Source of the DNA: a virus
Direction: 5' to 3' (one strand)
Length of the DNA stretch: 10,318 nucleotides
UHGV virus genome: UHGV-1824378
Shown: piece after piece, positions 1-10,318 of the stretch
Position numbering within the stretch: the first letter of the stretch is position 1
Layout of the letters: each line of letters begins with the position of its first letter
The notes under the pieces: model-generated
Seen by the model: only the letters and a program-made list of their open reading frames with translations
Database searches by the model: none
What the model was told of the DNA's origin: nothing
Made by a program: the position numbers and the translations under genes

Positions 1-1845
1 ACTAACAAGGCTGGTAAGTCTATTCAGTACCGTACCCGCGATCCTGAATCATGGACCTATACGCTTGATATGAACCAGTTTAACGGCCTTTCCCGTGAAT
101 TGACGGTAGAAGTATCGGCTAAGGGCTATAACAACTCAGAGAGCGCCCCAGCGCGTTTAGTGGCTATCAACCCACAACATAAGCCGATGAAAGGTTTTAG
201 TGCGCGTGGTGGCTTTAATACTGCGTTTGTTAGCTGGGCGGATGACGTAGAACATGACTATGCAGGGTCAATCATTCAGTATGCAACCGATAACACTTTC
301 TCCGATGCAAGGGCAGTGACTACCAATAGCGTTAGTCATACTTCCTTTGATTTGGCTGACGGTGATTATTATATCCGTGGTGCTCACTACGATATTTTCG
401 GTATGGGTGATGCTGTTTGGTCTGAACCGTATTTCATGCAAATGAAATCTACCATTAGCTGGGACGATCAGGACAAAGAAGCACTGGAAGACCTGATTGG
501 TTTACAAGATCGCTTAGATGAAACCATCGCGGATGCTATTGCTCAAGCTGGCGCTAATGCCGATGCTAAGATTGATGCAATGCATAAACAGATTACTACC
601 GAAACCGGAAAGACGGTCCAAGCCTCAGCCGATACTCTCAAGAGTCTGATTGCTACCAGTGAGCAAGCAAGCTCTACTAAGATTGATCAGGTTAAAGCTG
701 AACTGAAAGGCGATATTACGTCGGAAGTTAGCGCATCTGCTACTACGCTGAAACAAGCAATTGCTACCAGTGAGGCGGCAAGCGCAAGCAAGATTGATCA
801 AGTTCGGGTAGAAATGGATGGCAAGATTGCTGGTGTTAACCAAGAAGCGGACGTTAAGATCGATGCTTTGAAGGGAACCATTAACAGCAAATATAATCTG
901 GCAGTTAATGCAGATGGTCGTGTGGCTGGTATTCACATGAGCGCAACCAATGATCCGGCAGAACCGACGAGAATCATCTTTACGGCTGATAAAATTGCGG
1001 TAGCTCCACAAGACGGATCGGAAGTTTGCCCGTTTGGTATCGAAGGTAACAAGGTTTATCTCGATAATGCCATGATTCGCAATGCTGCAATCGGTACAGC
1101 CCAGATTAACGATGCGGCTATTACTACCGCTAAGATCGGCACAGCCCAGATTAACGGCGCTCACATCCAACACGCACAGATCGGAACAGGTCATATCATT
1201 GATGGCTCTATCGATAATGCTAAAATTGGTAACTATATCCAGTCTTATAACTGGAATGGTAACGATGGATGGTATATCGGCAAAGATGGCACTTGTCATT
1301 TTAGACACGCTAATATTCGTGGTCATTTGGTGGCTGATTCCGGCGAAATGAACAACGTAACGATTAATTCAAGTTGCCGCATTTTGGGTATGCTTGATGC
1401 TAATCAGGTGCGTGGTGACTTCGTGAAAGCTATTGGTCGTCGATTCCCACATTGGGACGAAAACCCATCATTGGGCTATCCCGGTTATCCGCAAGGTACA
1501 ATCACTGTTCGAATTGAAGATGATCACCCGTTTGATCGTCAGATTATCGTTCCGGCTATTAGCTTTGGTGGTCTTAATGCGCGTGAAGGCTCGAATAACA
1601 ATACTTACTATGATAACTGTCGCTTGATTGTTCGCAAGAACGGTGCTGAATTATATAACCGTGCATATGGTAGACAGACTGGATTGTATAGTGCTGTTAT
1701 TGATATGCCAGCCGGACACGGACCAGTTACGCTAACTTTTGAAGTAAGTTCAAGCGCAATCAACAACTGGACTCCCAGCACATGGATCAGCGATCTAACG
1801 GTAATGGTAACTAAGAAAGCCGCTACGGGTATTTCTGTTTCTTAA
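1..1845 (+). CDS. Tail fiber / tail-tip host-specificity protein, C-terminal portion (5'-truncated by window edge)
   Basis: Frame 1 is open from nt 1 with no stop in 1-69, so track ORF 70..1845 is the 3' part of a longer gene. Product has an FN3-like segment (FNTAFVSWADD...YYIRGAHYDIF), about three 37-aa coiled-coil-like tandem units (KID...TLK..IATSE) and 15-aa beta-helix-like repeats (IGTAQINDAAITTAK / IGTAQINGAHIQHAQ / IGTGHIIDGSIDNAK), an architecture typical of phage tail fibers or gpJ-like central fibers. Terminator follows. Family assignment is by recollection, not search. Confidence 0.7.
   Translation, partial: TNKAGKSIQYRTRDPESWTYTLDMNQFNGLSRELTVEVSAKGYNNSESAPARLVAINPQHKPMKGFSARGGFNTAFVSWADDVEHDYAGSIIQYATDNTFSDARAVTTNSVSHTSFDLADGDYYIRGAHYDIFGMGDAVWSEPYFMQMKSTISWDDQDKEALEDLIGLQDRLDETIADAIAQAGANADAKIDAMHKQITTETGKTVQASADTLKSLIATSEQASSTKIDQVKAELKGDITSEVSASATTLKQAIATSEAASASKIDQVRVEMDGKIAGVNQEADVKIDALKGTINSKYNLAVNADGRVAGIHMSATNDPAEPTRIIFTADKIAVAPQDGSEVCPFGIEGNKVYLDNAMIRNAAIGTAQINDAAITTAKIGTAQINGAHIQHAQIGTGHIIDGSIDNAKIGNYIQSYNWNGNDGWYIGKDGTCHFRHANIRGHLVADSGEMNNVTINSSCRILGMLDANQVRGDFVKAIGRRFPHWDENPSLGYPGYPQGTITVRIEDDHPFDRQIIVPAISFGGLNAREGSNNNTYYDNCRLIVRKNGAELYNRAYGRQTGLYSAVIDMPAGHGPVTLTFEVSSSAINNWTPSTWISDLTVMVTKKAATGISVS
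568..900 (+). repeat. Imperfect tandem repeat inside tail-fiber gene, about 3 units of 111 bp (37 aa)
   Basis: Units begin with aagattgat at 568, 679 and 790 (period 111 nt). 15-nt identical core attgctaccagtgag at 649-663 and 760-774. Protein units KIDAMHKQITTETGKTVQASADTLKSL / KIDQVKAELKGDITSEVSASATTLKQA / KIDQVRVEMDGKIAGVNQEADVKIDALKGT. Confidence 0.6.
1090..1269 (+). repeat. 45-bp (15-aa) periodic repeats inside tail-fiber gene, beta-helix-like
   Basis: Near-identical 22-mers atcggtacagcccagattaacg (1090-1111) and atcggcacagcccagattaacg (1135-1156); further units start at 1180 and 1225 (atcggaacagg, attggtaac). Encodes IGTAQIN-type repeats. Confidence 0.6.
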
Positions 1846-1862
1846 AATTTAATTTAATAATT

Positions 1863-1905
1863 AATCCCGCTTAATTCTTTTGGGTTAGGCGGGATTATTT
1901 TTATC
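1863..1905 (+). terminator. Putative rho-independent terminator after tail-fiber gene
   Basis: Inverted repeat aatcccgc (1863-1870) / gcgggatt (1889-1896) followed by atttttatc. The loop is long (18 nt), so confidence is moderate. Confidence 0.45.
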
Positions 1906-1947
1906 TAAATAATTCTGCCATTAAATTATAAAATATCGGGGGGCGTA

Positions 1948-2226
1948 ATGACTGAAATTATATATGGCGGTATCGGTGTTATCGCCGTAATTTGTGGTGG
2001 TCTTTGGAGACTTCACCGAAATCAATTAGCAACAGAAAATAGATTGTCGAAATTAGAGTCCAATGATGCATTGTTTAATCAGAAGTTTGAAACAATGCAA
2101 AGTAACCACGACCAGATCGCCGAGAGAGTTTATCGCATGGAACAAACACTACACGGTATAGAGAAGAAAGTGGTTGCGATGGACGCCAAATTTGACCAAG
2201 TTCTCGACATACTCAGACAAAAATAA
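1948..2226 (+). CDS. Small membrane-anchored coiled-coil protein (92 aa); function unknown, possibly lysis- or envelope-associated
   Basis: ATG at 1948 preceded by G-rich SD (cgggggg). N-terminal hydrophobic segment IIYGGIGVIAVICGGLW followed by a charged, heptad-like region. Confidence 0.6.
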   Translation: MTEIIYGGIGVIAVICGGLWRLHRNQLATENRLSKLESNDALFNQKFETMQSNHDQIAERVYRMEQTLHGIEKKVVAMDAKFDQVLDILRQK

Positions 2227-2244
2227 TAATAAAGGGGTGAATAT

Positions 2245-2415
2245 ATGAAGAATAAACTTAAGAAATATTTTGGTTATCTCTTGATTATCGCCCTCACTTA
2301 TAACGTAGCAATTAGACCTCTGCTAACGTCCTTTGGGCTTGAACTCCCGGCTATGACCGTGGATGAACAATTGCTAAGGACACTGGCGGGGGTCTTTTCG
2401 TTATTAGGGGGCTAA
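2245..2415 (+). CDS. Small hydrophobic membrane protein (56 aa), not in supplied ORF track
   Basis: ATG at 2245 with SD aagggg 7 nt upstream; stop taa at 2413-2415; exactly fills the gap between neighbouring genes. Translation MKNKLKKYFGYLLIIALTYNVAIRPLLTSFGLELPAMTVDEQLLRTLAGVFSLLGG has one or two hydrophobic segments. Confidence 0.45.
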   Translation: MKNKLKKYFGYLLIIALTYNVAIRPLLTSFGLELPAMTVDEQLLRTLAGVFSLLGG

Positions 2416-2416
2416 C

Positions 2417-3100
2417 ATGGCAACCAGTACCAATAAACGAAACGCTCTAAGGACTAAGAAAGCGTTACGCCAATGGACTGATAAAGCAACCGATACATTC
2501 GAAAGGGCGATAGGGGAAGGGGCGATCTTTGCTGCTCGTGCACTCCAGAAGAAGATTAACAAGAATGTTGATAGACCTACTCGCTGGACTCAGCAAGCTG
2601 TAGGTAATACCAACTACAAGAACCGATCAGGGACGAGACACCAAATCTTCATCAAGGGCGCAAGGGATAAGGACAAGAAGATCGGCAGTCAAGACGACTA
2701 TCTGAAACACTATTTCGATGGTGGCAAAATCAATAAGCTAGTGCCAATAGCTAACGGTAAGGTCTTAGACTCCCACGGGAACATTAAGGCCATTAAAGGC
2801 GGTAAGATGATGCGTAACATCGAAAATGGCAACTTCATCAAGGTAGAGAACAAGGAAGGGACTTTTATCATGAAGAAGTACAAGCCTAAGAAATCCCGAA
2901 CCAAACGCGCTAGGAATGGATCGGCGGTGGCAAAACGTCGCTTAGAGAAACGCATACAGAAACAGAGCAAGCGAATTGTTGCCGTTAAATCGGATAAAAT
3001 TTCTACTCGTTATTCGACGCTAGGATCGTGGGAAAGCAACGAAGCAATGATGCTTGAAAACATCAATAAGCACATTAAATCGCGCATGAAATACGTTTAA
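2417..3100 (+). CDS. Hypothetical basic (Lys/Arg-rich) protein, 227 aa
   Basis: ATG at 2417 with SD aggggg; start lies 1 nt after the upstream stop (coupled). No family recognised from sequence. Confidence 0.55.
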   Translation: MATSTNKRNALRTKKALRQWTDKATDTFERAIGEGAIFAARALQKKINKNVDRPTRWTQQAVGNTNYKNRSGTRHQIFIKGARDKDKKIGSQDDYLKHYFDGGKINKLVPIANGKVLDSHGNIKAIKGGKMMRNIENGNFIKVENKEGTFIMKKYKPKKSRTKRARNGSAVAKRRLEKRIQKQSKRIVAVKSDKISTRYSTLGSWESNEAMMLENINKHIKSRMKYV

Positions 3101-3103
3101 TCC

Positions 3104-3110
3104 ATAAATA
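3104..3110 (+). promoter_or_regulatory. ATAAATA heptamer, candidate T4-type late promoter core
   Basis: cATAAATA at 3103-3110, 28 nt upstream of ATG 3139. One of only three ATAAATA occurrences I find on either strand; all three lie 28-34 nt upstream of a start codon. Confidence 0.3.
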
Positions 3111-3138
3111 CCCTCATAGAAACTTATGGGGGTATAAC

Positions 3139-3486
3139 ATGGCTAAAAATATTTTCACTGAATTTCCTACTTATCCGGTCGATCAGCTTTCCGGTATTTT
3201 TATTAATGGCATTAGCCCAGAATCTATGACACATGATTTTGAGGCGAAGAGAGTTAAACATAAACAATATAAAGAATGTATCCGCGATCATGAAAAAGGG
3301 ACCGTGTTTTGTGTCGCTACATTGGCTAAACGTCCTAAGTATCGTTTTCGTGTAGGGCAAGAAGTCGATGTAGTTAATCCTTATAGCTTTAACTGTCTGG
3401 GTGATGCACGCGCGGTGTGTGTAGGCACTGCTCCTTATTATATCAAGGGTATGCGCTTTATTGGTTATATCTTCGAAATGATCTAA
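3139..3486 (+). CDS. Hypothetical protein, 115 aa
   Basis: ATG at 3139 with SD ggggg; operon context. The antisense ORF 3124..3360 has low-complexity, implausible composition. Confidence 0.55.
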   Translation: MAKNIFTEFPTYPVDQLSGIFINGISPESMTHDFEAKRVKHKQYKECIRDHEKGTVFCVATLAKRPKYRFRVGQEVDVVNPYSFNCLGDARAVCVGTAPYYIKGMRFIGYIFEMI

Positions 3487-3495
3487 GGGGGTAAT

Positions 3496-3849
3496 ATGTT
3501 AAGTAAGCATTTTTCTCGCAAGGAATTTAAATGTAAATGCGGAAAATGTGATTATGATACAATCGACGCTGAATTACTGGTTATTCTTGAGGATGTACGC
3601 GAACACTTCGGGAAACCAGTGATTATTAACAGTGGGAACCGTTGCCCAACTCATAACAAGAATGTAGGCGGTGCAACCAACAGCTATCACGTTCGAGGTC
3701 GTGCGGCTGACATTGTGGTCAAGGGTGTCTCCCCTGATATTGTCCATGCTTATCTTGATGGGAAATATCCTACTCAATACGGCTTAGGCAAATATAAAAC
3801 CTTTACGCATATCGATTCCAGATCGAAAAAATCACGATGGAATGGATAA
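3496..3849 (+). CDS. Peptidase M15-family (M15_3 / DUF882-like) zinc peptidase, probable peptidoglycan-active hydrolase
   Basis: Motifs SGNRCPTHNKNVGG, SYHVRGRAADI and FTHID match the SG(Y/F)R...H...D...H zinc-ligand pattern of Peptidase_M15_3 as I recall it. SD aaggggg; terminator immediately downstream. Confidence 0.7.
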   Translation: MLSKHFSRKEFKCKCGKCDYDTIDAELLVILEDVREHFGKPVIINSGNRCPTHNKNVGGATNSYHVRGRAADIVVKGVSPDIVHAYLDGKYPTQYGLGKYKTFTHIDSRSKKSRWNG

Positions 3850-3855
3850 AATTAA

Positions 3856-3879
3856 AGCGCCTCTAGTGGGCGCTTTTTT
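3856..3879. terminator. Rho-independent terminator between convergent operons
   Basis: Stem agcgcc (3856-3861) / ggcgct (3869-3874), 7-nt loop, then T6 (3874-3879) on the plus strand. Sits between the plus-strand stop at 3849 and the minus-strand stop at 3881, so may act in both directions. Confidence 0.7.
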
Positions 3880-3880
3880 G

Positions 3881-5371
3881 TTATATAGCAATTGTTTTAG
3901 TTGCATATCTGAACTTGTCGGTTAGATAATATCGGATTCTCTCAAGTGCATGTTTTACCGCATAATTTTTATGCTTGACTTTTCCGTTACGACCGAATAT
4001 ACACAGATGATCGATAAGATCCCAGACCGTTGCAATATCCTTAGAACCATGTTTACGCAATGCACGACCGATACTCTGACGAACGATAGTTGATTCCTTC
4101 ACTGGATGACCGAAAATAACATGGTGCAAGTTCTTAATTGAAACACCAGTAGAGAATACACCATAAGACGCAACACAAATGATCCCTGTGTCACCCTCCG
4201 CCATTTTCTTAAATTCATCACGTTCTTCTGTCTTAACTCCACCGTCAATATAATAAACCTTGTCGTGTACCTTCTGTAACGCGTCATACATAAGTTTTCC
4301 ATGCTTAGTATTGCGGAACATAAGGAATACGTTTTCACCCTTCTTAGCGAGTTTTAGCGCCAAATTACAAGCAAACTTATTACGTCGTGGGTTAGACGTA
4401 ATATACTTGATCTCTTCCGCATATTCTCGCCCCTTAACCGCGCTACATTCCTCATCGGTATAACGAAGGAAAAGACAGTTAATTTTCAGTTTTGTCACCT
4501 GCCCTTCTTCCATCAGGCGGTCAATACTCACGATCTTAGAAATATCACCGAAAAGCCCGACATACTGCATTAAATGGCACTTTGATTCTTTCGGGGAACC
4601 AGTCATACCGATCTTAAACTGGCAATGATTCATTCCGTTAATGATATTGGTAATATTTTTGGCACTAGCCTTATGCGATTCATCAACTATCAACATTCCA
4701 TATTGTTTGAACCATTCAGGAGGCATCTTGCACGCTGATTGCCAGGTACTAACCGTGATTAACCTGTCTCCCGGATGTTTCCCGCTACCACTCATCATTG
4801 TATGAATTGCTTCATAAGGGAATAACCGATAATCGATGAAATCATCCCTCATTTGAACCACTAGCGATGTAGTCGGGACAATGATTAACACCTTTCCGGT
4901 GTAATGCTCTAAGTACCAACGAGACAGCATACAAGCAATCAATGACTTTCCGGCACTGGTAGGAAGAACCAGCATTCTACGGCGATTGTGGATACCCTGA
5001 AAGACTGCTTCACGCTGATACCAGTAAGGATTGATTTTATTGGAACCGGAATACACTTCTAAAGAGTCAATCCACGAATCAATCTGTTCTTTGGTTACAT
5101 CTTCCTTCTCAAGTAATCGCGGGTCAATCCAGACTGAATAGCCCATATTTTTAACGAAGACACCCAATGTTTTTAATAGTCCAATTGGTAGGGTATTTTC
5201 ATGCGTAAACAGTCTTATTCGTCCATCCCAGCCGGAATACTTGTAGCGGGGGCTAAACCTAGCCCCTTCAACCTCAAACGAGAAATAATCTCTTAATTCC
5301 ATTCCGATAGAAGGAGAGCAATCAACCTTAACGAAACTGTAATCTTGAAAATGAATTTTAATATCTTGCAT
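3881..5371 (-). CDS. uvsW: UvsW-type SF2 DNA helicase (T4 UvsW-like)
   Basis: Walker A LPTSAGKS, motif II DESH, motif III TGS, motif VI QSIGRALRKHG. N- and C-terminal regions resemble T4 UvsW as I recall it (MQDIKIHFQDYSFVKVDC..., ...VWDLID...). I place the start at ATG 5371 (SD ggag upstream, overlaps upstream stop as TAATG); the track ORF starts at GTG 5380. Confidence 0.88.
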   Translation of the reverse strand: MQDIKIHFQDYSFVKVDCSPSIGMELRDYFSFEVEGARFSPRYKYSGWDGRIRLFTHENTLPIGLLKTLGVFVKNMGYSVWIDPRLLEKEDVTKEQIDSWIDSLEVYSGSNKINPYWYQREAVFQGIHNRRRMLVLPTSAGKSLIACMLSRWYLEHYTGKVLIIVPTTSLVVQMRDDFIDYRLFPYEAIHTMMSGSGKHPGDRLITVSTWQSACKMPPEWFKQYGMLIVDESHKASAKNITNIINGMNHCQFKIGMTGSPKESKCHLMQYVGLFGDISKIVSIDRLMEEGQVTKLKINCLFLRYTDEECSAVKGREYAEEIKYITSNPRRNKFACNLALKLAKKGENVFLMFRNTKHGKLMYDALQKVHDKVYYIDGGVKTEERDEFKKMAEGDTGIICVASYGVFSTGVSIKNLHHVIFGHPVKESTIVRQSIGRALRKHGSKDIATVWDLIDHLCIFGRNGKVKHKNYAVKHALERIRYYLTDKFRYATKTIAI

Positions 5372-5940
5372 TAGTTCCACTCCACACTTGCAATATTCTT
5401 TATATTGTTTAGTGATTTATTGCAGTAGTGGAATGTTTCAGTTTTGCCGTATTCAATCCCGCCTATACCCACATCCAGTAATCTCTTTATTGCTCTTTCA
5501 GTGGCTAAAGCATGTTTCATTGATGGCATTTCACCAGCAAAGACAATATCAAAGTTATGACCGGGATTGCGTACACCCAGATTAACACGTCGCTTGATGA
5601 TTGACTTTGTAACACCAAATTTACCAATATCCCCTGATTTCATTACATAGAGATAAGGCACACCCGCTTTATATTGAAAGTAATCACTATTGAAGCAAAC
5701 ACATCGTTTACCTTCATTAAGCAGGTTAGTAGCTGATTTGTCGGCTCTATTACCGCATCGGGTACATGTTAGAGCAATTCTTGAATGAAGCCCTTTAAAC
5801 TCACCCAGAAAGCCATGAAAGACTAACGGTAAGTCCTTCTCTTTGATGTGAGTCAGAATGCGTTGTTCTAATGCCGATGGAGTTACAGCACGGGAGGATT
5901 TAGGAGTAAAAACAATATCTTTAGCCATTACTGGAATCAT
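5371..5940 (-). CDS. Zinc-ribbon + GIY-YIG-superfamily (T5orf172-type) nuclease-like protein, homing-endonuclease-like, 189 aa
   Basis: ATG at 5940 with SD gtgagg. CxxC...CxC cluster (CTRCGNRADKSATNLLNEGKRCVCF) followed by YLYVM...GKFGVTKS...RR...ERAIKR...GKTETF, which matches the T5orf172 / GIY-YIG-like signature as I recall it. Stop overlaps helicase start, implying translational coupling. Confidence 0.6.
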   Translation of the reverse strand: MIPVMAKDIVFTPKSSRAVTPSALEQRILTHIKEKDLPLVFHGFLGEFKGLHSRIALTCTRCGNRADKSATNLLNEGKRCVCFNSDYFQYKAGVPYLYVMKSGDIGKFGVTKSIIKRRVNLGVRNPGHNFDIVFAGEMPSMKHALATERAIKRLLDVGIGGIEYGKTETFHYCNKSLNNIKNIASVEWN

Positions 5941-6002
5941 ATAGACCTCACTTTTTTAACTTATAGGCATAACCTCAATATGGTTGGTTTGGGATTTAGG
6001 GT

Positions 6003-6035
6003 CGCGTATTATACACATTCAGATAGAGAATGCAA
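6003..6035 (-). promoter_or_regulatory. Candidate sigma70-type promoter for the nuclease-helicase operon
   Basis: Minus strand reads TTGCAT (6035-6030), 16-nt spacer, TATAAT (6013-6008), then ACGCG (6007-6003), about 65 nt upstream of ATG 5940. The TATAATACGCG 11-mer recurs at 9051-9061. Confidence 0.4.
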
Positions 6036-6055
6036 TAGTAAGACAATTTTCTCTA

Positions 6056-6062
6056 ATAAATA
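6056..6062 (+). promoter_or_regulatory. ATAAATA heptamer, candidate T4-type late promoter core
   Basis: aATAAATA at 6055-6062, 32 nt upstream of ATG 6095. Confidence 0.3.
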
Positions 6063-6094
6063 GTAGTGAGCTTATTATTTTAGAGGAAACTACT

Positions 6095-7270
6095 ATGAAA
6101 CTTGCTTACGCTGCCGAAATTCCTTTTGTTAAGAAAACTCGCGGTTTATCGCCGGAAGAGTACCAACAACGAATCATCGCTAAACTGGAACCTGCTTTCG
6201 TATTTGGTGGATTTATCCTACCGTGGAAGGGTAATCACACTTACTTTCGAATCTACAATTTAGATACACAAGAATATAAGGACTACAAATTACGCAAACT
6301 GGAAGATACTAACGGGGGTGAGTTATTCCAGACTGAAAAGGCTGTATGGTTGAAAATGGAATCTCGTTGTAATGAGAAGGGAAAGAAATTCCTCGGATGG
6401 CAAGGAGAATGGAAAGGGCGAAATAGAACGAAAGCCCGTGTTTTGTGCCCTGAACACAATCAAATCATGACGCCATCTCTATTACATGCTCTCAAGGATG
6501 ATTTTGATTTTGATTGTAAAATCTGTATGGCTGAAAAATCCCAACGGGTAAGAAGTGGCAAGACTTTTGATGAAGTTATTAAGGACAAAGAGACAATCAT
6601 CAATGCACGTTGCGAGAGTACGCCTTACACCTTCAAAGGATTCATCATAAACACCCCACACCTAAAGGATGTTAAATTTAAAACCTATTGCAAGTCACAT
6701 AACCACGAATGGGAATCTCATTTAAGATGTGCTGATTCTTTCACTTGTCCGCTTTGTATTAAAGACCAACTGGTGCAACTGTCTAACCGGACTTATCAGG
6801 GTAAGGCTAGTTTCTACATTCAATTATTAGATGACAAATTTATTAAATTTGGAATCACTACCCGAAAACCAGAAGAACGAATGAGAGAACAAACCAGAAA
6901 GAGCAACTTCACTCACCGCTTAATCTTTACTCATGAGTTTGAGGATGGTTGGAAAGCTGCCGATTTAGAGCATGAAGTAAAACAACGCTTCAAGACTCAT
7001 GCAGCACCCTACAAAGATTTCAAGGATGGATGGTCGGAAACTCTGACTATTGATGAGTTACCACACTTACAGCAACTGGTTTATGACTACCTAACCAATC
7101 AACCGGACGAGGCTAATATGTGGGTATCTCCGAAAGATGTATTTGATGACGATACATTCAAGCTACATACTCACTTCTACGGCATCAATAAACCGGAATT
7201 TTTCTGTATTGATGACGACAGTCCTGATTTAATGGATGAATACTTTAATACGCTCTTAGACGCTGCCTAA
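6095..7270 (+). CDS. Tandem zinc-finger + GIY-YIG-superfamily (T5orf172-type) nuclease-like protein, 391 aa
   Basis: ATG at 6095 with SD gaggaaa; the track ORF begins at an upstream TTG (5984) that I do not favour. Two Cys/His modules (CPEHN...CKIC; CKSHNHEWESHLRCADSFTCPLC) then FYIQLL...KFGITTRKPEERMRE...EHEVKQRFK...GWSETL, paralogous to the C-terminal half of the 5371-5940 protein. Confidence 0.65.
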   Translation: MKLAYAAEIPFVKKTRGLSPEEYQQRIIAKLEPAFVFGGFILPWKGNHTYFRIYNLDTQEYKDYKLRKLEDTNGGELFQTEKAVWLKMESRCNEKGKKFLGWQGEWKGRNRTKARVLCPEHNQIMTPSLLHALKDDFDFDCKICMAEKSQRVRSGKTFDEVIKDKETIINARCESTPYTFKGFIINTPHLKDVKFKTYCKSHNHEWESHLRCADSFTCPLCIKDQLVQLSNRTYQGKASFYIQLLDDKFIKFGITTRKPEERMREQTRKSNFTHRLIFTHEFEDGWKAADLEHEVKQRFKTHAAPYKDFKDGWSETLTIDELPHLQQLVYDYLTNQPDEANMWVSPKDVFDDDTFKLHTHFYGINKPEFFCIDDDSPDLMDEYFNTLLDAA

Positions 7271-7285
7271 CGCAATTAAATTCAA

Positions 7286-7307
7286 AAGGGGTACAGATGT
7301 ACCCCTT
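7286..7307. terminator. Bidirectional hairpin terminator between convergent genes
   Basis: Perfect palindrome aaggggtac-agat-gtacccctt (7286-7307). Minus strand has the U-tract (plus-strand ttcaaaa 7281-7287); plus strand has a weaker T-run after it. Confidence 0.6.
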
Positions 7308-7343
7308 AAAGTGTTTAGCTCGTTATACGTCGATTTAGGCCGC

Positions 7344-9023
7344 TTAAATTCCAAATTCCTGTAATGGACCTGGTATTTCCTCTTCTGGTTTCCAGTTCTT
7401 ATCTGTCAGCATGTCTAAACATGGATGCAAAACAAGCCCGTTACTTTCCAGAATCTGTCTATCATTGATAGTTTTCAAATCAATGAATATCCGGCCTTTC
7501 CTCGTTCCTCTTGAATTTTCTATTACAACTCTCTGGGTCTTTCCATCGATGTATTCCAGTACAAACAAGTTTTTGTTTCTGTCAATCCTGCTACACCCGA
7601 TCCGCTTTAGAGCTTGCTTAATCTTAAACCGGACCTTTAGTCGTTCCTCGTTGTAAACATCTTCTAAATCAAATTCTGCGAGCTTCTCCCAGCCTTGAGA
7701 GTCAACAGAATACATTTCCTCTTCTGCCATCTTGATCTGATTGTAGAGTGTTTCACGCTCGCTATTGAGGGTAGTAATCTGATCGGCTAGCTCCTTCGTT
7801 GCTCCTGTCATAGCAGAAAGGGCAATCAGGTTATCAATCTTGCGTGATATTTCATCAACCTGTACTTTCAACGCCGGAACCGGATTAGCCTTATCCTCAG
7901 CAATCCAGATTTTATCAGCCAGCAATTGCAATACAGCTTTCTCTAATTGATCCCCTCGAAAACTCCAGTTTGGATGCTCGCAATCAAGTCTACGTGAACG
8001 GGTCGCATCACATGTATAACGATACTGGTCAGAACGTTTGTTTGTTCCCTTCACTTTAACCATAGCGCAACCGCAATGATCACATTTCAATAGGCCAATG
8101 CCACTAAGCAGGGGGATCGGTTTAACTTCTTCCTTGTCTCCAAAGTTCCATGCTCTAGCACCAATATTTTTCTTAAGGTGATAGAACGTAGCATCATCAA
8201 TAACACGAGGGTAATAATCCTTTAACTCATAGTTAACACCATCAACAGAGACCTCCTTGATACCAATCAAAGCGCGGGTATGGAACAACCTTTCAACCAT
8301 TGCCCGTGACCATTTTGAATGCTTCTTGTTGCTTACTGCTGGTGGTGGTGCATATGTCTCGTTAAGGTGATCCAGTATTTCGGCGGTTGAACGTCCATTC
8401 TTCCGTAATTCCACAATCTCCTGAACAACAGGGAAGTATGTAGGATGAGGCAACACATAACCGGAAGTGGTATCAGTCCACCACATATTCTTTCCAACTT
8501 CCTCGATAGCCACTGCCGGATTTTGTGGATTTTCTTGATGAGCTTTAATCTTAATCAATGCGCTTGAGTTAGTACGATTGCGCTTAGTCTGACTTTCCTC
8601 ATTACCACGGATGAATAAAAGGATGGAGAACATCAGGTCCATCGGATTAGCGGTAACAGTATCCAGCGAGTAGATCTTGTTATCCATGCCAGTAACAATG
8701 GTTATTCCCCTACGGATGATTGAAAGGAATAACTCCTGCGCACTGACAATATCGGCACGGGATAAGCGGTCCAAGTTTTCAATGAATAGCCAGCTACCAA
8801 CAGGAACGGATCTACCAATTGCATCAAGGAAACGAGATAGCGCCCCTGTTTTAGAGTTAGCACCCTTAAACGCAGATACACCCAGATCCTGATAATCATT
8901 TACCAGTTCAAGGTCATACTTTGCCGCAACCTCTCTCGCCATCCTGATTTGTCGTTCATAACTCGAACCATCATTCTGACGCATAGACGAGAAGCGAATA
9001 TACGAATACAGTTTAGTTTTCAT
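7344..9023 (-). CDS. Large serine recombinase (serine integrase / resolvase superfamily), 559 aa
   Basis: N-terminal catalytic domain motifs YSYIRFSSMRQ (catalytic Ser), DLGVSAFKG and ENLDRLSR; Cys-rich zinc-ribbon (CDHCGCAMVKVKG...YTCDATRSRRLDCEHP); C-terminal coiled-coil. The size and domain order match large serine recombinases. Confidence 0.88.
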   Translation of the reverse strand: MKTKLYSYIRFSSMRQNDGSSYERQIRMAREVAAKYDLELVNDYQDLGVSAFKGANSKTGALSRFLDAIGRSVPVGSWLFIENLDRLSRADIVSAQELFLSIIRRGITIVTGMDNKIYSLDTVTANPMDLMFSILLFIRGNEESQTKRNRTNSSALIKIKAHQENPQNPAVAIEEVGKNMWWTDTTSGYVLPHPTYFPVVQEIVELRKNGRSTAEILDHLNETYAPPPAVSNKKHSKWSRAMVERLFHTRALIGIKEVSVDGVNYELKDYYPRVIDDATFYHLKKNIGARAWNFGDKEEVKPIPLLSGIGLLKCDHCGCAMVKVKGTNKRSDQYRYTCDATRSRRLDCEHPNWSFRGDQLEKAVLQLLADKIWIAEDKANPVPALKVQVDEISRKIDNLIALSAMTGATKELADQITTLNSERETLYNQIKMAEEEMYSVDSQGWEKLAEFDLEDVYNEERLKVRFKIKQALKRIGCSRIDRNKNLFVLEYIDGKTQRVVIENSRGTRKGRIFIDLKTINDRQILESNGLVLHPCLDMLTDKNWKPEEEIPGPLQEFGI

Positions 9024-9029
9024 ACCATT

Positions 9030-9072
9030 TCCAAAACAAAAAGCCCCTACCGCGTATTATAACGATAGGGGC
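9030..9072 (-). terminator. Rho-independent terminator (minus strand) downstream of the 9089-9334 gene
   Basis: Stem gccccta (9043-9049) / taggggc (9066-9072) with 10-nt loop; on the minus strand it is followed by TTTTTGTTTT (plus 9030-9042). Confidence 0.55.
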
Positions 9073-9084
9073 ATTGGTTAGTAA
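9051..9084 (-). promoter_or_regulatory. Candidate sigma70-type promoter for the serine recombinase, embedded in the terminator hairpin
   Basis: Minus strand reads TTACTA (9084-9079), 17-nt spacer, TATAAT (9061-9056), then ACGCG (9055-9051), about 30 nt upstream of ATG 9023. Same TATAATACGCG 11-mer as at 6003-6013. Confidence 0.4.
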
Positions 9085-9088
9085 GTCA

Positions 9089-9334
9089 TTAATATTTCTT
9101 TCCAGTTAGTTTTGCATCACGTTTATTAATATCCTCGATATGACTCCATACACACGCAGTAATAAAGTCGTCATCGTCACCAACTCCGGCAACCTGTGCT
9201 AATTCAGTACACAGTTGATTTAAAGAAGGTGCAACGGCAGCACGCTTGACACTATCACCCTGTACATATTGTTCGGCATTTGCAGCACCAACCAAACCCA
9301 GAGCAAGAACGATACCCGCGATAATCTTTTTCAT
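9089..9334 (-). CDS. Small secreted (signal-peptide) protein, 81 aa
   Basis: ATG at 9334 with SD gagga. N-terminus MKKIIAGIVLALGLVGAANA-EQY has a basic n-region, hydrophobic core and AxA cleavage site; mature part about 61 aa with two Cys and an acidic DDDD patch. Confidence 0.6.
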   Translation of the reverse strand: MKKIIAGIVLALGLVGAANAEQYVQGDSVKRAAVAPSLNQLCTELAQVAGVGDDDDFITACVWSHIEDINKRDAKLTGKKY

Positions 9335-9368
9335 AGTAGAATTTCCTCTTGTTATTTGAATTACGATA

Positions 9369-9376
9369 TATTTATA
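9369..9376 (-). promoter_or_regulatory. TATAAATA octamer (minus strand), candidate T4-type late promoter
   Basis: Plus-strand tatttata at 9369-9376 is TATAAATA on the minus strand, 34 nt upstream of ATG 9334 and just downstream of the stop at 9380. Confidence 0.3.
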
Positions 9377-9379
9377 TCG

Positions 9380-9505
9380 TTAAAAATTGATGCTAATTAC
9401 CAGACCAAACACAACCGCACCAATCAAATCAATCCAGTTAATACACAATCCGCTATATTCTTTCTTGAATGTCTTAGATGAAATGCCATCATGAAATTGT
9501 TTCAT
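9380..9505 (-). CDS. Putative small tail-anchored membrane protein (41 aa), not in ORF track
   Basis: Hand translation of the minus strand gives MKQFHDGISSKTFKKEYSGLCINWIDLIGAVVFGLVISINF with stop TAA at 9380-9382. ATG lies 3 nt after the upstream small-ORF stop. Short, so speculative. Confidence 0.3.
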   Translation of the reverse strand: MKQFHDGISSKTFKKEYSGLCINWIDLIGAVVFGLVISINF

Positions 9506-9508
9506 TGC

Positions 9509-9589
9509 TCACCCCATACTAACGACAAGATAAGAAAGACTAATCATAGTTGTGAGACTACCTCCCACGAATGAGATAAAAGCTAACAT
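9509..9589 (-). CDS. Putative hydrophobic micro-protein (26 aa), not in ORF track
   Basis: ATG at 9589 preceded by SD ggaga at about 7 nt; translation MLAFISFVGGSLTTMISLSYLVVSMG. Sits directly after a terminator, so expression would need read-through. Speculative. Confidence 0.22.
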   Translation of the reverse strand: MLAFISFVGGSLTTMISLSYLVVSMG

Positions 9590-9603
9590 GTTTGATTCTC
9601 CAG

Positions 9604-9632
9604 TTTAAAAAGCGGTGGGAATTACACCCACC
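9604..9632 (-). terminator. Rho-independent terminator (minus strand) after the 9647-10033 gene
   Basis: Minus strand reads GGTGGG-TGTAATT-CCCACC followed by GCTTTTT (plus-strand stem 9614-9619 / 9627-9632, T-tract complement 9607-9611), 15 nt past the stop at 9647. Confidence 0.65.
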
Positions 9633-9646
9633 AAATTAGAAATTAA

Positions 9647-10033
9647 TTAAGCACGAACGATGGTCAGAGTATCCAGCAAACCTTTTTCGTATAATTCGAA
9701 ACACGTTTTATATTGCTCAATCTGGAAACCATAGCGGGTGATCTTATTCAGTAGAACAATCGCGCTATTCTCATCTAGGTATTGTCCTTGCTTACCAATT
9801 ACATATGACTCGCGGGATAGTTTCAGCTTACGGAAACCTTTAACACCTAATTCCTTAGCCACCGCTTTAATCTCTTTAATCTCACCCTCAGCCGCAACAT
9901 ATTCAGCGTCGATAATCTCAGGTGATGATCTCAGTGCTACCAGAACTAAGGCCATTGCTTCTTCTTCGGTACGCGCAACACCAGCTTTCTCGAAAGTCAT
10001 CTCACCAAATTTACGAATCATGATATTGAACAT
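9647..10033 (-). CDS. Hypothetical protein, 128 aa
   Basis: ATG at 10033, 12 nt after the upstream stop; protein has balanced composition, whereas the overlapping plus-strand ORF 9738..10199 is Ser/Leu-rich antisense-type. Terminator follows. Confidence 0.6.
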   Translation of the reverse strand: MFNIMIRKFGEMTFEKAGVARTEEEAMALVLVALRSSPEIIDAEYVAAEGEIKEIKAVAKELGVKGFRKLKLSRESYVIGKQGQYLDENSAIVLLNKITRYGFQIEQYKTCFELYEKGLLDTLTIVRA

Positions 10034-10045
10034 TGTTTTGCTGCC

Positions 10046-10318
10046 TTACTTCTTGCTGATAAACTCTTTAGCGATAAAGTTGATTACTTCTTTCAGCTTC
10101 TTGTCTGTATCGATGCACGCCGGTAATTCTTCTTTAATCTCCTGCGGCAGATACACATTGCCTTTAAAGTGGAGGAAACCATCATTACCAATCATGTAGG
10201 AGAACATCCATTCACAATCGTTATCCGCTTCCCAGAACGCCACGGCCTCATCGCCAATCAAGGTAATGTCCATGTTGCGACGTGCTGCGTAGTTGATGAT
10301 TGCTTTACCGATGTTCAT
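10046..10318 (-). CDS. Hypothetical protein (90 aa from the ATG at the window edge; may extend beyond)
   Basis: Open frame to the last window base, where nt 10316-10318 cat = ATG. Cannot tell whether this is the true start because upstream sequence is outside the window. Confidence 0.5.
   Translation of the reverse strand: MNIGKAIINYAARRNMDITLIGDEAVAFWEADNDCEWMFSYMIGNDGFLHFKGNVYLPQEIKEELPACIDTDKKLKEVINFIAKEFISKK

Follow-up and report, generated by a model that had tools for sequence, protein, structure and literature searches.

The four TAAATA sites of the window (the whole stretch of 10,318 nt analysed here), three copies of ATAAATA and one of CTAAATA, probably represent a family-specific class of -10-like promoters without a -35 element that are read via a specificity factor, as judged from sequence comparison. 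The consensus, V-TAAATA, would correspond to positions -12 to -6 of a T4 late promoter, with a putative start, mostly an A, some 6 nt further on, and would form a general non-sigma-70 promoter class of a family of ~37 kb temperate siphovirus-type phages. By analogy with T4 gp55, the reader may be the host RNA polymerase core joined by a factor recognising only a short -10-like sequence; such a factor would most likely be phage-encoded, although not identifiable by homology. This reading draws on direct observations of the sequence and strand specificity of the motif, its position, its conservation and the absence of gp55, gp33 and gp45 homologues.

TAAATA sites of the window and their carrier

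The window was identified as the right arm of a siphovirus-type prophage of ~37 kb that has ycdX of E. coli as its insertion site. The prophage encodes a large serine recombinase, a terminase of gpA type, a lambda-J-like tail tip and, as regulator-like proteins, three HTH paralogues and a member of the Rha family. No recognisable replication module was found in the prophage by annotation or PHROGs/Pfam. The ycdX prophage was present in 60 E. coli genomes, while family members of 35-38 kb occurred in Escherichia, Salmonella, Proteus and Atlantibacter, and among complete genomes of E. coli about 1% carry one. The only part of the window matching T4-like phages was uvsW, with 80-90% nucleotide identity to Krischvirus. 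A T4-family phage as the source of the window was ruled out by the ycdX insertion, the J-like tail tip and the serine recombinase. The "T4-like helicase", which the preliminary description had taken to make a T4 link plausible, is the horizontally acquired uvsW of a siphovirus-type prophage and does not lend that support; uvsW and TATAAATA-like motifs are insufficient to infer a "T4-like phage".

An exact search of both strands produced exactly three copies of ATAAATA (Table 1), in agreement with the positions and the spacing of 28-34 nt before start codons given in the preliminary description, which had missed the fourth site, CTAAATA. Its estimate that the heptamer total is near chance was also correct (3 copies vs 3.33 expected), and the octamer TATAAATA was likewise at chance with a single copy (1 vs 1.03 expected), so that the full octamer is present at only one of the four sites. 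The placement of the heptamers on the coding strand of intergenic DNA, suspected to be non-random, was indeed unique: among 2610 heptamers with at least three copies in the window, ATAAATA alone had all copies 15-45 nt 5' of a coding-strand start. For AT-only heptamers in the window, 26% of all copies were intergenic. The hexamer TAAATA was depleted, with 4 copies on both strands vs 11.75 ± 3.08 expected, and each of the four was located between genes on the coding strand, with a start 28-36 nt further downstream. No copy was found within the window genes in either orientation, compared to 2.8 in sense and 3.4 in antisense expected from shuffles of synonymous codons.

Table 1. Motif sites, genes and other elements located in the window.
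Feature	Position	Strand	Description
Intrinsic terminator	1862-1897	+	Behind the tail-tip gene
CTAAATA	1905-1911	+	36 nt before ATG (1948) of the 92-aa gene; directly past the terminator of the tail-tip (J-like) gene
92-aa gene	1948-2226	+	Membrane helix at the N-terminus, coiled coil; follows the CTAAATA site
ATAAATA	3104-3110	+	28 nt before ATG (3139) of the 115-aa gene; predicted start A3116
12-bp hairpin in read-through RNA	3108-3135	+	Predicted to pair the SD GGGGG (3128-3132) of the 115-aa gene
115-aa gene	3139-3486	+	Homologue in the siphovirus-like module of PQ671644.1
TGTGTATAAT	6008-6017	-	Extended -10 sigma-70-type promoter, read from sequence
ATAAATA	6056-6062	+	32 nt before ATG (6095) of the 391-aa CapR/T5orf172 gene; inside a 154-nt divergent intergenic region
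391-aa endonuclease-like gene	6095-7270	+	CapR / MUG113 / T5orf172 (GIY-YIG superfamily)
81-aa secreted small protein gene	9089-9334	-	Signal peptide; strong terminator behind, 9043-9072
TATAAATA	9369-9376	-	Heptamer at 9369-9375, core TAAATA at 9369-9374; 34 nt before ATG (9334) of the 81-aa gene

Across 26 relatives, TAAATA was invariant at all four sites with 32% of the flank columns varying. The core at 1905-1911 was unchanged in 26 related prophages and the site at 3104-3110 was invariant in 26 relatives despite varying flanks. The site at 6056-6062 carries the extension of a sub-class, ATAAATA-nTAGTGA, and TAAATAGTAGTGA was kept there in 19 relatives whose flanks had otherwise diverged. 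The site at 9369-9376, on which the palindrome ACGATATAAATATATCGT (9363-9380) is centred, was invariant in 22 relatives.

The terminator behind the tail-tip gene and CTAAATA 8 nt further on make up a terminator-promoter cassette in front of a unit (1948-3849) that opens with the 92-aa gene and closes with an M15 peptidase (endolysin-like). For the 391-aa gene, the ORF list has a TTG start at 5984; the SD-preceded ATG at 6095 matches the RefSeq annotation in relatives and was the start already assumed for this T5orf172-type gene in the preliminary description. The 81-aa gene is a moron-like cassette flanked by terminators. The promoter TGTGTATAAT belongs to the divergent 189-aa gene with a CapR domain and to the operon of the uvsW-like helicase, which is without TAAATA, and represents a contrasting promoter class lacking this motif; the consensus sigma-70 scan, which depends on a -35 element, did not list it.

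At the 115-aa gene, the 5' arm of the hairpin precedes the predicted start (3116) and would be missing from RNA initiated at the promoter, in which the SD would thus be free. The SD was paired in the predicted fold of 3086-3150, which reached -17.8 kcal/mol (z -3.96), as against -1.0 kcal/mol for 3116-3150. A similar SD-sequestering layout was found at terL and the distal-tail gene, whereas only a weak hairpin was predicted at 6056 (z -1.2) and none at 9369. The 115-aa gene, terL and the distal-tail gene may be translated efficiently only from promoter-initiated transcripts. In T4, genes e, 49 and I-TevI have a late promoter within a hairpin that sequesters the ribosome-binding site, and their read-through RNA sequesters the SD; the hairpin layout in the prophage is the same, here as predicted folds.

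The motif in the whole prophage and its family

A count over the full phage, as proposed in the preliminary description, placed all 14 copies of ATAAATA in intergenic DNA and none inside genes (P ~3e-7 vs AT-only heptamers), and the heptamer ranked 5th of 4205 for intergenic enrichment. The consensus V-TAAATA was co-oriented with local transcription in 28 of 29 copies. In the 32 kb of coding DNA there were no antisense copies of TAAATA (0 vs 9.4 ± 2.6 expected, a value reached by none of 1000 synonymous shuffles), whereas sense copies in the prophage CDSs were at shuffle expectation, and no other 4A2T hexamer showed such antisense purging. The avoidance was repeated in clade B (4 vs 15.7) and in the PQ671644 module (0 vs 4.0), but was not seen in distant TerL relatives (15 vs 10.1 expected).

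The family set consisted of 35 loci with TerL 51-67% identical. An SD and a start followed 12-50 nt after 124 of the 241 ATAAATA copies in this set, compared to a background of 8.7% and to 4% in reverse orientation; these loci are mosaic and partly near-identical, and the family counts therefore include pseudo-replication. In a mismatch scan, the association with SD and start depended on the base before TAAATA (A 52%, C 48%, G 39%, T 10%), CTAAATA performing as well as ATAAATA family-wide, and any substitution inside TAAATA lowered it from ~50% to at most 10%, which showed that all six positions are needed. The motif was still present in lineages with unrelated terL leaders. A logo of 109 unique contexts had no information upstream of -15 and hence no -35 signal, while A was enriched (57-85%) exactly 6 nt past the core in all lineages and in the T4-like controls. 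Position -12 in clade A was 37% A, 45% C, 16% G and 1% T, with T at -13 in ~39%, compared to 100% A at -12 (coliphages) and 82% T at -13 in the T4-like control sites.

Genes preceded by the motif included terS, terL and those for the connector, head, tail and lysis cassette, as well as Rha, p149, p60, p75, p200, the endonuclease-like gene and the secreted moron-like protein. Consensus sigma-70 promoters were found on three to four units (p60/p313, p110 and CapR-uvsW), nearly all other units having V-TAAATA 15-60 nt before the start codon, often right behind a terminator hairpin, and perfect TTGACA-17-TATAAT promoters are used elsewhere in the same prophage. Some motif sites overlap a possible sigma-70 -10 element: ATAAATAAT contains AATAAT, and TAGACA-16-AATAAT is present upstream of p149. 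Finally, the 85-nt terL/p200 intergenic region holds a divergent pair, TATTTAT-N18-ATAAATA; two promoters must lie in this region and the motif is its only symmetric element.

Candidate readers and competing explanations

The preliminary description had proposed T4-type late promoters and a check for the proteins that read them. The TAAATA core, the lack of a -35 element and the spacing of the downstream A fit this proposal, while A-12 and T-13 are not kept and gp55 was not found. The three genes may belong to a late class, but the motif also precedes regulator-like genes and nearly every transcription unit. Neither gp55, gp33 nor gp45 had a homologue in the prophage or 60 related loci by tblastn, PHROGs/Pfam and profile-profile comparison. 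At the level of sequence the prophage thus lacks a gp55-like sigma factor, which the preliminary description had itself named as a refutation. Against the prophage and 62 loci, T4 gp55 reached at best an E of 0.05 by tblastn, in a tail-fibre ORF, and when each of the prophage proteins was compared by hhalign with an alignment of 27 gp55 sequences, no probability attained 1%. Searches of the same sequences for gp33 and gp45 by tblastn were empty, with the T4-like part of PQ671644.1 detected as positive control, and no annotation or PHROGs/Pfam family in the prophage matched gp33, gp45 or a clamp loader. For a candidate factor of any other kind, PHROGs (including sigma factors), Pfam, a PDB sequence search and hhalign against gp55 were all negative, as was Foldseek with an AF2 model of p200. 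Among non-structural proteins, nothing common to all motif-bearing lineages was detected except a small HTH domain.

The near-identity of the core to gp55-type promoters would be most simply explained by gp55, which is absent from the prophage. We consider it unlikely that the sites are gp55-type late promoters fired in trans by gp55, gp33 and gp45 of a superinfecting T4-like phage, such as a Krischvirus with unmodified cytosine, an arrangement that could result in piracy, with the prophage making its own virions in the late phase of the helper, or in a defence trigger through nucleases or uvsW. The core and start geometry are identical to those of T4-type late promoters, and both of the deviations have precedents among T4-like phages, T-13 being poorly conserved in RB49, KVP40 and S-PM2 and CTAAATA being used by Aeh1 (PMC1524935). 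The lack of gp55, gp33 and gp45 homologues and of a replication module would suit a dependence on a helper, and the Krischvirus-like uvsW implies co-residence in one cell. However, about half of the functional-looking sites of the family have C or G at -12, whereas T4 gp55 inserts A-12 into a pocket (PMC7892883) and the coliphage controls have no other base there. In addition, the motif serves virtually all virion and lysis genes, and an apparently complete temperate phage (recombinase, terminase, head, tail and endolysin) should complete induction alone. Among records of cultured phages, only PQ671644.1 (TerL 44%) has a related structural module. It shares its assembly with a T4-like Gaprivervirus, and the module has ATAAATA on the coding strand in 11 of 11 copies, with the full TATAAATA at all 10 non-overlapping ones; but the assembly is scrambled, with rIIA, gp45 and other genes duplicated, and the co-assembly therefore proves nothing. 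The gp38-like adhesin of the prophage is also closest to those of Stx-lambdoid phages and not of T-evens.

Host sigma-70 promoters with a weak, odd -10 element (TAAATA, TATAAA or AATAAT), either activated by a phage protein (Rha or the p60/p75/p200 HTH proteins) or constitutive at moron genes such as the 81-aa gene, are an equally improbable reading. The prophage encodes suitable regulators, the 81-aa gene, with terminators on both sides, resembles a moron, and acceptable hexamers overlap some sites, as before p149 and with TATAAA at 9371-9376. Against this, TAAATA has an A where the nearly invariant T-7 is required, the sigma-70 scan was empty at all four window sites, and the upstream DNA has no -35 element, extended -10 TG or conserved activator box. 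TTAAATA-type registers are ruled out by the barring of T directly 5' of the core, the TTGACA-17-TATAAT promoters elsewhere in the prophage set the two classes clearly apart, and the total antisense avoidance implies that the 6-mer is potent by itself. A signal acting at the RNA level, with AUAAAUA as a 5'-UTR site for RNase E-type processing, a translational regulator or ribosome standby, would account for the constant position relative to start codons, for the several sites within or beside SD-containing hairpins and for a motif that is AU-rich and single-stranded in predicted folds. It is nevertheless very unlikely: selection on an RNA motif would hit the sense strand, which is at expectation, and not purge antisense copies from coding DNA; the divergent terL/p200 pair needs two promoters in 85 nt; six exact bases with T excluded at one flank are typical of sigma-DNA recognition; and A is enriched at the start-site position. 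A chance distribution, with an AT-rich heptamer falling into intergenic DNA that is itself AT-rich, matches the window count and the 26% of AT-only heptamer copies that are intergenic, but is contradicted by the family, strand, mismatch-scan and shuffle statistics, and these comparative data already refute it to the point that hardly any credence is left.

A factor, or the use of another phage's gp55, was inferred because of the strict sequence needs, the antisense purging and the placement before nearly every gene. In broader terms, we are slightly inclined to conclude that small temperate siphoviruses of enterobacteria run most of their genes from bare V-TAAATA without recognisable gp55, gp33 or gp45, through either a new sigma-like factor, unrelated in sequence or extremely diverged and convergent with or descended from gp55-type recognition, or a dependence on the late machinery of co-infecting T4-like phages. 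Until now, promoter recognition via a -10-like element alone was linked to large lytic phages encoding gp55, gp33 and a sliding clamp. The same signal in 35-38 kb temperate prophages that lack all three suggests either an RNA-polymerase specificity factor still to be discovered or the use of gp55 across phages. If a T4-like helper reads these promoters, the prophage would be a transcriptional pirate of a lytic phage. The sites also map putative promoters, open to test, in an uncharacterised prophage family carried by ~1% of complete E. coli genomes.

Comparison with known late-promoter systems

T4-type late promoters (TATAAATA, -13 to -6; gp55, gp33 and the gp45 clamp; Straboviridae and other gp55-encoding phages) share with the prophage sites the TAAATA core, the lack of a -35 element and the A located 6 nt downstream, which is the +1 in the T4 type. 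In both systems many copies per genome lie before individual genes, also sense-oriented inside upstream genes. The prophage differs in being a 37 kb temperate siphovirus-type element with a serine recombinase and without detected homologues of gp55, gp33, gp45 or the clamp loader, in having A, C or G at -12 within one genome with T at -13 not favoured, and in carrying the motif also before regulator-like and accessory genes, so that it is not demonstrably "late". Aeromonas phage Aeh1, with CTAAATA from -12 and a diverged gp55, has the same TAAATA core and tolerates or prefers C at -12 (PMC1524935). Aeh1 is a T4-like myovirus encoding gp55, whereas the prophage family alternates A, C and G in one genome.

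The module of PQ671644.1 ("Escherichia phage DCP80") has syntenic structural genes (TerL, portal, MCP, tail, J and homologues of p227 and p115), with TAAATA sites on the coding strand only and without antisense copies in coding DNA. It differs in having the full octamer throughout and in belonging to a record co-assembled with a Gaprivervirus that encodes gp55, gp33 and gp45.

In temperate enterobacterial phages, late genes are activated by Q antitermination in lambda and by Ogr in P2, C in Mu and Lpa in P1, which activate sigma-70 promoters. These phages have one or few late promoters, composed of a sigma-70 -10 element with an upstream activator site or a qut site. The prophage resembles them in being temperate, and its virion and lysis genes would likewise be switched on after a sigma-70-driven early phase. 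Unlike them, it has ~20-30 bare -10-like elements of 6-7 bp, one before nearly every gene and often in terminator-promoter cassettes. Overall, a T4-like layout, with a promoter per gene and terminator-promoter cassettes, appears to exist in temperate siphoviruses.

Placement of the motif in the window and the prophage

Exact search of both strands of the window found three copies of ATAAATA (table), all outside genes, with gaps of 28, 32 and 34 nt to the next same-strand start codon, and the minus-strand copy was the sole full TATAAATA. The preliminary description, which had counted three heptamers 28-34 nt upstream of starts and one full TATAAATA, was confirmed, and the observation belongs to a strong signal seen across the family. 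The totals were at chance expectation (ATAAATA 3 against 3.33; TATAAATA 1 against 1.03). The non-randomness resides in placement and not in total count: among 2610 heptamers with at least three window copies, ATAAATA alone had all copies 15-45 nt upstream of a coding-strand start. The site list was exact for ATAAATA but overlooked a fourth copy of the core TAAATA, a CTAAATA. The window has only 4 copies of the hexamer TAAATA, counting both strands, where 11.75 ± 3.08 would be expected. Each lies between genes on the coding strand, with a start 28-36 nt away. By eye, TAAATA was unchanged at the four sites across 26 related prophages, while 32% of flank columns varied (Fisher P = 0.008; the alignment was noisy).

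In the whole prophage (L003), all 14 ATAAATA copies were intergenic, with intergenic DNA making up 12% of the element (AT-only heptamers were intergenic at a rate of 34%, which gives P ~ 3e-7). When 4205 heptamers were ranked without bias by intergenic enrichment, ATAAATA came 5th, after an iteron and terminator tails. Chance as the source of the pattern has a negligible probability. Twelve copies had the same orientation as the next gene, and the distances to annotated ATGs were 24, 25, 28, 29, 31, 32, 34, 45, 61, 70 and 79 nt. For the refined motif V-TAAATA (V = A, C or G), 28 of 29 copies were co-oriented with local transcription, and nearly all intergenic regions of the virion operon held one, often just 3' of a terminator-like hairpin. 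Since terL and p200 (a 200-aa protein) are divergent, both promoters must fall in the 85-nt region between them, which carries TATTTAT-N18-ATAAATA. Exactly between these back-to-back copies lies TATCAACAATTTA (L003 30044-30067), which matches the IHF consensus, WATCAANNNNTTR. A separate sigma-70 class, one 12/12 TTGACA-17-TATAAT and two 11/12 promoters, was found in the left arm.

Three sense CTAAATA copies were located within the gene for a 668-aa protease/scaffold-capsid fusion protein, and the one at L003 25461 sits 32 nt upstream of an internal Shine-Dalgarno sequence (SD) and start at 25428, which suggests that an internal promoter drives nested expression of the capsid part at the C-terminus. 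One sub-class of sites shared AATTTCTnnTT upstream and the extension ATAAATA-nTAGTGA(g/a)C, which may represent an operator overlapping the promoter. The ribosome-binding sites of the prophage were unusually uniform and G-rich (AAGGGGT or GGGGGT, then AAT-ATG; e.g., window 3128-3132 and 1937-1942), hence AGGGGTA-type heptamers were among the most intergenic-enriched words.

Features of the window and of the whole prophage (positions refer to the window unless marked L003)
Feature	Position	Strand	Remark
ATAAATA	3104-3110	+
ATAAATA	6056-6062	+
ATAAATA	9369-9375	-	within full TATAAATA
CTAAATA	1905-1911	+	36 nt before 92-aa gene; directly after tail-tip gene terminator
Extended -10 TGTGTATAAT	6008-6017	-	predicted for CapR-uvsW operon; read from sequence
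Sub-class extension	6063-6069; L003 32990-32996, 34277-34283		before endonuclease-like gene, p149, p60
CTAAATA in fusion gene	L003 25026, 25104, 25461	sense	gene at L003 23965-25971
Packaging/head genes			TerS-like protein, gpA-type TerL, portal, major capsid fusion protein
Tail genes	70-1845 (tip C-terminus)		include lambda-J-like tip
Lysis-type cassette			M15 peptidase at end
CapR-domain gene, then uvsW	5371-5940; 3881-5380	-	CapR-domain/endonuclease-like gene overlaps uvsW start
Bidirectional terminator	3854-3876		follows uvsW
CapR/T5orf172 endonuclease-like gene
Large serine recombinase
Small accessory genes
Hydrophobic ORF, 41 aa	9380-9505	-	precedes 81-aa signal-peptide protein
Hydrophobic ORF, ~26 aa	9510-9588	-	precedes 81-aa signal-peptide protein
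Strong terminators	9043-9072, 9613-9633	-	flank 81-aa gene group
p200, p75, p60	L003 30099-30701, 30737-30964, 34338-34520		paralogues with motif GIS..TFY..LKKYDIK
Region without annotated gene	L003 32952-34337		1.4 kb, left arm, outside window
CTAGT-rich repeats	L003 33200-33450
Iterons of CAGGGGCAAAAAT, ~8	L003 33640-33820
Tandem sigma-70 promoters	L003 33860-33916		two, near-perfect

The carrier prophage

A search of 50,697 phage records matched the window only at 4004-5371, the segment of a uvsW-like helicase which is 80-90% identical at the nucleotide level to that of Krischvirus (RB49-type) phages. Of 5426 complete E. coli genomes, 60 had chromosomal segments that matched the whole window at 91-98% identity, and in NZ_AP027850.1 the window is the right-hand arm of a prophage of ~36.8 kb that splits ycdX. 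The best cultured-phage match of TerL was PQ671644.1 at 44% and all others were below 31%, so no cultured phage has a close relative of this TerL. By its gene content (table), the carrier is a temperate siphovirus-type element and not a T4-family phage. Homologues of p200 placed the family in Escherichia, Salmonella and Proteus, and species-representative genomes added just one host genus, Atlantibacter, with one more relative. No description of this family was found in the literature on TATAAATA, CTAAATA or ATAAATA in prophages or on the ycdX prophage.

The uvsW gene lies inside a temperate prophage, with a CapR-domain gene driven by a predicted sigma-70 extended -10 promoter on one side and a bidirectional terminator on the other. 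Such a terminator downstream of uvsW.1 has been reported in T4-like phages (PMC1524935). As a speculation, early or constitutive prophage UvsW could interfere with T4-type origin (R-loop) replication. The gene group of the 81-aa signal-peptide protein, with its two tiny ORFs and flanking terminators, formed a moron-like cassette. The 9043-9072 terminator has a TATAAT in its hairpin loop, just ahead of the recombinase gene. The iteron-bearing left-arm region may serve as an origin or in the control of immunity; the prophage has no recognisable initiator of replication or repressor. A Rha-family protein was also encoded.

Family-wide pattern and strand bias

Alignment of TerL gave 35 IMG/VR loci in which TerL was 51-67% identical, most of them prophage contigs of ~35 kb, and distant relatives at 22-31%. 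A copy was counted when it was followed, within 12-50 nt, by an SD and the start of an ORF no shorter than 45 aa. In 604 kb from the 35 loci, 124 of 241 ATAAATA copies were counted. Like the other family counts, this figure includes pseudo-replication, since the related prophages have mosaic genomes and some are nearly identical; the problem does not touch the shuffle tests or the independent lineages (clade B, PQ671644.1, Atlantibacter). The background over all AT-only heptamers was 8.7%, and ATAAATA in reverse orientation gave 4%; ATAAATA was the highest-scoring AT heptamer, and the distant relatives were at background only. A single-mismatch scan tolerated changes of the 5' base (ATAAATA 52%, CTAAATA 48%, GTAAATA 39%, TTAAATA 10%), with each substitution within TAAATA giving at most 10%. 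In most family loci 75-95% of the copies were co-oriented with genes, compared with 52-63% for the 14 other hexamers of the same composition. Some lineages with an unrelated terL leader kept ttcATAAATAca 15-17 nt before the ATG and others had CTAAATAC.

In 1000 synonymous-codon shuffles of 38 prophage CDSs (32.4 kb), 10.1 sense and 9.4 ± 2.6 antisense TAAATA copies were expected against 9 and 0 observed. No shuffle reached 0 antisense copies and none of the 14 control hexamers showed such a pattern. Antisense copies were likewise depleted in the window (0 against 3.4), the PQ671644.1 module (0 against 4.0) and clade B (4 against 15.7), and the purge was absent from the distant TerL relatives (15 against 10.1). 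Removal of the motif by selection solely in the non-transcribed orientation is what would be expected of a potent, self-sufficient promoter. A motif acting at the RNA level would not yield this purge and, with sense copies near expectation, is very improbable.

Read-through RNA of window 3086-3150 was predicted to fold into a 12-bp hairpin at 3108-3135 (-17.8 kcal/mol, z -3.96) pairing the SD GGGGG of the 115-aa gene, and RNA from the predicted start A3116 was unstructured (-1.0 kcal/mol). This layout was also seen at terL (ATAAATA-CCTTCAT...ATGAGGG) and again at the distal-tail gene, where the loop of CCCCCATAGT/ACTATGGGGG contains the motif. The 6056 site had a weaker predicted SD-pairing helix (z -1.2), and the 9369 site had the motif within a short palindrome with the SD unpaired. 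T4 genes e, 49 and I-TevI have an arrangement resembling this hairpin/promoter layout.

Candidate readers and comparison with T4 late promoters

The gp55, gp33 and gp45 homologues proposed for checking in the preliminary description were not found by any of the searches made. T4 gp55, gp45 and RpbA and a gp33 gave only noise by tblastn against the prophage and 62 related loci, with positive controls; two weak matches in one related locus (L047) were dismissed as lying within a tail-fibre ORF. Pfam and PHROGs found no sigma or anti-sigma among ~30 prophage proteins, yielding only Rha, TerS-like, structural and endonuclease-like proteins, and one clade-B locus showed no sigma either and was equally uninformative. 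As gp55 proteins have no Pfam domain on record, an alignment of 27 diverse gp55s was built, and hhalign of this profile against every prophage protein family gave probabilities below 1% throughout. PDB sequence searches with p200, p110 and p313 had no match. The paralogues p60, p75 and p200 shared a small HTH and beta-hairpin domain (~50-60 aa), three per genome, which was also present in one clade-B locus and PQ671644.1; the homologues were found solely in E. coli, Salmonella and Proteus, all annotated 'hypothetical'. p200 is a tandem duplication of this domain, and its AF2 model (pLDDT 75) showed two domains of three helices and a beta-hairpin with no PDB match. Its fold was not sigma-like, so p200 was rejected as a sigma factor, and the domain is too small for a -10 reader. 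A search for non-structural proteins shared by every motif-bearing lineage gave nothing beyond this ~50-aa domain.

The sites probably represent a family-specific promoter class read via a specificity factor, itself probably phage-encoded. Supply of gp55 in trans is unlikely, even though the core is the same as that of gp55-type promoters and uvsW was recently acquired from a Krischvirus. This reading also draws on PQ671644.1. A syntenic siphovirus-like module in this record has 11 coding-strand copies of ATAAATA (10 of 10 non-overlapping copies being full TATAAATA) and is co-assembled with a T4-like Gaprivervirus encoding gp55, gp33 and gp45. However, the record is scrambled, and searches of E. 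coli genomes and other phage records did not find its module, so it was rejected as evidence of a T4 partnership. Half of the family sites have C or G at -12, which also argues against gp55 in trans, as does the gp38-like adhesin, which is of lambdoid and not T-even type; with Stx-lambdoid adhesins as nearest relatives, it was dropped as a second T4 link. Sigma-70 with an activator is just as doubtful: the consensus scan was empty at the three sites and hand alignment gave poor hexamers or spacers. Nucleation by H-NS (TCGATAAATT) and IHF sites were rejected as explanations, as they predict neither strand specificity, a fixed start distance nor antisense avoidance. The PQ671644.1 record, 'Escherichia phage DCP80', is 141 kb, is labelled Gaprivervirus and by appearance is a scrambled co-assembly, with T4-like genes (rIIA, gp45, exonuclease subunits, primase) duplicated and lying in both orientations, and its first ~28 kb is the module akin to the prophage family, with strict TATAAATA sites.

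No -35 signal was found in a logo of 109 unique contexts. A was enriched (57-85%) exactly 6 nt past the core in clade A, clade B, the PQ671644.1 module and T4-like control sites. In T4, TATAAATA covers -13 to -6, which makes this position +1 (PMC1524935). Since T-13 is weakly conserved in RB49, KVP40, S-PM2 and others and CTAAATA from -12 occurs in Aeh1 (Nolan et al., PMC1524935), V-TAAATA falls within the known spectrum of gp55-type promoters. The pockets of T4 gp55 take flipped A-12, A-9 and A-8 (PMC7892883). The proposal of T4-type late promoters was partly supported: the core, the lack of a -35 and the A spacing agree with it, the gp55/gp33/gp45 proteins and the -13/-12 bases do not, and the late class of the three named genes is putative. 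Judged by those proteins and bases, the sites do not belong to the T4 gp55 regulon: T4-like control sites had A at -12 in 100% and T at -13 in 82%, whereas the prophage family had A37/C45/G16 at -12 and no selection at -13. From their geometry, the sites would behave as T4-late-like, -10-only promoters.

Follow-up and report, generated by a model that had tools for sequence, protein, structure and literature searches.

The DNA analysed here (the window, 10,318 nucleotides) belongs to a temperate siphovirus-type E. coli prophage integrated in ycdX. In the accessory region of this E. coli/Salmonella prophage, with an endolysin on one side and a serine integrase on the other, lie two divergent genes, ORF A and ORF B, separated by a common control region (Table 1). 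The slot which they occupy adjoins the attachment site, lies between the lysis genes and the integrase and is variable across the prophage family. The initial annotation, made from the sequence alone, described this locus as a divergent pair of zinc-finger and T5orf172 (GIY-YIG-like) nuclease genes with shared control; both ORFs are found where it had placed them, and profile searches assign the nuclease fold. In RefSeq relatives A is labelled as a hypothetical protein and B as a GIY-YIG nuclease family protein. The helicase gene next to A is translationally coupled to it, as its ATG overlaps the stop codon of A by one base (TAATG, 5369-5373).

Table 1. Features of the A/B locus (positions in the window)
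Feature	Position	Strand	Description
UvsW-type helicase gene	3881..5371	-	Co-oriented with A; Pfam UvsW_N 1.7e-34, ResIII, Helicase_C
Exchange tract in helicase gene	4022..4571	-	550 bp, 96-100% identical to Whisky uvsW; flanks 58-76%
ORF A	5371..5940	-	189 aa; single CapR-type zinc-finger module, then T5orf172/GIY-YIG-like nuclease domain
Control region	5941..6094		154 bp, common to A and B
Candidate sigma70 promoter of the A-helicase operon	6008..6035	-	TTGCAT, 16 nt, TATAAT; faces A; exact pattern match
Portable B-slot cassette	6047..6099	+	Late box, hairpin, Shine-Dalgarno, ATG; precedes every B-slot allele, unrelated lineages included
T4-type late-promoter-like box	6055..6062	+	AATAAATA; faces B; predicted late start 6068
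Predicted RNA hairpin	6060..6096	+	5' arm 6060-6067, 3' arm 6089-6096
ORF B	6095..7270	+	391 aa; Cys-less CapR-like module, two zinc CapR modules, nuclease domain, acidic tail
GC-rich hairpin terminator	7286..7307		Between converging B and recombinase genes; terminator scan

The C-terminal domains of both proteins are assigned to T5orf172 (PF10544) or MUG113 (PF13455) of the GIY-YIG superfamily, and Pfam CapR exceeds its gathering score of 24.2 in A and B alike (25.0 and 40.1 respectively). T5orf172 homing endonuclease genes (HEGs) typically carry CapR modules, zinc-finger domains that bind DNA and are often repeated and shuffled (PMC8096241, PMC10448857). The zinc ligands of A (C59, C62, C80, C82) are invariant among its homologues, and its nuclease domain covers approximately residues 94-185 (motif residues Y96, Y98, K107, G109, R117, E148, E168). 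The two zinc-finger modules noticed earlier in the larger protein are zinc CapR modules with ligands invariant in the B family (C118/H121/C141/C144 and C199/H202/C218/C221), followed by a T5orf172/MUG113 nuclease domain (~236-335; R262, E292, E315) and an acidic tail predicted with low confidence (336-391). An extra N-terminal region of 100 aa had also been attributed to B; the region is present, its nature however is that of a third CapR-like module (~1-72), devoid of cysteines. Of all parts of B this module most resembles the N-terminal part of A: BLASTP gives 33% identity over 48 aa (E 1e-4), and hhalign gives E 7e-8 with whole alignments and 6.8e-12 with trimmed domains. A profile search with B against PDB sequences gave no match. 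A and B are members of the already, if only recently, described CapR/T5orf172 homing-endonuclease family, to which they add two uncharacterised lineages, A being a minimal 189-aa form within it.

The nuclease domains of A and B resemble one another, with a BLASTP E-value of 0.026 and an hhalign E-value of 1.5e-5; mismatched-domain controls gave 0.5-0.6 in hhalign. The signature motifs listed at the outset are real and invariant in both families. The putative catalytic residues, whose presence in both proteins had been posed as a question, are R117/E168 in A and R262/E315 in B; each pair is invariant in its own family, the two pairs align in the profile comparison, and their motif position suggests equivalence to the Arg and Glu of I-TevI and to E180 of Odn. 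Pairwise and profile similarity between A and B is significant, as had been supposed, and reflects an ancient homology at the family level (19-33% identity). A recent tandem duplication was rejected on account of this identity and of the different closest phage relatives (T5-like for A, Krischvirus for B). Both genes are under purifying selection (dN/dS 0.04-0.16), and in both, sequences that diverge by 40-60% retain a complete nuclease domain in which the Arg and Glu are invariant. The idea of a nuclease/antagonist pair, one of three options initially offered, is unsupported because both active-site motifs are intact and both genes are selected; a nuclease/antitoxin pair was rejected on the same retention of active-site residues.

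The reading frame of B almost certainly begins at ATG 6095 and encodes 391 aa, as this codon has a GAGGA Shine-Dalgarno sequence 7 nt upstream, is the PGAP start in relatives and is kept in all homologues. These points speak against the TTG at 5984 that a mechanical ORF call gives. With this start the spacer is 154 bp long (5941-6094), in agreement with the 155 bp first reported. It is better conserved between loci than either gene: comparison of the window with locus L009 gave 82.7% nucleotide identity in the spacer, 58.6% in A and 49.3% in B, with 96% in the backbone. For the sigma70-like promoter of the initial annotation there is a candidate. The sequence TTGCAT-16-TATAAT is present at 6035-6008 of the minus strand, both hexamers fall within blocks conserved between loci, and the pattern TTGnnn-16..18-TATAAT occurs twice in the window (0.69 expected). 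On the other hand, it was spotted by eye, and a generic promoter scan called nothing of sigma70 type in the spacer, its per-hexamer threshold being too strict for such candidates.

On the opposite strand lies the heptamer ATAAATA (6056-6062), which by itself is no more frequent in the window than chance predicts. Its TAAATA core is invariant in seven diverged loci and lies within a conserved predicted hairpin occluding the start codon of B. The remark on a late-like ATAAATA was the most perceptive point of the initial annotation. In L013 the box matches TATAAATA perfectly, and two Salmonella loci (L008 and L016) have CTAAATA in its place. The T4 late consensus is TATAAATA at -13 to -6, RB49-type phages have A or T at -13, and Aeh1 uses CTAAATA (PMC1524935). 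When IMG/VR was scanned with the 14-mer ATAAATAGTAGTGA, over 120 unrelated contigs came up; in so large and AT-rich a collection these are chance matches and carry no information.

The 5' arm of the hairpin overlaps the late box, and the 3' arm covers the spacer behind the Shine-Dalgarno sequence together with the AU of the AUG of B. The structure is predicted in five loci (dG -7.9 to -11.3 kcal/mol; z -3.2, -4.0, -4.0, -4.4 and -1.1). A transcript from the predicted start, just past the 5' arm, would lack the hairpin and is predicted to be unstructured. In the alignment 92.9% of cells pair, with a register shift in L013 and a weak shuffle control (70/500); covariation is likewise weak, with a single compensatory GC to AU pair in two possibly related loci. 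The whole predicted leader of B folds weakly (z -1.5 to -1.6), so that only the local hairpin stands out. Over its 53 nt the cassette formed by these elements is conserved in L002 (92% identity) and in L013 (82%), whereas the genes behind it are less than 30% and 38% identical to B respectively, and in ten further E. coli genomes the cassette is the only part of the spacer that is found. It is not a feature of the whole family, as Krischvirus relatives of B have an early-type TTGACA-17-TATAAT promoter or are located behind a terminator. A late promoter combined with a start-codon hairpin is documented for I-TevI, I-TevII, I-TevIII, segB and mobE (PMC2988022). The right-hand edge of the variable B slot is the terminator, kept in L002 and L003 where the sequence to its left diverges.

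A spacer better conserved than its flanking genes would be expected if it held operators, and this raises the explanation that one or both proteins are domesticated DNA-binding regulators, mainly sequence-specific repressors that would bind the spacer and control the helicase operon or their own synthesis, with nuclease activity lost or irrelevant. CapR modules are genuine DNA-binding zinc fingers; the CapR protein of the PLE satellite, a repressor of the capsid operon, is derived from this same CapR/T5orf172 family and aligns only to the N-terminal DNA-binding region of the endonucleases (PMC8096241); and I-TevI represses its own late promoter (PMC2988022). We nevertheless regard this explanation as improbable. 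In contrast to PLE CapR, A and B have kept the complete nuclease domain through their divergence, and the spacer remains constant while unrelated lineages replace the DNA-binding modules of B, which disfavours a co-evolving operator-repressor pair for B. Autoregulation alongside cleavage is possible for A and B.

Of 5426 complete E. coli genomes, 27 contain the spacer, in every case within the same prophage family. Both frames are intact in 12 complete E. coli genomes and also in Salmonella. Prophages of E. coli and Salmonella have kept the pair together with the helicase although their backbones share only ~70-77% identity; this long retention and the low dN/dS fit a useful resident function no worse than they fit a purely selfish element. 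No plasmid match was found for the locus and no nucleotide match among ~50,700 phage records, either for 5000-7600 (megablast) or for 5371-7343 (blastn). No relatives of A or B were found in GTDB sampled at one genome per species, and a search of IMG/VR for them returned the same prophage and the known 28% Krischvirus relative, nothing else. The nearest phage proteins are only 24-30% identical. Since the sequenced phages lack A and B at the nucleotide level, there is no direct evidence of their transfer between the prophage and T4-like phages.

Within the prophage family the alleles show a turnover of the HEG kind: the recombinase and lysin are 98-99% identical between loci in which A is 44% and B 28% identical. 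The single B slot holds at least four B lineages (mutual identity below 30% in most pairs, 24-35%), and in L007 B was replaced independently of A. In four genomes both genes were lost through two microhomology deletions, other genomes lack A or the helicase, and A and B are therefore dispensable. The "helicase only" allele of L003 was considered as an empty target site and rejected; it still has some of the spacer, together with the 3' end of A on one side and the initial seven codons of B on the other, and is a double deletion. Such deletions, an IS3 insertion truncating B in L006 and fragments of T4-like genes in sister loci could suggest that A and B are inert, decaying passengers brought in with T4-like DNA. 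This is very improbable in view of the selection analysis, the frames being intact in E. coli and Salmonella and the motif residues invariant.

The helicase gene is chimeric, part prophage-type and part Krischvirus-type, as seen in nucleotide matches and in a mosaic identity profile (50-nt bins against L004 and L009) by which the exchange tract was defined. Whisky, whose uvsW matches the tract, is a virulent Krischvirus. Sister prophages carry fragments of uvsY, gp51/gp27 and inh that are 92-99% identical to Krischvirus. DNA exchange between the temperate prophage and a virulent T4-like phage is, judging from these identities, recent, and A and B are situated at the edge of the Krischvirus-type block. 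Homologues in Krischvirus and T5-like phages fill classical HEG slots (gp2/gp3, gp32/frd, uvsW/uvsW.1), and in G5211 a different GIY-YIG gene lies directly upstream of uvsW, which is the position of A.

Homing endonucleases are the best supported of the three options originally proposed, on the strength of family membership, allele turnover, deletion derivatives and the position at a T4-like exchange boundary. A and B are probably free-standing homing-endonuclease-type genes of the CapR-zinc-finger/T5orf172 family, which is a branch of the GIY-YIG superfamily, located at the edge of a T4-like block; that they cut DNA at target sites, that they home and that either promoter is used is what we infer for them. 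The CapR modules at the N-termini, a single one in A and in B a degenerate one plus two that bind zinc, would read a long DNA site, and the C-terminal GIY-YIG-like domain would cut near it by means of the conserved Arg and Glu. The cut genome would be repaired by recombination from the copy carrying the endonuclease, so that the gene and neighbouring markers are copied, and this could produce the allele turnover and the mosaic boundaries around uvsW. A would be made together with the UvsW helicase, through the stop/start overlap, from the sigma70-type promoter. B would depend on a T4-type late promoter placed inside the hairpin; as the hairpin masks the start codon, read-through transcripts would be poorly translated, and those made by a T4-like late apparatus would be translated.

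The same features are compatible with domesticated anti-phage nucleases, where A and/or B would cleave superinfecting T4-like phages, or prophages that compete with the resident one, at sites close to uvsW/inh. The lysogen would be protected or its rivals excluded, and the late transcription machinery of the invader would switch B on. Mechanistically this overlaps with homing, the difference being what selection maintains. The variable accessory slot beside the attachment site, the long retention in E. coli and Salmonella prophages under purifying selection, hypervariable DNA-binding modules at a constant locus, the late box and start-codon hairpin before every B allele and the physical evidence of recombination with infecting Krischviruses all argue for it, as does the GIY-YIG defence protein PD-T4-3 among the fold matches. 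There is also the precedent of Odn, a T5orf172 nuclease turned against the PLE satellite in a conflict of mobile elements (PMC8263062). However, neither A nor B matched any model of PADLOC-DB 2.0 at E 0.01 or below, and the genes are dispensable; we hold this alternative to be rather unlikely. The helicase had only generic helicase matches in the same database.

A more speculative and slightly less likely proposal joins both: the locus may be an infection-responsive prophage outpost of the T4-like HEG pool, with B translationally silent under lysogeny and activated by an infecting Krischvirus through its late sigma factor and clamp system, A and/or B cutting the invader near uvsW/inh, and the resident uvsW/uvsY/inh DNA providing homology for repair. 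If true, a virulent phage would be restricted, and genes would pass from virulent myovirus to temperate siphovirus-type prophage and back. It can be said that the context outweighs the genes, since it documents a concrete and datable case in which virulent T4-like phages and a temperate prophage exchanged DNA, and homing-endonuclease-type genes at the boundary of this exchange carry the "HEG island" idea over from virulent phages to temperate ones. Plus, minus and swapped alleles occur naturally and make the locus a tractable system in E. coli, which bears on whether prophage-borne HEGs are infection-triggered weapons and whether T4-type late promoters work in prophage DNA.

The closest known systems are the T5orf172 HEGs of phage ICP1 (gp121, gp130, gp165, gp174) and their relatives (PMC10448857, PMC8096241), which share with A and B the order of CapR module(s) followed by a C-terminal T5orf172 domain. 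Both groups have repeated and shuffled DNA-binding modules, stand free beside conserved replication/recombination genes and lie at boundaries of genetic exchange ("HEG islands"). ICP1-type HEGs are known from virulent phages and a satellite, whereas A and B are a divergent pair that a temperate prophage has conserved; prophages and temperate phages are not mentioned in PMC10448857. Unlike the ICP1-type genes, A and B flank DNA common to another phage family, which is virulent, and putative late signals of T4 type precede B. The zinc sites of B are C-x2-H...C-x2-C in place of the published CxxC...CxC, and its first module has no ligands. The free-standing and intron GIY-YIG homing endonucleases of T4 (seg, I-TevI) combine a C-terminal helix-turn-helix with a zinc-finger linker (PMC2988022), in contrast to the N-terminal CapR zinc modules of A and B, whose nuclease is a T5orf172 variant with KFG(I/V)T instead of YIG. 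The T4 genome has no T5orf172 genes (PMC10448857) and differs from the temperate siphovirus-type prophage in which A and B reside. Odn (ICP1 Gp88) resembles A and B in a T5orf172 domain with a catalytic Glu fused modularly to a sequence-specific DNA-binding domain, and its nuclease activity depends on the equivalent Glu (PMC8263062); its DNA-binding part is however RepA_N instead of CapR, and it is phage-encoded and aimed at the PLE satellite. PLE CapR, which has no nuclease domain, shares with A and B a CapR domain with four zinc ligands, encoded within an integrated element that meets a virulent phage (PMC8096241).

The window is a portion of a temperate prophage, in which the divergent genes A and B, both combining CapR zinc-finger module(s) with a C-terminal T5orf172/GIY-YIG-like nuclease domain, are placed between a UvsW-type helicase and a large serine recombinase. 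Of 5426 complete E. coli genomes, 16 contain the same 10 kb (91-98% identity, at least 80% coverage) and about 60 contain part of it, the segment being chromosomal in every E. coli genome carrying it. Its insertion site, examined in three E. coli genomes, is ycdX, beside the curli genes, and in IMG/VR the segment is present as prophage contigs of 35-45 kb. The ATG at which B starts has a GAGGA Shine-Dalgarno sequence, coincides with the start that PGAP assigns in relatives and is kept in homologues, so that B comprises 391 aa and the spacer separating it from A 154 bp. The stop codon of A and the helicase ATG have one base in common (TAATG) and a GGAG Shine-Dalgarno sequence is located within the end of A, hence A and the helicase look like a single translationally coupled operon.

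Table. Coordinates of the features in the window and in related prophage loci
Feature	Position	Strand	Remark
Lambda-J-like tail tip gene	70-1845		followed by small ORFs
M15 endolysin	3496-3849		
UvsW-type helicase	3881-5371	minus	
Whisky-like tract of helicase	4022-4571		
ORF A	5371-5940	minus	189 aa
Last 22 codons of A	5371-5445		
Direct repeat	5896-5904; 5992-6000		5' end of A; spacer
Weak sigma70-like match	5984-6012	plus	facing B
Candidate sigma70 promoter	6035-6008	minus	facing A
53-nt cassette	6047-6099	plus	
Late-promoter-like box	6055-6062	plus	inside cassette
Predicted hairpin	6060-6067 with 6089-6096		ends on AU of B start codon
Predicted late +1	6068		
ORF B	6095-7270	plus	
C-terminal tail of B	7097-7270		residues 335-391
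Hairpin terminator			between B and recombinase
Large serine recombinase	7344-9023	minus	
T4-like pieces, L009-L012	about 10100-11130		
T4-like piece, L007	1755-1922		
T4-like piece, L013	5428-5955		
T4-like piece, L002	6845-7285		
A-type gene, L015	4717-5310		
Helicase remnant, L015	5803-5868		
IS3 and truncated B allele, L006	3835-5438		

The homology of the nuclease domains of A and B, proposed in the initial annotation, was borne out by domain-by-domain alignment with hhalign, in which the two domains matched with an E-value of 1.5e-5 versus 0.5-0.6 for mismatched-domain controls, and the pairs KFGVT/KFGIT, R117/R262, E148/E292 and E168/E315 (A/B) were aligned. Pfam matches of B comprise CapR (two stretches, 4.3e-10), MUG113 (7e-6) and T5orf172 (8.8e-4), all exceeding the curated cut-offs, and A matches CapR only; PHROG 681 'endonuclease' is matched by both (2.3e-43 and 1.4e-18). 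The N-terminus of A aligned with module 1 of B (E 6.8e-12) and with modules 2 and 3 (about 3e-5), and module 2 with module 3 (4.9e-15). B thus has three CapR-like modules, the first of which has lost its zinc ligands; the extra N-terminal region described earlier for B is thus present, but it is really this first module. No substitution of the zinc ligands or of the Arg/Glu residues occurs in homologues down to 38-42% identity, and dN/dS among close alleles (allele pairs being mutually non-independent) lies at 0.08-0.16 (A) and 0.04-0.15 (B); both proteins are hence maintained by selection. It is very improbable, in view of this selection analysis, that A and B are inert and decaying, and a purely regulatory role, against which the conserved active sites of both proteins speak, is improbable as well.

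The B family also has a conserved, acidic, low-confidence C-terminal tail, compared in B and in the alleles of L002, L007 and L013 at the B slot (the variable position held by B or alternative B-type genes). It ends in short hydrophobic motifs, PDLMDEYFNTLLDAA in the window and ELDLSPL(E/A)(D/T)L in three other lineages, and looks like a putative partner-binding peptide, possibly for a sliding clamp.

At the nucleotide level, the helicase gene matches uvsW of Krischvirus, and its bin-by-bin identity profile is that of a mosaic with sharp junctions: a tract of 550 bp is 96-100% identical to uvsW of phage Whisky, the remainder of the gene 58-76%, and over the 750 nt at its 5' end the gene instead shows mostly 80-98% identity to the allele of the L009 prophage. 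In two Krischviruses uvsW differs by a similar mosaic. The tract indicates that a temperate prophage and a virulent T4-like phage recombined very recently. Between them, sister prophages contain at this locus a complete uvsY, a uvsY fragment, gp51/gp27 junction fragments (96-99% identity to Krischvirus) and 508 nt from the 5' end of inh (92% identity to RB49), and all T4-like pieces trace to a single Krischvirus neighbourhood (hoc, inh, uvsW, uvsY, 25, 26, 51, 27). Together with the helicase mosaic, these pieces show repeated and recent recombination of the locus with virulent T4-like phages; A and B are located at the edge of the T4-like block.

The segment from endolysin to integrase is highly variable within the prophage family. 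Between the window and L009, the recombinase (98% aa, 96.3% nt) and the endolysin (99% aa, 95.8% nt) are followed in identity by the helicase (84% aa), A (44% aa, 58.6% nt) and B (28% aa, 49.3% nt), and the non-coding spacer (82.7% nt) is conserved far better than the flanking coding sequence of A and B. These otherwise diverged alleles share the final 22 codons of A (ETFHYCNKSLNNIKNIASVEWN) unchanged, and this stretch runs into the conserved beginning of the helicase gene; it could mark a boundary of recombination, or translational coupling may constrain it. L007 has an A 94% identical and, in B's place, a 337-aa relative 29% identical, L002 carries another B lineage (332 aa) with both A and helicase absent, and in the Salmonella relative L015 a T5orf172 gene of A type (197 aa, 35% identity to A) takes the place of the helicase body, of which approximately the first 66 nt are left. 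In L006 (E. coli 06-00048), a related prophage integrated in codB, IS3 truncates the B allele, sparing only its last 138 codons. Helicase, A and B still occur in the same order in Salmonella prophages whose backbone is only 70-77% identical. Four seemingly 'helicase only' genomes were ruled out as empty sites: they keep ~108 nt from the 3' end of A, some of the spacer and B codons 1-7, remnants of two microhomology deletions.

A sigma70-like promoter and a late-like ATAAATA element had been noticed in the spacer. The former stands as a candidate, TTGCAT-16-TATAAT facing A, which was spotted on visual inspection and then recovered by a pattern search but missed by a generic promoter scan; the looser pattern TTGnnn-16..18-TATAAT occurs twice in the window versus 0.69 expected. 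Toward B there is a weak match, TTGGTT-17-TATTAT, seen by eye only, whose -10 shares bases with that of the candidate promoter facing A and whose transcripts would contain the start-codon hairpin. The direct repeat GGATTTAGG may be chance, as it has only two copies. As to the late-like element, the 53-nt cassette, found ahead of every B-slot gene including unrelated lineages, contains the T4-type late-promoter-like box AATAAATA, of which TAAATA is invariant in 7 loci, the heptamer itself being at chance frequency in the window. The box is a perfect TATAAATA in L013 and CTAAATA in two Salmonella loci; published T4-type late promoters read TATAAATA from -13 to -6, RB49-type phages having either A or T at -13, and CTAAATA is the Aeh1 variant (PMC1524935). 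The hairpin is predicted in five loci (dG -7.9 to -11.3; z -3.2 to -4.4 in four). Its pairing shows a single compensatory replacement of GC by AU and, in L013, a shifted register; the shuffle control for covariation is weak (70/500). A transcript from the predicted late +1 would be without the hairpin, and the folding of the longer leader is unremarkable. In Krischvirus, the relatives of B have promoters of other kinds.

A and B have no nucleotide-level match in any sequenced phage. T5-like phages encode the closest phage relatives of A, 'putative homing endonucleases' of ~180 aa (24-28% identity), and those of B are proteins of Krischvirus, an RB49-like T4-type group (27-30%), occupying classical slots of homing endonuclease genes (HEGs), namely gp2/gp3, gp32/frd and, in Whisky, uvsW/uvsW.1; another GIY-YIG gene is situated immediately upstream of uvsW in phage G5211, matching A in position and orientation. 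It is rather probable that A and B are functional homing-endonuclease-type genes, the activity and turnover of which shape the exchange hot spot. That the prophage would keep them for defence or exclusion, a role mechanistically compatible with homing, is favoured by their long retention and low dN/dS but is less probable, and PADLOC gives no match. As homing-endonuclease-type genes, A and B add members to the CapR/T5orf172 family, which is already known; what makes them worth bench follow-up is that they reside in a prophage, that uvsW carries a fresh Krischvirus tract and that the T4-style cassette is conserved.

CapR is a zinc-finger DNA-binding domain common to the PLE repressor CapR and putative ICP1 homing endonucleases, the lineage of which bears a C-terminal T5orf172 domain (PMC8096241). 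T5orf172 HEGs often have one or several CapR, DUF723 or DUF4397 modules, with domains duplicated and shuffled, and as 'HEG islands' they occur at genetic-exchange boundaries (PMC10448857). T5orf172 nuclease activity was shown for Odn and needs the Glu equivalent to the catalytic Glu of I-TevI (PMC8263062). The architecture of A and B is the same as in the CapR/T5orf172 HEGs of the Seed laboratory, and the predicted late box and hairpin before B correspond to the late-promoter/start-codon-hairpin arrangement documented for I-TevI, I-TevII, I-TevIII, segB and mobE (PMC2988022).

Follow-up and report, generated by a model that had tools for sequence, protein, structure and literature searches.

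A putative homing-endonuclease island at uvsW in the accessory slot of a temperate prophage

Why should the gene of a small nuclease-like protein end on the very base at which a phage helicase gene begins? In the virus sequence analysed here (UHGV-1824378; the whole stretch of 10,318 nucleotides is called the window below), a 189-aa open reading frame (ORF) and a UvsW-type helicase gene follow each other on the minus strand. As the first-pass annotation of this DNA had described, the stop codon of the former (TAA, 5373-5371) and the ATG of the latter (5371-5369) have base 5371 in common: the minus strand reads ...GTG GAG TGG AAC TAA TGC AAG, with a one-base overlap within TAATG. That annotation had offered two explanations, a mobile endonuclease at an insertion hotspot shared with phage T4 and a real helicase-nuclease functional pair. 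It assumed a T-even genome, but the window belongs to the E. coli chromosome, where it forms the end nearest the integrase of a temperate, siphovirus-like prophage. Its features are as follows.

3496..3849, plus strand: M15 peptidase endolysin, the backbone gene that borders the variable cargo slot on the left (Pfam Peptidase_M15_3, E = 3.5e-28)
3854..3876, both strands: bidirectional terminator hairpin where the endolysin and helicase genes converge (terminator scan, both strands)
3881..5371, minus strand: UvsW-type SF2 helicase, 496 aa, intact (Pfam UvsW_N, ResIII and Helicase_C)
4004..4570, minus strand: probable recent conversion tract in the helicase gene (gene nt 802-1368), near-identical to present-day Krischvirus uvsW
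5369..5373, minus strand: TAATG stop/start overlap of the nuclease and helicase ORFs (read from the sequence)
5380..5383, minus strand: GGAG Shine-Dalgarno of the helicase, in the last codons of the nuclease (read from the sequence)
5371..5940, minus strand: 189-aa predicted T5orf172-family nuclease, with a CapR-type CxxC...CxC zinc ribbon and a C-terminal GIY-YIG-fold domain
5941..6094, no strand: divergent intergenic control region common to otherwise unrelated nuclease alleles
TTGCAT(6035-6030)-16 nt-TATAAT(6013-6008), minus strand: possible promoter of the nuclease-helicase operon (read by eye)
6047-6056 / 6080-6089: inverted repeat in the intergenic control region
6095..7270, plus strand: 391-aa paralogous predicted nuclease of the T5orf172 family (CapR and MUG113/T5orf172), divergently transcribed
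7286..7307, no strand: terminator hairpin separating the 391-aa gene from that of the recombinase, at the right edge of the slot (terminator scan)
7344..9023, minus strand: large serine recombinase (prophage integrase), the backbone gene that borders the cargo slot on the right (Pfam Resolvase, Recombinase and Zn_ribbon_recom)

The prophage slot and its T-even pieces

The prophage, about 40 kb long and temperate, resides at ycdX in E. coli and Salmonella and encodes a tail tip protein resembling lambda J along with an M15 endolysin and a serine integrase; in E. coli genomes, a truncated ycdX lies just past the prophage end. Among characterised isolated phages, the prophage backbone found only short matches of 66–76% in tail-tip genes. 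The island occupies an accessory slot between the endolysin and the serine integrase, which is filled here by uvsW and two divergently transcribed nuclease paralogues. The endolysin is 98–99% identical among prophages with different cargo, and from about 7256–7260 onwards the sequence is again homologous to that of prophages with other cargo. Base composition gave no signal marking the island.

Related loci, designated by L numbers, hold further T-even pieces: uvsW.1 in L010, uvsY in L013–L016 and L030, a gene 51/27 junction fragment of 97–98% nucleotide identity in L013 and L014, and inh fragments of 97–99% identity in L002 and L028. The order and orientation of these pieces are compatible with the T-even map, and uvsW.1 is missing from this window. 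A PF09097 match in L013 was considered as gp25 and rejected, the DNA matching the gene 51/27 junction. Judged from the sequences, the nucleases and uvsW are an island of apparent T-even (Krischvirus-like) origin. Scans of species-representative bacterial genomes with the helicase, both as a single sequence and as an alignment, returned no relatives; the island is not in species-representative bacterial genomes. Free-standing homing endonucleases beside uvsW belong to the textbook biology of T4, and T5orf172/CapR endonucleases are also already known. The novelty lies in where they are found: a temperate prophage carries, in its accessory slot, a block of T-even recombination genes together with turnover-prone nuclease genes.

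The helicase gene, the uvsW slot and the two nucleases

A comparison with T4 UvsW, which the first-pass annotation had called for, gave 53% amino-acid identity and confirmed the UvsW type of the helicase; identity to Krischvirus UvsW is 81–83%. The protein is a full-length homologue, collinear with the T4 UvsW crystal structure (PDB 2oca) over residues 3–494 at E = 1e-183, with Pfam UvsW_N (1.7e-34) and all SF2 motifs, the Walker A, DExH and motif VI residues being invariant. Unlike UvsW of T4 and Krischvirus, it is prophage-encoded and without the T-even late promoter: Phi1 has the late promoter TATAAATA upstream of uvsW, where the prophage has nuclease coding sequence instead. PADLOC returned weak generic SF2 matches alone for the helicase (PbeA, 4.9e-12; HamB, 2e-5). 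Known helicase-nuclease anti-phage systems, Hachiman and others in PADLOC, were rejected because their signature proteins were unmatched.

The helicase gene is a mosaic. Over the tract 4004–4570, it differs from Phi1 at 11 of 567 nt (98% identical) and includes one 188-nt run free of mismatches, with dense mismatches to Phi1 on both sides of the tract. The 5' 800 nt are 84–98% identical to the L013 prophage allele and only 56–77% to Phi1, and the last ~150 nt have 48–63% nucleotide identity to every compared copy. Within the tract, different prophage uvsW alleles match different Krischvirus variants. The 98% Krischvirus-identical tract points to a recent conversion from phage to prophage. It starts ~800 nt from the nuclease gene, the nearest 100 nt of uvsW being of prophage type. 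The helicase gene contains no Chi site, so Chi does not explain the tract boundaries.

The T4 gene order on which the hotspot proposal relied, with segE directly upstream of uvsW, is correct (inh leftward, then segE and uvsW both rightward). The segE gene is inserted at inh/uvsW with uvsW as its target (Edgell et al. 2010), and SegE acts on the uvsW of endonuclease-free relatives (PMC2988022). The inh/uvsW slot holds a 243-aa GIY-YIG gene in Krischvirus G5211 and is empty in Phi1, while in phages Whisky and JK32 a phrog_681 gene lies just downstream of uvsW, between uvsW and uvsW.1; Krischvirus isolates thus differ, with nuclease genes on either side of uvsW. With T4 segE, the G5211 GIY-YIG gene and the Whisky/JK32 homologue in view, the proposal of one hotspot occupied by a different endonuclease family stands. 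Like segE, the 189-aa gene belongs to the GIY-YIG superfamily, lies immediately before uvsW in the same orientation with hardly any spacer, and has expression signals of its host gene embedded in it. The likeness is positional and at the superfamily level only: the 189-aa protein is of the T5orf172 family with a CapR zinc ribbon, its nuclease role is predicted, and its gene sits in a temperate prophage, paired with a second divergent paralogue. A tblastn search of a phage collection including T4 gave no T4/seg match at E <= 1e-3.

The label T5orf172-type, given to the 189-aa gene at first reading, holds at the family level: 10 of 11 family members match Pfam T5orf172, whereas the allele in the window scores 13.5 bits, below the cut-off of 20. 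CapR is matched by all 11 members and GIY-YIG by 6 of the 11. The window protein itself passes CapR (25 bits; cut-off, 24.2) and matches the PHROG family phrog_681, 'endonuclease', at E = 1.4e-18. The zinc-ribbon cysteines C59, C62, C80 and C82 and the GIY-YIG core stay the same even at 42% identity, and the best structural match of the GIY-YIG fold is SLX1, a structure-specific nuclease. The 189-aa protein is thus predicted to be a compact T5orf172-family nuclease that joins a CapR-type zinc ribbon to a GIY-YIG fold, the architecture described for T5orf172 homing endonucleases (PMC10448857).

Its 391-aa paralogue matches CapR (4.3e-10), MUG113 (7e-6) and T5orf172 (8.8e-4) in Pfam and phrog_681 in PHROG (1.2e-43). 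The ORF listing extends this gene to a TTG at 5984; the equivalent of the RefSeq start is ATG 6095. The best phage homologue of the 391-aa protein, 29.7% identical, adjoins uvsW in Krischvirus Whisky and JK32. NCBIfam has no family, and PADLOC no match, for either nuclease. Among the nearest known systems are the T5orf172-family homing endonucleases (phrog_681; T5 orf172, RB49 ORF238c-like, ICP1 gp165/gp174 and the Whisky/JK32 gene), which carry CapR, DUF723 or DUF4397 zinc fingers. The 189-aa protein shares with them the domain architecture, the CxxC...CxC motif and the invariant T5orf172 core, and its locus shares an adjoining DNA-metabolism gene, several paralogues per genome and the replacement of alleles at a fixed site (PMC10448857). 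It differs in being among the smallest, with one zinc ribbon against a phrog_681 profile of 576 positions, and in residing in an E. coli/Salmonella prophage lineage. No close copy of either nuclease was found in sequenced phages, the best matches being only 24–40% identical.

Co-location, turnover and expression

Comparison of the regions upstream of uvsW, proposed as a way to tell an insertion from a functional partner, gave a divided answer. In relatives with the helicase, a small nuclease gene almost always lies directly upstream of it, down to 41–44% identity and in both E. coli and Salmonella, but there is no co-variation between the two. The three-gene arrangement is kept across prophages of 41–97% identity and remains intact through prophage divergence of about 70% amino-acid identity. 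All three genes are under purifying selection, with dN/dS values of 0.06–0.13 similar to those of backbone genes (0.06 for the helicase over 13 prophage alleles, 0.13 for the 391-aa nuclease gene).

Despite this persistence of the arrangement, the alleles turn over. The backbone is 98–100% identical, yet identity falls to 84% in the helicase, 44% in the small nuclease and 27% in the large one. The identities of the small and large nucleases are 74% and 32% in L010, 69% and 39% in L011, 51% and 64% in L012, and 44% and 27% in L013. Allele breakpoints lie inside the nuclease ORFs, and the adjacent 5' 100 nt of uvsW are 97–98% identical while the nuclease alleles are replaced. The two nucleases assort independently.

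The genes also occur apart. The helicase is found without nucleases in L008 and L009, and intact without a 189-aa-type nuclease in these two, in L024-27 and in almost all Krischvirus phages; the nucleases are found without the helicase in L002 and L028, a small nuclease paralogue persisting in the latter. The helicase is absent in 43 of about 60 prophage-bearing E. coli genomes, and deletion has removed both nucleases from 4 of 17 E. coli genomes. L008 and L009 were considered as empty sites and rejected. Both derive from deletions with junctions at 8-bp direct repeats, which left the final 108 nt of the 189-aa gene and, from the 391-aa gene, the stop and the first 7 codons. The occurrence of each gene without the other, and of alleles without co-variation, speaks against a real helicase-nuclease functional pair. 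The nuclease and the helicase appear to be long-term neighbours, persistently co-located and not an obligate pair, as has also been described for 'HEG islands' (PMC10448857).

In HEG islands, as here, the endonuclease identity turns over beside a conserved cargo gene while the position is kept, and stretches of very high nucleotide identity are common to otherwise unrelated phages (Barth, Dunham and Seed 2023, PMC10448857). The islands of that study are defined by cargo bracketed by endonuclease genes and by >90% nucleotide identity between otherwise dissimilar phages, whereas the nucleases here lie on one side of the cargo and the 97–100% tracts measure 0.3–0.6 kb, not >10 kb. The partners also differ: here, one is a virulent myovirus genus and the other a temperate siphovirus-like prophage; PMC10448857 makes no mention of prophages or temperate phages.

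The ORF listing extends the helicase to a GTG at 5380. We took ATG 5371 as the start; it aligns with every UvsW (MQDIKIHF...), and RefSeq has the same start for the same prophage. The Shine-Dalgarno GGAG (5383–5380) lies 8 nt before this ATG, inside the last codons of the 189-aa ORF, and is kept in the deletion derivative L008 and also in L013 and L030. Since the helicase has its own Shine-Dalgarno, the overlap permits translational coupling but is unneeded for initiation. The same 1-nt nuclease/helicase overlap recurs in L013–L016 and L030, and spacers of 1, 9 and 12 nt separate the two genes in L010, L012 and L011, respectively; the spacer between segE and uvsW in T4 is 2 nt, and that between the nuclease gene and uvsW in G5211 is 4 nt. 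Tight packing is the rule, and the exact TAATG overlap is not specially conserved.

In and around the region between the nucleases, positions 5901–6097 of the window are 83% identical to L013, the nuclease ORF bodies being unalignable, and a 53-nt stretch (6047–6099) is reused upstream of a 332-aa nuclease in L002 and L028. A sigma-70 consensus scan gave fewer matches than shuffled sequence, with none in the intergenic region, and left the possible promoter at 6035–6008 unreported. The Rfam gathering scan of the whole window found no RNA family, hence no intron or ribozyme associated with the nucleases.

Homing and its alternatives

We lean slightly towards a homing-endonuclease island common to lytic and temperate phages, with the 189-aa gene in the segE-equivalent slot upstream of uvsW. 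The 189-aa gene would encode a compact free-standing homing-type endonuclease with its N-terminal CapR-type zinc ribbon for DNA recognition. The nuclease gene would have replaced the late promoter of uvsW, so that uvsW would come second on the nuclease transcript, and the position of the uvsW ribosome-binding site within the last nuclease codons would explain the TAATG overlap. The nucleases might cut the nuclease-free inh-uvsW region in superinfecting Krischvirus phages or sibling prophages, and the break might be repaired by recombination across the common uvsW homology. Such repair would keep the nuclease genes and uvsW together and drive sequence exchange between lytic phage and prophage.

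Several observations count against homing. As no close nuclease copy was found in sequenced phages, homing into Krischvirus is undocumented. T-even homology lies on one side of the nucleases only, which makes it hard to see how this copy could home into a T-even genome in the classical two-sided way. The ~800 nt between the tract and the nuclease gene are unexpected because a simple co-conversion tract would adjoin it. In addition, the long persistence of the genes and their dN/dS of 0.06–0.13 exceed what a purely selfish, decaying endonuclease would predict, which leaves room for a host-beneficial function. The locus documents, at sequence resolution, that genes are still passing between a virulent myovirus genus and a siphovirus-like temperate phage, with nuclease genes at the exchange boundary. 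It makes testable both nuclease-mediated exchange across lifestyles and protection of the prophage by nucleases, and it bears on phage therapy, as candidate Krischvirus phages evidently can recombine with resident prophages.

A somewhat unlikely alternative to the homing island is an inter-phage conflict module, in which the prophage nucleases would cut superinfecting Krischvirus-type phages at inh-uvsW-uvsY and protect the lysogen or the prophage. The diverged prophage uvsW would then be a cleavage-immune allele or a homology trap; alternatively, UvsW made early from a host-type promoter would unwind the R-loops needed by T-even origins. Dudas and Kreuzer reportedly described UvsW in 2001 as a late protein whose unwinding of R-loops shuts off origin replication, and the late promoter of uvsW is lost here. 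A function in conflict would suit the location, a classic prophage accessory slot running from lysis genes to integrase with variable cargo, and the conservation of three selectively constrained genes in E. coli and Salmonella prophages. Hypervariable nuclease bodies between conserved ends and a conserved control region are as expected of arms-race specificity determinants, and the repeated 97–100% identical Krischvirus fragments would mean that encounters are frequent and that their recombination products survive in lysogen lineages.

There is also precedent for conflict in the domesticated T5orf172/CapR proteins of phage and satellite, PLE CapR and ICP1 Odn (PMC10448857, PMC8096241). These systems resemble ours in placing related DNA-binding and nuclease domains on one mobile element aimed at a competitor, and in recent nucleotide-level exchange between antagonists. 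They differ in that CapR has lost its nuclease domain, whereas both domains are intact here at the level of sequence. Against a conflict module, the nucleases find no counterpart in PADLOC and the helicase only generic ones, the cargo is often eroded, as the losses counted above illustrate, and RB49-type generalized transduction could bring in the imported fragments without any defence (PMC12115623). It is unlikely that the captured T-even piece and the hypervariable nucleases are kept by the prophage lineage to fight lytic Krischvirus-type phages, as weapon or trap. If so, the nucleases would cut the incoming phage near uvsW/inh, to which the diverged prophage uvsW would be immune; this copy would soak up phage recombination intermediates or, made early, collapse R-loop-dependent origins, and the 97–100% identical phage fragments would be scars of past attacks that were survived.

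It is improbable that the 189-aa protein serves the UvsW-type helicase as a subunit or loader, made in fixed proportion through translational coupling, with the pair processing branched DNA in the temperate phage's own replication or recombination. Adjacency wherever both genes are present (-1 to +12 nt, down to 41% identity), purifying selection on both and the structural match to SLX1 would fit such an obligate pair. However, nuclease alleles are replaced beside a nearly constant uvsW 5' end without co-variation, intact helicases and, in L028, a small nuclease paralogue occur alone, the helicase has its own ribosome-binding site, and T4 UvsW, according to its record annotation, acts as a monomer with no partner of this kind.

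Finally, it is very improbable that the island is an inert relic of a one-off illegitimate capture of T-even DNA, slowly decaying and with nucleases and helicase devoid of current function: many nested deletion derivatives formed at 8-bp repeats, and non-functional fragments (the internal inh piece, the gene 51/27 junction and the uvsY piece), would suit decay, but the dN/dS values match those of backbone genes, the ORFs are intact with catalytic residues invariant across alleles of 41–97% identity, and fresh, repeated Krischvirus imports mean that the locus is active in recombination.

A T-even-derived cargo in a prophage slot

The window represents the right end of a prophage, running from a tail tip protein through an M15 endolysin and the cargo to a large serine recombinase, followed by a truncated ycdX. 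Matches to the entire window occur in 60 of 5426 complete E. coli chromosomes, with up to 98% identity, and the same element occurs in IMG/VR as viral contigs of 35-45 kb. No close relative of the backbone was found among isolated phages. We rejected a T-even phage as the source of the window: T4-like matches at the DNA level are confined to the helicase. The slot between endolysin and integrase holds three genes, and its content varies between otherwise near-identical prophages.

5371..3881, minus strand: UvsW-type helicase, 496 aa, ATG at 5371-5369
5940..5371, minus strand: small nuclease, 189 aa, TAA stop at 5373-5371
6095..7270, plus strand: large nuclease, a 391-aa paralogue with CapR and MUG113/T5orf172 domains, divergent from the small nuclease gene (extended to TTG 5984 in the mechanical ORF list)

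The helicase has UvsW_N, ResIII and Helicase_C domains with all helicase motifs invariant, and it aligns collinearly with the crystal structure of T4 UvsW (E = 1e-183). The BLAST-type comparison proposed in the first-pass annotation gave 53% identity to T4 UvsW, and identity to UvsW of Krischvirus, lytic RB49-like T4 relatives, reaches 81-83%. The "T5orf172-type" label for the 189-aa protein stood for the family but not for the single sequence, which scores 13.5 bits against a cut-off of 20 and passes only the CapR homology domain in Pfam; among 11 homologues, all hit CapR, 10 hit T5orf172 and six hit GIY-YIG. The protein matches the PHROG "endonuclease" family phrog_681 and has the same architecture as the T5orf172 homing endonucleases of Barth et al. 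(PMC10448857). Down to 42% identity, no change is seen in the four cysteines of its zinc ribbon (CxxC...CxC) or in the nuclease core (Y96, Y98, K107, G109, R117, E148 and TETF167-170). The 189-aa nuclease adds an unusually small member to an established family, and the type of slot it occupies is known as well.

The 189-aa protein has few homologues, which form 16 clusters (97-41% identity), and every retrieved context belongs to the same prophage family, adjoining ycdY/ycdZ/csgG in E. coli and Salmonella, with the order large nuclease (leftward), small nuclease and UvsW (both rightward). Nothing close to the prophage nucleases turned up in the phages searched, where the top matches are 24-40% identical; the phrog_681 family is multiplying within the prophage lineage. 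In the prophage of strain FDAARGOS_1267, a third phrog_681 paralogue (L030, 9567-10613, 348 aa, E = 2e-73) is located past the serine recombinase; among phages, its closest relatives are once more genes of Krischvirus (40% identity).

The uvsW hotspot and DNA exchange with Krischvirus

The T4 gene order given in the first-pass annotation (inh leftward, segE and uvsW rightward) is correct; SegE is listed as inserted between inh and uvsW, with uvsW as its target (PMC2988022). The suggestion that another endonuclease family occupies the same hotspot is also supported, and the parallel between inh|uvsW slots is real: in the Krischvirus phage G5211, a 243-aa GIY-YIG gene immediately precedes uvsW, where T4 has segE. 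Phi1 has no gene between inh and uvsW. In Whisky and JK32, a 361-aa phrog_681 gene lies immediately 3' of uvsW, between it and uvsW.1; this gene encodes the best phage homologue of the 391-aa protein (29.7%).

The helicase gene is a mosaic. Its nucleotides 1-800 are 84-98% identical to the allele of the related prophage L013 and 56-77% to Krischvirus, whereas nucleotides 802-1368 (window 4570-4004) differ from Phi1 uvsW at 11 of 567 positions, with one run of 188 nt free of mismatches. The flanks of this tract are 50-77% identical, and the last ~150 nt are diverged from every compared copy (48-63%). The helicase gene has recently been converted by phage DNA. Because the 5' part of the window allele is of prophage type and its 3' part of phage type, and alleles of each parental type exist, it arose in the prophage, with DNA flowing from phage to prophage. 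The tract is present in each of the 13 close prophage alleles; its sequence there agrees with the Phi1-type variant in some cases and with the G5211-type in others, which implies repeated conversion. Krischvirus phages, which lack hmC and EndoIV, are generalized transducers (PMC12115623); this offers one route for the exchange, with survival of infected lysogens as another.

The cargo is a T-even-derived island, of which related prophages hold further pieces:

L010: uvsW.1
L013-16: uvsY
L030: uvsY piece, 88% identical to Phi1
L013 8574-8852 and 8847-9120, L014 8570-8852: 283-nt fragment of gene 51 end/gene 27 start, 97-98% identical to Krischvirus, and in L013 also a second, tandem copy, 77% identical
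L002 6942-7253: internal inh fragment, 312 nt, 97-99% identical to Krischvirus
L028 4782-5196: internal inh fragment, 415 nt, 97-99% identical to Krischvirus
L029 4243-4312: internal inh remnant, 70 nt, 90% identical to Krischvirus

The gene inh encodes the inhibitor of prohead protease. Its three fragments are nested and placed in the divergent intergenic region between the nuclease genes. The two longer ones are embedded in ORFs of 146-148 aa, from which shortened Inh-like proteins might be produced. In L013 and L014, the gene 51/27 fragments adjoin the endolysin, and uvsY lies between them and uvsW.

The protein identities, the equivalence of the slots and the T-even origin of the island are established by these comparisons. 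We moderately favor reading the cargo as a homing-type island: the nucleases are predicted to cut nuclease-free inh-uvsW regions of related genomes, and recombinational repair over the shared uvsW homology would drive both nuclease persistence and sequence exchange. uvsW and the small nuclease gene would share one transcript, started at a host-type promoter, possibly TTGCAT-16-TATAAT at 6035-6008, a candidate noticed by eye and not reported by the scan. A dedicated function of the cargo against Krischvirus is a doubtful alternative. The literature searched does not describe the combination of a T-even island in a temperate prophage accessory slot, its conservation in E. coli and Salmonella, and ongoing DNA import from lytic Krischvirus.

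Cassette turnover and the stop/start overlap

The nuclease and helicase genes form a lasting association, and the three-gene arrangement is kept across a backbone divergence of ~70% amino-acid identity. An obligate helicase-nuclease enzyme pair, a strict form of the functional pair that the first-pass annotation raised as the other possibility, is nevertheless improbable. L013-16 are 98-100% identical to the window in the backbone, but only 84% in the helicase, 44% in the small nuclease and 27% in the large one, and the two nucleases assort independently of each other. Helicase-only prophages exist (L008, L009; four of the 17 E. coli genomes having the helicase), as do nucleases without the helicase (L002, L028). 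The nucleases thus undergo cassette turnover, and nuclease and helicase dissociate in both directions.

Between the window and L013, homology runs from uvsW through the last 71 nt of the small nuclease gene, reappears at 83% identity over that gene's first 40 nt, the intergenic region and the beginning of the large gene, and returns 10 nt before the large gene's stop. The nuclease ORF bodies are swapped between conserved ends. In HEG islands, the position is likewise kept while the occupant is replaced (PMC10448857). L008 and L009 are deletion derivatives that lost window 5479-6022 and 6116-7267 at 8-bp direct repeats, ACAT(C/T)CAG at 5471-78/6015-22 and ACGCTGCC at 6108-15/7260-67; the second deletion preserves the reading frame, and a mini-ORF of 7 codons (MKLAYAA) remains.

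That the cargo is an inert relic is very improbable: its genes are under purifying selection, with dN/dS among close alleles of 0.06 (helicase), 0.12 (small nuclease) and 0.13 (large nuclease), against 0.045 for endolysin and 0.06 for recombinase in the backbone comparison.

The reported stop/start overlap was confirmed in the sequence, base 5371 being common to TAA and ATG. In the mechanical ORF list the helicase begins at GTG 5380; ATG 5371 fits the alignment of all UvsW proteins and is the RefSeq choice for the same prophage. The helicase has its own ribosome-binding site (GGAG 5383-5380, 8 nt 5' of the ATG) within the small nuclease's last codons. The 1-nt overlap recurs in L013-16 and L030, and spacers of 1, 9 and 12 nt occur in L010, L012 and L011, respectively, and of 2 nt between T4 segE and uvsW. 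The overlap is ordinary operon packing, its exact form not being specifically conserved.

Upstream of uvsW, Phi1 has a late promoter (TATAAATA), in place of which the prophage has nuclease coding sequence. Inside the nuclease gene, TATAAAGA (window 5397-5404, minus strand), 26-33 nt upstream of the helicase ATG, matches the T4-type late promoter, perfect in Phi1, at 7 of 8 positions, which could be chance in AT-rich DNA. A 53-nt leader with ribosome-binding site (6047-6099), containing an inverted repeat (6047-56/6080-89), is common to the unrelated 391-aa and 332-aa nuclease genes (90-92% identity) and may serve both in regulation or autoregulation.

Other features of the prophage family

L029 (E. 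coli 14EC017), a prophage of this type whose cargo slot is nearly empty, is integrated beside hicB/ydcR instead of ycdX, which suggests that serine recombinases of this family have a second attachment site. Beside the integrase, an 81-aa ORF (9089-9334, minus strand) starts with the signal-peptide-like MKKIIAGIVLALGLVGAANA and may be an accessory gene for a small secreted protein or lipoprotein. The tail tip protein's receptor-binding C-terminal part (70-1845) is 85-88% identical in some same-backbone prophages and 98% in others, which suggests that a host-range module has been swapped.

Follow-up and report, generated by a model that had tools for sequence, protein, structure and literature searches.

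The window, a 10,318-nt stretch of virus genome UHGV-1824378, is very probably the right end of a prophage. It carries a large serine recombinase (LSR) that probably serves as its integrase, an unrelated 391-aa gene within an optional cassette of one helicase and two nuclease genes, and two copies of an 11-mer whose match is at chance level. The prophage is an E. coli element of ~36.8 kb that splits ycdX; chromosomal prophages matching the window are found in 60 E. coli genomes. The original prediction was that the two 11-mers delimit a self-mobilising or recombinase-delimited segment of 3 kb, with a conventional integrase as the fallback explanation. The fallback is strongly supported and the mobile segment is not.

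The large serine recombinase (559 aa) is encoded on the minus strand at 7344-9023 and was identified by Pfam, PHROG and PDB alignment. The three Pfam domains that had been proposed for checking are all matched: Resolvase (PF00239, E 9e-15, residues 6-153), Recombinase (PF07508, E 5e-9, 36.9 bits, residues 198-287) and Zn_ribbon_recom (PF13408, E 1e-10, 42.2 bits, residues 310-368), the latter two above their curated cut-offs. The protein also matches the PHROG 95 integrase family (E 6e-63). Alignment of the N-terminal domain with PDB 3GUV places YIRFSSMRQ opposite YTRVSTSIQ. Ser12 thereby matches the conserved serine of the 3GUV catalytic motif; the presence of such a residue had been left for confirmation, and Ser12 is kept in all ten recombinase alleles examined. 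The DRLSR motif is also present in this alignment. A phmmer search for a solved full-length structural relative found none. The gene occurs in 57 E. coli genomes (full length in 56) and lies 1.3 kb from attR; no second integrase or recombinase was found anywhere in the prophage element. The att junctions at the prophage ends, the three LSR domains and the status of the gene as sole recombinase found strongly support, at the level of sequence, its assignment as a conventional prophage integrase.

The window stops 43-44 bp short of the attR junction; the att comparison was therefore made on a relative, L001. In this genome ycdX resumes with its C-terminal fragment 40 bp past the window end, its N-terminal fragment being ~36.8 kb away. 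Comparison of attL, attR and the K-12 attB identifies a 2-bp AA crossover, and the core common to all three is limited to AA. The K-12 attB is CATCCCGGA-AA-TCCCAAATATG. The attP, reconstructed from attL and attR of L001 (95% identical) and not from the window's own genome, is GATATTAGGG-AA-CCCGAACGTAGTC; its arms are imperfect inverted repeats, with TTAGGG-AA-CCCGAA as inner arms. The L001 att sites are short and imperfectly palindromic around the 2-bp crossover, and the element ends are without long direct repeats. By analogy with the family, integrase dimers would bind attP and attB, and Ser12 would cut both sites at the central AA dinucleotide; subunit rotation and religation would then yield attL and attR. 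Excision would be expected to require a directionality factor.

Some related prophages are integrated in hicB instead of ycdX. The DNA-binding domains of the recombinase (residues 156-480) group by integration site: the hicB alleles (L010-L012) are 98-99% identical among themselves in this region and 84-91% identical to the ycdX alleles. The catalytic domain is mosaic among alleles, independent of site. The relation between allele and site is not one-to-one: L006 sits in ycdX but has recognition domains just ~90% identical to those of the window. The ycdX and hicB integrases have a nearly identical attP arm on the attR side and use different host genes; the att cores are related (GGA-AA-TCCCAAATATGA for ycdX, GGC-AA-ACCTAAACAGGA for hicB). 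The pair, with 84-91% identity in the recognition domains, is a natural experiment on att-site specificity and may be of interest for integrase engineering.

Three small minus-strand genes occupy 9089-10318, between the integrase gene and attR. They encode proteins of 81 aa (9089-9334, with a signal peptide), 128 aa (9647-10033, with a match to PHROG 14908) and 90 aa (10046-10318); a profile search of the three found no Pfam match. The transcript of the 81-aa gene is ended by a minus-strand intrinsic terminator at 9033-9072, which has an 11-bp stem and an 8-nt loop followed by TTTTTGTTTT. The hairpin runs from 9072 to 9043, then comes the T-run, and the terminator ends 10 nt ahead of the start codon of the integrase gene. 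Its predicted fold is stable (-21.2 kcal/mol, z = -3.4), and none of 200 shuffles was as stable.

The plus-strand 391-aa gene (6095-7270) converges with the integrase gene on a common bidirectional terminator hairpin at 7286-7307, as had been described. Its description as a zinc-finger gene of T5orf172 type also holds: the protein has two CapR zinc fingers (CPEH...CKIC and CKSH...CPLC) followed by a T5orf172/MUG113 domain of the GIY-YIG subfamily. In Pfam, CapR (PF21817) scores 40.4 bits and MUG113 27.5 bits (cut-off 22.3), while T5orf172 is marginal at 20.5 bits against a cut-off of 20. The nuclease motifs FYI...KFGIT and GWSETL are present, and the protein matches the PHROG 681 endonuclease family (E 2e-43). 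A smaller gene of the same type, encoding 189 aa, lies on the minus strand at 5371-5940 and overlaps the helicase start by 10 nt. Its product has one Cys/His pair (CapR 25 bits in Pfam), the motifs CTRC...CVC, KFGVTK and KTETF, and a match to PHROG 681 (E 1e-18). Judged by their domains, both would be free-standing homing-endonuclease-type genes of the CapR/T5orf172 kind. The 391-aa gene is functionally unrelated to the integrase.

Presence and absence differ among otherwise colinear genomes: each of the two nuclease genes is found in just 13 E. coli genomes, the helicase in 17 and the recombinase in 57. The nuclease-less alleles of L003 and L005 are microhomology deletions with gene remnants. 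In both, the 391-aa gene has been lost by an in-frame deletion between ACGCTGCC repeats (6119/7259), which leaves the stub MKLAYAA*, and another deletion, of 5479-6013 between TATACcCACATyCAG repeats, has taken out the 189-aa gene. In L002 and L006 the slot of the 391-aa gene holds other alleles, only 27-30% identical.

The third gene of the cassette encodes a UvsW-type helicase of 499 aa (3881-5380, minus strand) of Krischvirus (RB49-like, T4-type) origin, with UvsW_N, ResIII and Helicase_C domains in Pfam. It has 80-90% nucleotide identity to Krischvirus uvsW and, over its full length, 81-83% amino-acid identity. Nothing else in the window matches a phage record; the region 5900-9200 has no phage match. 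In L006 a uvsY fragment is kept beside the helicase gene. The original prediction had remarked that a large serine recombinase is unexpected beside a UvsW helicase and homing-endonuclease-like genes. This was a good remark: a Krischvirus-like uvsW does sit in a temperate prophage, and the genes look out of place because they were captured, the T4-like (Krischvirus) uvsW block along with the T5orf172 genes. That a temperate prophage contains such a block is a side observation of mild interest.

The helicase and the two homing-endonuclease-like genes form a swappable module at ~3884-7256 between conserved terminators. The left homology anchor is the terminator hairpin after the endolysin gene at 3857-3879 (GCGCC...GGCGC plus a T-run); the right anchor is the hairpin at 7286-7307. 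Homology with L002 and L012 stops at 3883, and homology with variants lacking the cassette resumes at 7257-7273. The optional cassette is probably exchanged among prophages by homologous recombination at the flanking conserved terminators, and it erodes one gene at a time through microhomology deletions.

The 11-mer CGCGTATTATA occurs exactly twice in the window, at 6003-6013 and 9051-9061, both times on the plus strand; no further copy is found in the window when up to one mismatch is allowed, and there is none elsewhere in the prophage. Both copies are intergenic (within 5941-6094 and 9024-9088), and exactly two genes lie between them, the 391-aa gene and the integrase gene; the RefSeq annotation of relatives agrees. 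These parts of the original description are correct. Its estimate that such a match arises by chance with a probability of order 1e-3 is not. The probability that any two intergenic regions of the window have a common exact 11-mer in direct orientation is ~0.13, and in either orientation 0.25. The window has 39 distinct 11-mers present at least twice on the plus strand, against a mean of ~20 in a Markov-1 simulation. Copy 1 lies in the divergent intergenic region of the 189-aa and 391-aa genes and reads TATAATACGCG on the minus strand. Copy 2 supplies the loop and three bases of the stem in the stable minus-strand terminator hairpin that precedes the integrase gene; copy 1 is without comparable structure. 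The exact pair is found in only two of ten related loci (the window and L004). Copy 1 is absent from L002, L003 and L005 and has a mismatch in L006; copy 2 has a mismatch in L001 and is replaced by unrelated sequence in L006 and L011. L010 has a substitution in copy 1 (TACAAT) and a mismatch in copy 2. The 11-mers are a chance-level match between a terminator loop and a divergent promoter region and are not element boundaries.

An element spanning 6003-9061 that excises, inserts or inverts as a whole, with the 11-bp repeats as its ends, would account for an exact, direct, intergenic repeat on either side of just two genes, of which one encodes a recombinase. Breakpoints within a few bases of a copy (6014 in L003/L005 and 9047 in L006) also speak for it. 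These are read as coincidental, since intergenic DNA is where module boundaries lie; the overlap of copy 1 with the right-hand microhomology in L003/L005 is just 5 bases, and short sequences at the 11-mers that favour recombination are possible. Against such an element, an excised or empty 11-mer junction is found in none of 5,426 E. coli genomes, and the two cargo genes are not co-inherited (57 genomes with the recombinase, 13 with the nuclease gene). No variant has breakpoints at both repeats; instead, variants break at 3883 and 7257-7273, at 5479/6013 and at 6119/7259. The recombinase is retained in all related prophages examined. The true att sites are at the prophage ends, and the 11-mer pair is neither conserved among relatives nor statistically unusual. 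Serine recombinases use imperfectly palindromic sites of ~40-50 bp and leave no flanking direct repeats. The mobile cassette, judged by the refuting conditions that came with the original prediction, is rejected as extremely improbable. A second reading fits with the integrase and departs from the preferred one only in giving the repeat a meaning: on the minus strand the 11-mer would be a functional -10 hexamer and discriminator (TATAAT then ACGCG) of two leftward promoters, one for the 189-aa/helicase operon (start 5940) and one, embedded in the terminator loop, for the integrase (start 9023). Both copies lie 28-63 nt upstream of minus-strand start codons, plausible -35 candidates at a suitable spacing can be picked by eye (TTGCAT-16-TATAAT for copy 1, TTACTA-17-TATAAT for copy 2), the substitutions in copy 2 of L001 and copy 1 of L006 spare TATAAT, and the space from the terminator to the integrase start codon is otherwise too short for a promoter. 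However, a consensus scan of 5850-9450 found no promoter-like site, where 9.5 are expected in shuffles. The TACAAT at copy 1 in L010 and the unrelated sequence at copy 2 in L011 and L006 also count against the promoters, and a match containing TATAAT is the easiest product of chance in AT-rich intergenic DNA. This reading is somewhat unlikely, though a good deal less so than the mobile element.

A further alternative concerns the cassette at 3884-7256, which might be a weapon or homing platform against infecting T4-like Krischviruses. The nucleases would cut the phage near uvsW, and the prophage uvsW would act as repair template or immune copy; the outcome would be phage exclusion, or the spread of homing endonuclease genes between temperate and virulent phages. 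At 81-83% amino-acid identity to Krischvirus UvsW, the helicase comes as close to it as one Krischvirus UvsW protein does to another (84%). In Krischviruses uvsW has homing endonuclease genes on its flanks, and the 391-aa protein has its closest phage homologues in this group. The uvsY fragment of L006 also fits, as does the action of domesticated T5orf172/CapR proteins in phage-satellite conflict (PMC10448857). However, PADLOC finds no defence model beyond a generic SF2-helicase similarity of the UvsW-like protein, and no match for the nucleases or the recombinase. The Krischvirus homology is one-sided, with no phage match across 5900-9200; the nuclease genes are being deleted in several lineages, and the cassette is present in only 17 of the 57 prophages. 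A device of this kind is improbable. For the window as a whole, the preferred reading remains a prophage end with its own integrase and an optional captured cassette. It removes a false lead, in that there is no repeat-bracketed recombinase cassette, and otherwise matters little.

The genes involved are ordinary: the recombinase belongs with the prophage serine integrases and the nuclease genes with the free-standing homing-endonuclease genes, both of them well-known kinds. Among temperate phages, large serine integrases are known from phiC31, Bxb1, TP901-1 and A118, and also from SPbeta (SprA), which likewise integrates inside a host gene. The integrase described here resembles them in its resolvase domain with a serine nucleophile, recombinase domain and zinc ribbon, in the location of its gene near one prophage end, and in integration inside a host ORF. 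It also has the 2-bp non-palindromic crossover and imperfect inverted repeats of this group, with no long attL/attR direct repeat. It differs in its targets, E. coli ycdX or hicB, and in its sequence, which shares only ~27-32% identity with the integrase of any sequenced phage.

Surveys of phages, ICP1 among them (PMC10448857; PMC8096241), cover homing endonucleases with CapR zinc fingers and a T5orf172 domain, an architecture described for phage enzymes of this type (PMC10448857). The genes of the window are like these in their repeated CapR fingers followed by a T5orf172/MUG113 domain and in being free-standing and intergenic. They are likewise patchy in near-identical genomes, located at boundaries of genetic exchange, and represented by diverged alleles in one slot. 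Unlike the surveyed genes, which are in virulent phages, they are in a temperate prophage beside an integrase, and the "absent" alleles examined are deletion scars instead of clean empty sites.

The helicase is like UvsW of the Krischvirus/RB49 group in being full length, with UvsW_N and SF2 helicase domains. Unlike T4-like UvsW, it belongs to a temperate prophage of 37 kb, ~120 nt at its 3' end diverge, and its locus lacks the neighbours uvsW.1 and uvsY, save for the uvsY remnant in L006. The location of uvsW, a T4-like core gene, and of this remnant beside homing-endonuclease genes in a temperate prophage points to a flow of DNA from virulent to temperate coliphages at boundaries marked by nucleases.

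Moron or accessory slots of lambdoid and other temperate phages are bounded by terminators. The cassette resembles such slots in that optional genes lie between conserved intrinsic terminators, are swapped through recombination in the flanks, and occupy the interval between the lysis genes and the integrase. In contrast to moron cargo, its genes are not host-fitness factors; they come from virulent phages and comprise DNA-metabolism genes and selfish nucleases.

Of 5,426 complete E. coli genomes, 60 carry chromosomal prophages that match the whole window at 88-98% identity. In strain 2017.18.04CC (locus L001), tail, capsid, portal and terminase genes lie upstream of the window region; the C-terminal fragment of ycdX begins 40 bp past the window end, followed by ycdY, ycdZ and csg genes, and the N-terminal fragment lies about 36.8 kb away, adjoining ghrA. 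The att sites were obtained by comparing the two prophage ends, attL and attR, with the uninterrupted ycdX of K-12. The host site in ycdX (attB) is …CATCCCGGA-AA-TCCCAAATATG…, and the reconstructed phage site (attP) is …GATATTAGGG-AA-CCCGAACGTAGTC…. The AA dinucleotide is the only sequence that the att sites must share, and the two arms of attP mirror each other as an imperfect inverted repeat. As reconstructed, an AA-only core with inverted attP arms is the signature that a serine integrase would be expected to leave. For a tyrosine integrase, the expectation is a longer direct repeat at the element ends.

The 559-aa recombinase encoded at 7344-9023 (- strand) is the conventional large serine integrase of the prophage. 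This was the alternative offered by the original prediction; it is borne out by the status of the protein as the sole recombinase annotated or detectable in the element, by the distance of only 1.3 kb from its gene to attR, and by its co-variation with the integration site. A second integrase was sought in the left arm of the prophage and none was found. The protein had been correctly identified: Resolvase, Recombinase and Zn_ribbon_recom domains are found. In an alignment with the catalytic-domain structure 3GUV, Ser12 (in YIRFSSMRQ) falls opposite the catalytic motif's conserved serine. 3GUV was matched by the N-terminal domain alone, searched separately; phmmer of the full-length protein against solved structures gave no match at E <= 0.001. 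The recombinase is present in 57 genomes and full length in 56 of these.

The most telling result on the integrase is the comparison of ycdX alleles with those of three relatives integrated in hicB (L010, L011 and L012). The three hicB alleles share 98-99% identity among themselves over residues 156-480, which comprise the recombinase and zinc-ribbon/coiled-coil domains, against only 84-91% with the ycdX alleles. Residues 1-155, the catalytic domain, are mosaic and independent of site; here L012 clusters with the window, and L006, another related locus, with L010 and L011. Residues 156-480 cluster by site and residues 1-155 do not; therefore, it is the DNA-recognition part that co-varies with prophage location. 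The ycdX and hicB attB cores are related (GGA-AA-TCCCAAATATGA and GGC-AA-ACCTAAACAGGA, respectively). The catalytic and recognition domains recombine independently of each other, and the attP arm on the attR side is nearly identical in ycdX- and hicB-type prophages. The alleles form a natural specificity pair (window 7344-9023 versus L010 10343-12022, L011 10240-11919 and L012 8001-9680), a modestly interesting side result.

The recombinase and the 391-aa gene had been proposed to form a mobile cassette at 6003-9061, bounded by two copies of an 11-mer. Several features of this description are accurate. There are exactly two copies of the 11-mer, CGCGTATTATA, in the window, both on the + strand (copy 1, 6003-6013; copy 2, 9051-9061) and in intergenic DNA, and allowing one mismatch yields no further copy. 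The copies bracket exactly two genes (391 aa, 6095-7270, + strand; 559 aa, 7344-9023, - strand), which converge on a hairpin at 7286-7307. The cassette itself fails, as its genes are not co-inherited, no excised junction is found and the repeat pair is not conserved. The recombinase is found in 57 genomes, against 13 for the 391-aa gene, so the two are not inherited together; the corresponding counts are 13 for the 189-aa gene and 17 for the helicase. A synthetic excised junction (left flank, one 11-mer, right flank) was found in none of the 5,426 E. coli genomes, every match spanning one half only. A base-by-base comparison of ten loci shows an exact 11-mer pair in the window and L004 only.

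Nor is the repeat improbable by chance, as had been argued. The window contains 39 distinct 11-mers occurring at least twice on one strand, versus approximately 20 in Markov-1 simulated windows; when the intergenic DNA was simulated (884 nt, 36% G+C), two different intergenic regions had one or more exact direct 11-mers in common in 13% of simulations, and in 25% when either orientation was counted. The two copies also lie in different contexts. At copy 2, the upstream 81-aa gene ends in a strong intrinsic terminator on the - strand, which runs 9072->9043 and is followed by TTTTTGTTTT (-21.2 kcal/mol, z = -3.4); the 11-mer supplies its 8-nt loop and three bases of its stem. There is no comparable structure at copy 1. 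A deletion breakpoint at 6014 in loci L003 and L005 was considered as implicating the 11-mer and rejected: the microhomology TATACaCATTCAG (6009-6021) pairs with 5465-5479 and shares only five bases with the 11-mer. The repeat is real but meaningless as an element boundary, and the finding as posed is ordinary.

It is possible, though we think it rather doubtful, that the 11-mer is a -10 element shared by both sites. Each copy reads TATAATACGCG on the - strand, upstream of - strand genes, and substitutions in L001 and L006 leave TATAAT untouched; however, TACAAT or unrelated sequence takes its place in other relatives, and in AT-rich spacers a match containing TATAAT is the likeliest kind of chance match. 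A consensus promoter scan of 5850-9450 returned no site, so the promoter reading comes from inspection by eye only. A shared -10 element would leave unchanged the main conclusion that the recombinase is the prophage integrase.

The 391-aa gene is part of an optional cassette, separate from the integrase and of virulent-phage origin. In L002 and L012, which lack the helicase and nuclease genes, homology to the window ends at 3883 and resumes at 7257-7273; the replaceable unit is therefore approximately 3884-7256. Homology is lost at a terminator after the endolysin gene (3857-3879) and regained at the common terminator at 7286-7307. The unit contains the UvsW helicase, the 189-aa gene (5371-5940, - strand) and the 391-aa gene. 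L002 has a different cassette, including a 332-aa T5orf172-family gene, and L012 has a deleted remnant of the L002-type cassette. L003 and L005 retain the helicase and have lost each nuclease gene by a separate deletion between short repeats: 5479-6013 between TATACCCACATCCAG and TATACACATTCAG, and 6119-7259 between two copies of ACGCTGCC, the latter in frame and leaving a 7-codon stub (MKLAYAA*). In L006, the 391-aa slot holds a 337-aa allele that is only 29% identical, and a third T5orf172 gene lies on the far side of the integrase.

The identity given earlier to the 391-aa protein was right; it has a CapR zinc finger and a MUG113/T5orf172 nuclease domain. Its CapR-type fingers are CPEH…CKIC and CKSH…CPLC, and that of the 189-aa protein is CTRC…CVC; the conserved glutamate of the T5orf172-type core lies in GWSETL (391-aa) and KTETF (189-aa). 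T5orf172 homing endonucleases have a matching architecture, a patchy distribution and a position at exchange boundaries (PMC10448857). Both genes, putative homing endonucleases, match them in all three respects. The gene-less alleles examined at the nuclease loci are scars rather than clean target sites. Among phages, the 391-aa protein has its closest homologues in Krischviruses (~30% identity). This prophage family has an unusually high density of genes of homing-endonuclease type (L006 13267-14313 and 10473-11486; L002 10321-11319; L012 473-1246). The integrase is flanked by as many as three T5orf172/CapR genes, alleles of one slot are only 27-30% identical, and a NUMOD3-domain gene lies among the tail genes of O55:H7 strain DEC5A.

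Other parts of the prophage also vary. Between attR and the integrase, the gene at 9089-9334 (- strand) has its own terminator and encodes a protein of 81 aa that bears a clear signal peptide (MKKIIAGIVLALGLVGAANA); it looks like a moron and is replaced by a T5orf172 gene in L006 and by a longer gene in hicB-type prophages. In L003, the spacer that separates the 81-aa gene from the 128-aa gene has a 342-bp ORF indel (10672-11013; window position 9320-9363) flanked by a ~44-bp duplication. Many relatives lose homology at 9645-9648, with the attR-adjacent genes swapped. Of the conserved genes, the one that varies most among relatives (80-97% identity) encodes a 1,258-aa tail tip protein, whose C-terminal part lies at 70-1845 (+ strand); it has internal repeats spaced 111 bp apart (e.g. 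649/760, 566/677), which together with its variability suggests host-range variation.

This E. coli prophage family is uncharacterised. Megablast of the whole window against phage DNA matched the uvsW gene alone and sensitive blastn of 5900-9200 against phages gave no match; therefore, no sequenced phage isolate represents the prophage at the DNA level. Literature searches turned up nothing relevant on a serine-integrase prophage in ycdX or hicB. The E. coli satellites described in PMC10448857 were considered as kin and rejected, being unrelated 13-kb elements. The whole prophage lacks a recognisable repressor or replication gene, except for a Rha-family regulator, and in its left arm approximately 1.4 kb (L007 7451-8838) has no ORF of at least 60 aa, annotation or Rfam match.

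The helicase gene (3881-5380, - strand) is found in 17 of 57 prophages of the family and has 80-90% nucleotide identity to Krischvirus uvsW. The protein shares 81-83% identity over its full length with the UvsW proteins of two Krischviruses, G5211 and Whisky, and these two share 84%; a full-length UvsW in a temperate prophage is thus about as near to Krischvirus UvsW as these are mutually. A 168-bp uvsY fragment lies beside the helicase in L006 (7932-8099) and, with the UvsW identity, points to a virulent phage as the probable source of a captured uvsY-uvsW block. The block may have moved from a T4-like phage into the temperate lineage with, or via the action of, such nuclease genes. The PADLOC defence-system scan gave nothing specific and no known model fits; literature searches on uvsW in temperate phages turned up nothing relevant. 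The capture is a side result of modest interest. For the Whisky T5orf172-type gene, a divergent position beside uvsW like that in the window was considered and rejected; the annotation places this gene downstream of uvsW on the same strand, so position is not conserved. In G5211 and Whisky, uvsW itself has homing endonuclease genes beside it: in G5211 a GIY-YIG gene lies 4 nt upstream of uvsW, and the Whisky gene lies between uvsW and uvsW.1.

Follow-up and report, generated by a model that had tools for sequence, protein, structure and literature searches.

A large serine recombinase as the probable integrase of a temperate Escherichia coli prophage inserted in ycdX

The window, a 10,318-nucleotide stretch of the virus genome UHGV-1824378 analysed over its full length, is, on the evidence of its chromosomal matches, the right end of an integrated prophage and not of a lytic phage. 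The open reading frame (ORF) at positions 7344–9023 very probably encodes the integrase of this temperate, siphovirus-like E. coli prophage of ~36.8 kb, which inserts into the host gene ycdX. The original prediction described a large serine recombinase (LSR) in lytic-looking surroundings. The ORF, Pfam, PHROG 95 and an AlphaFold2 (AF2) model agree on the recombinase with its quoted motifs, zinc ribbon and coiled coil. The lytic context was mistaken, and the window instead represents the right arm of a chromosomal prophage in a split ycdX. The UvsW-type helicase and homing-endonuclease-like neighbours are confirmed at 3881–5380, 5371–5940 and 5984–7270, and this cassette is the reason the region looked lytic. 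The features of the window are as follows.

3881–7270, no strand assigned: variable accessory cassette between the endolysin and the integrase
3881–5380, minus strand: UvsW-type helicase (Pfam/PHROG)
5371–5940, minus strand: CapR/T5orf172 homing-endonuclease-like gene (Pfam/PHROG)
5984–7270, plus strand: CapR/T5orf172 homing-endonuclease-like gene (Pfam/PHROG)
7286–7307, no strand assigned: palindromic hairpin between the convergent integrase and homing-endonuclease-like genes
7344–9023, minus strand: LSR gene, putative prophage integrase (ORF, Pfam, PHROG, AF2 model)
9033–9072, minus strand: strong terminator-like hairpin, 11 pairs of which 7 are G-C (9043–9072), then the T-run TTTTTGTTTT
9089–9334, minus strand: gene for an 81-aa protein with an N-terminal signal-peptide-like segment, MKKIIAGIVLALGLVGAANA
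9613–9633: terminator-like hairpin downstream of the 128-aa gene
9647–10033, minus strand: 128-aa gene of PHROG 14908, function unknown, between the att site and the integrase
10046–10318, minus strand: 90-aa gene of PHROG 6147, function unknown, its start codon formed by the last three bases of the window

The minus-strand ORF at 7344–9023 runs from an ATG to a stop codon and encodes 559 amino acids. The LSR motifs are located at residues 8–16 (YIRFSSMRQ), 46–52 (DLGVSAF) and 84–89 (LDRLSR), and the protein divides into five regions.

Residues ~1–165: catalytic domain and helix E
Residues ~166–300: recombinase domain
Residues ~301–375: zinc ribbon
Residues ~376–455: predicted coiled coil
Residues 456–559: C-terminal region

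Three Pfam domains occur in the canonical order, and each exceeds its curated cut-off: Resolvase (PF00239; residues 6–153, E = 9.2e-15, 55 bits against a 23.3-bit cut-off), Recombinase (PF07508; residues 198–287, E = 4.7e-9) and Zn_ribbon_recom (PF13408; residues 310–368, E = 1e-10). The PHROG 95 'integrase' family covers residues 2–484 at 5.7e-63, against 1.7e-11 for the PHROG 125 'DNA invertase' family. An alignment was made of 20 homologues with identities down to 29% from Escherichia, Salmonella, Edwardsiella, Enterobacter and marine gammaproteobacteria. Residues Tyr8, Arg10, Ser12, Gln16, Asp85, Arg86 and Arg89 are invariant in these 20 sequences, as are the zinc-ribbon cysteines Cys314, Cys317, Cys338 and Cys348. 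The profile check proposed with the original prediction thus came out in its favor, with the N-terminal resolvase domain (PF00239) found and the catalytic Ser and Arg residues kept. By these motifs and domains, the ORF is a phage-integrase-type LSR with an intact set of catalytic residues. Two other enzyme classes were rejected. Small serine resolvases and invertases (Tn3, gamma-delta, Hin, Gin) are proteins of ~180–200 aa that consist of a catalytic domain and a C-terminal helix-turn-helix and use res or inverted sites; the present protein has 559 aa and possesses recombinase and zinc-ribbon domains. An XisF-type developmental excisionase (NCBIfam NF041201) was rejected on a score of 52 bits against the 375-bit equivalog cut-off.

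The AF2 model has a mean pLDDT of 79. It contains a long helix at residues 127–164 corresponding to helix E, a helical recombinase domain, a β-rich zinc ribbon and two long antiparallel helices (residues 382–406 and 410–438) predicted to form the coiled coil. The best Foldseek matches in the PDB are full-length serine integrases: 9dxd (E = 4.8e-16), the PhiC31 integrase (9rah, 2.6e-14) and a Listeria LSR-DNA complex (4kis, 2.6e-9). All three have a probability of 1.00; their TM-scores are low (0.2–0.4), which is expected of multi-domain proteins with flexible linkers. A search of PDB chains with the single LSR sequence returned nothing at E = 1e-3. The LSR family profile reaches PhiC31 Int at 2.4e-9, and aligned identity to the solved LSRs is 13–16%.

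The entire window matches E. coli chromosomes end to end at 95–98% identity, and the search of host genomes for prophage copies bounded by attL and attR, suggested as a check at the outset, was positive. In NZ_AP027850.1 the window corresponds to the right arm of a ~36.8-kb element that has the N-terminal fragment of ycdX on one side and the C-terminal fragment on the other. The left end of the element consists of a small-terminase-like gene, a Rha-type regulator and the large terminase, then portal and capsid genes. The element continues rightward through tail genes, an M15 endolysin, the helicase/homing-endonuclease cassette, the LSR and three small genes. The tail genes include a lambda J-like tip protein whose C-terminal part is the window ORF at 70–1845. 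Of 5,426 complete E. coli genomes, 57 (~1%) carry the LSR gene, in every case on the chromosome. Nucleotide matches to isolated phages are limited to the helicase gene in a set of 50,697 phage records, and, with this exception, the phage as a whole is not among them. Neither the window nor the left arm of the prophage gave a match in Rfam and tRNA scans.

The attachment sites were derived by aligning the attL and attR junctions with the intact ycdX of strain K-12, which represents the empty site. The attB in ycdX reads CCCGGA-AA-TCCCAAAT, attL reads CCCGGA-AA-CCCGAACG and attR reads TTAGGG-AA-TCCCAAAT. Phage and host are identical at ycdX over the 2-bp AA only, as expected for serine integrases, whose typical crossover is 2 bp long and non-palindromic, and unlike tyrosine integrases with their longer identity cores. 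The longer form of attB is ...AAGCCATCCCGGA-AA-TCCCAAATATGAAATAG... and the longer reconstructed form of attP is ...CTCGTGTTATTGTGGGTACATGATATTAGGG-AA-CCCGAACGTAGTCAACCCCCAATAACACCGA..., giving the 60-bp attP CTCGTGTTATTGTGGGTACATGATATTAGGGAACCCGAACGTAGTCAACCCCCAATAACACCGA. In the circular genome, attP lies between the divergent 90-aa gene and small-terminase gene. The crossover falls in codon Asn134 of the 245 codons of ycdX, and insertion therefore disrupts the gene. The two halves of the ycdX-type attP match at 20 of 30 positions around the AA (P = 1.8e-6), and both arms carry a perfect 9-bp GTGTTATTG at −28 to −20. The attP sites of related prophages at two other targets, hicB and codB, have 19 of 30 (1e-5) and 13 of 30 (0.02) matching positions, respectively, and the attB sites are weakly symmetric (8–11 of 30). 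A shifted-register likeness between attP and attB half-sites, as described for the Listeria integrase, was sought and no register stood out.

Alignment of the window end to NZ_AP027850.1 places the start of the attP/attR half-site 13 nt past the last base of the window and the crossover 43–44 nt past it (virtual coordinates 10361–10362). The last base of the window is also exactly where most related IMG/VR provirus records stop; the att site is missing only through trimming of the provirus record to the edge of a gene. The initial impression that the LSR had no attP, repressor or excisionase nearby therefore divides in two: the attP begins those 13 nt beyond the window, and the rest holds, in that the element as a whole yielded no recognisable repressor, excision factor or replication gene. 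The intergenic segments 7271–7343 and 9024–9088, put forward earlier as recombination sites, each contain an intrinsic-terminator-like hairpin instead. Copies with identical or near-identical integrases suggest that the window's own prophage would also have been inserted at ycdX. At the level of both the protein and its sites, the 559-aa enzyme has every sequence characteristic of a phage large serine integrase.

The attR junction with ycdX recurs in 27 complete genomes. An identical LSR protein is encoded on 24 contigs, and all eight of the loci shown adjoin ycdY and the csg genes; the same is true of all ten loci shown for the 90-aa att-proximal gene. The attB arm tolerates natural polymorphisms. 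In Salmonella enterica, prophages whose LSR is 75% identical occupy the homologous codon of ycdX, and their phage arm is recognisably related to the E. coli one.

Prophages of the same type are also inserted elsewhere. Those in hicB, an antitoxin gene, have LSR genes that are ~93% and ~87% identical at the nucleotide level. Their attB is GAATTGGC-AA-ACCTAAAC at codon 102 and their attP is ATATTTGGC-AA-CCCGAATG. A codB-inserted pair has more distant LSR genes (76–79% nucleotide identity) and the attB GGTGGGT-AA-GGCAACC. The AA is located at the edge of the shared core in the hicB and codB junctions, and where the phage arm of a hicB variant reads TAGGG, AA is all that remains of the shared core. 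With the phage inserted at hicB codon 102, the antitoxin loses its C-terminal DNA-binding region and the hicA toxin gene stays intact; in lysogens, the hicA/hicB toxin-antitoxin pair could be regulated differently as a result.

Identity was compared domain by domain for 13 enzymes whose targets are known. For the catalytic domain plus helix E there are two alleles, ~81% identical, and each is found with ycdX as well as with hicB targets. In the recombinase and zinc-ribbon domains, the grouping of these 13 enzymes strictly follows the target. The hicB-type enzymes are 97–100% identical to each other in the recombinase domain and 95–100% in the zinc ribbon, and the codB-type enzymes are 97–100% identical in the two domains. 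The E. coli ycdX-type enzymes are 84–100% identical to each other in these domains and ~61–67% identical to the Salmonella ycdX-type. Between targets, the ycdX-type and hicB-type share 77–86% identity over the recombinase domain and zinc ribbon, and the codB-type shares 56–69% with the others. The window enzyme differs from a hicB-type enzyme by 43 substitutions, and residues 166–375 account for 33 of them. Positive selection as the source of these differences was rejected: dN/dS in this segment is 0.17–0.22 and dS is 4–5 times that of the flanking domains, which argues for exchange of an older diverged module. As judged from these 13 sequences, the insertion target tracks the recombinase and zinc-ribbon domains and not the catalytic domain. 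This grouping ties the LSR directly to the choice of insertion site and agrees with the prediction of the LSR mechanism, because these are the domains that read the att half-sites. There is about an even chance that the lineage is a natural set of related serine integrases retargeted to ycdX, hicB and codB by exchange of the recombinase and zinc-ribbon module onto interchangeable catalytic/coiled-coil scaffolds.

In the LSR survey of Durrant et al. 2022, 82.8–88.3% of LSR clusters target 1–3 gene clusters (PMC10083194), and the three targets of the present family fit this figure. The passages of that paper used here share the logic of the present analysis, in which empty and occupied sites, a split target gene and a central dinucleotide are compared; a domain-level mosaic with a target-following module does not appear in those passages. 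Such computational LSR/att catalogues (PMC10083194) may already include this integrase/att pair. The att sites of this integrase are newly derived here as candidates. The literature searched contained nothing relevant on ycdX or hicB as phage attachment sites, and codB was likewise not met there.

A resolvase for concatemers, a cryptic integrase and part of a selfish element had all been considered for the LSR. Each is disfavored by the location of the whole element between the ycdX halves, the 2-bp core and an insertion target that follows the DNA-binding domains. The alternative that survives best, itself unlikely, is a defective, grounded prophage whose recombinase once integrated the element and is now an inert relic. 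It would account for the failure to find an excised form in any collection searched, the lack of a matching isolated phage, the absence of recognisable repressor and replication genes, and the copies in which IS1 or IS3 has inserted or the recombinase is truncated. The attP (excised) junction was sought with exact and degenerate patterns in viral, metagenome and species-representative genome contigs and was in none of them. As a test of excision this is weak, because the viral and genome collections lack even the phage arm by itself. No candidate for a recombination directionality factor (RDF, the separate excision factor of LSR systems) was found, and the two att-proximal genes, of 90 and 128 aa, are each missing from some variants. 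An inert relic is difficult to reconcile with the state of the gene. The LSR has a dN/dS of 0.056 relative to a 97%-identical copy, which indicates continued purifying selection, and it is full length in 56 of the 57 genomes; among these, the annotation of a few copies names just a zinc-ribbon-domain protein, and IS1 interrupts one. The element also retains intact structural and lysis genes, and its presence at three chromosomal sites, and in both E. coli and Salmonella, requires repeated recent integration.

Much less probable is an accessory role for the LSR in which, like the YbcK-type LSRs carried by lambdoid phages, it would resolve dimers or concatemers or act as an invertase. YbcK-type LSRs are the closest relatives in isolated E. 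coli phages (31–32% identity over ~80% of the protein), and the window itself lacks an att site, both of which favor such a role. The YbcK-type genes of lambdoid phages and the DLP12 prophage are internal to the phage records, at ~40 kb in genomes of 49 kb, in the middle of the lambdoid genome. Lambdoid phages integrate via a tyrosine integrase. The present LSR differs in being att-proximal, with its gene starting 1.34 kb from the crossover at the right junction, and in being the only recombinase of its element. Annotation and profile scans of the unannotated left-arm genes revealed no tyrosine integrase, other integrase, transposase or recombinase in the 36.8 kb. The 2-bp core and dyad-symmetric attP are as serine integrases require, and the insertion site changes along with the LSR DNA-binding domains. 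Paired inverted repeats bracketing an invertible stretch were not seen in the vicinity of the gene, and the two intergenic regions beside it are occupied by terminator hairpins. These features all favor the LSR as the integrase of the prophage.

The cassette at 3881–7270 is, by comparison with related prophages, an accessory region outside the integration machinery: it is swapped for other genes in relatives with an identical integrase. Its helicase gene matches phages of the T4-like Krischvirus group at 80–90% nucleotide identity, with 88–90% to Krischvirus uvsW. Krischvirus G5211 has a GIY-YIG gene in the corresponding position, but comparison showed that it is not homologous to the 189-aa homing-endonuclease-like gene upstream of uvsW. 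A defense-system scan gave only generic helicase matches to the UvsW-like protein. It is scarcely credible that the recombinase and this cassette form a smaller selfish island, independently mobile and nested in the phage, because, for all that the cassette has homing-endonuclease-like genes and differs between otherwise near-identical prophages, identical recombinases occur with entirely different cassettes and so do not move with them as a unit, the halves of the split host gene enclose the entire prophage and not a sub-region, and a second pair of att-like junctions was not seen.

The 90-aa gene is the first of an att-proximal, leftward string of genes. The 81-aa protein has no family match, and its gene is probably an accessory (moron) gene directly upstream of the integrase. 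The hairpin at 9033–9072 ends ~10 nt before the integrase start codon, and the palindromic hairpin at 7286–7307 is probably a bidirectional terminator. No sigma-70-like promoter was found in 7150–10318, compared with 8.2 ± 2.7 expected from shuffles. This arrangement suggests that the integrase would be expressed by read-through from an att-proximal promoter upstream.

In the proposed mechanism, the integrase would pair the ~60-bp phage attP with attB inside the host ycdX. As the catalytic serine, Ser12 would cleave attP and attB at the AA dinucleotide in their center; the subunits would then rotate and the ends be religated, which would insert the phage and split ycdX. Three elements are taken by analogy from the established LSR mechanism (PhiC31, Bxb1, Listeria A118-type): the chemistry, integration in one direction only, and the requirement for a separate RDF. 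The domain order is like that of PhiC31 Int, Bxb1 Int, the Listeria A118-type LI Int and TP901-1 Int, in which a resolvase catalytic domain is followed by helix E, the recombinase domain and a zinc ribbon with an embedded coiled coil. The catalytic Ser and Arg residues are conserved in both, and the systems are alike in a short dyad-symmetric attP, a 2-bp non-palindromic crossover and no extended identity between attP and attB. The sequence of the present LSR is very distant from these enzymes, and its host is a Gram-negative enterobacterium; most characterized large serine integrases come from Actinobacteria or Firmicutes. Known intragenic targets of serine-integrase prophages are spsM in Bacillus subtilis (SPbeta SprA) and comK in Listeria. 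The present prophage resembles SPbeta and other intragenic serine-integrase prophages in its integration inside a conserved host coding sequence and in an integrase gene close to att, and the split host gene could be restored on excision, as for SprA-type prophages. No SprB-like excision factor was recognised in the element, nor was evidence of developmentally or physiologically regulated excision.

The annotation oddity is resolved by a temperate phage whose recombinase is, in all probability, its integrase. The analysis provides candidate attP/attB pairs for an enterobacterial serine integrase and identifies ycdX, hicB and codB as attachment sites for E. coli genomics. Two sister enzymes, 92% and ~75% identical, have other targets, and their differences concentrate in the two DNA-binding domains. 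These sisters would be useful for the study and engineering of target specificity. If the recombinase and zinc-ribbon module alone sets the choice of attB, the lineage would amount to a natural domain-swap experiment for serine-integrase specificity.

Sister prophages with related integrases occupy insertion sites other than ycdX. One set (loci L016 and L018 in NZ_CP026723.1, together with L062-L064, L044, L048, L057 and L059) interrupts hicB, an antitoxin gene, at codon 102. Insertion at this codon results in the loss of the antitoxin's C-terminal helix-turn-helix region, and the toxin gene hicA is left intact. Prophages of this type in a third group (loci L019, L020 and L022; NZ_CP138416.1 and NZ_CP015229.1) lie within codB, which encodes a cytosine permease; the group has its own attP/attB pair with the crossover at AA. 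The integrase gene is present in two copies in each of two complete genomes, NZ_CP063332.1 and NZ_CP157110.1, which are possibly double lysogens carrying prophages at different sites. Most IMG/VR provirus records of the phage (L033-L060) terminate precisely with the start codon of the final phage gene, and the window ends on the same base. The att site lies 13 nt beyond and is systematically missing from these records because they stop at this codon.

A strong terminator hairpin is located directly 5' of the integrase start codon. No sigma-70-like promoter matches were found in window positions 7150-10318, compared with 8.2 ± 2.7 in shuffled sequence. The small genes upstream of the integrase are as follows.

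9089-9334, minus strand: gene for an 81-aa protein with a signal-peptide-like amino terminus, directly upstream of the integrase and with terminators on both sides
Roughly 9377-9505, minus strand: short hydrophobic ORF of about 42 codons, read from the sequence
Roughly 9510-9590, minus strand: short hydrophobic ORF of about 26 codons, read from the sequence

The 81-aa protein gene is likely a lysogenic-conversion (moron) gene. The interval 9335-9646 contains no ORF of at least 50 aa on the gene-bearing minus strand, and its place is taken in relatives by an ORF of 113 or 139 aa. The two short ORFs within it possibly encode small membrane peptides.

The prophage left arm, which lies outside the window and was analyzed as locus L002 of NZ_AP027850.1, contains a repeat-rich region.

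L002 3452-4837: gene-free stretch of 1.4 kb

A count puts the direct copies of TTCAGGGGCAAAAAT in this stretch (repeat families D1 and D2) at nine or more; inverted copies are also present, as are four copies of TCTAGAATCATCTAGTA. The repeats look like iterons or operators, and the stretch may serve the phage as its origin or immunity region. It has no Rfam match, and the phage carrying it has no recognizable repressor or replication gene.

This temperate prophage also carries a helicase gene with two homing-endonuclease-like neighbors.

3881-5380, minus strand: full-length UvsW-type helicase gene
5371-5940, minus strand: CapR-domain/T5orf172 (GIY-YIG-like) homing-endonuclease-like gene, adjoining the helicase gene and overlapping its start
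5984-7270, plus strand: second gene of this type, encoding a 428-aa protein

The helicase gene is 88-90% identical in nucleotide sequence over ~940 bp to uvsW of Krischvirus, the virulent T4-like phages of the RB49 group, and this identity suggests a recent exchange. UvsW and UvsY are both present in Salmonella relatives of the prophage. In Krischvirus 'Whisky', uvsW is adjoined by a homologue of the 428-aa protein (30% identical). In Krischvirus G5211, the position upstream of uvsW that corresponds to the window gene at 5371-5940 is taken by an unrelated GIY-YIG gene. The uvsW neighborhood looks like a homing-endonuclease hotspot common to lytic and temperate phages.

Follow-up and report, generated by a model that had tools for sequence, protein, structure and literature searches.

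The window, by which we mean the whole 10,318-nt stretch of DNA that was analyzed (UHGV-1824378), comes from a 36.8-kb E. coli prophage, of which it forms the integrase end; the insertion site is ycdX. In strain 2017.18.04CC ycdX is split by the prophage and the host junction lies about 40 bp past window position 10318. Chromosomal segments 95%–98% identical to the window were present in 60 of 5426 complete E. coli genomes. Plasmids gave no match to the window, matches to phage DNA were confined to the helicase gene, and a search of the phage collection for a close isolated relative found none, the best recombinase match being 31.6% identical. Relatives were taken from IMG/VR contigs, from complete E. 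coli genomes and from contigs with recombinase homologues (Salmonella, E. fergusonii, Edwardsiella, metagenomes). The features of the window, from the host junction inward, were as follows.

Host junction to hairpin 9633-9613, minus strand: ORFs of 90 aa and 128 aa, the first from the junction
9633-9613, minus strand: terminator-like hairpin, 5' of small hydrophobic peptide ORFs
9380-9588, minus strand: unannotated hydrophobic peptide ORFs of 26 aa and 41 aa, after hairpin 9633-9613
9380-9505, minus strand: the 41-aa hydrophobic peptide gene (MKQFHDGISSKTFKK...), which in most relatives lies directly 5' of the hairpin at 9072-9043
9089-9334, minus strand: 81-aa ORF with signal peptide, inserted between the 41-aa gene and hairpin 9072-9043
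9079-9084, minus strand: TTACTA, candidate -35 of site 2 (3 of 6 bases of TTGACA, 17-nt spacer)
9072-9062, minus strand: hairpin 5' arm GCCCCTATCGT of an 11-bp stem
9061-9054, minus strand: hairpin loop TATAATAC, 8 nt
9056-9061, minus strand: TATAAT in the hairpin loop, proposed -10 of the recombinase promoter (6 of 6 consensus bases)
9053-9043, minus strand: hairpin 3' arm GCGGTAGGGGC of the 11-bp stem
9047-9050, minus strand: predicted transcription start zone, 6-9 nt past the hexamer and in the 3' arm
9033-9042, minus strand: T-run TTTTTGTTTT directly 3' of the stem, the putative terminator U-tract
7344-9023, minus strand: large serine recombinase of 559 aa, the prophage integrase (Pfam Resolvase, Recombinase, Zn_ribbon_recom)
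7286-7307, minus strand: terminator-like hairpin 3' of the recombinase gene, from the scan
6095-7270, plus strand: CapR/T5orf172 gene, beyond hairpin 7307-7286
6035-6030, minus strand: TTGCAT, -35 of site 1, 16-nt spacer
6013-6008, minus strand: TATAAT, -10 of site 1
6007-6003, minus strand: ACGCG, discriminator of site 1, which continues as ACCC to 5999
5940-5371, minus strand: 189-aa CapR-domain protein, first gene of the site 1 operon (3881-5940)
5380-3881, minus strand: UvsW-type helicase, second gene of the site 1 operon

The recombinase gene lies 1.3 kb from the prophage/ycdX junction and is bracketed by the terminator-like hairpins 9072-9043 and 7307-7286. The CapR/T5orf172 gene and the nuclease-helicase operon are separated by a divergent intergenic region, and the helicase DNA was 80%–90% identical to that of the helicase of Krischvirus (RB49-like) phages.

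An 11-base sequence, TATAATACGCG, was found exactly twice in the window, both times on the minus strand, at 6013-6003 (site 1) and 9061-9051 (site 2). The sequence-only reading of this DNA had described these two copies as promoter-like elements upstream of minus-strand genes, namely the nuclease-helicase operon and the recombinase, with a plausible -35 and a CTTACTA heptamer upstream of each and with the second -10 in the loop of a terminator hairpin. The coordinates bore out this description, as TTGCAT and TTACTA (9084-9079) lie 16 nt and 17 nt 5' of their respective TATAAT, CTTACTA occurs at 6042-6036 and 9085-9079, both copies precede the genes named, and the second TATAAT falls within the 8-nt loop of the 11-bp hairpin.

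Between the 81-aa ORF and the recombinase, the hairpin at 9072-9043 starts 16 nt after the former's stop codon and ends 19 nt short of the latter's ATG. Seven of its eleven pairs are G-C, it ranked top among the terminator-like sites in the scan, and the RNA of this region was predicted to fold at -23.2 kcal/mol (z = -3.3). A GC-rich stem-loop followed by a U-run and placed downstream of a stop codon is what would be expected of an intrinsic terminator, and a run of 5-6 T was kept in every hairpin version found. Since the G-U wobble positions and the T-run exist on the minus strand only, the hairpin is read as RNA of the minus strand. No Rfam family matched either site at E-values up to 1. The 30-mer occurred once per contig and solely adjoining this recombinase, and on this ground a dispersed repeat or mobile element was rejected. 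The segment 9072-9033 has the appearance of an intrinsic terminator whose loop contains a sigma-70 -10 hexamer, and this assignment is well supported by the comparison of relatives.

Hairpin versions were collected from relatives with recombinases 61%–100% identical to that of the window and are given here as 5' arm, loop and 3' arm.

Window version: GCCCCTATCGT / TATAATAC / GCGGTAGGGGC, in E. coli, E. fergusonii and Salmonella (L056/57)
G to A variant: GCCCCTATCGT / TATAATAC / ACGGTAGGGGC, in E. coli (e.g. L003), where a T-G pair becomes T-A
L058 version: GCCCCTATC / GATATAAT / GGTAGGGGC, in Salmonella
L063 version: GCCCCTATC / GTATAAT / GGTAGGGGC, in Salmonella
L065 version: GACCCTCGTC / GTTATAAT / GGCGAGGGTT
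L061 version: GCCCTGC / TTATAATA / GCGGGGC, in Edwardsiella tarda
L071/72 variant: last loop base C to A relative to the window version, in Salmonella
TATAATAAGCGG variant: a further version among the relatives

When six versions were aligned, with the register set by hand from the stem base (the plain MAFFT alignment was not structure-consistent), all 57 of 57 pair cells were standard pairs and 5 of the 11 pairs showed compensatory change. None of 500 shuffles reached the observed values, and slid registers paired at 42%–58%. This covariation spans E. coli, E. fergusonii, Salmonella, Edwardsiella and the L065 locus, and across the same span TATAAT was invariant in all loop versions. The only other invariant blocks in the alignment were two C-G pairs and the T-run, while 9 of the 11 stem pairs and the remaining loop bases varied. 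The length of the TATAAT-bearing loops was constant at 7-8 nt, which is unusually long for a terminator loop and fits the need to house the hexamer. The arrangement was absent from the distant recombinase homologues L066-L068 (38%–40% identity) and is thus limited to the clade at 61% identity or more; because the hairpin versions share one ancestor, the invariance of the hexamer is partly inherited. With stem covariation and hexamer invariance taken together, the earlier proposal of an overlapping terminator and promoter at the recombinase gained support from the sequences of relatives. What goes beyond chance is the TATAAT in the hairpin loop, as its conservation in relatives shows.

In two lineages the hairpin had been rebuilt and the -10 hexamer moved to its 5' edge. 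The L073/74 loci carry a hairpin CCCCTTGC-ATCA-GTAAGGGG with a 4-nt loop, with TATAAT 2 nt before the stem and TTGAGT 17 nt upstream of TATAAT, and in L075 a TAATAT abuts a hairpin with a UUCG loop. The hexamer appears, then, to follow the terminator and not the loop. One relative with a recombinase 94% identical (L026) had a different terminator, behind an inserted T5orf172-type gene, with no good -10 inside or beside it, and the recombinase there must be expressed another way. In E. coli RMDEC332 (L055, locus 2490-2536) an IS911 element was found in the hairpin loop, within TATAAT, with the 5' arm removed, which amounts to a natural knock-out of both the putative terminator and the proposed promoter.

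The remaining promoter determinants at site 2 were less constant. The candidate -35 begins 7 nt upstream of the 5' arm and is not conserved; in other contexts TTTAAT, TTCACC, TTTATT, TTCTAA, TTTTCT or TTGAGT stand at this distance, so that every context offers 3-4 of 6 consensus bases, and no version has TG at -15/-14. In the window the -35 of both sites matches TTGACA at 3 of 6 positions and the consensus scan listed neither site. By standard sigma-70 geometry a start 6-8 nt past the hexamer lands within the hairpin in every geometry seen. Window RNAs begun at the predicted start folded at about -0.9 kcal/mol and were without the terminator hairpin, compared with -20.3 kcal/mol for the upstream RNA. 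Across versions, RNAs coming from upstream folded at -16 to -20 kcal/mol right before the U-run, and those begun 6-8 nt past the hexamer at -5 kcal/mol or weaker. With the -10 in the loop and the predicted start in the 3' arm, the terminator and the promoter would overlap, and a start inside the hairpin would let upstream transcripts terminate and integrase transcripts escape.

We consider it probable that site 2 (9084-9033) is a dual element, at once a terminator and the promoter of the integrase, and that the two 11-mer copies belong to unrelated sigma-70-type promoters. RNA from the upstream small genes would fold into the GC-rich hairpin with its U-run, and these transcripts would be terminated. 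As DNA, the TATAAT of the loop region would serve as the -10 element of the integrase promoter, and RNA polymerase would start about 7 nt downstream of the hexamer, inside the 3' arm. The integrase mRNA would thus lack the 5' arm and form no terminator, and its synthesis would continue past the U-run to the ribosome-binding site and on into the recombinase gene. The weak -35 would be supplied by whatever sequence lies 5', and from this we infer a promoter that is probably weak and largely constitutive, which may be tolerable as a serine integrase requires a separate directionality factor for excision.

Two other explanations of the hairpin were weighed against this dual element. It could be a terminator or attenuator only, with the recombinase expressed by partial or regulated read-through from upstream promoters and UAUAAU either simply inherited or retained for a role in the RNA, such as binding of an antisense RNA or of a protein that controls the upstream hydrophobic peptide gene. 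The weak, non-conserved -35 and the terminator without a hexamer in L026 are consistent with this, and the 41-aa hydrophobic peptide encoded upstream resembles small toxin-type genes, which are often RNA-regulated. The terminator at 9633-9613 also directly precedes small ORFs without an obvious promoter, and since these ORFs come at once after it, read-through may be the normal mode of expression here. However, no loop version departs from the exact sigma-70 consensus, even though 9 of 11 stem pairs and the rest of the loop vary. The site matches no Rfam family, and in the lineages rebuilt with tetraloops TATAAT or TAATAT is found just outside the stem at promoter distance, which a function of the RNA loop does not predict. 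The pattern appears to be explained by a promoter and not by an RNA-loop function, and we regard the terminator-only explanation as unlikely.

Alternatively, the inverted repeat might act as double-stranded DNA, an operator-like palindrome centred on the -10 where binding of a dimeric regulator or of the recombinase shuts the promoter. Arms of 7-11 bp do bracket the hexamer, and compensatory change keeps a symmetry that preserves a DNA palindrome as well as an RNA stem. Several versions, however, hold G-T wobbles (two in that of the window) which pair in RNA but are mismatches in a DNA palindrome, and every version has its T-run on one side only. The arm sequences also differ wholly between lineages, so that there is no common recognition sequence, and the gap between the arms, 7-8 bp or 4 bp, depends on the lineage. 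An operator at this position is very unlikely on these grounds, and the dual terminator-promoter is the explanation we retain for site 2.

The sequence-only reading had gone further and taken TATAATACGCG with the upstream CTTACTA as one shared regulatory element, whose identical discriminator would co-regulate the nuclease-helicase operon and the recombinase. In its favour, both exact copies are on one strand, each lies 5' of a minus-strand gene and each has a GC-rich discriminator, and among the ten TATAAT hexamers of the window these two alone are intergenic, on the coding strand and upstream of a gene, as read from the coordinates. Against it, repeated 11-mers are common in the window, where 41 direct repeat pairs were counted compared with 20 ± 6 in Markov-1 simulations. 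With one mismatch allowed, two matches to the TATAATACGCG pattern were reached in the window by 5 of 200 shuffles and in the whole-prophage locus by 22 of 100. The motif search which that reading had proposed was run across the 36.8-kb prophage and returned only the two known copies, even with one mismatch, and a phage-wide promoter motif was rejected on this result; consensus promoters elsewhere in the prophage (L069 34360-34416) have other bases after the hexamer. CTTACTA is within chance (3 in the window against 1.1 expected, with 3 reached by 21 of 200 shuffles) and conserved at neither site. Relatives have CTCACTA, CTCTCTA or CTTGCTA at site 1, and at site 2 the heptamer is part of the 3' flank of the inserted 81-aa gene.

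The bases after the hexamer told the same story of independence. In relatives TATAAT is followed at site 2 by ACGCG, ACACG, AAGCG, GGTAG, GGCGA or AGCGG, and at site 1 by ACGCG, GCGCG, CCGCG or ACTCG, with TATACTATGCG also found there and TACAAT-ACGCG or TATACT-ATGCG as alternatives. At site 2 ACGCG is hairpin sequence, with two bases from the end of the loop and three from the start of the 3' arm, and other hairpin versions lack or change it (TATAATGGTAGG, TATAATGGCGAG, TATAATAGCGGG, TATAATAAGCGG, TATAATACACGG). Loci with both sites showed nine distinct 11-mer combinations of which one was identical, and L075 adds a tenth which also differs. Most relatives have site 2 without site 1, the latter being missing because other cargo replaces the nuclease-helicase module. 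An ancestral duplication was also rejected: the 50-bp regions of the two sites are by eye unrelated apart from CTTACTA and the 11-mer, and both of these common pieces vanish in relatives. Because the repeat is at chance level, the sites drift independently and site 2 so often stands without site 1, the comparison gives no support to an identical discriminator as a means of co-regulating helicase, nuclease and recombinase. By the sequences compared such co-regulation appears already largely refuted, and a shared element is extremely unlikely. In our reading TATAAT is common to both sites as both would be promoters, and the next five bases would be alike in this lineage by coincidence; an exact 11-base repeat between two promoters need not mean co-regulation.

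Site 1 by itself was the better defined of the two. In relatives its -35 is TTGCAT, TTGACA, TTGCAA or TTGCAC and its -10 TATAAT, TACAAT or TATACT, and the spacing of 16-17 nt is kept where the spacer has been rewritten (L018, L023, L056, L058, L063). Downstream of the -10, GCGACC is kept in all relatives but one, L075, which has CTCGACC. Because the -35 and -10 are conserved at fixed spacing across divergent spacers, as would be expected for sigma-70, site 1 (6035-5999) is a credible promoter of the nuclease-helicase operon, ordinary and independent, with a GC-rich discriminator of its own. A T4-type middle (MotA box) or late promoter at either site, considered for the RB49-like helicase, was rejected, as the prophage is temperate and, judged by eye, the spacing to TTGCAT does not suit a MotA box.

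Promoters of the rrnB P1 type have a GC-rich discriminator and are stringent, that is, sensitive to ppGpp/DksA. Site 1 resembles them in its 16-nt spacer, consensus -10, GC-rich discriminator and the C two bases past the hexamer, and a Salmonella version of site 1, TTGACA-16-TATAATGCGCGACC, is close to the rrnB P1 sequence, TATAATGCGCCACC, a resemblance of sequence only. Site 2 versions, unlike site 1, carry either C or G two bases past the hexamer, so this property is neither shared nor conserved between the sites.

Other features were noted around site 1. In four IMG/VR loci (L008, L019, L022, L029) a deletion has left the site 1 spacer (…GGATGTG) fused to the final 30 codons of the 189-aa gene, with loss of the -10 and of most of that gene and with the helicase kept. 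The leader of the nuclease-helicase operon (5941-6002, minus strand) holds a conserved block, GAGG-N-(A/T)TGCCTATAAG, which in the window reads as a 4-codon mini-ORF (ATG CCT ATA AGT TAA) that has a Shine-Dalgarno sequence to itself; the details vary in the Salmonella versions. On the plus strand at 6045-6095 a cassette of about 45 bp lies at the start of the CapR/T5orf172 gene, with an inverted repeat ATAGTAGT...ACTACTAT which spans the ribosome-binding site and ATG, and it is conserved in relatives even with different flanking genes. Three copies of the core, ATAAATARTAGTGA, are present in the prophage (L069 5098-5111, 33490-33503 and 34770-34783), every one of them immediately upstream of a gene, and the core resembles the T4 late-promoter box, TATAAATA. 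The cassette might act as a promoter specific to the phage, or as a hairpin in the control of translation.

Elsewhere in the same prophage, beyond the window, an unannotated region of 1.4 kb (L069 33451-34838) contains about nine iterons (TTCAGGGGCAAAAAT) and repeats of the ATCTAGTAAC-AGTT type. Two consensus promoters in tandem are also present there, TTGACA-17-TATACT and TTGACA-17-TATAAT, each with a TG, and the region resembles an origin combined with early control sequences.

The sequence upstream of the site 2 hairpin proved to be mosaic, with a junction at 9072/9073, the first hairpin base. In 28 E. coli genomes the match to the window extends through the 81-aa gene, and in 27 it begins no earlier than the first hairpin base. 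The IMG/VR loci showed at least three upstream contexts, all joining exactly at GCCCC. As the upstream neighbour changes with the junction always at the first hairpin base, the hairpin travels with the recombinase module. Relatives carry other genes or none in place of the 81-aa ORF; at the same spot (9073-9379, minus strand) other strains (L006, L010) have a longer gene with the same signal peptide, or nothing. The segment 9073-9379 thus appears to be a cargo hot spot ending exactly at the first hairpin base. Nearly all relatives have kept the 41-aa peptide gene immediately upstream of the integrase hairpin. The hairpin at 9613-9633 (minus strand) was also seen to hold a -10-like TGTAAT in a 7-nt loop, which in another strain is TGCAAT.

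On the other side of the recombinase, the region from the integrase to the lysis genes is likewise mosaic (window 3881-7270; L065 4858-6500; L026). Some relatives have the UvsW helicase and two CapR-domain proteins, one with a T5orf172/MUG113 nuclease-type domain, in L065 the defence genes KwaA/KwaB replace the nuclease-helicase module, in L061 other genes replace it, and in L026 another T5orf172-type gene is inserted ahead of the recombinase. This suggests a slot for defence or accessory cargo. The scan of genome contigs with the recombinase returned as its sole match a 512-bp contig labelled Actinacidiphila cocklensis (L002, JANCAF010000145.1) with a 99% identical recombinase fragment, which is probably assembly contamination.

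The placing of a -10 within a terminator also raised the idea that it might go beyond compaction and form a coupling device, in which the transcription of the attP-proximal genes upstream would determine how much integrase is made, with no dedicated regulator. We know of no natural element built for post-termination recycling. Coupling could take one of two routes: a polymerase that has released its RNA at the terminator might remain bound to the DNA, where the promoter within those 30 bp would recapture it, or upstream transcription might occlude the embedded promoter. Post-termination recycling onto nearby promoters has been cited for hairpin terminators in a 2026 preprint (10.64898/2026.02.12.705533), which also discusses dual terminator-promoter sequences. 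As an account of site 2 we hold coupling of this kind to be quite improbable.

Overlap of terminators and promoters is itself known. In operon concatenation (PMC6735719, 2019) the intrinsic terminator of an upstream unit physically overlaps the sigma-70 promoter of the next, and there as here the arrangement is conserved among relatives and may link or insulate the expression of neighbouring units. Unlike the published cases, the present element lies in a prophage, before a serine integrase gene. It has its -10 in the loop or at the 5' edge and its predicted start inside the hairpin. The gene upstream of it is freely exchanged, which runs counter to the colinearity constraint proposed for the ribosomal operons. 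We take site 2, as read here, to be a further case of the known terminator-promoter overlap in the setting of a prophage and a serine integrase. Phrase searches of the literature, with incomplete coverage, for a -10 in a terminator loop found no direct precedent and no description of the exact geometry, and nothing was found on this prophage.

Two other known systems share features with this region. Prophage morons, a concept of Hendrix and Juhala, are autonomous insertions among phage genes, each a cassette of promoter, gene and terminator. The 81-aa secreted-protein gene is likewise inserted between two conserved phage features and followed by a terminator, and the cargo differs among relatives. 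Unlike that of a moron, the terminator here belongs to the resident integrase module, is reused and would double as the integrase promoter, and is not brought by the cargo. The virion RNA polymerase of phage N4 is phage-encoded and uses promoters with 5-7-bp stems and 3-nt loops of specific sequence, and the likeness lies in a promoter determinant within a DNA hairpin; in contrast, the loop here is 7-8 nt, holds the host sigma-70 consensus and is followed, after the hairpin, by a T-run.

The element at site 2 would be a clean natural example of 30 bp that both stop and start transcription, and a stem that covaries around an invariant -10 is a usable search signature for dual elements elsewhere. 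For this undescribed enterobacterial prophage family it provides a concrete candidate promoter and start site for the integrase, a member of the large serine integrases that are of interest as genome-engineering tools.
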